64,000 nucleotides of DNA, from NCBI GenBank assembly GCA_030295235.1, contig AP026135.1:930001-994000 (forward strand), in the 5' to 3' direction. Positions 1-64,000 of this stretch are shown in pieces (position 1 is the stretch's first letter; each line of letters opens with the position of its first letter). The notes beneath the pieces were generated by a model. The model saw nothing but the letters and a program-made list of their open reading frames with translations, did not search any database and was not told the DNA's origin. The translations under genes were made by a program, and so were the position numbers. The stretch is from Fistulifera solaris (Eukaryota).

Positions 1-158
1 ACGTTCCGATTTCGTTCCCCCACGAAAATACCTTTTTTTAAACAGCTAATTTTCGAAAAGTTAAAATATAAAGCAGATATTTTATAATAATATTGACTTT
101 TTCCAAGAAAGTGCCCACGATTGGAATCCTTACAAAGTATGTCGAACAGAGTATACAA

Positions 159-872
159 TTTTTTTTTTTTTTTTTAAACGCTTATATATTTTATTCCTAA
201 TTTTTTAATCGTCAGAATCTAATCTTGACATTCGACTGAATTTTCCACTTTTCATTCACATATATTTCAGTCTGACTGAGTAAGCTTTGGTTCTAACTCC
301 CTAGCCTTAGTGCGCTAGTAGAGGGCCAGTCCCGAGCCCGTTTCCCAATGAGGGGGATTCCGTTTTGGCATTCCTTCTCTTGGATTTCGCAGAAGCATAC
401 TAACTGACCTGACCAGGGAAAGACTCATGCAGCGCCCCGGATGAAGCCACAGATCTCGGAGTATGGCTTGTTCCACTTCCGCTGAAGTTTTCTTGCAAGC
501 TGTCTCGATGCTGAAATAGCCTGTTGTCCCATCATTCCGTCAATGGAAAAGACCAGGGGAGTGAAGTCTCGTCTACGTCAAGTGGCAAGGGGGTCCGTAC
601 ATGCTACGCTTTTCACGCTCTTGAGAAGCCAGAACCTTAATCGGGTCACGGTTTCTGTATGACGGTGCGTCGGTATCAGTAACTCGGACATCGAAAATGG
701 TCGTTCGTCTCTCATTCCAAAAGCCATAGGCCGAAACATCTCCTCGAAGCTCTTGAACCTGTGTACTGTTGTTGCTGTTGCCAAATGTGTGAATGGTAGG
801 CTCATCGCCGAACAGATTTGGGTCCAAAGGCTTGCGTGCAAAGAGACATGAATTCCGCTTTCAGATCGTCGT
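159..872 (-). mobile_element. 5'-truncated non-LTR retrotransposon with restriction-like endonuclease (RLE) C-terminus, CRE-clade-like
   Basis: Minus strand reconstructs, across about 3 frameshifts, DDLKAEFMSLCTQAFGPKSVRDEPTIH...LRGDVSAYGFW...TIFDVRVTDTDAPSY...EREKRSMY...RRDFTPLVFSIDGMMG...LARKLQRKWNKPYSE...MSLSLVRS...GSGLALY*. A 3' UTR follows, then a 17-nt poly(A) (T-run 159-175). Candidate TSD TACAATT at 154-160 and 872-878. Confidence 0.85.
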
Positions 873-1314
873 ACAATTCTTGTAAACGAATTTTGGTTCA
901 AAATAACATTTTCTGCAAATATATTGTCTTTTCGGCAGCATAATCGTCAGTGCCGGCCGAAAATTCCACGGAATTCCACGACTACTTTTTGGAGGACAGT
1001 GCGAAAATTGGATAGACACGGAAGCTGCATGGGCACGCCTCGCTTCCTTAACTCCAAAACGAAAAACGATTACCGGATTGTGTCACAAAGGAAAACGTGA
1101 CTGACTACCAGACCTTATTCGTTCGGCTGCCGACTACTCCGTACGTTTTAATTGCTTGTTGCGTTGTTTACCAACAACACAACAATCATCTTAAGTCCTA
1201 CAAGTACTGGTAGTCCCGAACGCGATTGTTACTGTGCAACTATTCATCTTCTTCACACATGACAAAGGGGGGATACGCAGGTGGAAACAAGAAGAAGGAG
1301 ATAAACGGAAGAGT

Positions 1315-2172
1315 ATGAAGGTTGCATTGATACTGACCAATTCACTGGTTGTGTTTTCGTTAATGTACCCGTCGCATGCGTTTTCCTTTCCGCCGAAGAG
1401 CACCTCTCTACAAGTTAATCCATATCGTTACCTCGTTGTTTTACATGCCAAGGAACCAAGATTAGGAAAGAAAGAAGGAGTCTACGTACGCCCCTCCGCC
1501 GCCATCGAACGAGGATCTGGTTTCTTCGTGCCGGGTCTCGAAGGTCCCAAAGTGAGGCTGGTGTCAGGCGTCGTACTTCTTTGTGCTCTTCTCTTTATTG
1601 TCACCAATTCACCAGTAACCAATGCAGGAAATAATTTTGCGAATGGCGTAACTGCGGTCTTCGCCACCATAGTATTGCTACAGGCAGCGATCGAATTTCA
1701 AAAGGGAGCTAATTCCTCGCCAGTAGTACAATCGGGATCGGCGGCGCCGAATTTAGTCACCTGGACCAAGCAATGGCTTGTTCCATCAACAGATACAAAC
1801 TGGAGGGATCGTGTGGAATGGGCTGCTTCGTCCTTTTTGTCAATGACGTCCGCCACAAACATCCTTCTAGTGGGGCCTGGGAAAGTTGTCTTTTCGTTAG
1901 GCACCAATGAGATCGACACCAACCATCCGGAGAGTTGTTTGGCTGCTCTTAGCACGCTTTCCGAGTCGAAAAGTGGAAGAGTCGCAGTACCTATGTCACA
2001 CCCGTCGGTGGCGCTCTTTCCGGGTAATGTACGTTGTGTCATTTTACAACGAGTCAGTAGCAACAGTAAGCTTTGCTGGATTGTGGCGTCAAATCAACTT
2101 TTGGCTAGTTTCACCAAACAAGATCTCACCTGGTTAGGTAGGCTGGCAGAATATGTGGACGTCGATTCATAA
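1315..2172 (+). CDS. Plastid-targeted CCB2/CCB4-family protein (cytochrome b6f heme ci assembly)
   Basis: ATG 1315 gives signal peptide ending SHA-F; two TM helices; EWAASSFLSMTSATNILL and C-terminal ASFTKQDLTWLGRLA resemble CCB2/CCB4 motifs. Confidence 0.7.
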   Translation: MKVALILTNSLVVFSLMYPSHAFSFPPKSTSLQVNPYRYLVVLHAKEPRLGKKEGVYVRPSAAIERGSGFFVPGLEGPKVRLVSGVVLLCALLFIVTNSPVTNAGNNFANGVTAVFATIVLLQAAIEFQKGANSSPVVQSGSAAPNLVTWTKQWLVPSTDTNWRDRVEWAASSFLSMTSATNILLVGPGKVVFSLGTNEIDTNHPESCLAALSTLSESKSGRVAVPMSHPSVALFPGNVRCVILQRVSSNSKLCWIVASNQLLASFTKQDLTWLGRLAEYVDVDS

Positions 2173-2220
2173 AATGAGCTATTGCGCTATGCTAATTACA
2201 TTACACTACATGTTCCATTC

Positions 2221-3951
2221 CTAATCATCAATGTCTTCCACACTAATGATAAAGCCGGTCTGCCGCATGTGAAAGGCCTCGTCGTAGTCATCGTCGGACT
2301 CATCGTAATCGTCGCGACTACCATATTGACCATCTGGGTAACCATCGTCGACCGTTTGTGAAAGTATCGGTGCTGTGGCATCCTCTTCGTTGTCATCGCC
2401 CACACTAAGGGAGTCAATCACCATTCCCTCCAGATCGGACATATAATTCGACCTATCGTCAATATTTGAATTGGAACGATATCGTCTGTGCTGATCGTTC
2501 GAATTTTCGTCTCGATCGCTACCTGAATCGAATGAGTTGAGTCTTCTGTCACTGGGTGGTGCTGTCGACATTAAAGCGGGAGAATCTTGAAATCGAGCGT
2601 TCGGTGGCGGTGATTCTACAACCTCTTGTTGCGAAACAGGCTTATCTTCGACATCTTCCACCATTTCGGCAACATCTTGTTCGGCCTGTATTAATTTTTC
2701 TTGCGCGGCACGATCCTTTCTCAAGAGATGCATAAAGTAGAATGCGGCCGCTAATAGCACCAGTGCTACACCGACGACCAGGATCGATATGATGGCAGCA
2801 TCACTGCCTGACGACCCGATTTCCTCTTCCGGGGTGGTAATTGCGTAGCTGGAGAGGAATATAGCAGAGGGATTGTCGGATATACCTGTCATTAAGGTCA
2901 TATACCCCAAAGCATTCAACTCAAATGGATAAGTAAACAGTGTGTCTTGCAGATCTCCCCAAAGCTTTGCATCATATTCATTGACAAGCATGGTGTAATT
3001 AATCAATTGCTGATAATCGATCGCGAGGGGCAAAGATGTGTTGTCGGCTCCGGGGGCAATCTCACCAATTCGAGTTTGTTTGATATAGCGTGTTTCGACG
3101 TGACCAACAAATACGGGCGAAAATGGATTAGTTTCGGTGTCGTCCCAGAAACGTTGGATGAAATTACTCGTCTCCAATTGCCATCGCGGCGGTCGGAAAT
3201 CTTGCAATGCGCCTTGTAATACTATGGTGAGAAAATGCTCCGCGAACAAGTCACTCTGAAGCGACGGCATGGAACTAGGGAGCTCACTCGGCGATGAACT
3301 CGGATAAGGAGACGGAACCTCGGAAGCAATAGTTGTCGGAGCCACTGATGGCCATTCAGTGCGGTCGGCGTCAAAGTCTGTCGGGTATGCCGTTGTGGTT
3401 GGCTGGTAACTGGCGGAAGGGGCAGTGGACGGTACGAGCGAAAGAGACGGGCTAATGCTGGGGAAAATGCTAGGAGACGTGCTTGGCTGTATCGTTAAGG
3501 TCGGCTGTAATGTAGGCAAATGAGAAGGAACGGCGCTTGGGCTATCCGATGGATAAACAGAAGGTATCGTTGACGGAGGATGTGATAGGGAGGGAGCTGA
3601 TGAAGTAGTCGGGCTGGTCGACGGTCGTAGTTCTGTTGGTTGAGAGGGCTGGTTTGATAGTCCAATTGGCGCCAGGGACGGCGTAGGTGCATTAGACTGT
3701 TCATTTGGTACTTCCGTCCCTTGATAGGGTGTCGCCACAACTTCTTCTACAAGTCCACGCTGTCTGACATTCGATTGAGGTGAACTGAAATACAAGAAAA
3801 TACCCCCACGCCATCGGATGGCCGGAATCATTTGAAGCGCAGCAAGAACGTATAATACTGCTCCCGCGCTTAGAGATAGTGACAAAAGCCTCTTCAACAA
3901 CCTTGCTTGTTGGTTGTTACGGACAAACATCCTCGTAAACTGCGCCGCCAT
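2221..3951 (-). CDS. Membrane-anchored Pro/Ser-rich (PSxxPS repeat) surface protein
   Basis: 576-aa ORF with N-terminal hydrophobic anchor, about 25 PSxxPS/PT repeats, a globular region, a TM helix (AAIISILVVGVALVLLAAAFYFM) and an acidic tail. Confidence 0.8.
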   Translation of the reverse strand: MAAQFTRMFVRNNQQARLLKRLLSLSLSAGAVLYVLAALQMIPAIRWRGGIFLYFSSPQSNVRQRGLVEEVVATPYQGTEVPNEQSNAPTPSLAPIGLSNQPSQPTELRPSTSPTTSSAPSLSHPPSTIPSVYPSDSPSAVPSHLPTLQPTLTIQPSTSPSIFPSISPSLSLVPSTAPSASYQPTTTAYPTDFDADRTEWPSVAPTTIASEVPSPYPSSSPSELPSSMPSLQSDLFAEHFLTIVLQGALQDFRPPRWQLETSNFIQRFWDDTETNPFSPVFVGHVETRYIKQTRIGEIAPGADNTSLPLAIDYQQLINYTMLVNEYDAKLWGDLQDTLFTYPFELNALGYMTLMTGISDNPSAIFLSSYAITTPEEEIGSSGSDAAIISILVVGVALVLLAAAFYFMHLLRKDRAAQEKLIQAEQDVAEMVEDVEDKPVSQQEVVESPPPNARFQDSPALMSTAPPSDRRLNSFDSGSDRDENSNDQHRRYRSNSNIDDRSNYMSDLEGMVIDSLSVGDDNEEDATAPILSQTVDDGYPDGQYGSRDDYDESDDDYDEAFHMRQTGFIISVEDIDD

Positions 3952-4408
3952 CGAATGTCAAACGATAGTCGAGAGTCGAGACTTACTAGCGTAAAGCGTG
4001 TGTTTTGTGTTTCAAAGGTGCAGAAAACATCCTCACGTCTGAGCGTGACACAGCTATGTCAAGAAAAAGTGGTTCTCGATGAGGTTGCGAGTTGCGACAA
4101 CAATCGACTTAAAGTCCCTTTCGTCGTTTTCCTTAGACCCTACCATAGACAAGTTAGAGGTCAGTTTCTTGTAAACGGAAAGTTAGTTGTGACGCCCGGT
4201 ACTTTCGCGACGGTTCTATTTGTTTCTTAGATGAAATAAGAACGGTCCTTTTTAGAACAAATTGGATACAATGCGAGTCCTTGTCGATAATCTAAATTAA
4301 CTTATGACCGTCTATGATAATCATCAAAGAATACAAAATAACCGCCCTCGACTGCATCCCATGACATGAGGCCATCCGAAAATAGAATCTGTAAGGACTA
4401 AAATACGC

Positions 4409-4834
4409 TGACAAATTCCGGGAGCGCACAGATAGCTCACCCGAACCGAAATAAAAAGCTTTATGCACACTCTGCCTTTGATGGGGCAGAATGTAATGGT
4501 AGAAAGAAACCAAAAAAAAGAGGATGGAACTCAATTCAATTTCATTATTCTATTATTGTGAGCACTACGGTGATTTTGCTTGTTTCACATGAACCAGAAG
4601 AGAAGAAAAATCAGAATGTACTGAACACGTAGGATTTGAACTCGTGCCATCTGCCTTTCTGTCGACGTGGCAAGAGAAGAACATTATGTGGCACTGAAAT
4701 TCTCATCCAAAAGTATCCAAGACTGAGATATTCAAACATGAACCGGAAATGTCTCACTGAGTACCACTGAGAAATTACCATTGAAAACATTGAGTACCAG
4801 TAGTGCAGTACTCATTCTTTCCCGAAATCTGTCA
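4409..4834 (-). repeat. 3' LTR (426 bp)
   Basis: About 5 differences from 5837-6260 by eye, mostly at homopolymers. Confidence 0.95.
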
Positions 4835-5673
4835 CTCCCCGTCTTCTCGCAGGCACGTTGTACACTTTTTGCTTTCACTGCATCTCCCCGTCCACAAAGA
4901 ATATTGTTGAAATCAGTACCAACAGACTTTCCAACAGTAGTAAACATAACTGGCGGAGGCTCCCCGGGAGGCAAGACAACTGGCGTACAATATCCAGTAC
5001 AGTCAGGTAAAACGTCATCCAAGAAAGAAACAACTGACTTAGTACTCAAGAAACCAAGAGAACGATGACTGTAATCCAATAGAGTAACCAAAGAACAAGT
5101 ATCCGTATCCGAAGAACAAGTATCCAAGACCACAATGTTATCGGAGCATGTTCCATCGAAAACAACTTCAGTATCATCGCCGTCCGGATAAGAATTGTTG
5201 AATACAACAACAGGAACATGGATTGAATTGTCGTGTACACTTTCTTCGGAAGGATTAGGATCGTTAACAGAAATGACATCTATCGGTGATACACTCTCAA
5301 CTGGAAGGTCGTAGAGAGAGGAGGGGGCCATAGTATCGAATGGTTCCTGCTGAAGAACATGGTAGGAAGTACTACGGACGAAGGGCTTAACAGAACGACA
5401 ACGGAAGTTGTCGAACTGCTCCATAGTAATCGAAAACCAGTCATTTCCAATCGGGTCATTATCGGAGTGGCGTGCAACGACGAAACGTAGAAAACACGTC
5501 AGCAATTTCTTCTCTCCCCGTTTGACTGGAAGAAGAGCATCTATTTCTGACGATGTCATCGAAAGCAGCGCGTAGATATCAGTACGACCAACGGAAAGAA
5601 GTGACATCTTTAACGTACTGTCATTATCAGGACCAAGCAGTACATTATCAATGACGTGGTCGAATGCAGCCAT
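4732..5673 (-). CDS. Truncated Gag-like protein of the LTR element (313 aa), reading into the 3' LTR
   Basis: MAAFDHVIDNVL...LKMSL...DIYALL...EIDAL...GEKKLL..F...PIGNDWFSITMEQFDNFR resembles the N-terminus of diatom Copia Gag. The ORF crosses the PPT as EKTGSD and stops inside the LTR. Confidence 0.7.
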   Translation of the reverse strand: MAAFDHVIDNVLLGPDNDSTLKMSLLSVGRTDIYALLSMTSSEIDALLPVKRGEKKLLTCFLRFVVARHSDNDPIGNDWFSITMEQFDNFRCRSVKPFVRSTSYHVLQQEPFDTMAPSSLYDLPVESVSPIDVISVNDPNPSEESVHDNSIHVPVVVFNNSYPDGDDTEVVFDGTCSDNIVVLDTCSSDTDTCSLVTLLDYSHRSLGFLSTKSVVSFLDDVLPDCTGYCTPVVLPPGEPPPVMFTTVGKSVGTDFNNILCGRGDAVKAKSVQRACEKTGSDRFRERMSTALLVLNVFNGNFSVVLSETFPVHV

Positions 5674-5820
5674 TGCGGGGGGAAGGTGGGAGTACCGGAA
5701 ACAACATTTGTGACACAAGCACGGACCGGTGCGAAATTGTTCACAAACCACAAACAAGAAGCTTGACAAACACAACACCAATGATGACAAGCAACAAACA
5801 ATCAACAATCACACAAGAGA

Positions 5821-5836
5821 CTTGCGACTGTTAATC
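5821..5836 (-). promoter_or_regulatory. Primer-binding site complementary to tRNA-Asn(GUU) anticodon arm
   Basis: Minus strand reads LTR-CA|GATTAACAGTCGCAAG. Its complement TGCGA-CTGTTAA-TC is a stem strand, a 7-nt anticodon loop with GTT, and two bases that pair back with the stem. Confidence 0.75.
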
Positions 5837-6260
5837 TGACAAATTCCGGGAGCGCACAGATAGCTCACCCGGAACGAAATAAAAGCTTTGTGCACACTCT
5901 GCCTTTGATGGGGCAGAATGTAATGGTAGAAAGAAACCAAAAAAAAGAGGATGGAACTCAATTCAATTTCATTATTCTATTATTGTGAGCACTACGGTGA
6001 TTTTGCTTGTTTCACATGAACCAGAAGAGAAGAAAATCAGAATGTACTGAACACGTAGGATTTGAACTCGTGCCATCTGCCTTTCTGTCGACGTGGCAAG
6101 AGAAGAACATTATGTGGCACTGAAATTCTCATCCAAAAGTATCCAAGACTGAGATATTCAAACATGAACCGGAAATGTCTCACTGAGTACCACTGAGAAA
6201 TTACCATTGAAAACATTGAGTACCAGTAGTGCAGTACTCATTCTTTCCCGAAATCTGTCA
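5837..6260 (-). repeat. 5' LTR (424 bp)
   Basis: Near-identical to 4409-4834. Confidence 0.95.
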
Positions 6261-6363
6261 TACGCCGTTCTTCTAGCATTTCCAATTAAATGTATCAATT
6301 TACATTCATTGCAAATAATGATTGTATCCATGGAAATGAGCGAAAATTCATATGAATCCCTTT

Positions 6364-6640
6364 TACCTACATGATGCGCGTCTCACGACACATCATAGTC
6401 TGGGACTGGCCTTCTCTCACGATCTACGATGAAAAGCCTTGCGAAACGTTGTCTGCGTATTTACTCTCTAGACAACAGTGTTGTCTGTTTTTCGCCACGA
6501 CTGCACTTCAGTCATGAATCAGTATCCTTCGAGCGACAATGCTGCCTACAATACGTTCGTTTAGCAGATTTCTTGAGCTCCATTTGTCATTATTGCAGTG
6601 AAATAGGCTTAAGCAGCGTTTGTACTACACGCCTGTACCT
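6364..6640. repeat. Old interspersed repeat relic
   Basis: 6364-6410 matches the reverse complement of 16259-16305 at 40/47; 6475-6640 aligns with 48620-48880. Confidence 0.65.
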
Positions 6641-6859
6641 TCCATCAAATGAATTCGATACACTGAATCGATTTCTTTTCAAATCATCAACTTTGGCAAG
6701 AGCGATTATTACTTGCACTAGAATAAGAACTTACACGTCAAAGCTGGAAGTCAGAAGCTATGCTACCAAAAATTTAGAGGCTCCAATTCCAAGAACAAAA
6801 AATTACGGAGTACCCGGTACCGGTACACTTGCCGTACACCGACCTTGAGAACCACGCCT

Positions 6860-7345
6860 TTGGAACGTTCAAAGAAATTCTGTATGATCAAAAACACCGT
6901 GTCCTGAATTTCTGGAACTGACACACAATTTCTGTATGACCCAAAATACTACGTACCGTGTCCCGAACTGGAAAGTGTACACAGAATTTCTGTATGAATA
7001 GAAATATGGAAATCAAGGAGAATATCTGTATGACCCAAAACATCGTGTCCAGAGTTTTGGAATGTTTAAACAGAATATCTGTAATGGTAGGATTTGAAAC
7101 ACCGTGTTCAGAATCTTTGGAGCGCGCACAGAATATCTTTAGGATCCAAAACACCTTTTCAAGTCCATAGAATATATGTAAGACCAAAAACACCGTGTCA
7201 GGAATTTACTGGAACGTCCACCCAAAACACCGTCCCCGGAATCTCTGTAAGATACACAGAATTTCTGTATCATGAATTACACCTTAAGCAGCATTTCTGG
7301 AACCTATATAGAAGCTGTGCAGACCTAAATGCACCGTACTAAAAC
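6860..7345. repeat. Degenerate ~50-60 bp tandem minisatellite
   Basis: About 8-9 recurrences of CAGAATWTCTGTATGACCCAAAACACCGTGTCC..GAATTTCTGGAA. Confidence 0.8.
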
Positions 7346-7718
7346 ATTTTCCGTTTACTGCCATCGCACGCCGTTCTTATATTCTTCGCATACAAAGTAA
7401 GTTACTGACAAATACGATCGGCATCTTTTTAGACGAACTACTCCGTAATTCTAGTTTCAATTCACCACCCATGACTGAATATTCCAGTCATGAAGTGTAT
7501 TTATAGTTAGTAAAAATCCGTGTTACTGGCCTAGCGGCAACGTTACTTTCGCCCCACCGAGGATCGTTGATCGTTGATCGAGGTCAATCGCGTCGTCTTC
7601 GCCATTCGAATTCAATGCTGTAGAGCTTTCTTCACCACCATTTTCCTCTTGATAATAGAGTCGACGTGACAACGTACATTCATTACTTCCGCTAGCAAGG
7701 TTCCTTTTTTTGCAAAAC

Positions 7719-8198
7719 ATGGGAGATTCGGATTCTGATATCCAACAACAAACAAAGCAATATTTAGCGCAAGGAAGCTTGCTGCGGTCGAGGGTAGCTT
7801 CTTTTCTTCCCAAACTAAAAGAAGCAAATGAAACGCACCTCGACACGAATTCAAATGTCGTCATTGAGTTGGAAAAACAGAATAGCGACATTGACAGCGA
7901 GAACGAGAGTACAGCAGACACCAACGGTAAATCAAGTGGACAGGTAATAGAGATGAACATAGCAATGGGCGATGTGTCCAACAATCCCGTGTTTCAAATG
8001 CTTGGAGACGATACAGAGGACTTCGATGATTCAGAGAGTGAAGGTTCGGAGAAAGAGACATCTGCTAGAGAACACGCTGTTCAGAATCTACTCAATCGGA
8101 AAAGAACGAGTGTGTCGGGCGGTGAGGAAATGACGCCACAGAAGAAAACTTGTAATCCTCTTATCAAGGTCATCCACGAGTCGAATGATACCGCATAA
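7719..8198 (+). CDS. NOPCHAP1/C12orf45 (DUF4598)-like box C/D snoRNP assembly factor
   Basis: LLRSRVASFLPKLKEAN and VIEMNIAMG motifs separated by an acidic linker. Confidence 0.7.
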   Translation: MGDSDSDIQQQTKQYLAQGSLLRSRVASFLPKLKEANETHLDTNSNVVIELEKQNSDIDSENESTADTNGKSSGQVIEMNIAMGDVSNNPVFQMLGDDTEDFDDSESEGSEKETSAREHAVQNLLNRKRTSVSGGEEMTPQKKTCNPLIKVIHESNDTA

Positions 8199-8233
8199 GT
8201 AGTAAACTTTCATAAATTTCGTTACCGTTGTTT

Positions 8234-9572
8234 CTACTTTTCTTGGGGGTTCATTTCCCGCAAGAGTACAGCAATACTTGTAGGAGGCACAATACCCAGT
8301 TCGGTCACAATTCCACTCACAAAGGATGCGGGTGTCAGATCATAAAGGAGATTGAGTCTTTTAAAGTTGGCTGTATCTCCGTCTGTGCTGACGAGATTCG
8401 GGTCGCCGAGTTCATTGTTGGTGATACTCTCCAGTTGTACACGGTTCGAAATCTTGTACGTCTCACCACAAACCAAAACAGGTATGTTGTGTGCGGCGGC
8501 TGCCATTGCAACGGATGCCGTACCAACTCGACCCATAACAGAACCATCGCTCATCATGGCAGCTGTGCCCAGCAACACTTTTGTAACGTCTTGAAATACG
8601 TACGTCACCGCATTGAGCAAAATGTAAGAGCACGGAATACCCAATTCACGAATTTTCTCCAATTGCTTCTTGCCCTCCAACAGTGGGCGACTATCTACCA
8701 GGATGACGCGAAGCTGCCGGCACGTTGATACAGCGCCTTCCAAAATTTTGGTAATTACCTCCGAATGACCGTACACGAGAAGAACTTCGTCGCGGTCACG
8801 CAACAATTTTTGGCACGTCAAATCGGCTATAGCCGCCATGGCATATTCAATTCTCTCGCGTTCGTAAGCGTGAATACTTTCCTGCAGTTTGTCGACATAT
8901 GCCATGGGATCCAGATCACGATCCAAACTTGCCACTGCTGTCTTCAGAAACGTAAAGGCATTCCCCATACTGACGGAATGAGGTCTACAATGTTCCGTCC
9001 AATAAGTAAAGGCCGGCTTCAATATCACTTGATCAAGGGTTTGACGGAAATCTTCGTCCGTTGGATTCGACGCACTGACATAATCCGGCAATATTGCGGC
9101 AAATGTCTCCAGCATCGCGCGACAGCGGGCATTGCCTCCTCGAATTTGCCCCGTGGCGAAGCGATAACCTGTCTCTACTACGGCGGGATGTAGTTGTGCT
9201 GTATCGACCCCAATTGATGCTTTCAGTGTAGCGCCCGTCTCAAACAACAGTTCTGGATTCTGATGGGCTTTTAAATGCGAAACCAGTCCTCCATCACATG
9301 GTCGGGTGGTTGCCGTTTTGGGTGTATCCGCGGGCTGATTTGCCGGCTGTTGTTTAGGCTGCTTCGTTGTGCTACTTGCAGACTTGTTTTGTTCATTCGT
9401 TGGAGGCTTGCCGCCCCCTTGATTTCCTTGTTGAAGAGCAGATTTCGCTGCTCGCTGCTGCTCTTGGATAGCACGTCTTTCTGCCTTCGAAAGCTTCGGC
9501 TTGGGCGGAGGAATCACTAGATTCGCCGGCTTTTTCTTTCTTAGGTTTCTCAATTTTTGTCTCTGTTGACAT
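8234..9572 (-). CDS. EIF2B4: Translation initiation factor eIF-2B subunit delta (one frameshift near the 5' end)
   Basis: LSKAERRAIQEQQRAAK, LHPAVV, GGNARC, CRPHSVSMGNA, VDSRPLLEG, RVGTA, CGETYK, NELGDP, YDLTP. ATG 9572 lies in an adjacent frame. Confidence 0.93.
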
Positions 9573-10483
9573 ATTTATAAAGTCAATTGTGAAGCAGATG
9601 GTTCTTATCTGAACAGGCAACACGCATGGGCGATCACCGTTCGTCGTTGCTTTTTCATCTCGTCCGCAAAAATCATCGACTGATCGATGAGCGCTCGCAT
9701 TTTCGCATATACCATGGAGTCACGAGTATTATGAGTCCCGACCTGGGTCCGATGGACGGCAGACGGTGGCGCAGCTAGGCGACGAAGAGAAGAAGACAGG
9801 GAGGGTGTCGACTATACATCTTTGTGTAAGCACACGGATTTTACTTAGCAGGTCTGTGTCGTAACAACTTCAATTGTATTCCTGAATTTACAGGGAGGCT
9901 TAAATCTTTTCATTGATAATATCGTACTCTTTATGGTAAGCAGTAAGCAGAGGTGCGCTCCCGTGTCTCCTCAGTCCTCAGTGCATCGACATCGACATCG
10001 AACATCGACGATGAGTGATTCTTCCTACCTACTTGTTCCTGGTACCACCGGGGAAGGACGAAGGACGTTAAAATTCTGCCTCCCAGTACAAGGTTCTACG
10101 TAGCGTCTACCAAGAGGCAGAATTTTAACGCCGTTCCCGGTAGCTTGAATGTGACAGTTTCGGGACTGAAAGCCAGCGTCTCCGATATTTTTTGAAATAC
10201 GTAGTATTGGCGTACTGGTACCGGTTAATTGACGAATCATCATCTCCACTTTCGGCTTTCGGCGAACTTACTGGTACCGGTGTGTCACGATTCACCATGC
10301 CGCGTTTTTGCTACCTGGTAGCGCGCATCAACAGCGCGATGTGTCCTTCGGAGCTTTGGCCGTTGTTGAATGTCGCTTTCAATTCTCGCCCACCGAGTCT
10401 CTTTTACTTGTCGTATTCTTGTACTCGTAGCGAATTTGATCGATATACTGCCTTGTACGTTCCATTTCGATCACTAGATTGAC

Positions 10484-13400
10484 ATGGATAACCCAAGCAA
10501 TCCTGTTCAACCAGAAGACAAACCGCTTGCGGCGGAGACCGCTTCAGAAAGCGCATTGCGGTCATCCTCTTCACCAGATCCTACCACTGGACGTCAGCCG
10601 CCTTCTCCGCATGGGTTTGGCGGGGCTTCGTGGCCTGCACCAGGTCAGGGTTTCTCCGCAACGCGCCGTTTACCGACACAGCTATCCAGTTCTGTCGCTG
10701 CTAGCGAATCGAAAGAATCGAGCCCAAACGAAAATGTCAAGTCGTTAGCACCGGATGGATTTCCTTACAAAACCGATGATTCTACTCCTTCGCCTCCAAG
10801 AGCGACAGCACCGTCCATGGGATTGAAACCAAGCCTCTATCCTTTGACAAATCCCAGAGACAATACTTCATCGCCCCCGACACCAAGAGCGACAGCGCCG
10901 CCCCAAGGAGTGATCATGCAACCAAGCTTTTATCCTTTGAGCGATACGAGACCGCCCAATACTTCTACGCCTCCGATAGCGGCTGCACAGCCTTCCGTCC
11001 AGCCAAGCTTTTATCCTTCGGTGGCTGCCACAGACAATAATCCTTCGCCCCCAACAGCGTCTAACGTGTATCATTCGGCACAACCGGAATCTCCTTATTC
11101 CAGGTATCAGCGTCAACAACAACTTCCGCCGCAGCGCCCTCTCGATCAACATCAACCATTTCGTGAGTTGAGAGTCGAAGATGCACTCATTTATTTGGAT
11201 GATGTCAAGCGCGAATTCAAACAGCAACCTGCTATCTACAATGAGTTTCTTAGCATCATGAAGAACTTCAAAACTCAAGAAGTGGATACCCCTGGAGTGA
11301 TTGAGCGGGTTAGCAAGTTGTTTCGAGGCTACAACAAGCTGATTCTCGGCTTTAACACCTTTCTTCCGGAAGGCTATAAAATCAGCTTGGAGGATTTGCA
11401 GAAGAAAGAAGCCGAAGAACAAGCGTTGGAAGCTGCCGAAGCTGCCTCCAAGACTAACGAAGCTCCTCCGTCAGCACCAGGGCCCCCTGCCGCGAAACCA
11501 GCGCCGGTCCGTAAGATGGCAGCTCTGCCCACGGTTCAAGCTAAAGCCAAGTCACCGCCCAAACCGATGAAAACAGCACAAGTAGCAGCACCGGCACGAT
11601 CCAGTCCTACTCAGTTGAAGGCCAAATCTCCCGTTGCGCAACAACCTGCACAGCCGCAGCAGCATCAAGCGGTTGAATTCGATCACGCCATCTCTTACGT
11701 TACAAAGATCAAGCGCCGCTTTGCAAATGATCCCAGTATCTATCACCAGTTTCTGCAGATCTTGCACAACTATCAGCGTGAGCAACGCGGTATAAAAGAA
11801 GTACTCGAGCAGGTCGCTCATCTATTTCAGGATCATCCCGATCTGTTGAAAGAATTCACCTTTTTTCTACCAGATGCTGTACAAGAACAAGCGAAAGAAC
11901 GTCTCCACCGGGCTGCCGCTGAGTCGGAACACAGGAAACGCCAGGCGGAAGAGATTCAAGAAAGGGAAATTCAGCGAAAGAGTAACAGCACCGATCCTTC
12001 ACCAAGGCTAATCGACATGACCAGGGCACAGCAAGAAGAAGCATCACGCAAGCGTTCTTTGGAAGACCCCGAGTCGCATGTCTATAATTCAGCGGTGGAG
12101 CGTCAGTTTTTCGATGCGACAAAGGAAGCCTTGACTGCGTACACCCGAGACGGTGGTCAGGCGTGGGCTGAATTTTTGAAGTGCTTGGATATGTACGCTC
12201 AAGATATTTTGTCTCGTCAGGAAATGCTGAATTTCGTCGAACCGCTTCTTGGGAAGCGCCATACCAAACTATTTGAAGAGTTCAAGCGCATTTTGGCATC
12301 TGCTGGTCAACCCCGTCCAACGGAAGAGTCCTGGTATTCTGTTCCGCTCGCTGAGATCGACTTTAGTCGGTGCCGACGCTGCAGTCCTTCCTATCGAGCT
12401 CTGCCACGAGATTACCCATCACACCCGTGCAGTGATCGTAGCCCGGAAGAAGCCAAGGTTTTGAATGACGTGTGGGTCTCACTCCCCGTTGGTAGCGAAG
12501 AGAGCTACACCTTCCGTCACATGCGTCGCAACACATACGAGGAGACTTTGTTTAGAGTTGAAGATGAACGATTCGAGATTGACATGGTCCTTGATAGTAA
12601 TGCAGCAACATTGCAGCGACTGCTCCCTATTGCGGAAGAGATTGCTATTCTAGCAAAGGAAGATACGCTTCCCTTGGACATCATGGCGAGTTCGTCGGAT
12701 GCTGCCGGACTTGGGGCCAAACGCTATCAGTATTGCTTTGATAGCAAAACTTTGGGCGTCATTCACCGCAATACAATTTCTCGAATTTATGGTGATTCGG
12801 GTGCCGAAATGTTGGAGTTGATGGTCAAGAATCCGACAGTCGCTATTCCTCTGGTAGTCCAGCGCTTGCAGCAGAAGGACAGGGAGTGGCGAGCCGTGCG
12901 CGAGCGTCTCAACCGCCATTGGAAGGAACTTGCAGAATTGAACTACTACAAGAGTTTAGACCACCGTGGATTGACATGGCGGAATATTGATAAGCGAGCA
13001 ACCAGTACGCGCATCATGATTTCTGAGATCAAGGATCGAGCCGCAAACGGTGGCGCCGAAGGAAGCGAAGCTCTGAAACAGAAACTTGAGAAGGCCAAAG
13101 AGGAGCATGGAACCTTTTATGAAGTAACAATGGGAAATACCATAGCGAATAATCCCGATTTGACGTTCTTGCCCAAACCAGATCGTCGTATCTTCACGCC
13201 TCACATGAGCTTGCTCTACGAGAACAACTCGTGGGTGCAAAGGGACGCATTTCGTATTCTTGCCTTCGCGCTGGAGCGAGGTTCGACTTCTCCCGCAGAT
13301 AAAGAAAGGTGTCACCGCTTATGGGTTGAATTTTTGGGTCCCTGGTTTGGGCTTTCCTTAAATTGGATGCAACAACCGGCGGTAGCATACCAGGAATCGA

Positions 13401-14380
13401 CAGCTGCGTCCCAGACCAAGGTCTCTATCGCAAGTTCTGCGCCCTTGGTTAGCGAAGACGATGAAAGTATGATCAACAATGCAGAAGCGACGGAGACGTC
13501 GGCCGTCGATAATGTAAACGGAGATGACGTTGATACTGATCATCATTCACTACCACCCGACACTATTGTATCAACTATTTATGGTGATGGCACGATCCTT
13601 GAATTTCGGCAGGCGGAGCGAATCTATGTCGTTCAATTGCTGTCATGTGGAGCCAAAGGATATCTTCGGCCGACTTCTATCCTCTGCAGTCTCCTCCCTG
13701 TGGAGAAGTCAGGATATACGCAGAAGCTTCGTGAAAGCGATCGTACTCGGCTTGCCAGACCCGGTGATCAGCTTGCATTCGGTACACAGAGTCTGTATTT
13801 ATTCTTCAGGCTACACTTGATTCTTGTACAGCGGCTGAACACAGCCAAGCGACTCGCGTACTCTGTGGATAACGACAGCTCTCTGATTACACTGATCGAA
13901 CAGGTGCCAACGGGTAACAGCAAAGCGACAGGCCGCTCTCGTTATGAAGCGTACCTGTCCTTGCTCTACGCTTCGTTGGATGGAGGCGTAGGAACTTCCG
14001 CTGAAGGAGGCAAATATGAAGATCGCGTGCGAAGCTTGCTGGGACACGGCGCGTATGAACTGGCGACTCTTGATAAACTCATCTCGTACATTTGGAAAAA
14101 CTTGCAAAGTCTTGCAGGGGATGAAACGATGTGGAATTTGATTCAACTGTATCGTCGTCATCAGGAGACTGGCACTTTCCATCCGGAAGCATTTCGCCAG
14201 GAAGCTGCCTTCTTATCAGACGGTGAAGTGATGTATGCATTTCAGCACTGCCCCCTCAGTGGTAAGGATGAATCAGTACTTTACGTTGAGCTAGTAGGTG
14301 TGATGGACGAGGAAGACGAGTCGATGGAAGAGTTCGACGAAGCTCCCGTCGAGCCGAACCAAAAGCGTCAAAAAAGGTAA
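10484..14380 (+). CDS. SIN3: Paired amphipathic helix co-repressor Sin3
   Basis: PAH1 (LRVEDALIYLDDVK..F), PAH2 (VEFDHAISYVTKIKRRF), PAH3, HDAC-interaction domain (CSPSYRALP...LNDVWVS...YEETLFRVEDERFEID) and C-terminal domain (YEDRVRSLLG..AY...TLDKLI). Confidence 0.97.
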   Translation: MDNPSNPVQPEDKPLAAETASESALRSSSSPDPTTGRQPPSPHGFGGASWPAPGQGFSATRRLPTQLSSSVAASESKESSPNENVKSLAPDGFPYKTDDSTPSPPRATAPSMGLKPSLYPLTNPRDNTSSPPTPRATAPPQGVIMQPSFYPLSDTRPPNTSTPPIAAAQPSVQPSFYPSVAATDNNPSPPTASNVYHSAQPESPYSRYQRQQQLPPQRPLDQHQPFRELRVEDALIYLDDVKREFKQQPAIYNEFLSIMKNFKTQEVDTPGVIERVSKLFRGYNKLILGFNTFLPEGYKISLEDLQKKEAEEQALEAAEAASKTNEAPPSAPGPPAAKPAPVRKMAALPTVQAKAKSPPKPMKTAQVAAPARSSPTQLKAKSPVAQQPAQPQQHQAVEFDHAISYVTKIKRRFANDPSIYHQFLQILHNYQREQRGIKEVLEQVAHLFQDHPDLLKEFTFFLPDAVQEQAKERLHRAAAESEHRKRQAEEIQEREIQRKSNSTDPSPRLIDMTRAQQEEASRKRSLEDPESHVYNSAVERQFFDATKEALTAYTRDGGQAWAEFLKCLDMYAQDILSRQEMLNFVEPLLGKRHTKLFEEFKRILASAGQPRPTEESWYSVPLAEIDFSRCRRCSPSYRALPRDYPSHPCSDRSPEEAKVLNDVWVSLPVGSEESYTFRHMRRNTYEETLFRVEDERFEIDMVLDSNAATLQRLLPIAEEIAILAKEDTLPLDIMASSSDAAGLGAKRYQYCFDSKTLGVIHRNTISRIYGDSGAEMLELMVKNPTVAIPLVVQRLQQKDREWRAVRERLNRHWKELAELNYYKSLDHRGLTWRNIDKRATSTRIMISEIKDRAANGGAEGSEALKQKLEKAKEEHGTFYEVTMGNTIANNPDLTFLPKPDRRIFTPHMSLLYENNSWVQRDAFRILAFALERGSTSPADKERCHRLWVEFLGPWFGLSLNWMQQPAVAYQESTAASQTKVSIASSAPLVSEDDESMINNAEATETSAVDNVNGDDVDTDHHSLPPDTIVSTIYGDGTILEFRQAERIYVVQLLSCGAKGYLRPTSILCSLLPVEKSGYTQKLRESDRTRLARPGDQLAFGTQSLYLFFRLHLILVQRLNTAKRLAYSVDNDSSLITLIEQVPTGNSKATGRSRYEAYLSLLYASLDGGVGTSAEGGKYEDRVRSLLGHGAYELATLDKLISYIWKNLQSLAGDETMWNLIQLYRRHQETGTFHPEAFRQEAAFLSDGEVMYAFQHCPLSGKDESVLYVELVGVMDEEDESMEEFDEAPVEPNQKRQKR

Positions 14381-14675
14381 ACATGGCCTCCACGATAATC
14401 TACTTTTTATAAAATCATTACAAAAGAAACGGAGTATTGAATATCCAAACAGTTTGTACTACTTTTAGACTGTAAGACGCCTCAATCAAGGTTTTGTACC
14501 GACAAGAATGGTCTCCATAGTTGAATTGTAATTGAGACCGGTGCGCTTGTATCGCACCAAGCACGATGGTTCGAGTCAGTCGTATAGGCAAGGCAAACAC
14601 TTAAATTAATTTTATGAGACATCTTCAAAATCTGTACAGGGATTTGCACTAAGAATTGACAGGAGAACAATCCAC

Positions 14676-15149
14676 TCATTCAGTGAGTCGGGTCATCATA
14701 ATTTTCAAAGGACGCAAAACCGGAGGAGCCACTCGAACGAATGGACGATCTGTTCTTGCATCATATCCTGCCTCCAAGAACTTTGTACGGAACCGTTGAA
14801 GTGTTTCAAGCACACTGTTTGGTAGTGCCATGAGAAGCCTCCCGGTACTGTCTAGAGTGAAAGGAATGATTTCATCAATGCTCATCATCCCACTTATTTT
14901 CAGATGCGCTGTAGTCTCCGAAAGAACACTGATTTGAAACGTTTGCTCGCCTAGGAGAGGAAAACTCATCGTCTGTTGATATGTAGCACCAGGAAGCAGG
15001 GCCCCTCTTGGTATAGGTCTCGTTTCGGCAAGCGGCTGAACGAATGCGGCCGTCATTGAGTGCCTTGGTCGCACAATGGTGCTGCCTTGAACACGAGGGA
15101 CATTAGCAGCCAGTAGCAGTAACAGAACGATCAAACTATTGAGGCTCAT
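14676..15149 (-). CDS. Hypothetical secreted or plastid-targeted protein
   Basis: ATG 15149 opens a signal peptide (MSLNSLIVLLLLLAANVPRVQG) followed by a globular beta-rich region. Start uncertain. Confidence 0.6.
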   Translation of the reverse strand: MSLNSLIVLLLLLAANVPRVQGSTIVRPRHSMTAAFVQPLAETRPIPRGALLPGATYQQTMSFPLLGEQTFQISVLSETTAHLKISGMMSIDEIIPFTLDSTGRLLMALPNSVLETLQRFRTKFLEAGYDARTDRPFVRVAPPVLRPLKIMMTRLTE

Positions 15150-15732
15150 TGGATAGCACTGCTTCTTGGTCTTTGGCTGCATTTGTGTATGAGAGCCAAT
15201 GTCTTTGATTCGTTGCTGCATTCTCCTTGTTGTCGATGTTCCTTGAAGCTCCGTGGTTGAGAAGCAATTGTGGGTGATGACGATGATGGCGTCAGTTTCA
15301 CAGTGTGAGAAAGAAGTTTTACGTCCGACGTGGTTTTCTGTCACAAAGGGCTGCTGTACAATCATGTATCTCTTTGTCTCAATTCTTAATCTACATCTTA
15401 ACATATAGTGAGTGGAATGGTTTCGATCAATTTCTATTACTTAGAATCTACCTTTTAAATGCAAACCAATAGTCGTGTTTGTTGAAAACACTATATGTAT
15501 GAGATGTAAGTTGTATGTGAAAATGACTGTACCAACTATTGCGCGCCAATTCTCAACGTTCAACGGCTATCGTGTAAAAGTACCATTTAAGCGATTATGT
15601 TGACTCATTAATGCGCAACAAACAGCAAAGAATTTGGAAGGGGAAAGAATTGCGGCGAAGTGAGAAAGCTTTGCGCTTCGGTCGTTTGTCGTAACTCATA
15701 ACAAGCTAGGCGACAAAAAATCTATCTAGAAA

Positions 15733-15800
15733 TTTTTTAAATGTAATTTAACTATCCTAATTTATTTCCTAAAGTCAGAATGCAATTTTGACATTCGGGC
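15733..15800 (-). mobile_element. Extremely 5'-truncated 3' end of the CRE-like non-LTR family
   Basis: 15764-15798 is identical to 60777-60811 (35 bp) and similar to 195-235; short T-run at 15733. Confidence 0.65.
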
Positions 15801-16411
15801 TTCGCTAAAATTCTTTGTTGATATTAACAGCCAGGAACAAAGCGGAAGGCCGTTTTACGTTGATGGAATTTTTGCTCTTTTAAAACTGTGGCAGCCACGG
15901 CTCCGACTTCTTGGCCAAGTTCTAACTTACCGAGTCTTTAGTTGGTGCATATTGACCTCTCTAGCCAATTTGCTACGGAGTAGTTTTTCATAAATTCATG
16001 TGTTTTGTAAGCAATGATGTTTTGGTCTAAAAAGTATTACTTCCGGAGTATTTGTTTTTGAAAACTGTAAGATTTTGTTAGCATAGCATGACTTCCGACT
16101 TCGTCGTGGGCAAGCTTTGACTTGTAAGTGCAAGCAATAACCACTCTTGCCACGCTGTTTGCATAGAAGTCATTCACGATGTTTTGAATCCATTTGATGG
16201 AAGATACTTGGCATCGAAGTGACTTCAAGCCTAGATTTAGTAGAGCATCGTGGTGAAAGCCAGTCCCAGCCTTTTGTGAGTCGTGAGATGCGCGTCATGT
16301 AGGTATTAATACTTGTAAATAAACGAACCGCTTATACAAAGAGGGAAAAGAATTCAATCCTTGGCAGCATAATAAAAAGCGACATTGTTATTATAAAATA
16401 ACATTTTGTCG

Positions 16412-18219
16412 ATGGGTCGTAATATTCATAGACGTGGCGTGTTACGCCCGGTCGTCTTCCTGCTTGCTTTTTCAATAGGCCGTCTGATATTTAAAATTCG
16501 AATAGCGAACGCAATAGATGGTGAACCGCTCGGAAGTGCTTTCACAATACCAGTTCAATTGCCGTCAACTGGGGACAGTACGAAAACCAATCAACACGGC
16601 TATACAAGGGACGAGAAAGATGCTATACGAGACAACGATACAGCAACTAGTCCTCAAAAAAACAGGGAACAAACAGAGACGACTGATAATAGCGATCAAC
16701 GAATGGAATTTCTCGAATGGAGTAAAAATGTAATGGGTGTTGAAACAATACTGGAAATCCAGACTTTCGACTATTACGATTACACACGGGAACTTGCTTC
16801 AAGAAATCTTTTGAACGATTGGGACAATGATGACGATATTACCATTCTTTTTGAGGACGAGGTCACTTTTCCCCTACTTTCTGTTCGTGGGCTAGCAGCT
16901 TCTAGGGACATTTCTGTGGGGGAAGTCGTCATCGAAATTCCTTTTCTCAGCCTGCTGAGCATACCAACAACAATCGATCGAGATCCGATGCTATCAGAGA
17001 TCATGGGGCCGTCTGCCAGAGAGAAGCATGGATGGGCCATTTCTTCCGCTGGGAGCGGTGCACAACTCATGGAAGACCCAGAAATCTTTTCGCTTCACGA
17101 GCTTGCACTTCTGGCAGTAGCGCTGCTCTATCACAAAAGTTTGGGGAATGGGTCGCCTCTGGAAAAGTATGTTGAAGTGCTAAAGGCCACTCCACTTGAC
17201 TCTTTGCCCTTTCTCTGGTCGCGTGATAAAATGCAACATTCCTCTCTATTTCTCCATGAAGAAATCCGTAGCGTTGCAAGTGGACTACGACGGGATATCC
17301 GTGACATGTACAAATCCGTCGTTTCAGTGTTGATCAAGGAGCATTCCGAAGTATTCACTAAAGAATTGCTTTCGTTTTCTGAATTCGAATGGGCTTTTGC
17401 TATCGTTAATTCGAGACACTGGCAGCTGCAAATAGATGACCTGAGGCCGGAACACGCTAATACTCATCACAAACCCGTCCGATCGCACGCGTTTATCGAG
17501 GACCAATCACCGCCGGCGGAAATGCCAACTGACGCATGGGTTCTTGAACATGAGGAGATTGATGAAGACGATAGTTTAGATGACATTCCGATTGATCTGG
17601 AAGAGAATGAGTATCACGCGTCGAAAGCATTCAAGGCGGCTTCAACGAAACATTCTTTTCTAGCGCCAGTGGCCGACTTGCTGAATTTCGGACCTCCTTG
17701 CACGAGAGGACATTACAATGCAGAGACAAAAACGTTTCAAATCATTTCGACGTGCCCCTTTCGGAAAGGACAGGAAGTTACCTTCTGGTATAGTGACAAG
17801 TGTGACCATGTAATGATCGGCATGTATGGCTTTACTCATCCGGTAAGTATAAGTTTCGCTAAATGGCGTTGTAAGTGGTCAAGATGTAGACTAACTTCTT
17901 TTGAAACACATAGATGATTCCACCTTGCCCTTCAATAGGGGAATATAGGTCCCAACTCGACGAAACAAGACGGACGATTGATGTGTTCGAAGATGTACTT
18001 GACGATCTTTACACTGAATTGGAAGCGACAAATTCCGCTCTCGACAAAGCCGAGGAAACTTTAGAAGGATGTGGAGATTGTTGCGACTACGTGATTACCC
18101 CGAGGTCGAAACAACCAGTCTCCTCTGGGAGTGTCAGAGGGTCGCATCCCCACGACGAATCGATCATAGAGCGGCGAAGAATTCGGATGCACAGAGACGC
18201 GAGAGATTCCGAATTTTAA
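16412..18219 (+). CDS. SET-domain lysine methyltransferase (SETD3/RBCMT-like), 2 exons
   Basis: RGLAASRDISVGEVVIEIP, FEWAFAIVNSR, LAPVADLLNF, GQEVTFWY, YGF. Intron 17843-17913 (GTAAGT..CTAAC..TAG). N-terminal hydrophobic segment. Confidence 0.85.
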
Positions 18220-18352
18220 GTACTTCGAAAAGTCAAAATTCAAAATCAAGTGGATGTAGCGTATCTAAGCATGTTAGATGATATCTATTGTAGAAGTACG
18301 TTTCGTCCCTCTAATCACATCACAAACTTTCTTTCTTCGGAATTAAGTTTTA

Positions 18353-18677
18353 TTATTCCTTCGTTAATTGAAAGATCTTGGGCGCTACGCACTTATCTTG
18401 GCAAGCCAAAACATCGAAAAACCAACCCTCGCAGTCGCCCTGTTTGGTTTCCGTGATACGCTTCACGCAGTCATCATAAAGTTGCTGCACTTTGGGGCAC
18501 TGCTTCGCGCATTCCTGTCGAATCGCCTTGATATCAACACTTTCCGACTGCAAGACAAAGATGAATAGTAAAAAGAACCAATTATTAGAGTTGTTGAGGG
18601 GTCGGCAGTCTGCATCAGAAAGGCAGTAAATTTGATCGGCTTTGAATGTGCACGCTTCGCTTTCAGAGACATACCAT
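18353..18677 (-). CDS. QCR6: Cytochrome b-c1 complex subunit 6 (hinge protein), ATG-only first coding exon
   Basis: IRQECAKQC...YDDCVKRI...GDCEGWFFDVLACQDKCVAPKIF; ATG|GTATGT intron 18548-18674 ending TTGCAG. Confidence 0.88.
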
Positions 18678-19424
18678 TCTGAAATTACTCTACAGGAATA
18701 ATAAATCAAAGATGTCTGTCAAGAAAAGAAGGAAAAGATTGTTGGACAACGCCAAAAACAACTTTAAAGGGCAGACCAAACGACCAAACTTGTTGCGCAA
18801 GGCCACCAAGTGACGAAAGCGAAGGACAGCGGACAGCGCGATGGGGGTGGGACCGTCGAACGGGCGGGTTTTTCCTACGCAAGCATTGACGTCATCAAGG
18901 TCGAGAAGTAGTTTGTGACCCGAGTCGCATCGTAACTTGTATCACTGGCAGTTTCGCTACGACCGCGAAAGGCGCAACGCGGAAAGCGCCAGCCGATCTA
19001 TTTCCGATTTCCATTTAAGGAAAGTTCCTGTCCATTAGTAATGAAAAGTAGACACGGCATCCTAACGCTCTCCAAAAGCTTAAGTATTTATGTTTTTCTT
19101 GTTTCAATAACCAAATCATAAGGAGCAGTACATTTTACTACAGTATGAAAACGTCTGGCCGGTTAAAGCCCGCAAGACTCAAGCACACCTCGCTTGGTCA
19201 TGATGGAGAGGCTCGCGGCATGACGTTCGCTGCATGGAGAGATCGAACACACGGCGACGGCGCACGGCATCCAAAATCCCTCAACGACTCCCTTGTGCCT
19301 TCGAAGTTGATTGTTGTTTTGATGTTCACAAATACTTGCGGTTGAACTATCATCCAATTGCAACGTTAGATATCACGCTTCGTGAAACGAGTAGAGATTA
19401 TATTAGCGCAATCGACGGTACCGT

Positions 19425-22275
19425 ATGAGAGATTACAATAAAATTCAATTTCGAAGCCCATCAAGTCGCATACCGACTGGAGGTAAAGCTGTCACCAGCA
19501 CCACTTCTGCCACTCCGAGCCCGAGTAAAATTCCTGCGTTCCGGAGTAGCGCGTCAGCTGAGAAGAAACGACTAATAAGCAAGTCTGCTGATCAAGCAAA
19601 TCCCAAAATGATAACGAAACGCCGCGAGAACCTTCGAACGGATTCTATCGGAGCGTGGGCTCGGCGCATTCGAATACAGGGTCCACCAGCACCGTGACAA
19701 CGGCGGCTACAACCACAGCAAGTCCTGGTACGCGTTCTCCATCGCCGCCGCCAGAAAATGGTTATCTTAGTTCCTATTTGCCGGACACAATTCACGAAGA
19801 ACGGGACATGAACGACTCGGCTAATAACAGGGAAGGCGGGTCGACAAGTTCTTCATCGACGAAAATTCTGGCCAGCAATCGCGAATCGCCAGAGGCCACT
19901 ATCTCTCGCTTAAGGAAAACCATAGAGGAACTTTCCGTGAAAGAAAACTCGTCAAAGGAAGCTCTCGCGAAGTCGGATGCAGTCATCTTAGAGTTGCGAA
20001 GCAGTGTTCGGCAATTGAAGCGACAGGTGGAAAAAACAAATGGAGATGCGATGTCGCAAGGATCCGACCTAGGACACCAACGAGGCATGATTGCTGATTT
20101 TCAGGTTGAATTGGATAAGGCGCACGCTAAACTTCTGACTGCGGATATGGTCCGCAAGGAACTGGAAGACACGCTAGAAGCGGAGCAGTATACTTGGGAA
20201 CTCAGAGTACAGGACCAAGAGCGAACCATTCAACAATTGCAACAAGAATGTTCAGTACTTATGGAAGACCTTGAGCAGACCCGAGCACAATGGAAAGAAG
20301 CCGAAGAGGGCTGGTCAAAAGAAGTTCAGGAGCTTCAAAGCAGACTAGAAAATATGCAGATGGAACTTGCTTCCAGACAACCAAGCGCACGAAGTAACGG
20401 CACTGCTCATGAAACTGAAATAGCAAAACTCAATGATAGAATCGCAATGATGGAGGCTGAGAGAAACGATCTGCAAGGGTGCTTAGACGAAGCTTTGAAA
20501 GAGTTGGAGGCAGTTGATGCTGAGTTACAGGGTGAAGGAGGAGTTTCGCAGCTGCGTCACGAAAATGATATGTTACAGGAAGAGCTGCGGAAACTCATGG
20601 AAGGCCAGATTGGCCCTATTATCGAGCCACTGCAACACATGCATAGGTGGCTCCTCGAGCGCGACGAAGTTGAACAGGCGACTCATCACAGCAATCCGAA
20701 GGATGCACAGCAACTCGTACAAGCCATTCAGACTCATCTAGAGCAGCATTACTCATCGAATACCGGTCGAAATGGACAGGATCTGGATGAGACGAAGAAA
20801 CAGGTTGCAGCCTTGGAGTCTGAGCTTTCTGTATATCGCGGAGACTTGAAAGCCCGAGAAGAAAGTAGTGCGGAGCTTAGAGCGAGCTTGAAGGAAGCTG
20901 TTTCTTTGCTTAAACCCTTGCAGGACGCTGTGGCGAAGGCTGAACAAGAGAAGGCGAGGATGCAGGAGAAAGTTGATCTCTTCAAAGATGATTCGCAACA
21001 AAGCAAAGAACAAGCCGTTAAGCTTAAGAAGCTACTCAACGAAAAAGAAGATGAGATCGTTAGGCTACACGAACAGCTGGAGTCACTTGAACTACAGCTC
21101 TCTCGAACCAAAGTCGCGATTGCCTCGCAATTCGCTTCACCACGTGGTGCTCTTGAGACTTCTCCAAACGACTCTCAAGGTCGGTCTCGCGAAGAGCTTC
21201 GAGCGAAGCGAGAGGAGCTTTGAAAGACACCAAAAGTCGTTTTTCTAGCCTACAAAAGCATCAAGTAGAAAGTGGTATGAAGTTGATGCCCTCAGGGTCG
21301 AACAACGAGGAATTGCACGATGAGGTACAATCGAAGAAGGCCCAAATTGTTGAGTTAGACAGTGAATGTAAAACTTTACGGGAGGAACTTGCACGGAAAG
21401 ACGAAAAGATAGTTACTTTAGAGAAAGAAAAGTCGCAAGCACTTGACGAGTCGCAAGCAGTAAACCAAGCCATTGAGCAAGCCGAAAAACATCGACACGA
21501 TCTTCAAAACAAGCTTGCCGTGACACAAGAGCAGCTGCATGTCAAGAAGGAAGTCGAAAAGGCACTCAATAGAAGTCTCAAGGAAGCACTCAAGTTATTG
21601 AAGCCGTTGCAGATGCATCTGGAAGAAGCCGAAGCGGAAAAACGGGAGCTGGCCAAGGAGATGCGCTTAATGCGGCAACGATTCGGCGATGTGGGCTCTC
21701 TCAGATCGCCTGGATCATCTAGCGCGTCGAACGCGTTTCAGGATTCTGGAAAAGTACGAGAACTGCAGGAAACAGTGAAGTTCCTTGAGCTAGAAAATTT
21801 ACAACTACATGATGCTCTGGAAGATATGTCCCAAATGAATGGGTCTCAGGTTAGTGGTGTGTCCGGAGCTCACCGTGGTGTCAATCTAGCTAGTCAGCAG
21901 AAGAGAGACCAAAGGTTACACGAACAATTTGTGGAAATGAAAAGCCGCTACGATGTTACGAAAGGCCAGCTTGACAACGTTATGGCTGAGAATCATGCTT
22001 TGATCGAGACCTTAAAGAAACGAGACAGAGGAGAACATGCTCTGAAGGAGGAAATTCAACAATTGAGAGATGAACTAAGAAAGACTGGGTATGAGTTGGA
22101 AAATGCGAAGTTCATAGCGTCGTCGGCACTCGTGAAAGTTGACGAGCTAACGAAGGGCAGCTCTGGGCAAACCAATCGCGATTATCTACTACGGATGAAA
22201 GCAAGGGAAGTTGAACTGGAAATGTCGAAAGCACATAAGCAACGGCTCTCATCGCATTACAGCGGCTCAGTCTAA
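19425..22275 (+). CDS. Long coiled-coil protein (frameshifts near 19650 and 21205)
   Basis: Three overlapping ORFs join by restoring one A at GGA(A)GC twice; E/K/Q/L heptads; internal repeat SLKEA..LLKPLQ. Confidence 0.75.
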
Positions 22276-22408
22276 AAGTGTTTTCATTGTGAAGAAACGG
22301 ATATGATATTGCTGCTTTCTCGGTTGGATTTATTTGTATCTATGGAGTGTTAACTAATTAATCATGCGCAATTCTAAGCACGAGTGAGGCCAACTCAGTA
22401 GTTAGCGA

Positions 22409-25084
22409 TTATGGTTCTTCGTCGTCCATGGTCAGTAAATTCGAGATACCGCCAACGAGAAGCTGGGAACTAAGATCATCCAGCAGCGAAGATGTGGATA
22501 CATCAGCATCGTTCTCAAAGATCGCATCACCCCTGGATGCACTTTCAGCTAGAGCAGTGACTTTTGTTGGAACATTCCTCAACCGTGCCGCTTTTATCTT
22601 TGAAGCCCATGCATCTGATGAATTTTGTGATGGTTCCATAACATTTGAATTAAACATAGCCGCCGCTCTCTGATGGAGTTTAGAAAGCCCCTGAACATTA
22701 CAGACCCGTGCTTCAAGTTCAGCCAATGAGTGATAAAGAGGTGCATGCGCTGGATCCATTTCTAAACCTTTCTCAAGTATCTCTCGCGCTTCATTAATTT
22801 TCCCCTCGCCAAGAAGGCCTTCACCGAGAGCGCGATATAGGGACGGGTTCGAGGGCGAGCACTCTACACCTCTTCTCAATAAAAGCATAGATAGCCCGCG
22901 GTTTCCCAATCTTTGCTCAATCTCCGACGCAATCAGCCATCCTGCTCCGTTGTGCTTGTCTAGTGTGAGAGCTTTCGTTATCAATACTTTGGCGTCCTCT
23001 GAATTTCCTTCTCGTAGTTCAAGACTAGCCCAGCCTTGATACAGAGATGATAGATTAGGTGATTGATTGATCCCTTTCTCAAAAAGTGCTCTTGCCTCGG
23101 TCACGTTTCCAAGACGACTTTCCATTACAGCATAAGCTTGCCATAACGGCCCGTGCCGAGGCATATTTTTGATCCCACATTGAAAAAGTGTCTTTGCAGC
23201 TTTCCAATTCCCGGCCTTCATCTCCAAAACACCCCATGCCTGCCATGCATGGGCGTGTCTTCGATCGTTCATGACGGACTTTTCAAATAGAATCCTGGCT
23301 TTCTCTACATTTCCAAGCCTTACTTCACATAATGCAGCACCCAGGAGTAGCTGGGAAGAATTTCCATATTGTGCGACACCATCATTGAAAATTTCCAACG
23401 CCGCTACTATTCTGTTAGAGTTCAACTCAAGCATTCCCAATGTGTGCATGAGAAAAAGCGCCCTCTCGCGGTGAGGAGAATCTTTTCCAATTTCCTGTCT
23501 TTTCGCTGCATTTCTCCCTTCAATCAGCAATTTACGAGCGGAACCAATATTGCCCAGAGCAAGCTCAAGTTTTGCAAAACCGTGATACAATGACGCGGCA
23601 TCGGAGCATTTGGCTCGAACTCCCCGCTCGAAAATGGAACGTGCTTGTTGTTCGTCGTCCTCTTGCTCGAATACACAACGAGCATACGCATTGTAAGCAG
23701 GAGCGTGCCTGGGATCTATAAGGAGAGCTTCTTCGAACAATTGTTTGACGAGAGCAAAATTTGTTTTCTTGGATGTTGGATGATGGAGCTCCAGCAATGC
23801 AATGGCCACTAGACATGGCGCTGATGGCTGAATGCATAGACTAGCGCGATATAGTGTTCGCGCCCCAGTGTAGTTTCCCATCCGCTCTTCAACCTTTCCT
23901 GCTGCCTGAAGTAATGAATAATCTTGCGGATGACGTTCCAATCCACGATGCAATATCTCTCTTGCCGATTTCAGGCGACGAGCCTTTACTTCTATACTCG
24001 CCAAGGCATTAAAAACGCGCCCATCAGCAGGTAGCGAAGAACTATCTTGGATATTGAGCTCACATGCTTGCTCTAGTTTCTGTCTCTCGGCGTTCTTGCG
24101 GATGCCTCCATCGCTCGTAAAGGCGTTACTCTTTCGTTTTTGCGCCGACCCTCAAAACGAGCCAGAGCGACTTGAACTAAGCTAGCACTTGTAGTTGCGT
24201 TTCGCAACGACTCTGTCAGCAATTGCCGAGCACCGTTTATATTCGAAAAGTATCGCTCTTCCAGCCAGGCGGACGCCAAGGCCACTTCGGTCCTTTCTCG
24301 ATCCGATGACACTTTGTTGAGATGCTTTGCGTATAATCTCCGAGCTTTCGTATACTGTTCTTGTGCAATGTAAGCCGTTCCTAGTGAGCAAACCAAAGCA
24401 GCTGTGCTTTTCTTTTCGAGTGCGTGCTGCCAGAGATTGACAGCGGCAGTGGCATTATCTTTTTCGAGTAGTAATCCGTACGCGTGGCACACATAAGGGT
24501 TATACGGATCAATCTCCAGTGCCCTCCCGAAAAGTTCTTTGGCGCGTTCCGAACGACCAGCATTCTGTTCGAAGACAGCCCAAGCTTGCCATAAGTGCAC
24601 CGAATTGGGACAGGCAGCTGTTCCATTATGAAACGCAATTGTTGCTCTGGTTGTGTTCGGAAAGCGGCGCGCCTGTAGTCGAGCCAGGGCAAGATAGCTA
24701 TGCGAATCTCTTGGATCTAGTACAAGAATGTCACTCAAAGTTTGTGCGGCTTTCCGCCAAAGTCCTTTCTTTTCTAAATATTGCGCTTTTTGGAAACAAG
24801 GTTCGGACTTTTTGTCGAGTCGTTTTCGGTTTCTGTATATGATACGTGCGATGTCTCTTTACTTTCTCGGTATCTGCAGAGTTTGACGGTGCAACAGAAG
24901 CAGATTGACTTGTTATTGAGTGTAATTTTGCACGGTGAGAAAGACGTCCGCGAGAAAGACATGAAACGGAGTTCTCGTTTGTTAGAAAACATTGCCGTCG
25001 GTGATGAGAACTTGATGGAAATGATCCGAAGCCAGCAGCAATTGCAATAAGAATACAGAAAAGTAGCGAGTCTAGAATCGTCAT
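22409..25084 (-). CDS. Plastid HAT/TPR-repeat RNA maturation factor, Mbb1/HCF107-like (2 frameshifts)
   Basis: Signal peptide + F; many HAT repeats (WQAWAVFE...A..LF.RAL.IDP, AWQAWGVLE, LWQAYAVME). Confidence 0.8.
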
Positions 25085-25559
25085 TTCTTGTTGTTTTCCT
25101 TTGTTGTTTATTATATGTACATGTGCTTGCTACAGTGTTTTCACAGGAGAAAACAAATAATTAGACTTAAAAAGCAACATCGTTGCACCGATTTCGATTT
25201 TGATGGTGGAACGAATACAAAGGTATCGTCGCACGTCACAGCATACGTCTGGCCTGCTGACGGCACGAAATGTGTAGTTGTCTTATGGGTAATAAGATAT
25301 CGCAGAATTAGATCGCGTTTGTTTGTGGTTTCCATGGCGCAAAAACACTTGAATGGGCATGCGCGCGTGAACTATACTTAATTCGTACTTTCCTTTGGTT
25401 TGAAAAGCGTATGCGGAAAACAGGGAACCAAAAACGCGAAGAAAGAATGAGATACAAAGGATACTCCGTAACACGTAAATTCTACAAGCGATGAAAGAAG
25501 TTCTGTCAATCTAGTTTCACCTCGAAACCCCTCGCTCATAATCCGCAACATGAGCAAAA

Positions 25560-27875
25560 ATGGACAACGAACAACTTCTAATGAAAGACTTGGAGAAAGG
25601 AACTCCGTCGCATTCCGACCCCATAACTGAGGCGCATGCACCTGACCAATCTGATGATTTTCCCATCAAAAGCGAGCACTGCGCTGCAAGTTTATCGTTA
25701 GCTGATGCACATCTTGTTACGAAAGACGGAATCGCTAGCACTGAGACGAGTTCTAATCACCTGGGACAAAAGAGCGACGTCTCTACCGTTCCCCGAGCTC
25801 TGTCACGACGATCCTCTCTGTGCTGGGGAATCTGTTTGTTGACGACCTCCATTGCAATTCTTCTGAGTATCCTTGGAACCATCGATCGTGAAGATCATAC
25901 AACAACGATTGTCCATCCCGAGCTGAATGATGTCATCAATTACTTGCTATCTCACAATATTTCGTCTCTCAAGGATTTGACTTCTGAGAAATCACCCCGT
26001 CACATCGCTGCGCGGTGGCTTGCAGAGAACGATCCGGCTGAGATGCCTCTTCCTGTTCATTATGATTATCTGTACGTGACACGTTATGTAATGGCTTTGA
26101 ATTACTTTGCTTTGAACGGAGACGACTGGACCGTGAAAGTAAATTTCATGACAGGTAAACATGTCTGCCGCTGGAACGATGCGAAACATGCCTATGGAAG
26201 CCAAGGCGTCGAAACCGGTGGATTACTTTGTGGCGATAGCGGCATGCCGGAAGTCTTGGACCTAGGTAAGATTCGTCGCGTATGGCATTTCTTTTGATAA
26301 GCAAAACGAGCTCAGCTTGCGACGTTTGCTGACTCGAACCATCTCAGAATACAACGGGTTGAGCGGCTTGATACCGACAGAGAATGGCTTGCTGACAACC
26401 CTGAAGGTCTTCGACATGGAAGTCAATGGTTACATACAAGGAACAATTCCAACCGAACTCTGCAATTTAGTGAACTTGGAAAGTTTAACACTTCGAGGGA
26501 ATGACCTAGGTGGCAACGTTCCTTCCTGTTTGGGGAGATTCGCAAAATTAATAGAATTCAACATCGAGAGTAACAGCTTCAGCGGCCCCTTGCCGGAAAA
26601 TGTGTGTGGAATGACGAGCATGGAGTACTTCGTATTACAAAGAAATCTCTTCAGCGGGAACCTCCCATCTTGCATGGGAAAATGGACTAATCTAAAAGTT
26701 CTGGCACTGTCAGACAACTCGTTTCATGGGAGATTGCCAACTGAGTTAGTAGCCCTGCAACACTTACAGGAGCTCACAATTGATGACAATCAATTCCATG
26801 GCGATCCGTTCCCCATTGTTAGTACGCTCACTGATTTGAAAATCCTGTACGCGTCCGACAATAATTTCTCTGGGGTACTCGAGGCTCATGTATTCAACGA
26901 TCTTCAAAAACTTGAAATATTCGATATTTCTCGCAATAACTTTACTTCGACAGAGCTTCCTTCGCGTCTTCTGCAAATGCCGAGGCTAGAAGTCCTTGAT
27001 CTGTCAATGAATTCTTTAAGAGGACCGCTGCCCGAGGACATTAAAGAAAATGACGTTTTGTGGTTTTTCTCAGCAAGCAAAAATTTCTTGGACGGGGTTA
27101 TCCCTAGCGCTCTCAAAAATCTCTCGTCACTTCGTCACTTAGATCTAAGCGAAAACGCGTTTCATGGTGTGTTGAGGAGCGAGCTGTTTCAAATGACAAG
27201 TCTCGTGAATCTGTTCCTGTCCGAGAACCCATTCCTACACCAGGGAAAGATTCCAGAAACTATTAGTGGCATGACACAACTGAAAGAGCTCTCGATGAAG
27301 AACACTAATCGAAATGGGACATTGCCAGAGCTGGTCGATTTTGCGAATTTGAATCTTCTGGACTTTGACAACAATGGTAAGAAAATGTATCTCATTGTGT
27401 TGCTATGACTGCGGACGATCTCAAGTCTATGTCTTTTATGATGAATCTCCTCCAGGATTTACCGGAACGATCCCTGAGAATTATGCAAATCTTCGGAATC
27501 TTGTTTACGTCATGCTCAATCGCAATCCCATCCACGGTCTTGTACCTGACTTTGGCGATGCGGAATTGCTGCATACGCTTCTCCTTGACGGTACTGGTCT
27601 TTGGGGAAACATTTCAAGCATTTGCAAGCTACCGGCCTTTATCGGAGACCCTGATTCTTCAGCTCGACCAATCGCTGTAGCCGAGTGCGGTAGTGAAAAT
27701 AGTCGTATTTCATGCGCTTGTTGCCATTGCTGCGACGCAGAAGCGACTCCCTCGCAGCGGTAGCTGCTCGGATCCTATCGTTGCTAGTCTGGACTGGACA
27801 TGGGAATACGGCTTCCAAAGAGATGCTCGTAATTTCGGCATTAATCGAAGTGCACTACAAGACCCAATCGTCTAA
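25560..27875 (+). CDS. Type II membrane leucine-rich-repeat protein
   Basis: N-terminal TM, diatom-type cap (SPRHIAARWL, RYVMALNYFAL.G..W, VCRW), about 15 plant-type LRRs and a Cys-rich C-cap. Introns 26266-26347 and 27377-27455; frameshift near 27755. Confidence 0.88.
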
Positions 27876-27994
27876 AGAAATCAGAAAATGATCAAGTCAG
27901 CAAAAAGTAAATTTAAAAAGCAATTGGTTCATCATTCCACTTACAGACAACCACGGCGCTAAGTGTTTCGCTTCTGTAGACTTCGCCGTCATCG

Positions 27995-29451
27995 CTAATT
28001 CGCTGGTGATTTCTCCGCAAATCCCAATGCAATTTGCAAGTAATCTTTCCAGTTCCACATTTCAACAGGTTTCGCTTCTACTGGTTGGTCGGTACTCAGT
28101 CCCATCGACGCCTTTGGCTCGGTGAGAACTTGCAAAACATAGAACGGAAACTGAGAAGCCCTGCCGCGAATCGAGGAAGCCAGCTTCTCGACTTTCCGCT
28201 TTCGCGTCCACAAGAAATGCAAATATAGGCTTGTGCAAGCAAGGCGTTGGGTGAGTTCCAAGAAAGCAGGCTTGTCCGCCTGTGTTCCGAACGTAAAGGC
28301 GCCCAGTATCACGAGAGAGTCGGCGGCCATGAGTATTCCCACGACGAGTTCAAACACTAAGCTGACTTTGGACGTAAGTCTCGCCAAAATACTTTGTCGT
28401 TGTGCGCCAGTGGCTTCTCTCCAATTCTTTGGTGTCACCAAGATACTCATACCGGCATCCACTAACGCGTACCCTGTATTCAGTAGCGAAGAACAAATCC
28501 CCGAGTTCGGCGACGAGCTGAGCGTCGAAAGCACGAGTATATCGGAAAGGACAAGAATTGTCGACACGAACTCGCGAAGAACGACCGGTCCGACAATGGA
28601 AACGATCAACGCAATGTAGGACTGCCACCATTGCTGTACAACTTTTCCGTCGACGGACGTGGGAAGCCGGGAAGGCAACCACAGCTGCAGACAAGCGGTG
28701 TAGAAAAGATACTGCGAAACAGGATCTTTCACCAGAGCTTCCAACCACGACCTGGCCTGACGGAGGCCGACATCGGGAATAGCACGAGCTGTCATGAAAG
28801 TGGCCGCCAGGAGACCAGAAACATGTTTCACCATGGCAAAGAGCATACATCGCTTCATTAACGAGAGTGATAAGACCGCTCTTCGTTGATTGGTCGCGGC
28901 AATGACTGCTCCGATACCCGCCGAAGATGCTAATAAACTAAGCAACGACTGTAATGCATGTGCTCCGCCGTGACTTTTGAGAAAGTAATGAGCCAAAATT
29001 GAGGTCGCTCCAGCTTCAATGCCGGCATTCTCCAGACTTTCCGCCGCCAGTGTCTTGTCAAACGTAAAATCGGAAGAACCCAACGCCCATCCGAGAGAAT
29101 CCAGAGATCTTTCTACGTCATGGACTTCGGGATTCGCTTCCGAACCGAAACGCAATTGATGCGCTCGATTGCGAATAGCATTCCCAAGGCATCCGCAGCA
29201 TCCTCCTCTTTCAGGGACTGATTGATTCGAGCCTTGTCGTCTTCGGTGTCTCTTTTGCTCTTGGTTTTTTTCTTTTTGCTAATTTTTCTTCTTCTTGGAT
29301 ACTTTCTTGGTAGATATGTCCGATGGTTCGGTAGCACCTCCGCGTCGGAACAATGCGATCGCGGATGGCGCCGTAAAAAGATTCGCGGCCGCAAAAGTAC
29401 CCCACGTCGTAAGGCATAAAGAGCCAGAATACATTTCCCCTGGGTTTTCAT
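27995..29451 (-). CDS. Multi-pass membrane protein, possibly TMEM33/Pom33-like (5' frameshifts)
   Basis: 386-aa ORF with several TM segments; LVKDPVSQYLFY and LYLHFLWTR loosely recall TMEM33. The 5' part is split over frames. Confidence 0.5.
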
Positions 29452-29900
29452 AGTAGACAAACTACACTGACGATATTCAAAGCAAGAGGGTATCTAAAGA
29501 TGGGAAATGAAAAGGACGTGTGACGAAGAATAAGCGACGGGACGCCGTGTTCATTCTTTCGCGATTTACGCCGCAACCATAACGCAAGGCCGTAAAACTA
29601 TGGTGTCAGGTACAGTTAGGTTAGAGATAATGCACATTTTAGCTTCAACAATCGGCAGAGATTATCGAGAATCGAGAATCGATACACGCTAGATGAAAAA
29701 ATTTAGGCAAATGCAGCGAATCGATGTAAATAAGATGCATTAGCTATTTCGACAACCTGAGTTCAATCAAAAGGTTAGTAAAGACGAAAGCAACTTCGGC
29801 TTCTAAAGTTTTCGTGACTACAAACAATCAGTCGTGGTAAGAATCCGTTTACACGTTACTCCTATAATCAGTTATTATGGGTTATGGCAGCATAATTGCT

Positions 29901-32227
29901 TTATTCAAGTCCATTGTGACGCAAGAGAGCACCAGGTCGAGGTTCTCGTCCCCTGAATTGTTTGAAGACCTCCATCGGGTCAACACCACCACCCAAGCTT
30001 AGCACTGTGTCACGAAACTTTCTTCCTACTTTTTTCACTTCCTCCTCGTTGTCCAGCCCAACTTCCTCAAAGGCAGCAAACGCGTCGGCACTCATAACCT
30101 CAGCCCATTTGTAACTATAGTATCCCGCTGCGTATCCTCCCGCGAAAATGTGCGAGAAACTACACAAGAAACGATCCTCCGGCAAAGGCATCATGTACGG
30201 CACGTACTTGGACGAGATTCTGCGCTGCACGTCAAAGATCGATTCTCCTTCGCCTTTCTCACCCGCCTCCGCATCAAAGGCCGAGTGGAGCTCCAAGTCA
30301 ATCTGGCCGAAAACCAGCTGTCGACATGTGGCCATACCGGTACCGTACATGCGTTGCTTCTCGAGCTTGTCAAACATCTCTTCGGGCATGGGTGCTCCAG
30401 TTTCCCAGTGTTTGGCGAATCCATAGACCGTCGACTTGTCAAATAACCTATAAAGAAAGAAGGAAAATCCACGTTTCGTTAAGACATTGATTGTCGGCCA
30501 TTCATCGTAACTTTCAACCACTTACCAATTCTCCATAAATTGAGAGGGAAGTTCGACGGCGTCCCATTCTACGCCACTAATACCAGCTACGTCACCCACC
30601 GTAGCGGTGGTGAGCATATGTTGCAAACCATGACCGAATTCATGGAACAGGGTAGTCACTTCTCGAAACGTCATGAGAGAAGGTTTCGAGCCAACGGGAG
30701 GAGACCCGTTGCAAGTTAAATAGGCGACAGGAGTATCGCGACCACAAGCTTCGCTCTTTCCAATACAAACGTTCATCCAAGCACCCCCTCGTTTATTCTC
30801 CGGTCGCGAATAGGGGTCGAGAAAGAAACTAGCAATGTGTTTTCCACTCTCTTTATCATACACTTTAAAAAATCGAACATCTGGGTGCCATACTTGCTCC
30901 TCTCCGTCCGCACTCTGAACCTCAATGTCGAAAATACGAGAAACTAGCTGAAACATACCGTCCAGCACAGCCGGAAGAGCGAAATAAGGACGAGTCTCTT
31001 CCTCGGTTAACTCAAACTTGGATTCTTTGAGTCGTTCACTCCAGTACGTCACATCCCAATGCTTGAGTTCACTGTATTCGTCGCCACCCTTCTCTCGGGC
31101 CAGGGCGGTAATTTCGACCAACTCCTTTTCTGCGGCAGGCAGTGCCTTGGCAGCAATCAAGTCGGTCAACTCGCGCACCGCTTCTACAGATGGTGCCATT
31201 TTGGATGACAAACTTTGTTCGGCATAGTTGTCAAACCCCAACATTTTCGCCATGCTGTTCTTGAGCTTGAGTGTCTCATAGATGATCGGTGTATTGTTTC
31301 GTTCGTCACTGGATGCGCGTTGGAGATACGCTTTATAGACTTGTTCACGCACAGTGCGATCCTTCATATGCGACATGACGGCAATGTAGGACGGCATGTC
31401 CAATGTGATTCGCCAAGGTCCTTTCTCAACATCCAATTCTTCGCTACTTTGCTTCACAAAATTCACGTGCGCATTCGCCCACATGGCTTTGGCCGAATCG
31501 GGTACGCCTTCCATCTGACTCGCGTCAGTGAGGGTCAAACTGAATGCTTTGGTCTCGTCCAAGACGTTGTTGCTGAACTTGGTAGCCAGCTCCGCTAGAC
31601 GCATTTTCATGGTATTAAAAGTCTCCTTCGCTTCTCCCTCAAGACCGACTCCTCCTAGTTTCATCGATCTCAAAGAATTCTCCACAGCGCGCTTCTTCTG
31701 TTGTGTGTAAAGGAATCATCATCCGCCACTTTCTGCTTCTCTTCGATTGCCGAAAGGGCGGCAAAGACCGGTTTGCTCTGTTTGAATTGCGTTAATGCCT
31801 TGACAATTTTTGGTTGATTCGCTTGATAGGCCTCGCGTAACTCATCGCCATTCTTGACCGCATTCAAATGGCCCGCCACTCCCCACGTGTACCCAATCGG
31901 AAATTGCATCTTTTCGACTTCCGGCAATACGGATTCATACTCAATATTATCAGTAGAAGCACTCAATTTCGTCTCTAGACTTTGAAAATCGTGTTCTAAT
32001 TTCTTTAACAGTTCTTCCACGGCTGGAGTCAAATCTTGGGGGTCAATTTCCGCAAAGCGAGGCAGTCCCTCTTGTTGCAAAAGCGGATTGGTCGTTGTTG
32101 TTACGGAAGTGGTCATGGCCAAAGCGGATGTGCGATAGAACGATCGAACCGTCGAAGATCTTGAAAAGGCACGAACCGCAACCGAACCAAGAAACATGAG
32201 ACGCGCAAACGGCAGGACTGGCTTCAT
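29901..32227 (-). CDS. prlC: Oligopeptidase A (peptidase M3A), organelle-targeted
   Basis: NPLL..GLPRF, KRGGAWM, TLFHEFGHGLQH, WDAVELPSQFMENW, FSHIFAGGYAAGYYSYKWAEV, FRGREP. Intron 30448-30525; frameshift near 31700. Confidence 0.95.
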
Positions 32228-32622
32228 GGTGTGAAAATGAGATCTTTTTTTTTTTTTTTTTTTTGCGAACGACGACTTTTCATGTGACGAAGTCGACCAG
32301 TTGCCTGACTCACAACTCACAATGCTCACGTACTACGTAGGACACAGTCAAATGAAATCCAGTTTAGACTTTTTCCTTATGCCGTACGGTTACCGGTACG
32401 TCAAGCACAATGATTTCGTTATTATACTCAAAAGTGCCACTTGTCACACGTCCATTATTTTTAAAGAAAAGAAGCACCGCGCGCACGCGGCGTTTTACCT
32501 CATCACCATGATGATTGATGATGATGTCCATCAACAAATTAAAAATAACCAAAACTTCCAAGTTCTCAGCATCATAACAAGCTGATTCGATTGTGCTTCA
32601 GGCTTCATTAACACAGGATACA

Positions 32623-34511
32623 ATGAACAATTTCTTTGTGCTTGCAATTGGTTTGCTGATCCATTTACGGGAAACTACAAGCTTCACTGTATTCGGTGCG
32701 CCATGGAGACAACTTCGATTACATGTTGCTCCTCGACATTCTTCCATATCCACCCTCAACGAACCGCAATCAACATCACTGCAAGAAGCAATGAACCTAA
32801 GGGACATGTTTTCGGAAATTGCAGCCAAAGATTCACAATGGCTGCAGGAATATGTAATTGATATGCTGGACGAGGATGACGAGGAGTGGCTCACCATCAT
32901 CCGACAAGCTACGCAGGATGCGGCAAAGCCAAAACCAAAGCCATCACGACAAGTATCCACTCCTGCCTCTTCCATCGACGAGGCATCTGACAGCGCGGCA
33001 TTGTCCACACTTTCTTCAACTCCCTCCGAAAGAACCGAGATCGTACGGAATGACATGACCAAATCGGACGAGACGCTCATAGATACAACGGTGACAAAAG
33101 ACATCGATCCAGATCCAGTCCTTGAAACGAAAACATTCACTCAATCCAAAGAAAAGAAGTTATCTAGTTCGGAGCACTTGTTAGATCGGAAAAGCAAAAT
33201 AAAACGAGAAGCGTTGCAAACCGATCGGAATGCGACAGTGGTTAAGGACGTACCGACAATGAGTCATGCTACAAAAGAAATTCTACCAACGAACAATGAA
33301 GCAAAAAATGCGTCGGAAGAGATCACTTCCAAACGAAAAGCACCTAGTTCTGAACACTTGCTTGATCGAAAAAGTAATACATTGAAACGAGACGACTCGT
33401 CAAAAGACGTCGTGGTCAACCAACAATCTACTGGTGCTACATTAGATCTCAATACATTACAAAACCAAGTCTCCACGGTAAAAGAACGTGAAATACTCGG
33501 TGCTGAACCTGCTGCGTCTTTCGATGATGTCAATCAAACAACAATGAACCGCAAGGAACCGCTTCCCGCCGTCCCACTCCCAAATATCACGAACTCCTTC
33601 AAAAGAACGCGCAACGTCAGCCCCGACGAAGATACGACGAATAAAACCGCGTCGATAAGGACAGAAACGAAAGCCAATGATGAAAAAGTTGTCGTGTTCA
33701 GCGATTCCAGGTTAAAAAAGAAACAAAGGGTCGTACTTTCGAAGCTTGTGTCGCTGGGATACTCTGCAGAGGAGATTCTTTCGCTGGATCCAGATGCTCT
33801 TTCCTTGATTGTGGAAGACAACTTGCGACGACCCAGCACAGGTGTTCCTGTCACTTGGAAAAGCGACAAACAACTTATCAAAATTGAATCTCCCGAGAAT
33901 CTCAATCGTCAACGCTCCTCATCAACTGAGACCGAGACACCCGCTGCAGACCCTAAACCGAGACTAAATACGATTTCCTCTTATGCCGAAATGACAAAAG
34001 CACAAAAGAACCACTAATCAGTGGAAGACAAGATCGTGGCGACGAGTTAGCTACAGAGACGTCTCGTGTCAATGGTGAAGCACGAGTCAAACCAAAGAAA
34101 GAAGTCGACAGAGCGAACGCGGCAGATGCAGGCACATCTGTTAAGGAGGAACGACAGCGTCGAGTGTTTACAGGAAGGCCAGAACCTGGCCCTCCTCGTG
34201 ATGACCCTCCTCCACCAAAGGCATTCTGGCCAGATATTGATACGTTCCGCTCGTTACTCCGAAAAGAAGCTGCGATGCGGCTAAGTATCCTTGGCGATGA
34301 TTGGTCTCAAACCGTGAAGGATGAAAGCGAATGGCGACTAAATCTTTACAAAAATTGGTTATGGACACTACATACAGGAGTAGGTGATCCGTTGATTGAA
34401 AGTCGAAGTGATCGAATGAGGCGAAGCAGAAGGGATCAGGCCAAGTCACAGAGCAAGACAAAAGGAACGCCATCGAATAAGGAGCGACAACGCCGTCAAC
34501 GAGATGATTGA
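32623..34511 (+). CDS. Hypothetical plastid-targeted protein with low-complexity middle (frameshift near 33990)
   Basis: Signal peptide ending TTS-F; repeated SSEHLLDRKS; Trp-rich C-terminal domain WPDIDTFRSLLRKEAAMRL...LYKNWLW. Confidence 0.65.
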
Positions 34512-34576
34512 AGGAAGCATACAGAAAGAGAAATCATGTATTGTAATTTAAAGCGCTATATGCTAATCACTGCGAT

Positions 34577-35153
34577 TTAAAGCTGAATTTCATCGCCATG
34601 TTCGTTGATGAGGTCACTGAACCACTTTGTGGCGTCCTCGGTATCAGTTGCTAAAATCAAGCTCGCAAGCGACTCCCCTGAGGAATTCAATAACCTGACG
34701 ATTCGAAGGACTTTTTTGGGCGATGTTTTCACTGTGAGGACCATCTTTGAGACGTGCGACAAGCGCACGTGAAACTCGAACGACTTGTCCTCGGATGCCA
34801 ATGTCATCAAGTTCGCGCCTGTACTCGGTTGCTGCGATATCTTTAGAACAGGGCCTAACTCGTGCGTGGTTTCTAAAATTGCACCGCTACCCATGACGAC
34901 TACACGAAATGGGTATTTCGAAACATGAATCTCTGTCAGCAAATCATATACTTTCTGTTCAGGGGGAGGTGAGCTCTCCCATTCGCGGTGATGAGTGATC
35001 CGAGCTCGTGGCACCGCCGAAGAGGGTGAAAGTTGAAGGAAGGAGCCAATTTGAGTCGATTGGAGGGACAAATGCATCGGAAAATGGAGACATCAATGTC
35101 CATGCGAGAACAAGAAGATGTAGGCTTTTCAAAGGTGACAAAACATACTTCAT
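34577..35153 (-). CDS. Plastid-targeted ChuX/HutX-like heme-utilisation carrier (frameshift near 34980)
   Basis: Signal peptide ending SDA-FVP; FRVVVMGSGAILE...FEFHVRLSHVSKM...IVRLLNSSGESLASLIL...WFSDLINEHG pattern. Confidence 0.65.
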
Positions 35154-36869
35154 GTTGGGGCTACTTCAAGGTGCAATCAGAGCGAACTTTGAGCGAAAGC
35201 GTTACAGCCAGTTATCGGATATCTTTTCTTTGCAATAGATACGCTGGATCACCGCAATATATTATTATTTGAGAAAATGAAACATGGTGGGAATGGACGA
35301 CAACAAACTTCAGCATAAGGCAAACGATGAGATGCGAAGCGCGAGGCCTTTCCTTCAAAATCCAAACGAAAATTGCCGAAACCAAAACGGAGCAGTTTCG
35401 GGTTTGGGAGCATGGACGTCACAACGTCGAAAACATAGTGTCAGCCTACTTATCAGCCTACAGTACAATAACTGTAAGCCAAGAGCCGTGACCCGTGACC
35501 GTGACGTGTGAAGAAGGCTGCACGTGCGCGCGTTGCACGTTGCAAAATGTCACTTACAAACTTAGAGAATACTTATAAAGATACTTAGATCTTCCTCCTA
35601 CTTATCTACCTACACTTAATTATCACCTAAGGGTCTAGTAATGATCGGTAATGCGAATTACGTGGTAGGTGGTAGGGCGTAGGGCCCGACTTTATACAAC
35701 GTACGGGATACGGGAGAGTGTTCTTCAAACATAATTTTCGACGGTCAAGAGTTAAAAGAGTCAAGATTGGACGACGAGCGCGAAAGCGCGGGCCATCCTG
35801 CGAAAGTCATTCACCGGGACTTTCTGAGCATACAAATTGAGTCTGGTACAAGGTGCTGTAGAATTGAACGGCAGATCGACGTTGGAAGGAACGAAATTCT
35901 CTCAGTCAAAAGTAGTATCACTTGGAATGTACAGCAGAGGTGGAAGCCCTCACCAAACATCGATCTGCGAAGACAAGAATCCATCTCCATCTCATCACAA
36001 TTTCACAGTTTGCTGAAACACAGCAAAAAAAGCTCTCAAAGCTCAAAACAAACGCTACTGGTAAGTCTTAAATGTTCATGATAATCCCTTTTGAAGATAA
36101 TGAATAGTAAAACATCTTTGGTTCGGCTGGATCGCGTTGTGGTGGTCGTTTTTATGTCGACAAAGCATCAGAACGGGTATTATACAATAAAACCGGCTTT
36201 TTAGCCGAAGGCGAAGTCAGCCACCACGTCTTCTCTTTTTCCTTTGATAATACGTATTGTCAGTGTGCTCTTGAATTGTTTCCGGACTCGTCGCGATCTT
36301 TGTTGGCCTGGTTTTCAACATTTTCCATGCACCGGGAGTGTTGTCGTGATCGGCTTTTTTCAAAAAAAATCTCGATATTTTTTGCCCATGCCCGACGGCC
36401 GGCGGTGTTAAACTTCAGGTGGACCGCCGTAGAACGTCGTAGCCAAATGTTTGGGCAAAATCTCATCTGGTGTCGCCGTAGGCTCCAGTACTGAAGCTAC
36501 GGGGATGGCAAATCTGATTTGCTCTGGCCTCTTCCTACTTCCTGTGAGAGAGTGTTCGCGATTTTGCAGGATGATGCTGTCCGCGAAGTTCATCAATCGT
36601 CAAATCAGTGTGATCTGGTGTGCGGTGCTCGTTCATTCAAGTAACCCTCCGGCTTGGATGTTCCGGAACCTCTTTCAATGGGTACTTTCAATCCTTATAC
36701 AACAACTCATTCCGTGTCCCACCAACTCGTGTCTTCTGTTCGTGATTCATAAGGATCCCGAAAAAAATATCGGTCATGTTCTGCGTTTCGAATGTTTTTT
36801 CTCTCATTATGTTTGTCTTCCCTTGGCAATCTATATTACAGGTAACTGAAGATCAGCAAAGACGATATT

Positions 36870-37331
36870 ATGTCTGACTTTGAGGACTACAGTGACGAAC
36901 CCGAGGATGCGGAATTCTTTGGCGATGCTGCTGACGCCGGTGATGGAGAGGAAGACGACGATGATGATGACGACGACGAGGAAGAAGCTGAAATTGAACT
37001 CGGTGATGACGACACTGAAGATGATGATGAAGGGGATGCCGGCGAAGACTACGATGATGAGGAAGCCGATGGCGACGATGATAATGCCGAGGAAGGGGGT
37101 GATGACGATGATGAGGAAGATGATGATGATGAGGGAGTAGGAACACATACACTGGTTCAGCAAGAACTAGAACCTGACGATCCGGAAGATTATGAAGAAG
37201 AAGATGCTGGGGATGATGACGACGATGATGAAGAGGAAGTTGGCGAAGACGAGGACGAAGAAGCCGGAGTTGATGATGACGATGAGGAGGAAGGCGATGC
37301 ACCGTCGTCAAAACGACCACGGATAGATTAG
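36870..37331 (+). CDS. Highly acidic nuclear protein (candidate histone H2A.Z chaperone)
   Basis: 153 aa, 92 D/E by hand count; the only K/R residues form the C-terminal KRPR NLS; one non-acidic island GVGTHTLVQQ. Confidence 0.8.
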   Translation: MSDFEDYSDEPEDAEFFGDAADAGDGEEDDDDDDDDEEEAEIELGDDDTEDDDEGDAGEDYDDEEADGDDDNAEEGGDDDDEEDDDDEGVGTHTLVQQELEPDDPEDYEEEDAGDDDDDDEEEVGEDEDEEAGVDDDDEEEGDAPSSKRPRID

Positions 37332-37581
37332 AACACCAGTGTACTCTCGTACAGTGTAAACTTTATCACGTAACCTCATTCATCTTCCTTTCTCTCTAGA
37401 TTTCTTTTTGGTATCGCCGTTTCACTAGGTAGTATTAGCTGAGAACAAATCGTTGAACTTACTCATCCTTACAGCGTCAAGAGATTTTCTACAGATGCTT
37501 ATGTTAAGTTCTCTAGTGTATTTAAAAAACGATAACTTCTCGACAGCTTCTGGAATCTAGAAAACGGAGTAGGATTTATTG

Positions 37582-40500
37582 TTAACTAGAACCTTCGGAG
37601 GAGGGAGGAGGCTGTGTCGTACCAAGTTGGTCTGTTCCATCGCCAACTTCCGCAACAAAAGATGACTGTCCTTTGATATTCGCGTTGCTGGCATTGCCCT
37701 GAATCAATAGTCCAAGCTTATCGATCAAATAAGTGGGCCGTGATGGTCCGCAGACATCTGCAATCACTGTGAAAACAACGAAGGCAGCTACCGTTGCCTG
37801 AACGATTGTCAAGAACAAAACGACGGCGAATTTTACGAAGAAGGTAATGGTTGTAAAAAGCATGATAGCAGCGGCAGCAAGCGTTGTGAAGGCAGCCGCT
37901 AGGATAGATGGACCCATCACTATCAACGAAGACTTTGCGCGGGCGTGACGGCTGGCTTCACCAGGTAAGGCTGAGTAAGCATGGGAGAAGTGAATTACAA
38001 AATCGCAAGAGATCCCGATTAAGATGGAAACACAAATCGATTCGATGCTGTATGAGATAAACAAGGAAGCAGTGAGGAGAGGATAGACATATGCACAAAA
38101 GGCGTCCAGTAGAACTTACAATCCGAGCGTCCACCCTAAAGCCACCATTCCAGCAACAACAGACGCAAGGACATATGTGATTGCTATTCCAGAAAAGAAA
38201 GTTAGCACAAAGCTATGCGAAGAGAAAAGAATTACTGCTGCTCCGACGGCTACCGCCGTAGCTGAAGATACATAAGCTGAGCTAATCATGCTCGCGTTTG
38301 TATCAAAATACCAATAGTCCTCGGAAGTGAAATACATGCCCCCTATACCAGAAGGTGCATTTTTTTTCTCATTCTGAAACCAATTTTCAATCAAATTCCA
38401 CTCGCCCTTAGTAATGTCGAACTTTGTGTCAAATCGAATCCGGCCATTAAAGCGTGCGTACATGATTGTCACCTTGCCGTTCCGCGTCAGCACAAATGTT
38501 TCGCTGTATTCTTGACTCCAATTATGTATGCAGGCATGAAAACTATTCTCATCCATGGGTAGGCCATCGGCATTAGCACAGTGATCCAAATAGATTGAAT
38601 CGGTCGCATTCAATGGCAACGCAGACTGATTTCGAAGCCAGCTGTCAAATCGATCGATTGGACAGTCTTCATCTTCAGAGTCAGCGAATTCTTGGGAAAA
38701 GAGTCTTGCGCAAAAATCCCGCAAGTAAACTTGAGTTTCTAGCTGCGACGGTTGGAAAGTGTCATCTATAACCAGCTGAGTAAAAGAGGTGGGGTCGTTA
38801 TGATTGCCAGTGTCGGCTGGTTTAATGCCCCACACCACGTAAGTTGAACTGCCAGATGACCTAAGCAAGCTTTCAAAAGAATTTTCTCCCGCCAGCTCGC
38901 ACTCTTTTCGAATTCGTTTGATGCGCGAAGTAAACGAACATCTCCATTTTCAGGGGGTTGAACTTTCATAGCATAAATGATGCATACAACGAAAATCGCA
39001 CCGACAGCTGCAAACATGAAGTACCGAGTCGCGTGAACGGCCTTATAATATCTGCTCAATATTCCGTGAATCAAGCTAGGGCGCTCGTCAGAATCAACGA
39101 TTTTCTCCGGCGGGGGTCGGAAGCAGTTGCAACACAAGCGGTCAAAGCATCCTGATTTGTACCTTGATCTATCATAGATACACAGTGCAGGGAAGACCAA
39201 CAAGACGCAAAGCATGTAAGTCAATGATATCAGTAACCCACAGAAAACTGCAAAGCATAAAATTGGGGCCACGGGACACACTGCCGTTCCAAAGAAAGCT
39301 ATCGCCGTTGTCAGGCTCGTCAGAAACATGGCCAGCGCCGAGTCCGGAAAAGCGCGAGCCGCCACTTCACTCGTCTCAGCGTCAGGACCGAGCTGTATCC
39401 GAGCGTTCTTCCACTTATCAACTGCCACAAAAACATCGTCGCAGCCCAAAGCAAACACAACGAAGATGCCGATGAAGTTAAGGAATGGAAAAAACGTAAG
39501 ACCGCCAATAAAGGTGTAAACGAAATACGCCAACGGAAAGCTGATAATGATTTGCAAAAAGCCTATCAACGTCAAGAAAATGGATTGTGTGTGAATGAAC
39601 ATTGCAATAGTGGTGATCACAGCGCTTGCCGTTGCCAAAGCCATGTCTCTCGAAAGGGCGTTGTCGACTTCCAACTCGACGAAGTGTTCCTCTCGAGTGT
39701 CGAAAGCTCCCTCAATACGCTGCGTACCCCTGTCAAAGTTACCCTCCTTTTGGTATAGTTCATCAATGCTGTCACGATAGGTAGCGAAAATGGAAGACGT
39801 GTATCTAAGGGGCGACGCCGAGCCGTAATCAACGTCCACAAGGGTTACAGAGAATCGCTCAGGACATGGTTCTGGAAGATCCGCCCCGTCTATAAGAGGA
39901 TCAAAATCCGCCATTGACTCGTCCACGCATTCAAATAATGACTCTTGTAAGCTGGGATTTTGCTGGTTGTAGGTCACCCAATCATCGGCCAGTTTCACAC
40001 AATCCGAGTACAAACCATCGGGTATCGTGAGACGAACGTAGAAAACAAGTGAAAAGGGAGGCAGGCACCCACTTTCTCCACAGCCGAAACATAGACCGTT
40101 CTCTTCCAGATACTTCTGCGTCTTTTCTTCACTGAGACAAAAGTCTAAAAAGGTGTCATGATTCAACAAGACGTTTGGCTCGGAAACATCGTTCACTTTC
40201 CAGATCGGCCAGAGATGATCCCCGAAGATCATATCTTCTCCGTACCACGACAAGTCACAGTTGGAGATGACGCTTGTGTTGCTGACGGACTGTAGCTTCC
40301 GTTGAAATGCCGCCATGTTGATGGGCAAATGTCTGTCCAATCGGTCTTGTTTCTGCAAAGTATAGTCCTCATATTCCAGCACTGCCTCAAGTCTACGACG
40401 GTCGCCTTGTGTTTCCCATCCCGGTTGAACATTGTTAATTAATTCATCCCAAAATTCTCCGTCTTCATCTCGAAACAATCGGAGTCTATCGTAGAACGTC

Positions 40501-40895
40501 AGGATAAACTGACTGTGACGATTCGCAATCACCGTTCCTCTTGATGTCCATCCGGCGTTATTGACCGTCACCGTGAAATCTCCAACGATCATGGCAATCG
40601 CCGACAGGCCCAAGCTAATGAGGAAAGACGCCCAGAGATAGAGACAAGGACGATTCGCCACACGAGCGGCTTGACGCTCCCAAATCGAGTAGTCATCCGG
40701 ATGCTTTCGAGCGAGATAACTTCCCTTTTTCGAACTTCCTTCGACCTTGGTTTCAATGTCGTATTGCGGGCCTTCTTCTTCTATAGGTGCTCCGTGGATG
40801 CTTTCCATACTGTCAACACCGACCAAGTCGCCGCTGTAATTGGTAGGAATGGTCTCTAATTGTCCAAAGTCGGCATTTTTGCTAATGCGGACCAT
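37582..40895 (-). CDS. Dispatched/Patched-family RND sterol-sensing-domain protein, copy A
   Basis: FFPFLNFIGIFVVFALGCDDVFV..DKW, AMFLTSLTTAIAF, ILIGISCDFVIH, MGPSILAAAFTT. Intron 38048-38119; frameshift near 38870. Confidence 0.92.
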
Positions 40896-41728
40896 CTTTC
40901 ACGTAGATACTACACAAGAGAGATGACGGAAACGGCGATCTTTCAGTATTTCCAGTAAAAGAAGAAGCCGTTTTCAACCTTCTTTCTTCTTTCAACAAGC
41001 GATGGTTTATTTTTGTCATGTGCCAGTTGCGTGTTGGTTGGTTTGAGAGAGACACGAGGAAAAAAGGCCCAGTAGAACAAGTACGAATGAAACCTCGCAC
41101 ACTACTTGGTCTGTATCTGATGAGAAATATTTAGTAGCATATACTACATTGTTGTCCACAATGATATTTTTTCCTTAATAATAATAAAAGTCTCTATAGT
41201 ATAAAAAGAAAAGGTGATGCTACTTCTTTATAGTTGCAATTTCAATTTATTTAGTCAAGAAATTAGTCGAGACACGAGGTCGAAAAAATCAACGAAAACC
41301 TCGCGCACCTCAAGCTCAACGGCTATAAAACTGTAGAACCCAACACGCACGACTGTTCATTTCAAACCGACGCCGCCGTTTTCTAAGTGATGTGTCGCAC
41401 CAGGACCGTACTCCGGAAGTCAGGATTTTTCCTTTGTTCTTCTTTATTTTCACATTACTTTGTAATGTTTCAATCTGGCACTGTGCTTGCTGAGTGCTGA
41501 GCAAGCTCTCAAGTGATGATTCTGACAAATACAATACCCTGAAGTTCGGCCCTCTGGCCATTGGCCATGCGGAAAGATTTCTCCGATTGCGGTCTCTAAC
41601 ATTGTCAAATCTTCAAGTTCGCAGTTCTTTTTAAATATTCACAACAGTCACATGAGGTATTCGTACTCGTTGTTTTATGTTATCTACAAAAGTAAATCGG
41701 CAAACATGATAGGATGCGGTGCAAGTGA

Positions 41729-44700
41729 TCATTTCGACTCAACAATCGAAAGATGAGAAGACTCCTCGTCAGATGGAGCGGAATTCGATGCTTCTTCTGA
41801 CCCCTTCACCATTGACCACAAGGACTTGACGAAAGACGCCGGTTTTGACGGACCAAAAATGTCGGCAATCACTAGAAAGATGAAAAAGCTGGCCACTGTA
41901 GTTTGGATAATGGTAGAGAGCAAAATGGTCGCAAACTTCACAAAGAAAATGAGTGAAGTGAAAAGCATAATAACTGCCGCAGCGACGGTGGTAAAGGCGG
42001 CAGCTAGAATAGAAGGCCCCATCTCGACCACGGCTGTCTTCGTCCGAGTGCTTCGGTCTACGTCACCAGGCAACAAGGCATAAGCGTGCGTAAAGTGTAT
42101 CACAAAGTCACACGAGATTCCGATCAAAATCGAAAAGCAAATAGCTTCAAGACTGCAAAACCATCGGAGAAAGGACCTGTGAGGAAAAATTGGAAGCATG
42201 CTATCAGTAAACCGACATTTCGACACACTTACAAGCCCATGGTCCAGCCGAGCGCCACTAAACCAGCGGTGACCGAAAAGAGCACGTACGAAATCGCGAT
42301 GGTAGAGAATAGTGTGAGCATAAAGCTGAGTGATGTGAGAAAAATCACAGAGGCAGCTATTGCAATGGCAATCCCCGCGCCCACATAGGCTGTGCTGATC
42401 ATGCTGGCGCTTGTGTCATACCACCAGTAGTCATCTGACGTGAAGTACATCTGGTTGACACCTGACGGGGCGACATGGCTTCGCTCATTTTCGAACCAAT
42501 CTTCGATCAAATGCCACTCGCTTTTCAATTCGCTGAAAGGGCTATCATATCGGACCCGGCCCCGAAAACGAAAGAACATGATCGTGACTTGACCATCAAG
42601 CGACAAGACCCAATCTTTCTGATACTCTTGGCTCCATTTCGTCATGCAAGCATCAAAATCTTTTGGAGGAACAGGTACAGCTATCGCATTATTGCAGTAT
42701 TTCATGTACACTTGATCTTTCTGGTCCGCATCAACTTGCGATTGCAGCCAGCTATCGAATTGTTTCATGATGCAAGTCTCGTTTTTTATCGCGTCGGCAA
42801 AGTCCGTCTGGAAAATTCTTTCACAAAAGTCGAGCAAGTATATCTGGTTTGCTGTTTGAGACGGCTGGAACGAGCGATCAAGAACCAACTGTGTGAAAGA
42901 TGATGGGTCACTATGTTTTCCCGTATCAGCTGGTTTGACACCCCACATAACAAACACAGATGTGCCCGTTTCTTTCTGGAGCTCCTCGATTAGAAGATTC
43001 TGTCTCCATTCGTTACTTTTTTCGAATTCATTTTTCGGACGGAGCATCCGGACGTCGCTGCTAGTAGGGATCTCCATGCGAGATGCAAAGGCAGCACACA
43101 ACGCGAACACGCCCAGTATCAAAACGAGCAATCCGTAGCGATAGAAATGAATCAGCTCATGAAAGCAAGCCATCTGTCGTCGAATGAAGCTTTCTCGTCG
43201 GAAACGAGTATCATTATGCTCCTTAGCCTCTTCTTCACTCTCCTTCATTTTCTGCGTCAAAGTGGCTGCTTTGTCATAGATACAAAGCGCCGGAAACACC
43301 ATCAAGATACACATCACGTAGGTCGTTAAAATCAGTAAGCCGCAAAAAACAGCAAAGCACAAAATTGGGGCTACGGGACATACTGCTGTTCCAAAAAATG
43401 CCACCGCTGTCGTAAGACTTGTAAGAAACATAGCCAGTGCTGCATCTGGCAAAGCTCGGGCGGCCACTTCCGTCGTCTCGGCGTCGAGGCCGAGTTCAAT
43501 ACGTGCATTCTTCCATTTGTCAACCGCAACGAAAACATCATCGGCACCCAATGCAAACAGAATAAATACACCGATGAAGTTAAGGAATGGGAAGAACGTT
43601 AGGCCGAATACAAAAGTGTAGACGAAGTATGCCAAAGGAAAGCTAAGGCTGATCTGTAGCAAACCAACCACTGACAGTAACGGGGAGCGTGTATGAGTAA
43701 AGATGGCGATGGTTGTGATCACAGCACTTCCCGTTGCGAGAACCATGTCCGTAAACAATACTCTATTGATTTCGAGTTGCACAAAATGCTCGCGTTTCGT
43801 GTCATAGGCTGCCTCAATTCGCTCGGTTCCCTTATCAAACTTATGCACATTGTCGAATAAAAGTTGAATACTATCGTCGTCGATTTTCGTAGCGAAGATG
43901 GAAGACGTGTAAGTCAATGGATTCGAAGCATCAAATTTGGTATCAATCAGTGTCGGCGCAAAATGATTCGAGCAAGTGCTTGGTAAATTCAAACCATCCC
44001 TCGTAAAATCGTAGGACGTCTTTAGATCATCTACACAATCATATAGCTCGTTTTGGAAGTCGGGATTTTCGTTGTTGTAAGTCACCCAATCAGCTGCCAG
44101 CGTCTCGCAATCATTGTACAGACCATTCGGCACCGTCAGACGAGCATAAAAAATGATGGAATAAGGCGGAAGACAACCGTTGTCACCACAGCCGAAACAT
44201 AGGCCGTTGTCCTCTAGAACCGACTGTGTCTTTTTCTTCGCTGTGGCAGAGATCCAGGAATGTATCTTGACTGAGAAATACATCATGAGGTTCCGCGCCG
44301 TCTTTGACTTTCCACACCGGCCAGAGGTGACGACCTCCAAGCATACGTATTCCGTACCAACTTAAATCACAACTCTCCAGCACGCTCGAGCTTCTGGCAT
44401 TCTGAAGCTTTCTGTAAAAGTCTGAAGATTCTACTTGAGTATCCAGGTGCTCTTCCACTTTCGCTGAAAGACGACGTCGAACAGAAGATTCCCAGCCAGG
44501 TTGAATGTTATTTAATAAATCATCCCATACTTCTCCAGTCTCGTCTTGATGAAGTTTCTCGCGGTTGTGATAGGAAAGAATATATTGGGCGTGTCGTTCT
44601 GATATCATGGTTCCGCGTGAAAGCCATCCCGTTTGATCGACTGACACCGTGAATTCACCAGCGACCATCCCGATCACAGAGAGAATCATGCTCATCAATA

Positions 44701-44941
44701 ATGAAACTCCAAAGTAAAGGTACGGTCGCTCGGCTAAGTGAACCGCTCTTCGCTGTAAGAAAGAGAGCTCCTGTTGAAGTTTAAACATCATTTCGTTCAC
44801 TTCATCGTCGGGGCTCGCATCAGCTTCTTCCAGCGACCCCGACTCGCTTACGAACTCGGACGATGTCGAAGCAGTGTTCTTTCGGGGAGACACAGCTTCA
44901 CTTTCTCCTTCCATTAGTAACTTTGGCTTTATGAGTGACAT
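41729..44941 (-). CDS. Dispatched/Patched-family RND sterol-sensing-domain protein, copy B
   Basis: Same motifs (GADDVFV, GISCDFVIH). Intron 42153-42232 at the same codon as in copy A; frameshift near 44240. Confidence 0.92.
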
Positions 44942-47351
44942 GATTTAGCTGGATGTTTTATGAATGAATTGACCTTGTGTTGCAAAGAAGGAAAAGGGTG
45001 CTCCAGACAAAGAAAAAATGGAACCGTTCGTCGTTTTTGATGGGAGTTTCCAGTTTTCAGTTCACCAAATTTATTTGACCGTTTACAGTACAACGACGTC
45101 ATGCGAAACGCGAAGTCCGTTCGATCGCGGTCTTGTTTTTTGACTATGATTGTGTGTGTGTTGAGTTGAATTCTGTAGAGTTGTCTTGAAGATTATTAGT
45201 CGATAGATGACAGTACTAATATACTCCTTTGGTACTCTGGACTTCCGAGGCAATGCAAAGTGAAGCAAAATTTGTTCAATGAAAGTACTGTATCAATTGA
45301 TTTTATCTTTTATCTATTTGATTTAGTACAAAATAAATAGCACGGTTCATGGTTCATGTTTTGGTTTCTCTTTTCGCTTAGCTAATTGAGTCCCCTAGTT
45401 CTTAGCTAAAAACAGCTGTTAATGTTGGTTTCATGTCGTGTCTATCCAGTATCTAGCTAGGCCTTGAGGGCAAGGTAGGTCACTAATTATGGTAGCATGT
45501 AACATCACGAACAATTAACTGGAGTAGCGCATTATTTCGTGACATCGGAATCGACATCGTCCCAATGTTGCCAATGCATTTCACATCTCAGATTCAAGGT
45601 CTCCCCTCGGCCTCAGCAAACAACAACAGCACTAAACGGATGCTGGCCTGATTATCGGCGGTCTAACATTCTTCTCGTTCTTCCGAGAACACACGTTACC
45701 TGATGCTTGATCAGTGAGATATCCCGCTTATGGATGGATGAAAAATGTTTGTTACATCACTCCAGCTACTGTCGGTCGGTATTCATCAGCGACGGTTTCC
45801 GTCGTTAGTTTCATCCGCTTAGCTTTGCTACTGATGAAATCAAAGCCTGTTTTTTACCCTTGTGTTTGTCATCAGTAGATGCCATATCTCATTTTAACCT
45901 CGCCATTGCCCGTGCTCAAGCTTGTCACGTTCAGTCTTTCCAGTAGATTGCTAGCGATGGAAAACAGGGTCTCACTTCGCTGATCGATTCTTGTCCCCTA
46001 ATTTAGTCCATTGTGATTTCCTTCAAAGTATATTTTGTCTACGTTCAAGTACATACATGTCTGTGCAGTGCTATTTCATCATCGACACTGCAGGAAAGGG
46101 AAAAGGCCAAGACTTGAGACGAGACCGACAAAACCAAGAGAGCATCGTAAAACATTCAGATCTCGAGCTTCAAACGCTTTGCCAACAAACCAAGTGGGTA
46201 TCAAAGTTTCTAAAGTTGGGTTCCAGCAACCTAGACCGAGCACGCAGCTCTTAGGGGATGCAAAAACGACAGCCAGGACAGTACAAAGATCCAGTCCAGC
46301 AGCCCGCGGAACCAGAATGGTCCGCCTTATGCTAAACTTTCCCAAAGACTAGAACACCAGCGAGACGTTCTTCGCATCAACCATTCGGCGCCGTTCCGCC
46401 AATCTAGACGATTTGCCGTATACCACTGTTCATTTGACACTACTTTTCGCAGTCGCTACCACCATGGTTGGTTTGTTTATAATTGTTTGCAGGCAAGATG
46501 CAAGAAAAGTACACTGCCGTCAGAAACACAACGCTAATCCTTCTTCCGAAATGAAATCCAGACAGCATTCCGGAAGTAACATGGTTGAGATCGAAGGGAA
46601 TCTTCGCTTCTTCCGTGTATTCCGTCTGTGCGAGCACAGTTGCCACCTTCGGCAGGCATCGAAACGTTAGGGTTACGGCGCCTCTTGTCTTCCGCGTGCG
46701 TCCAAGGACTCCACGTACGAAGATTCGAGACTCTCGAGGGTGATTTCACCAGCGGTTCTGCTTTGAGTAATTGTCATCCAATGACACCCGGCCCAGCGTA
46801 GCGTTTTCATCATTGATCTACGCAATTTCCTTTCTTTGATACGAACATACTCAAGGACTCACCGTATTCTCTTTTGTAGACAGCTTTACGTTAGTCTGGG
46901 AAGACCATGACCACAAACGAATGTTTATTAAGATAAACATTGTTGAAGCAGCTGTTGTTGCCGTTTTTCGTTTTCAGCGCGTTGCTTTGTTGCTGTTGCG
47001 TCTACTACGTATAATTTTTTTGCACCTTTATGAATGCCGATGATTATTCTTCTACATTGAATGAGTGAGGAGTCATTGTTGACTGTATTCTCCTAATAGA
47101 AGAGAAACTCCGTTGGAGTACCGTTTCGGTACAATAAAATATCTTGTCTATGCCCGTGACACGTGTTTTGGTCATCGGAAGTCGGAAGTTTGAAGAGCAA
47201 CTACTTCTGCTTGTGAAACGGTCACAAAACCTCCACTCGACATTTCCTCATTGCGAAACAACGTAAACCTCTTCTGTGTTTAAAAACGAAAGAGTTGTAA
47301 TTCAGTCGGACGAGTCTACATTCTAAATTCTTCGCTGTCTCATTCTCTAGC

Positions 47352-48428
47352 ATGCGAGTTCCGACATTGCTTTCATCGCTTCTCTTTGGAAGTGCTATGG
47401 CTCAGTTGTCGGTGGCATCGACATCTCGACGGGGCGATCTCAGTAACCCTGATAAACAAAACATCCGCCTCATCGAATCCGAGCGGATCGTTGAGTACAA
47501 TAAACGAAATTATACTTGGCCTATTCAAAACTACAGTCCCAATACTCCGGGATGGAAAGATCTCATGGAAACTCGGTTTCGTCAAGTCGAAGAGCTCGAG
47601 GGAACGGGCGAGCGCTATGAAGGTTACATTCAAACCATCCATTCCGCCTTCCTCGTACCGAATTTCACCGAACATGGATTTGGACTAGCGCGGTGCCCCG
47701 AAACACTTCTCCGAGATTTGCGTGAAGGTATTCGTGAGGGAGCCAAAAATCCTCGTTTCGAAAGTCAGGTACCTGTCATTGATGGCCCGATCCCTTGGTT
47801 CGTAGACCGTCCCGACCTGACGGATCGAGTTCTTCATGATCTGCGAAATTATGCGGAAACATGGTCGGGCGTTGAGCTGACTCCTTACCGCGCTTACGGC
47901 TTTCGCCTTTACCGAAATGAAAGTCAACTTTGGATGCATGTTGACAAGATGCAAACGCACATTATTAGTTTCATACTGCACATCGACTCTTCGGATGACG
48001 CCGAGCCCTGGCCGATTTTTATCGAAGACTTTCATGGACGAACACATGAAGTGATTCTGACTCCGGGTGATATACTATTCTACGAAAGTTCCAAATGCTT
48101 TCACGGACGCCCTCGTAAATTCAATGGATCATGGTACAGCTCGATCTTCGTTCATTACTACCCATCGGATGGTTGGTTTGATCTCAATCATGAGCTAGAG
48201 GCGCATTTTGCTGTTCCACCGCGATGGGCGGAGAGTCCCACCCATCGCACCTCCGAAAAGTTGCAAATGGTCGGAACCAGCATGATGGAGCCGAACTGCC
48301 CGGACAATTGGTGCCGTACTCAGAATTCTATAAAATGGAGTGGTCCCGGAGAAGAAGGTTATTGGATCGATCCCCAATTTCAGAAACACGAGTTCAATCC
48401 AGTCTTTGGGGATCATGATGAACTTTAG
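47352..48428 (+). CDS. ER-luminal 2OG-Fe(II) oxygenase (prolyl-hydroxylase-like)
   Basis: Signal peptide; YGFRLY...MHVD...PGDILFYES..CFHGRP (HxD...H); C-terminal HDEL. Confidence 0.85.
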   Translation: MRVPTLLSSLLFGSAMAQLSVASTSRRGDLSNPDKQNIRLIESERIVEYNKRNYTWPIQNYSPNTPGWKDLMETRFRQVEELEGTGERYEGYIQTIHSAFLVPNFTEHGFGLARCPETLLRDLREGIREGAKNPRFESQVPVIDGPIPWFVDRPDLTDRVLHDLRNYAETWSGVELTPYRAYGFRLYRNESQLWMHVDKMQTHIISFILHIDSSDDAEPWPIFIEDFHGRTHEVILTPGDILFYESSKCFHGRPRKFNGSWYSSIFVHYYPSDGWFDLNHELEAHFAVPPRWAESPTHRTSEKLQMVGTSMMEPNCPDNWCRTQNSIKWSGPGEEGYWIDPQFQKHEFNPVFGDHDEL

Positions 48429-48619
48429 GTAGACATAATTTATTCATAAGTGCATCATTCGTATCAATAGCCTTTAAGCAAGGACACGATTTGATGCAGA
48501 CTAGCTGGTGTCATTCGGCTGGCTTTACTAGGAAAAGTCATGGGTTTGCCTTCCGCGGCATTTTGCCTTGCTGATAATTGTCTTCTATATTCACTATGAA
48601 TCCATAGTGTAAGCGACTT

Positions 48620-48885
48620 TTCTCCACGACTGCAATTCAGTCATGAATCATTGTGTTTCCGATCCAGACTGCTACCGAAGCTTCGTTCGTTTTCGTTGTA
48701 AAATAAGCTTCGTTTGTCATTATCATGAAGAAAATTCCTTCCGAAGCATTTGCAGTGCACGTCACGATGCTTCATGTCGAAGAGCCCTGCGGGTCGAGGA
48801 TATCCTTTTCACTACAAAGGCCAAAGTGTTGTTCGAATTTCGCCACGACTTCATTTCAGTCATGAATCAGGATCCTTCTAAAGCT
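48620..48885. repeat. Interspersed repeat with ~215-220 bp internal periodicity
   Basis: CCACGACTGCAATTCAGTCATGAATCA near 48625 and CCACGACTTCATTTCAGTCATGAATCA near 48843; aligns with 6475-6640. Confidence 0.65.
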
Positions 48886-49153
48886 AACAGCCATCAATTT
48901 CTTCTGGCTCGTTAGATGTATTTCTCAATATTACAATGCAAATACCATCAGCATTACTTGCAATGTAGGCCTTATTTCTTTGCGACGACAATAATCCTTG
49001 TGGCTTATCGTCAATCATCGCGTTGGAATGGGGGCCGCCTTTCTCAGAAACGTCGCGAAAAATGGATCTCCTTCGATAGAGTCCACTAAAGAGTACTGAG
49101 GGCGCGCAGATCGAGCACCTTGAAAACGTTTTTGACCACAAACCACAACCGCA

Positions 49154-50506
49154 ATGGATAATAAAGCAATCACGCAGCGGTTGATTTCGTTTTGAAAAGA
49201 GTGATTTCTTGAAGAAAACATTCATCTGCGTGGAAAGACGATAGGAACGGTCCACCAGAAGCAAACTATGCAGCAGCAAAGTCTGGAGAAAGAGAGAGAA
49301 CTTCGACCGACCGAAGTCTCTCCCGTTCGGTCGGATCCCCTCATCGATTCTCTGATACAATTGGAAAGTGCTCTTCAGGTTGAAATGACACGGAGATCGG
49401 TAGAAGCTCTTTCTCTTAAATCTGTCGTTACTCTTGTGAAAAACAGTCTACCAGACAAGGGAGTGAGTGAGCAGATGTTGCACCGGTTTTTTTGTATTGC
49501 GTGCCCGCGTCTTTACCAAGTAGCGAAAGATACTCGGGGAGAATGGCAAGTGAACTCTGTCAAATGCGATGCAACTCGCGTCACAGTTCTGTTAGATCTT
49601 GCCAAGAAGCTTTCGGATACCGTAGATCCTGATCCTGTCATCCTCCAAGCACTGAGCGAAACGCAAGCATCGACGGTCGCAATGCCGCTTCCATTAAATA
49701 CAATTCGCAAAAAAAACACTTTTGGATTTGTTGCATCCTTCCCATATGCGAGTCGAAGGATCAACCGTCGAGGAGAGAGTCCGGGCAAGGGCTATGCTGA
49801 AAGAGGCGCAGAATCAACAATACAAGAGTGAAGAAAAGGGCAACGAAACGAAGGAAAAGGAAAAATGGTGTGTTCGGATTTCGGATGTTCTTCAAACATA
49901 TGCGAGTACCACGGTTCGTCGCCAAGCGAAATTTCATCCCACAGAGAAGTGCTGTATGACTTTGATGGACGCCGTAGCTCGTGTACAAGTCCAGGTGTCG
50001 TTATCGAAGCGTCAAATAGTTGATTACCTGTTGGAAATCGGTACCACTGTTCCTGAGTGGATCGTCATGGACATCAAGAGTAATGAGAACATATCCAAGA
50101 TGACGTCTGTTTGGTTGACTCCTTCTTTGTATGCAAGTGTCCGTCATAAGCTGACACGTGATGTTGCACCGGCGAAGCCTCTATTTGCACAATCGAAAAC
50201 ACTATTTCCTGCAATCAGTAAGGCTCGCCTAGAGACTGTTGCATCTGATAAACCAAGTCCTCCAAAATCACTACTCGAGAACAAACCCGTGGAGCAATCC
50301 ACCCAGTCGACTACTAAGCGCGCTTCACCCGAACTCACCAAACCTGTATCTCACAAAAACAGCGGACCACGCTGCGCATCAATTCCAATTTAATCTGGTC
50401 CGATGCCGATTATGACGGCGGAGAAGCGATACCGCTCACATCGTTTGATAGTCCGCGTGGATTGAAACGAATGTTCGATCAAATGAATGCGGGGCGAAGA
50501 ATCTAA
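49154..50506 (+). CDS. Cdt1-like replication licensing factor (several frameshifts)
   Basis: TVEERVRARA...RISDVL...LSKRQIVDYLLEIGTTVPEWI resembles the Cdt1 C-terminal winged helix. Reading continues in another frame to ...DSPRGLKRMFDQMNAGRRI*. Start uncertain. Confidence 0.55.
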
Positions 50507-50585
50507 GGTTAACAATTGTTTTTTACAATCCATAAAGAATACTCCGTACTACAATTACTTTAATGCGTTTTCATTCAGAGGTTTG

Positions 50586-51713
50586 CTATTGACTCGTTCT
50601 AATACGGGTGTCAATCAGCGACAAATGAGCCGCTTGAACAGCTCCGAGTATTTGCTCGTACGTCAAAAAAGTAAAAGCCGCTAATAACCAAAGAGAATTG
50701 AGACTATGTTTGAAAAAGGGAAGTCGAGCGAAAAGAAGGTTGCAGTGCAACCTAAAAAACGTACCTGTGAGCACCGTCTGCAGCATTTTGGCTCGCATCC
50801 CCACATACCATCCGGGTAAACCTTCTTTCTTGTACAATTGAATGAAACAATCCATGAGACTGCTGTATTTTTGTCGGTGCAATCGCATCACGGCCTGCGT
50901 CAACTGCAAGGGATAAGTCAGAATAGTCGCAACGGCCTTGGACACGGCGCCTGTCCAAAAGGCGCGCCATGGTCTTTGATGGGAAAGGCGCAAATGATCG
51001 TAAATAAAGAATTGAATGACTGGATTGGAGACCAACAATATCGACGATCCTGTTCCGGCCCAAAGCGGCTCCCACCCTTCCTCTTTGTAAATATTCCGTA
51101 GTTCCGTCCATAGTTGCTTGGTATCGTCGCGCGAAGTCATGATCCGTAAATTGGTGACCCACAGTGGATTTGTCACCAGCACGTTGCAGGTTCCGGCACA
51201 AAACAAAGACAATAACAAGCGCGCATTGCTCGATTCGGCTCTCCAAAATTGCTTCATCCATTGCGTGACGTAAAAGAAAACAAAATTGGATACGGCCAAA
51301 GTCGACACAATGGGACCCACCCCTCGGTATAGCTCATTTCTTAACCTCAGTTCGTTCAAACAATGTAGCAATTCGCCTTGTTTCATCGTGGAGGGCTTTT
51401 CTACTCCAGTCAATGCCGATGGAGAAGACGACTCACTGCTCACAGGTTGTTCTTCTGTCATGACGTAATTCCACGTTCCTCCTTCTCCCTCGAGAGTCGT
51501 ACTGAAAGCGTTATCGTCTTGCATCGATACTTCGCCCGACTTTTCCAGGGATTTTTCTTTGGATGGCAATGGCTCGTGACCGCCGGCTCTGTACTGCAAT
51601 TCGATTTTCGCTCGTTCGAGAGGATACAACAGCAAAAGCGCCGAAGCACTTCCCAACGACCCGCCGATCGCGTGCACAAAAGCAGGCATGGCGGCAGTAT
51701 CGATTTGTACCAT
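50586..51713 (-). CDS. Mitochondrial-carrier-family protein, peroxisomal PMP34/SLC25A17-like
   Basis: HAIGGSLGS...YPLERAK, SNFVFFY, TNPLWVTNLR, LVSNPVIQF, TYPLQ, KMLQTVLTAAF; in-frame intron 50681-50764. Confidence 0.88.
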   Translation of the reverse strand: MVQIDTAAMPAFVHAIGGSLGSASALLLLYPLERAKIELQYRAGGHEPLPSKEKSLEKSGEVSMQDDNAFSTTLEGEGGTWNYVMTEEQPVSSESSSPSALTGVEKPSTMKQGELLHCLNELRLRNELYRGVGPIVSTLAVSNFVFFYVTQWMKQFWRAESSNARLLLSLFCAGTCNVLVTNPLWVTNLRIMTSRDDTKQLWTELRNIYKEEGWEPLWAGTGSSILLVSNPVIQFFIYDHLRLSHQRPWRAFWTGAVSKAVATILTYPLQLTQAVMRLHRQKYSSLMDCFIQLYKKEGLPGWYVGMRAKMLQTVLTGTFFRLHCNLLFARLPFFKHSLNSLWLLAAFTFLTYEQILGAVQAAHLSLIDTRIRTSQ

Positions 51714-52198
51714 GATAGTTGTAACTATCGGTGAATACAATGTAGTCCGTAATGAAAATGATCTGCAATGACAACAAGGTGACGAGCGATAATAGCGAGG
51801 GGCGCGGCCTCGAAGGAAAAAGGGCGTACCGGTACCCGGATATTGCGTATTCCCTCTTCATCATTACTTTTCAAGCAGACTTTGCACCAATTTAGCTTTG
51901 ACGCTTACCACCAAGTATAATGTATTCCCAAACAATGATCGACGTCGATTTAGAGCTCAAAAAGTAGAAAAGAGGAAACATGCAATGCTTCGAAAGTCTA
52001 CGTGAATTTTACGTAGCTGCCGTGGGAATTTTATCGATGTTGCTAATCAAAAAGCTTGTGTTCTTTGATCTCGCTCGTATTCGGGTCTATGGTTACCTAC
52101 GCCATTTTTCTCATTCTAGCACACGAAAACGCGCCCCCACAATTACTCTGCGGATTATGACTACAATCAAATCGTAGAAAGGGCGAAATGATGCAATG

Positions 52199-52442
52199 CC
52201 AGAATTTCTGGACCACCCCAGATTTTCTGTATGAATGAAATGCAACTGGTCCAGATATTCTGGACCACCCCAGATTTTCTGTATGAATGAAATGCAACTG
52301 GTCCAGAATTTCTGGACCACCCCAGATTTTCTGTATGAATGAAATGCAACTGGTCCAGAATTTCTGGACCACCCCAGATTTTCTGTATGAATGAAATGCA
52401 ACTGGTCTAGAATTTCTGGACCACCCCAGATTTTCTGTATGA
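52199..52442. repeat. 52-bp tandem minisatellite (4.7 units) with internal 21-bp palindrome
   Basis: Unit CCAGAATTTCTGGACCACCCCAGATTTTCTGTATGAATGAAATGCAACTGGT starting at 52199, 52251, 52303, 52355 and 52407. Confidence 0.97.
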
Positions 52443-52549
52443 TCTCATTCTTGTTCCTGCTACTCTGCTAAAAAGCTGAATTATTGCTTGCGCTAGTCTA
52501 CCTTTCATATTCATTTCGAAACCCTTTGGGACGACTACTGAATGTAACA

Positions 52550-53707
52550 ATGATATCTTATCAACTTACCCAACTCATGTTGTTCTGGGGTATAGCACCG
52601 GTCGTGGGACTTTCCAGCTCAACGACCACCAACACGTGTCCTAATTCTTCTTTAACTCATTTGAATGTTTCGCTGCTCCGCGAGCGCATTGCCGCGGGTC
52701 GCGTCTATCAACAACCAAATTTCTTTTCCAAACAACAAATTGATGATATATTAGCAGAAATATATCTATTGAAGCAAGATGGTGTGTTTGCTCCTTCGGG
52801 TTTGTCCAATACCGCCCGTGGCTCGCAGCAGGCATTCGGCAGTCAAGATCGAAGTGTCTGCGTAGTGCCGTGGTGGAGCGAGATGTTGCTGCAAAACAAC
52901 CATACGGTGAGTCCAGTTTCCATGCTACTTCAGCAACTAAGATTGCAGTTGGCAGATGTTCTGGATCGACCCACCATGAGTGACCCAACCTTGGCGCACG
53001 AATGTTATTATTCTTGGTCGGGGAAGGGATCGTTCTTGCCGCGACACATGGATGAAAGACACGAAGAACTCAAGGGACCCAAAGGATGGTTGTTACCAAG
53101 TCGGAGATCTTTGTCATGGTTGGTTTATCTTTCGGATGAGAACTGGACTTTGGAACAAAATGGAGGTGCCTTGCGATCCTTTCCACAACAGACGCCACCC
53201 AAACAGTCTCCGCAACATGATGGCAATTTACAAGTGGGCTGGCTGTTGCGACAACAAAAAGCCGTCTATTTGAACAGTTGGTACCTTCTTTCAGGATTCA
53301 ATGAACCGCATTGCATTTTATACACTGTAAATAAAGGAAATGAAAAACGCTATCTGACCAGACCCTGGTTGGCCGAGCTGCTGCAAGGAACATCCGTGGC
53401 AGAATTTCTAGGTCGCATGAGGGATCAAGATTCCTCAGGATTACAAACGACAACACTGTTTTTAGATCCAGAGGATGCACGAGACTTCGCGTTGCTGGAA
53501 AATCGATCAGCGTGGGATCGCGGAGAGCTGCCGGAAGGTTCTGTCGTCGAAGACATTTGCCCGACGCGAAATTTGTTAGTAGTCTTTGATTCGGTGATGT
53601 TGCCGCATCAAGTAGAAGTAATTAAGGAAGGGAATCGAATTGCGCTTGCGGGTTGGTTCCACGAACAAACACAGGAGTTTCCTGTCGACTTATTTGCACA
53701 AACATAA
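52550..53707 (+). CDS. 2OG-Fe(II) oxygenase (PHD/EGLN-like) with signal peptide
   Basis: YYSW...FLPRHMD, RRSLSWLVYL..W....GGALR, LVVFDS..LPHQV...RIALAGWFH. Confidence 0.85.
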   Translation: MISYQLTQLMLFWGIAPVVGLSSSTTTNTCPNSSLTHLNVSLLRERIAAGRVYQQPNFFSKQQIDDILAEIYLLKQDGVFAPSGLSNTARGSQQAFGSQDRSVCVVPWWSEMLLQNNHTVSPVSMLLQQLRLQLADVLDRPTMSDPTLAHECYYSWSGKGSFLPRHMDERHEELKGPKGWLLPSRRSLSWLVYLSDENWTLEQNGGALRSFPQQTPPKQSPQHDGNLQVGWLLRQQKAVYLNSWYLLSGFNEPHCILYTVNKGNEKRYLTRPWLAELLQGTSVAEFLGRMRDQDSSGLQTTTLFLDPEDARDFALLENRSAWDRGELPEGSVVEDICPTRNLLVVFDSVMLPHQVEVIKEGNRIALAGWFHEQTQEFPVDLFAQT

Positions 53708-53820
53708 CAGTTATTATTATTCCTTACACAATATTTTTAATAGCGATGAAAATTGCCGCAGAATGAAGATGTCGAGTTTCATTAAAGGTTACACAACGAA
53801 AGACGATCCTGCTCTCATTT

Positions 53821-56437
53821 TCAAACCGCGCACCGTGTTATGCTTTCTTCCATTTTCTTCAAGCGTTGTGTAAGGTTTTCGACCTCGGATCTTAGGGACG
53901 CATTTCGGTCTCTTAACACTTGTGCGGACTTGGATGAAGACTTGTCTGTAAGAATTGAGTCAAGCCGTTCATGCAGCGACCTTCTCTCCTTCTGAATTTC
54001 TCGAATCTTATCCCGAAGCCTTGTGTTTTCTTGTTTCAAAGGATCGACATCTGTCACCGGACTCTGGATACTTCGTTTTATTGCTTGCAATTCATCTTCG
54101 AGCTCATTGATACGATCTCTTTGCACTAAGACTGCTTCCTCTTCGCGTATCTTCTCCTCGAGTTTCATTTTGAGCGAATCGATTTCATGCTGCTGGGCTG
54201 AAGCACGGGCAGATGTTTCCATCAGTTGCTCTTTCAACGCTTCTATTTCATTCTTGGAAGAAATAGAAATGCCGTTTACTTGGTAAGATAATTCGACACG
54301 CTCAACTTCTAGACGTTGAACATCTAATTTCTGAGCCTCCATCGTCTTTTGAAGCTCACAGATCTGCTTTTCTTTCTCCTCTAACTCCGCTTCGGCTGAC
54401 GACTCGATGACTTCTATCTCGCATTCCAATTCTCGAATTCGGCTTGATGTTTGAACCTCAATTTGTGCCTTTTTCCACCGAAAGCTCCGAAACGAGCTTT
54501 CTGAGTTCCCTTGTTTGCGTTACGTCGCTACTCGATGATGTGGCAAGAGCTTGTTTCAGGTCTGTAATTAAATTTTCCAGCTGATCGATTTTTGTTATCG
54601 CATCATGTAACTCGGGCTGCATGGTTTTGACCTGTTCTCGGAGTCTAATGAGTTCCTCCTCGTTATCTTCATTCCTTTGAAGCCGCGTATGCTGTGTAGC
54701 AAGATGCCCCCTAAGCTGCTCAATTTCTTTCTTTGCGTCCGCGTTACGTTTATCGGATTCCTGTATAACCTGAAACAGTTTATTGTTCAATCCATCACGT
54801 TCGTGCTCTAAATCTCTGACCCGCAACCGCAACTGAGATGCTTCTAGCTTCAGATTCTCATGCTGTTCGGACTTTGTGCGCTCGGTTTGACTAATCAATG
54901 GCTTTGCAACTTCGAGATCCTTGCATCTCGATTGCAGGTTTTCAATCTCATTCACGAGCTCTTGTGCCTTTTGCCTGTGGTCAGCTCGTGTCGACAATAG
55001 CTCGTCTGTGATCTCTTCCAGTTCGCGTCGCAGGTCATCGACCTGTTTAGTTTCGCCTCCTAATTGCTGCTGTAAATCGAAGACCGATTGTTTTTGTGCT
55101 ATCAACTCCTGCTCCAAGTCCGAAATGTTGCAATGAATTGGAAGCTGATCGGATGGAATCTTGAACGTTTTTCGTGTGTCATCTTCGCACTGATGGTCAT
55201 TCTCTAAGCCGATATTAGTTGGAGACTTTGGAGCAACGATTCGTCGCTCGAATGATGCAACAAGCCCGGATATGGCTCCTTTTCCTTTAGGGGTTGTTGA
55301 CCTTGGAGGTGAGAGACCATTTCTTCGTAACGCTTTGTTCTCATTTTGAAGCAGCTTCAGTTCTTCTCCATGGTTTTTCACGTTTTGAGTGAGCTTGTTT
55401 TTTTCAAAAGAGTTGTCGCGTTGTTCTTGATTGCTTTCTTTGTTCAGTTTTCGGAGCTCTTTGTTTGCTTGTCTTTCGTCTGACAGCGAACGGTGTAACT
55501 GCTCGATCTTTTGATCTCGTTCCGCTAACAATCGCTGAAGTCGTTCTTCCAATTGCGCGACGGCATCTTCCAGTTGTTGGCGCTCATCTGATGATAATTC
55601 TGACTTTCCATCTCTTGTTTCGTTCACGCTTACCGATCCACTCTTTTGCAGTTGTTTTCGGAGGTCGCTTACTTCATTGAGGAGCATATCCTTGTGCTCT
55701 TCAACTTTCGTAAGGTTGCCGTTCAGTACTGTAAGCTCCTCGTCCTTCCTCTTAAGATCTCTTTGTAACTCGTCCATTGTTTGTTTTTGATGTGTCACTT
55801 GCTGTTCTGATCTTTCTAACTTTGATTTCAATACAGCTAGCTGGCCGGATGGTTGCTCTTTCCGGCGATCCGATCTAAGTTGAGTGAGCTCATGTTGCAA
55901 TGACTCCTTTTCTACCACGGTTTCAACAAGCTTTTCGTGCAAAGCATCCATTTCACGTCGAATCTCCATTACTTCGATGTCTGCTTGAACTATGTTTTGT
56001 TGCATCTTTTCCAGTTCCAAAGCGTGCTGTTTGCATTCTTCCTCCAGTAGCTCCATGTAATCTTTGGATTTATCCTGATCCTCCAGCTCGGCAATTTTTG
56101 CGTGCAATTCATGATTCTTGTCCTCGCTTTCTTTCAGTTTGATTCGAAGTGCTTCCAGTGCAGCGCCATTCTCGGCTGCCATACTCGCAATTTGGTTCAT
56201 GAAATGCTTCTCTTGGTCGGCTTTCTCTTGCTCAATCCGATACAACTCTTTGCGCATGATACTTGCTGCCGCATCAATGTCGAAAACACTGGACACAGTA
56301 CTTCGACTGTCGTCTTCGAGTTCTTTCAACTTGTTTCGTAGCATTGATATTTCGTTCAAAAGAGTGCTGGTCGAATAGGCCATTGGTTTCGCTGGTTCTA
56401 TGGCGATTGTCGGCACATCTTCACGCTGTTCACTCAT
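53821..56437 (-). CDS. Long coiled-coil protein (frameshift near 54470)
   Basis: 659-aa and 202-aa adjacent ORFs with continuous E/K/Q/L heptad composition. Confidence 0.75.
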
Positions 56438-56952
56438 TGTTGCGTCTGAGGTATCGGAATATTGAAATTGATTGACTTTGAAGCAGCGAACTCAAGGCAA
56501 ACTCTTCCGCACCTAGTTCTCTCACAAAGTCGAAGTTTGTTGTCGATGATGTGATCGAAAAGGTGATCGGCACCAAGTGTCCGACGCGGTTAAGCGGCAA
56601 ATTTCTGCCATTCTACCAGGCTTTACAGTTATACATCGTCGTATGTTTCATTAAACTGTCTACTATCAATCAATTTGGTCAAGCTCTAAATAAATAATCA
56701 AGACTTATTAGTTGGAACCTGTTTGTTTCTTACACGTTTGTTATCAACCGCTACTGAAAACCTAAGGTACAGTTTACAGTCACTGATGAACTCGCCCTGC
56801 GCCGCGCATGTGTAAGATGAAAGTGTCCGCGCGCCATTTCTTGATGTCCTTACGGTATCAGCACGCCATTGATGTTTCTCGCTTCGCCCTCCGGACTCCG
56901 CACAAAGCGCGGTGCCGCATTTTTGTTCAACACAACCAACCGGCAATTCACC

Positions 56953-57765
56953 ATGGCTGACCTTTACAATCTCCTCGATCAGCTCGATCATGACGAACAG
57001 GAGGAAGAAATTATTCAAGAGGAACAAGAATGGGAAGCGCCTGTCGAAACCGCGGTGCTTCCTGCGGATTTAATTGATGCACAGAAGAGGCAACTCGCTG
57101 ACAATGACACAAATGAGGACGCAAAAGAAGTCCTCGAGGAAGATTCTCCCTACTTACGTTTACGGAATGTTTGGTCGCAAGAAGTCAATGCACCCGAGCT
57201 TCTTCCTTTTGATGAGGATGTATTTCAATCGATCATTGAGTTGATCGAAGATTGGGAACAAGCTGTCGACCAATGCGAGGACAACCCTGTTTCAGCATTG
57301 ATGGCTAGTATAACGAGCGTGCAAATCGAACGAGCCAAGTATGTTCTTTGCGACTGGCTAGCAACGCGCCTCAGAAAAATGGAGGAGTACCCTTTTATAT
57401 TCGCGACTACAAGGCTGATTGCCTGAGTCAAACGGAGGTACGATACAAGAACTATTCTTACTTTATTCTACTCCCTTCGCCCGATCGCTCATATCTCTTG
57501 GTTGCAGCTATCTCACATTCAAGCATACTGTAATTTAGTGCAGAAACATTTGAGTCGAACCGTTCTAGACCATTTTCCTCAGGAAGCATGGAAAGAACTT
57601 CCGGTCGAAGAGCCTAACTTCGATTATACGTACGTCTTTGTCAAATGCCTGGCACCGACAACTATTGATAAGGATCCACTGGAACGAGGAGATTCGCTGA
57701 TTATTCACTATAGCAAAATCAGAGACTCGCTTCGGGATGGAGATTTACAGATACTTGCATCTTGA
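56953..57765 (+). CDS. SLD5: GINS complex subunit Sld5
   Basis: LRNVWSQEVNAPELLPF, ERAKYVLCDWLATRLRKME, LSQTE, VLDHFP, EPNFDYTYVF. Intron 57438-57507; frameshift near 57393. Confidence 0.9.
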
Positions 57766-57986
57766 GGTTCTTCGACAATGATAGGAAGCGATGCATAAAT
57801 CTTACAAAAGAAAATTATCCCAGAATTTATCAGTCAGTACATTTGCCTTTCTAGTAATCGCTAGCAATCGTATACTACAACCAGCAATTTGTTGCTTTAG
57901 GTTACGTGTTAAGACATGACGATGAACCCCAGTAACTATCTTCTTTAGGCTGATGTTGCTTCACTCGCTGGGTGCGCGCAACTGAC

Positions 57987-58886
57987 TTACTTCAGATCTT
58001 CTGTATACTCTTGCATCAAGCACTGCACAGCTGCGTGCATACTCGTTCCGTTATAAGTCTGAATCACTTGTTCCGCACCAAATTTGACCAATTCTTTTGC
58101 CACCTGCACTTCAAACTCGTCTACTTGTTGCTTCCTACTGGCGCTACTGGCAGCCTCCAAATAAGCGTTCGCCGCGACCACCAAACCGAATTGCGCTCTC
58201 CGATACGAGGCATCCAACTCGAGCGCTTGACAAAAGTGTTTCCGGGCTTGTTCCAAGTTATCGAGACCGCCCACGGTAGTGTAACATTCGGCGATAGAAA
58301 CATGGACAAAAGGATCAGTGGGAGCCGACAACAAAACTTCTTCCCAGGCATAGATAGCCTTGGCGAAATCACCTTGCTCCATGCGGAGCTTAGCCATTTC
58401 CGACCAAGCGGAAGGATCCGAATAATTGTTTTGTAAATACTCATTCAAAGCAGCAACAGTCGCAACTTCTTGCCCCACTTGACTCTTCAGTATGCAGTAC
58501 TTGCGCTTCAGAGCGACCGAGTTTGCTGGGTTTTCTTTCAATAAGGCATCATATAGTTGAGAAGCCCCCGCCGTATCCCCAGATGCCTCAAGACATCGCC
58601 CTAACAACAGACGGAAGCGCACGGAATCTTTCTCAACTCCCTTTTCTCTCAGTTTCGACAAACATTCATCCGCAAGCGTATGATCCTGGAGATCCAGAGC
58701 AGCCAGAGCGAGTTGCTCGTAAATTGCTAGTCGCGTGACATCATTGAGCGATCGTTGTTTCAGCGCGGCTTGTCCGTGACGGACGGCCAGCGACGGATCG
58801 CGCAATTGATGTACGCGAAGGTAGCGAAGGACGTTCACGTGGTCCTTTTGTGCCACCAGCGTTTCTAAATCAGCCTCTGTGTCCAT
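57987..58886 (-). CDS. EMC2: ER membrane protein complex subunit 2 (TPR)
   Basis: IYEQLALAALD, SVRF..L.G..LEA.G....A...YD.LL..NP.N.VA.KRK, LNEYL..N..D..AW.E, WEEVLL.AP. Confidence 0.9.
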   Translation of the reverse strand: MDTEADLETLVAQKDHVNVLRYLRVHQLRDPSLAVRHGQAALKQRSLNDVTRLAIYEQLALAALDLQDHTLADECLSKLREKGVEKDSVRFRLLLGRCLEASGDTAGASQLYDALLKENPANSVALKRKYCILKSQVGQEVATVAALNEYLQNNYSDPSAWSEMAKLRMEQGDFAKAIYAWEEVLLSAPTDPFVHVSIAECYTTVGGLDNLEQARKHFCQALELDASYRRAQFGLVVAANAYLEAASSASRKQQVDEFEVQVAKELVKFGAEQVIQTYNGTSMHAAVQCLMQEYTEDLK

Positions 58887-59455
58887 AATTGCGGTTAATT
58901 GTACAGGAAAGGATTGCTTTTCCCACTTTAATGCAACCGCATGATCGTTTTGCGACGATATGATAGGCAAAGATGTCGCGTTTTTTGTCGCGGTCGCATC
59001 GTTGGTTGTTGCTCCGGAAGTTGGCCAGACGGACGTCTCATCTTTCTCTTTCCGCCGCCCGGGACTGGTTTTGGGTTGAGTCGGACTTTCGAGAACCCAT
59101 AGAAAAGACGGTGTGATTTTCCGAAATGCTGTAGGTGCACTTCACTCCATGAATCTAAATGGCAACTCGACCAGCATTAGTACAAAATCATCAAGAGCAA
59201 CAGCTTTGATTTGACGGTGATTTTAAGGTGAATTGTTGGACAAACATGCACTCAGTGTGATGTAAAGAGAAGAATGCTTCAGTATGGTCAATAAAATCCG
59301 TGACTGGATTTGGGTTGATTCGGACTTTGGTCGACCTTATACTGGTAATCAATTTCTAGGAGTCTCTGCAGCTGATTATTCGAATCTCTAGTCAGTTTAA
59401 ACTATGAAAACCAGTCCTCTTGCCGGTTTCACTACAATTTCAGCATCGTTAGTCT

Positions 59456-60553
59456 TCATTGCATTTCTTCGATAAACTCGAAGGCCGAAAAAAGAGAAAG
59501 TGTGTTGTTTGGAAGACCCTGATGGGATTGTTGAAAAGCTTCCCAATCTTCCAAAAACAGTTCGTAATTTAGCTGTTCGCGCTCCTCCGGTGTGAACAAA
59601 ATTCTGTATGCTTCCGGTAAGGAAACATACTGACGTCCGGCAAAGTCTTGTTCGATTTGTGACCGCCGTTGCGGGGTCAAAATTGGATCGTGTATTTGGT
59701 ACCAGACGTCAGTGATTCGAAGAATGTGCTCATATATTGCTTCGGGATCGAGTCGATTCGAAGGCAACGCTAAATGGTTCGAACTCTGTTTGCGACAAAG
59801 AAAGACATTCACTGATTTGCGATATTGTTCATCGGGTTGAAACGTTCCAGTCGACCATACCGGTGATGGTTGGCACGTCTCTTCCGCACATGGAGGTGAT
59901 GGTATAGTGTCCACCGGTTGGTGAAAGTGATCGGTACTTATGTTTTGTGCATTAGGACTTAAATCTTCCATTTGGCGAAACATAACAAAATGATCCACGC
60001 ACCAATCCGCACCCGGCAAGTCGCGCAACAATGGCAACATGAGCTCTTTGTTATGAAAGGAAACTACCAAGTAAACTCCATTTGGTCCCAACAAGCGATA
60101 CATTTCGACCAGTAGAGCGGCCGAACTGCGATCAGCGCATAAAGTGCAGTCGAGCGTCGACTTGTCTACCACCAAATCGAAGCTTCCATCCTCCGCATTA
60201 ACTTGTTCTATGCAGAAATCGACGCATTGAAAAGTCATTTTGTCGTTATATCGTGGTCCTGAACAGTGATCTGAGGTTACTTGTTGCCGTTGCCATCGTC
60301 GCCTCAGTTGATTAAGTAACTCCATGTCTCGATCAATATTCAGTACACTCTGCACTCGAAATTTTCGAATCAGATACTCGCCTACTGTAGAGTTCCCGCA
60401 TCCGACGTGCAAGACGCGCTTTGAAGAAGGTTTATGGGAACCATCGCCATGCAGCGCTTTTTTCCAGGAAGGGGTGCAACGATTCGGCACTCGTCAAAAT
60501 TCAAACGGACGCACGTGGTCGTCCTCCTCTTCTCGTTGCACTTCGCAATCCAT
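59456..60553 (-). CDS. Class I SAM-dependent protein methyltransferase (METTL12/METTL13/EEF1AKMT4-like)
   Basis: VLHVGCGNS and FDLVVDKSTLDC. The N-terminus MDCEVQ...PFEFLTSAESLHPFLEK is restored by two compensating homopolymer indels. Confidence 0.82.
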
Positions 60554-60754
60554 CAAAGCGATAAACTTTCCCGAAAAAGTGAAAGGCAACGGATTGTTAG
60601 CAGTTAGAAGCCATACCAGGTAAAAAAAGAAAAGTGGCGCAACAGTGCGTGCACCGAAAACCGCAAACCATTATTTGTTATCTCTGGTCTCGACTATGGC
60701 CCAGAATGTAAGGGACCTTTATCACGGATCACGACTGCTAGAGAGAGGCAGCTT

Positions 60755-60939
60755 TACTATTTAATTTTATTCCCTAATTTCCTAAAGTCAGAATGCAATT
60801 TTGACATTCGGACTGATTTTTCCGTTGTTCTTCTTTATTTTCTTGCAAATGGCCCCGTGATGGTGCTGAGTAAGAATTAGCTACTGGAGTACTTACAAAG
60901 TAGTGCTAGTAGTGCTAGTAGTAAAGGGCGAGTCCTGAA
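60755..60939 (-). mobile_element. 5'-truncated copy of the CRE-like non-LTR family
   Basis: Minus strand encodes SGLALYY* (compare GSGLALY* near 315-340), followed by the same 3' UTR hairpin block. Confidence 0.75.
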
Positions 60940-61607
60940 CACGACTGCATTTCTGTCTTGCGTGAGTCATTAAAAAATTTTCTTAAAGCTTGCCAAGTTC
61001 ACAGCCTAAGGTTATAAAAACTCCACATAATTATAGTTGTCCATGGGAATGTTAGTAAGGTAATAAACTTTTTTGTCGCACGACTGCTAAACGATCATAA
61101 GCCTTTACTCTTCTGGAGAAAAATTTATTGAAGTCAACCCAATGTCGCGATAGCTGTTTCAACAAACATCGGGCAGGGTCAAACATAGCGCAACTTTGTT
61201 TATGCCTCATGTTTTCCGTGCTTGTTTCTAAGCATTGTTATGCCTCTGCTCCGATTAATGAAAAACAGGAAGGCACATAAATTATTTTTTAAAGAAACAT
61301 GGAGGCGAAAGCACGGAACGAGGGATGGCTGGGGAGAGGAACTGAAGCCCTCTTCAATCTTCCAAACAAGCCAAAATGGACCAAGTCGAGTGACAACGAA
61401 TGCAGCACACCGTCCCATCGCATGCACAATGAATGGCTAATTGGTCCTGAGGCGTCAACCAATGCGAAACATCAAGGAGAAACCGCGTTCCTTCGAGTCT
61501 GTGGAAAGCCAACGAAAGAACCGATCAAAATTGAAGGATACAATTCTAGTATTAAGAATAACCCGTTCTTGAAAGGAGAGAAGCAAAGCCCTATGGATTA
61601 GTCGACC

Positions 61608-62726
61608 CTAAGTATAGATACGACACATACCCGTACACCTCAATTTTATCAAACTTCGGCAAATTGACCGCGTTCGTGAAAAGAAAACGATGGCGGTTGT
61701 TCCAAAAGATACTTGGTGGGACAGGCGCAAAAGTAAATTGACAGGATCAATATTCGGAACGACATGAATTACATCCTGCTCGTCGTTCAACCAGCGTGTT
61801 GTTGTGGACAATGGTAGAGAGTGTAGTTCTGAATCGTTTGGCGTCACATGATTGATGTCGGGGGATAGCAACTCTGAACAGAAGGATCGACGCTCGAGTC
61901 TTGTGGACGGTCACTTAACACATCCGACTCCGGCGTCACCGACGATCCACGAGACGCTGAGAGTAGAAGATTGAGCTCATCAATTAAAGCGTAGTTCGGA
62001 TGTGATTTTGTGGCCGTCTTGGTAGCAAGGGAGAGTAAAGTGTGTCCGTCTTTTGTTGTCGCGTTCAGAGCGGCTGGATTCGCAGCCAAAAGCATCCCAA
62101 GTTTCTCTGGGGAACAGTGTCGGCTGCAAGCAACATGAGCCGGAAGATAACCTTTTCTGTCTTTCATAAAGCATGCTCTGCTACCATGCTCTATCATGTA
62201 TTGCGTGAGCTCGGGGGACACATAGTCTAGAATGGAAAGTTAGAAAAAACGAACGGTTGGGAGCGAACTCTCCACGAAGAGCCAACTCACCAGTGAAGAT
62301 AATGTGGAGTGGCGTTCGCTTTCCTGGGCCACCCTCTTTTGTCAGGGCCTCTTCGTAGGCAGCGATAAGTTGATAGATGATACGTTCCTTTATTTGCGCA
62401 CGGATTTTCGTATTGCGTTGTGCGATCACGTGCAAAGGGAGGGAACCGTACCCATTCGTGAGACGAGCCGCTTCCGGCGTACTGGCCAAAATGTTATCCA
62501 TAACGAGGGCACGGTGGTGGATGTTGCCTCGACTGGTAATTGCTTGATGCAAAACAGTGGTAGTGATGTTATTGTCCATGGTCATTGGGTACAGAGCGAT
62601 CCATGGCTTTTTGATGAGAAGAACATGGACCTTTTTCCATTGATCCGAGCGACAAAGCTGAAAGACGTTAGTCATTTCCTTCAGACTCACAAGGGGATGG
62701 GGAACAGCGCTTTCTAAGGGACTCAT
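61608..62726 (-). CDS. Ankyrin-like repeat protein
   Basis: TVLHQAI, GSLPLHVI, RTPLHII, GYLPAHVAC, GHTLLSLA. Intron 62227-62290; probable frameshift near 61865. Confidence 0.8.
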
Positions 62727-63541
62727 GGCGGAAACAAGAATTTTGCGAGGAGGTGCGATTATGAAAAGAAAAAATACGGTGGTAAGTCGTTGCGTGGAAG
62801 ATATCCACGCTAGGGGTGGGCGTGGGTACTTCGGTGCTAACGGAAAAGTCCCTTCCGTGATCGGTTTTCTAATTCAAAAATGTTTTATCTGTAAAGTAGG
62901 CTCATCGAAACGACTCCCGAGTGCAGAGTAACGTAACACATACAATGATCGATTCGTATCGATCATTCATAGGTAAGGTCAGCACCTCGGTCGGGGATAA
63001 AACACTCGTCCTCGTAAATCAAGCATTGCTTGGTGGCGTCCCTGCGATACGAGAATCCTGCGGTTAACAGCACAGGCCACCTGCATCAATTATCGCGTAA
63101 AGCCATGTTTGAATTACTTGGCGTGTAATGATGTAGTAAATACTCCGTTTTAAAGGTGTCTGAACCAAGTTTATTACTCCGTATTGTGTTTTCGCCTTTC
63201 GCATTGTATCGCATTGCAAATTGCAACAAAATTTTTCGCCGGCTGATCCCCTCTATTCAAAACGCTCTGTGACATCACAACCTCTTTGATCGTGTACCGC
63301 ATAGACCCTCTCTACTTTAAAGTGTCGTTTGCGTTGGAGTGAATTTTCATGGTTGAAACTACTTTTTCACGGACTGTTGTAACGGCCCAGGAGCAGGACG
63401 ATGCGTTGACATCGACGTTTTGAAACTTCCTCCCGAAATTAATCGCGCAGCAATCAATCTTGCTTGGATGATAAAGAAAATACTCATTCTGCTTGCCTTA
63501 GACTGTTTTGTTATTCTTTCTTGTCTGCAAAATACCGCACC

Positions 63542-63986
63542 ATGAACTCAACACGCAATTGTTTAGGTGAAACCGTTTTCATTCGCGATGAATTGTACGC
63601 ATGGCTTCCTGCCGTCATTATCGAGCTCGACCTCGAGAATGATCGGGCCTTGGTCGACACTAAGTTGCCAGATACCTGGAGGAAGGACACTGTTTTGGTC
63701 AGCGAGGATTCAGAAGACGCTCTCAATCAACAAAAATGGGTGACACTGAGCGACTATCCTCGTCACAAGTTGCCCCGTCGCAGTGATATCCTTGTAAGGG
63801 ATATGGCGGATATTCCCCACTTGCATGAAGCAGCCATGCTTTATCAAATCAAGGAACGACATGCTCAACAAAAACCGTATACTCGTGTCGGGGAGATTGT
63901 AGTTGCAGTAAATCCGTGTCAATGGATCCCCGACCTTTACTCGGAAGAAACGCAAAAGGCATACGCTTGCAATCTCGTTTGGAATT
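63542..63986 (+). CDS. Myosin heavy chain, first exon (continues beyond the window)
   Basis: SH3-like N-terminus, then DMADIPHLHEAAMLYQIKERH....PYTRVGEIVVAVNP...DLYS; GTAAGT donor at 63987. Confidence 0.9.
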
Positions 63987-64000
63987 GTAAGTAAAATCAC

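Follow-up and report, generated by a model that had tools for sequence, protein, structure and literature searches.

A non-autonomous Copia-like LTR element with a primer-binding site complementary to the anticodon arm of tRNA-Asn(GUU)

A complete long terminal repeat (LTR) element of 1852 bp, located at positions 6260-4409 on the minus strand of the 64-kb stretch of DNA analysed here (referred to as the window), carries at positions 5836-5823 (minus strand) a primer-binding site (PBS) that is complementary to the anticodon arm of tRNA-Asn(GUU). The most probable explanation of the whole, given a probability of roughly 0.75, is that of a recent non-autonomous Ty1/Copia-derived element that would be primed by a 5' fragment of the cytoplasmic tRNA-Asn(GUU) ending at C40. 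Priming by a half-molecule of tRNA-Asn is supported by the complementarity of the site, its adjacency to the LTR, the likely presence of the matching tRNA in a sequencing run that contains most of the sampled words of the element and its surroundings, and the conservation of the site in a distant metagenomic relative. Half-tRNA priming defines the hemiviruses (PMC8515867) and is confined to Copia lineages (PMC6317226, PMC10886601). The mechanism itself is therefore known, though uncommon, and what seems to be new is an uncommon tRNA together with a host group in which such priming is seemingly undescribed.

Structure of the element

The direct repeats were found by aligning window positions 4300-4950 against 5730-6380, and their borders were read on the minus strand. 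The features of the element are as follows, in the order of its transcript.

6261..6265, minus strand: target-site duplication, upstream copy, GCGTA, the same 5-mer being present at both flanks
5837..6260, minus strand: 5' LTR, 424 nt, TGACAG...TTTGTCA, aligned against the 3' LTR
5823..5836, minus strand: PBS, GATTAACAGTCGCA, complement of tRNA-Asn(GUU) positions 27-40
5819..5822, minus strand: AGTC 3' of the PBS, kept in the metagenomic relative L104 and not accounted for by the tRNA
5674..5818, minus strand: remaining untranslated leader, from the PBS block to the ATG
4732..5673, minus strand: open reading frame (ORF) of 313 codons, ATG at 5673 and stop at 4732, with a Gag N-terminal domain
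4835..4850, minus strand: polypurine tract (PPT), GCGAGAAGACGGGGAG, directly 5' of the 3' LTR
4409..4834, minus strand: 3' LTR, 426 nt, aligned against the 5' LTR
4404..4408, minus strand: target-site duplication, downstream copy, GCGTA

The two LTRs enclose an internal region of 1002 bp and are identical in 421 of 426 alignment columns, the differences comprising three substitutions and two one-base indels. So few differences argue that the insertion is young, and on this measure the element is a recent one. Both LTRs start with TGACAG and end with TTTGTCA, and three independent lines of evidence set the border of the 5' LTR, namely the LTR-LTR alignment, the TG..CA termini and the identical GCGTA duplications. 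Direct LTRs with TG..CA termini, a target duplication, and a PBS and a PPT placed next to the 5' and the 3' LTR, respectively, make up the structure of an LTR retrotransposon, and a length of 1852 bp with a 313-codon ORF sets the element apart from TRIMs, which are shorter than about 1 kb and have no ORF.

The first-pass annotation, drawn from the letters of the DNA, had described a PBS that lacks the usual TGG and abuts the LTR. Both points are borne out, since GATTAACAGTCGCA follows the last LTR base (A, 5837) without a gap and no TGG occurs in the first 56 nt 3' of the 5' LTR. Its position needs a small correction: the 14-mer occupies 5836-5823, and the span of 5821-5836 given earlier adds AG. 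Within the 64-kb window this 14-mer occurs once, even with two mismatches allowed.

The LTR also contains CTCAGTGGTA and GAGTTCAAATCC (6188-6197 and 6057-6068, minus strand), which resemble box A and box B, lie about 130 nt apart and recur in the 3' LTR. A reading of these motifs as a Helenus-type element was rejected because an Rfam search of window 4300-6400 gave nothing tRNA-like at E<=1; the tRNA-like pol III sequence that characterizes the LTRs of Helenus and TRIMp3 was not found in this element. ARAGORN found no tRNA in the 64-kb window.

Elsewhere in the window, Pfam matched 6 of the 11 other large ORFs, all of them to cellular families (CCB2/CCB4, eIF-2B, Sin3, SET and two sterol-sensing/Patched paralogues), and no other retroelement-like content was found in the 64 kb. 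The two paralogues with sterol-sensing/Patched domains stand in tandem at 38766-40895 and 42229-44340 (minus strand), with repeated stretches that are 72-76% identical at the DNA level. A 100-nt segment occurs three times (6431-6530, 48560-48659 and 48779-48878), its copies being 62-72% identical and having ..CGCCACGACTGCA.TTCAGTCATGAATCA.. in common; the copy at 6431-6530 lies beside the LTR element, at the start of the ORF 6429-6848. Positions 52147-52458 hold a tandem array of about six units with a period of 52 nt.

The primer-binding site and tRNA-Asn(GUU)

The complement of GATTAACAGTCGCA reads TGCGA-CTGTTAA-TC, that is, five stem bases, seven loop bases with the anticodon GTT, and two further stem bases, which pair back with the 5' strand of the stem. 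When the arm was completed to 17 nt by adding three stem-closing bases and searched for in IMG/VR viral contigs, 97 viral loci were obtained, giant-virus MAG contigs among them, and ARAGORN called a tRNA-Asn(gtt) with the arm in 95 of the 97 (58 in the first 60). When the 30 nt that follow the LTR are reverse-complemented, they match viral tRNA-Asn genes over exactly 14 nt, beginning at linear nt 26-30 of the tRNA-Asn(gtt) genes, so that the earlier assignment of the complement to tRNA positions 27-40 with a GUU anticodon holds. By comparison, none of the 129 other tRNAs from these viral loci is complementary to the site over more than 7 nt, the tRNA-Met genes in the pool (n = 3) reach only 4 nt, and no tRNA 3' end in the pool, with CCA added, has a complement of more than 7 nt. 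The site therefore differs from the iMet-complementary sites of hemiviruses in its tRNA, yet, like them, is complementary to an internal tRNA segment ending on the 3' side of the anticodon stem. For the 14-bp RNA duplex of PBS and tRNA-Asn, the predicted energy is -20.9 kcal/mol. Eukaryotic tRNA-Asn carries queuosine at position 34 and t6A at position 37, both of which would fall within this duplex; tRNA-iMet, the established half-tRNA primer, likewise carries t6A37.

Both ends of the pairing can be placed. Immediately 5' of the arm, viral tRNA-Asn genes have AGAGCG (76 of 98) against GAGACT in the complement of the element; an extension of the pairing to positions 21-26 was rejected on this mismatch, and the pairing therefore ends at position 27. 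At the other side, the LTR end ..GTCA is not complementary to arm positions 41-43 (GCA), and the pairing therefore begins exactly at C40. The 16-mer of the window that runs past position 27 was found in 5 viral loci, which are phage-like and include 0 tRNAs, and these were counted as chance. Likewise, the pattern CAGATTAACAGTCGYAAGTC had 0 matches in viral contigs, and the pattern CAGATTAACAGTCGYAAG had 6 loci in prokaryote genome contigs, all in bacterial MAGs and counted as chance. Taken on these comparisons, the match between the site and the tRNA-Asn arm appears to be more than chance.

The first-pass annotation had set as a test that a tRNA-Asn of the host should match over at least 11 nt. 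Run contigs were compared, at 80% likeness, with a giant-virus tRNA-Asn locus, L023 (tRNA at 274-347, arm at 301-317), and the best-matching run, X1, which contains 0.83 of the sampled words of window 3500-7500, yielded a 414-nt contig at depth 26 (three unrelated contigs taken for comparison have depths of 15-18). This contig spans L023 294-336, which corresponds to the 3' strand of the D stem, the entire anticodon arm, the variable loop and the T loop of tRNA-Asn, with 4 differing letters and no gap. It has GGGACTATTAGCTCAGTAGG before the match and GCCATGGTCCGCTCTTTTTGTCAC after it, and a cloverleaf can be built from its ends, with acceptor strands GGACTAT/ATGGTCC, a discriminator G and T5 right after the gene. 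By these features, the contig carries a nuclear-type (pol III) tRNA gene. The 3' strand of its T stem, CCGCC, cannot pair with ACAGG of L023, and 3 of the 4 differences must therefore lie in the 5' strand of the T stem, so that no more than one can fall among the remaining 38 bases, which include the 17 of the arm. The X1 tRNA is thus complementary to the PBS at 13 or 14 of 14 positions, a bound and not a base-by-base reading, and with at least 13 of the 14 PBS bases the outcome favours the earlier interpretation. The one unplaced difference could fall in the arm, even in the anticodon, although a tRNA of other specificity, with the same stem and its sole difference in the anticodon, is unlikely.

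A second X1 contig, at depth 220 and with AT-rich flanks, carries across L023 280-322 a tRNA that differs from the tRNA-Asn core at 5 positions and has a discriminator A; this contig is probably organellar. Runs X2 and X4 had no contig on L023, and X3 had none on the L023 tRNA; these runs are no evidence either way.

Relatives of the element

The N-terminal part of the ORF at 4732-5673 (minus strand), about 125 aa, is the N-terminal domain of a Copia-type Gag family, and the ORF continues through the PPT into the 3' LTR. Pfam matched no family on this ORF, and reverse transcriptase (RT), integrase and protease are absent; the element has no pol and hence lacks the Copia-type arrangement of RVT_2 with RT-RNase H last. 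The GCGTA copies at both flanks are the 5-bp duplication typical of Ty1/Copia, and 5-bp target duplications are reported for Copia families in PMC10886601. An exhaustive HMMER search of 1.84 billion representatives returned 124 relatives of the ORF at E<=1e-3, and all 124 align via their first 95-125 residues or so. The nearest three (P0002-P0004; 277-496 aa, from Logan and ENA assemblies) are 43-49% identical to it and share with it a VLPPGEPPP motif that lies beyond the N-terminal domain. Two of these three, P0003 and P0004, also have a C-terminal ..EKTGSD[RN]F.., whose counterpart in the window is the translated PPT with the first LTR bases. Since P0002-P0004 share motifs beyond the Gag domain, the window element is not a one-off deletion; it belongs to a diverged family of short, ORF-bearing non-autonomous elements with their ends kept. 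That relatives only 43-49% identical retain these features suggests that the family has long been propagated in trans and that its ORF has been under selection.

No match resulted from a search for longer homologous proteins with the window ORF, and an alignment-based search for related loci in viral contigs produced one weak, unconvincing locus, L103. A further homologous-protein search returned 11 proteins, none of the new ones extending upstream to the PBS, and the ORFs of the 64-kb window, scanned with Pfam, include no autonomous partner. One relative of greater length, P0030 (1377 aa, from a JGI contig of 8446 bp), has the Gag N-terminal domain and, after it, a segment containing IDRGAN[GC]G that is present twice, with no Pfam match; the motif looks like that of an aspartic protease, and P0030 may be a gag-protease with an assembly duplication.

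A link to pol was obtained from metagenome contigs, where an alignment-based scan gave 112 candidate stretches and 1 confirmed locus, L104. Its ORF at 73-1530 encodes a Copia-type RT (Pfam RVT_2, 3.7e-20) followed by an RNase H-like end, and this pol ORF ends at AAGGGGAG|TGACAAAATCC, where the junction of PPT and LTR start, GGGGAG|TGACA, is the same as in the window. About 480 nt after that junction stands ..TTTCATCA|GATTAACAGTCGTAAGTCAC, and the LTR end and PBS read ..TCATCA|GATTAACAGTCGTAAGTC. A repeat-rich leader then precedes a gag ORF, which at its N-terminus shares 38% identity with the window ORF. L104 thus has one LTR between the 3' end of pol and the 5' end of gag, a layout that represents either a tandem pair or an assembly in which two LTRs were collapsed; in either case, a pol whose last domains are RT and RNase H is found linked to the PBS, the PPT junction and the Gag domain. 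This is the Copia order, with which the 5-bp duplication of the window element agrees. The first-pass assignment to a Copia lineage rests on RVT_2 in L104 and on the 5-bp duplication, the window element itself having neither RT nor integrase. It is best called an ORF-bearing non-autonomous Copia derivative, and not an autonomous member, its lineage being indicated by L104 and the duplication.

The window and L104 agree at 21 of the 22 positions of the block TCAGATTAACAGTCG[C/T]AAGTC, within flanks of LTR end and leader that are essentially unalignable, in keeping with the expectation that the motif would be kept in related elements; at the DNA level this conservation refers to one relative, L104. 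The sole change in the block places a U opposite G28, a G·U-compatible transition that still pairs. The AAGTC that follows the 14-nt PBS (window 5819-5822, minus strand; L104 2001-2005) is also kept and is not complementary to tRNA-Asn positions 22-26. The leader of L104 contains at 2100-2290, between PBS and gag, a tandem array of roughly 16-nt units resembling GGGTTCAAGTCAAGTT, and its distance from PBS to ATG is about 900 nt, against 163 nt in the window element. A search with the L104 RT found no locus in viral contigs, and a protein-atlas search with the L104 gag returned unnamed clusters only.

Priming scheme, alternatives and known half-tRNA primers

In the most likely scheme, the copia/Ty5 mode with another tRNA, the window element would contribute its LTRs, PBS, PPT and Gag N-terminal ORF, and an autonomous relative that mobilizes it in trans would have to supply protease, integrase and RT/RNase H. 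A putative enzyme would cleave the tRNA-Asn within the 3' strand of its anticodon stem, between positions 40 and 41, and leave C40 as the new 3' end. The resulting 40-nt 5' fragment would anneal via nt 27-40 to GAUUAACAGUCGCA, directly after U5, and the RT of the partner element would extend it into U5/R. During plus-strand strong-stop synthesis, the 14 primer bases would be copied and synthesis would presumably halt at position 26, where the modified G26 of the tRNA is expected to block it. Such a halt after 14 primer bases would regenerate the PBS and explain its length.

Two alternatives keep the relation to tRNA-Asn and are about equally improbable. The site could be a relic of primer use by an ancestor, this copy not having been reverse-transcribed from it in the present host, as might be imagined for an element that has no pol of its own and no autonomous partner in the window. 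However, LTRs that differ by three substitutions and two indels, together with an intact duplication, point to a recent full cycle of retrotransposition; the PBS is perfect over 14 nt, as opposed to the one-base drift in L104, and a matching tRNA gene is present in run X1, all of which leaves the relic only a slight chance. The other alternative, given a similarly low probability, derives the primer from tRNA-Asn with no dedicated cut at 40/41, either by trimming of a stress-induced 5' half or another fragment, or by a cut inside the particle. The enzymology is debated, the 3' end of the Ty5 primer being attributed to internal cleavage mediated by the host RNase P in a review (PMC5371799), but the pairing begins exactly at C40 (..GTCA versus GCA), and any other end would produce a gap or a flap. 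Chance resemblance, the true primer being of the Tf1-type self-priming kind or a canonical tRNA 3' end further downstream, is very improbable: a 7-nt anticodon-loop motif with two pairing bases could, taken alone, arise randomly, but the longest complement in the element's own RNA (self-priming having been named as an alternative in the first-pass annotation) is 7 nt, at element positions 868 and 991, which are internal and not at the transcript 5' end as in Tf1, the LTR is followed by no TGG within 56 nt, 0 of 129 non-Asn tRNAs are complementary over more than 7 nt, and the block in L104 has stayed the same at all but one position despite its unalignable flanks.

Priming by the tRNA-Asn fragment is closest to that of copia and Ty5 (Hemivirus, Pseudoviridae), which use a 5' fragment of tRNA-iMet and likewise have a PBS that abuts the LTR, no TGG, a complement of the anticodon stem-loop and a 5+7+2 layout. 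The window element differs from them in its tRNA-Asn(GUU) in place of iMet and in being non-autonomous. The first-pass annotation had placed the site in the same register as copia, for which it quotes a 14-mer. An antisense tRNA-iMet oligonucleotide in PMC1797187 contains this quoted 14-mer, by count the complement of linear nt 26-39 of tRNA-iMet, and the 5+7+2 layout counted on it agrees with the shared register.

Primers other than iMet are already in print, and the novelty of the finding had been overrated in this respect. Kojima (2024, PMC10886601) described fungal Helenus and Puccinia Copia families whose PBSs are complementary to the anticodon loops of iMet, Tyr, Ile and Asp, and section 3.6 of the same source names tRNA-Asn-GTT as a primer type of fungal Helenus. 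Helenus resembles the window element in being a non-autonomous LTR element with a 5-bp duplication and an anticodon-loop PBS, and differs from it in having tRNA-like LTR sequence, no ORF and fungal hosts, whereas the window element has no Rfam match, a 313-codon ORF and a photosynthetic protist as its host; the likeness between the Helenus Asn PBS and the window PBS lies in the named primer type. Donnart et al. (2017, PMC5445492) reported for FunCo1, a Copia element of filamentous ascomycetes, the PBS ATTAAGAGTCT, which they describe as complementary to an internal region of tRNA-Lys. It differs from the core of the window site, ATTAACAGTC, at a single base, opposite anticodon position 34; FunCo1 uses tRNA-Lys and is autonomous and fungal, in contrast to the tRNA-Asn of the window element. 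In plants, Neumann et al. (2019, PMC6317226) listed half-molecules of tRNA-Ile in Bianca and of tRNA-Met in Osser, Bryco and Gymco-II, and their survey restricts half-molecule primers to Ty1/copia lineages, in which they are lineage-specific; where tRNA-Asn appears in that survey (2% of elements), the match is to its 3' end and not to a half molecule.

If the host is a diatom, the CoDi elements, which are Copia-like elements of diatoms, would be expected to include L104 and the parent of the window element. The CoDi paper (Maumus 2009, PMC2806351) contains no 'tRNA', 'primer binding' or 'PPT', and its sole 'PBS' is a buffer. No description of a half-tRNA PBS in diatom elements was found in the full-text literature, with Repbase entries, supplements and subscription journals outside the search, and such priming seems to be undescribed so far in this algal Copia-like lineage. 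The element would thereby add a protist lineage of Copia-like elements to those with half-tRNA priming, a mode known since copia, and would take this use of tRNA-Asn beyond fungi. PBS filters built on tRNA 3' ends, such as LTRdigest as applied to a diatom genome in PMC7466962, would drop or mislabel elements of this kind, and the site predicts a tRNA-Asn fragment ending at C40 in the host.

A wider and tentative proposal, which is possible and on balance doubtful, is that a marine stramenopile Copia clade switched to a 40-nt 5' fragment of tRNA-Asn(GUU) and carries along a long-lived parasite family that keeps only the Gag N-terminus. If so, the PBS would track the tRNA-Asn anticodon stem of each host, these algae would have a conserved tRNA-cutting activity at 40/41, and pipelines that demand a 3'-end PBS would systematically discard the clade. 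Hints in this direction come from the G·U-compatible change in L104 and from two metagenomic proteins among the 18 relatives with a called ORF beginning upstream of the gag Met, which were examined at the protein level: residues 4-9 of P0031 are VRLTVL and residues 18-23 of P0020 are KLTVL, both upstream of the gag Met. In one frame, GTCA|GATTAACAGTC translates to VRLTV. An L instead of A after VRLTV would imply a different stem-side end of the PBS and fits a translated LTR end with an Asn-type PBS, a weaker hint than the DNA block of L104, and the variants in P0031 and P0020 could possibly reflect covariation with the tRNA of another host.
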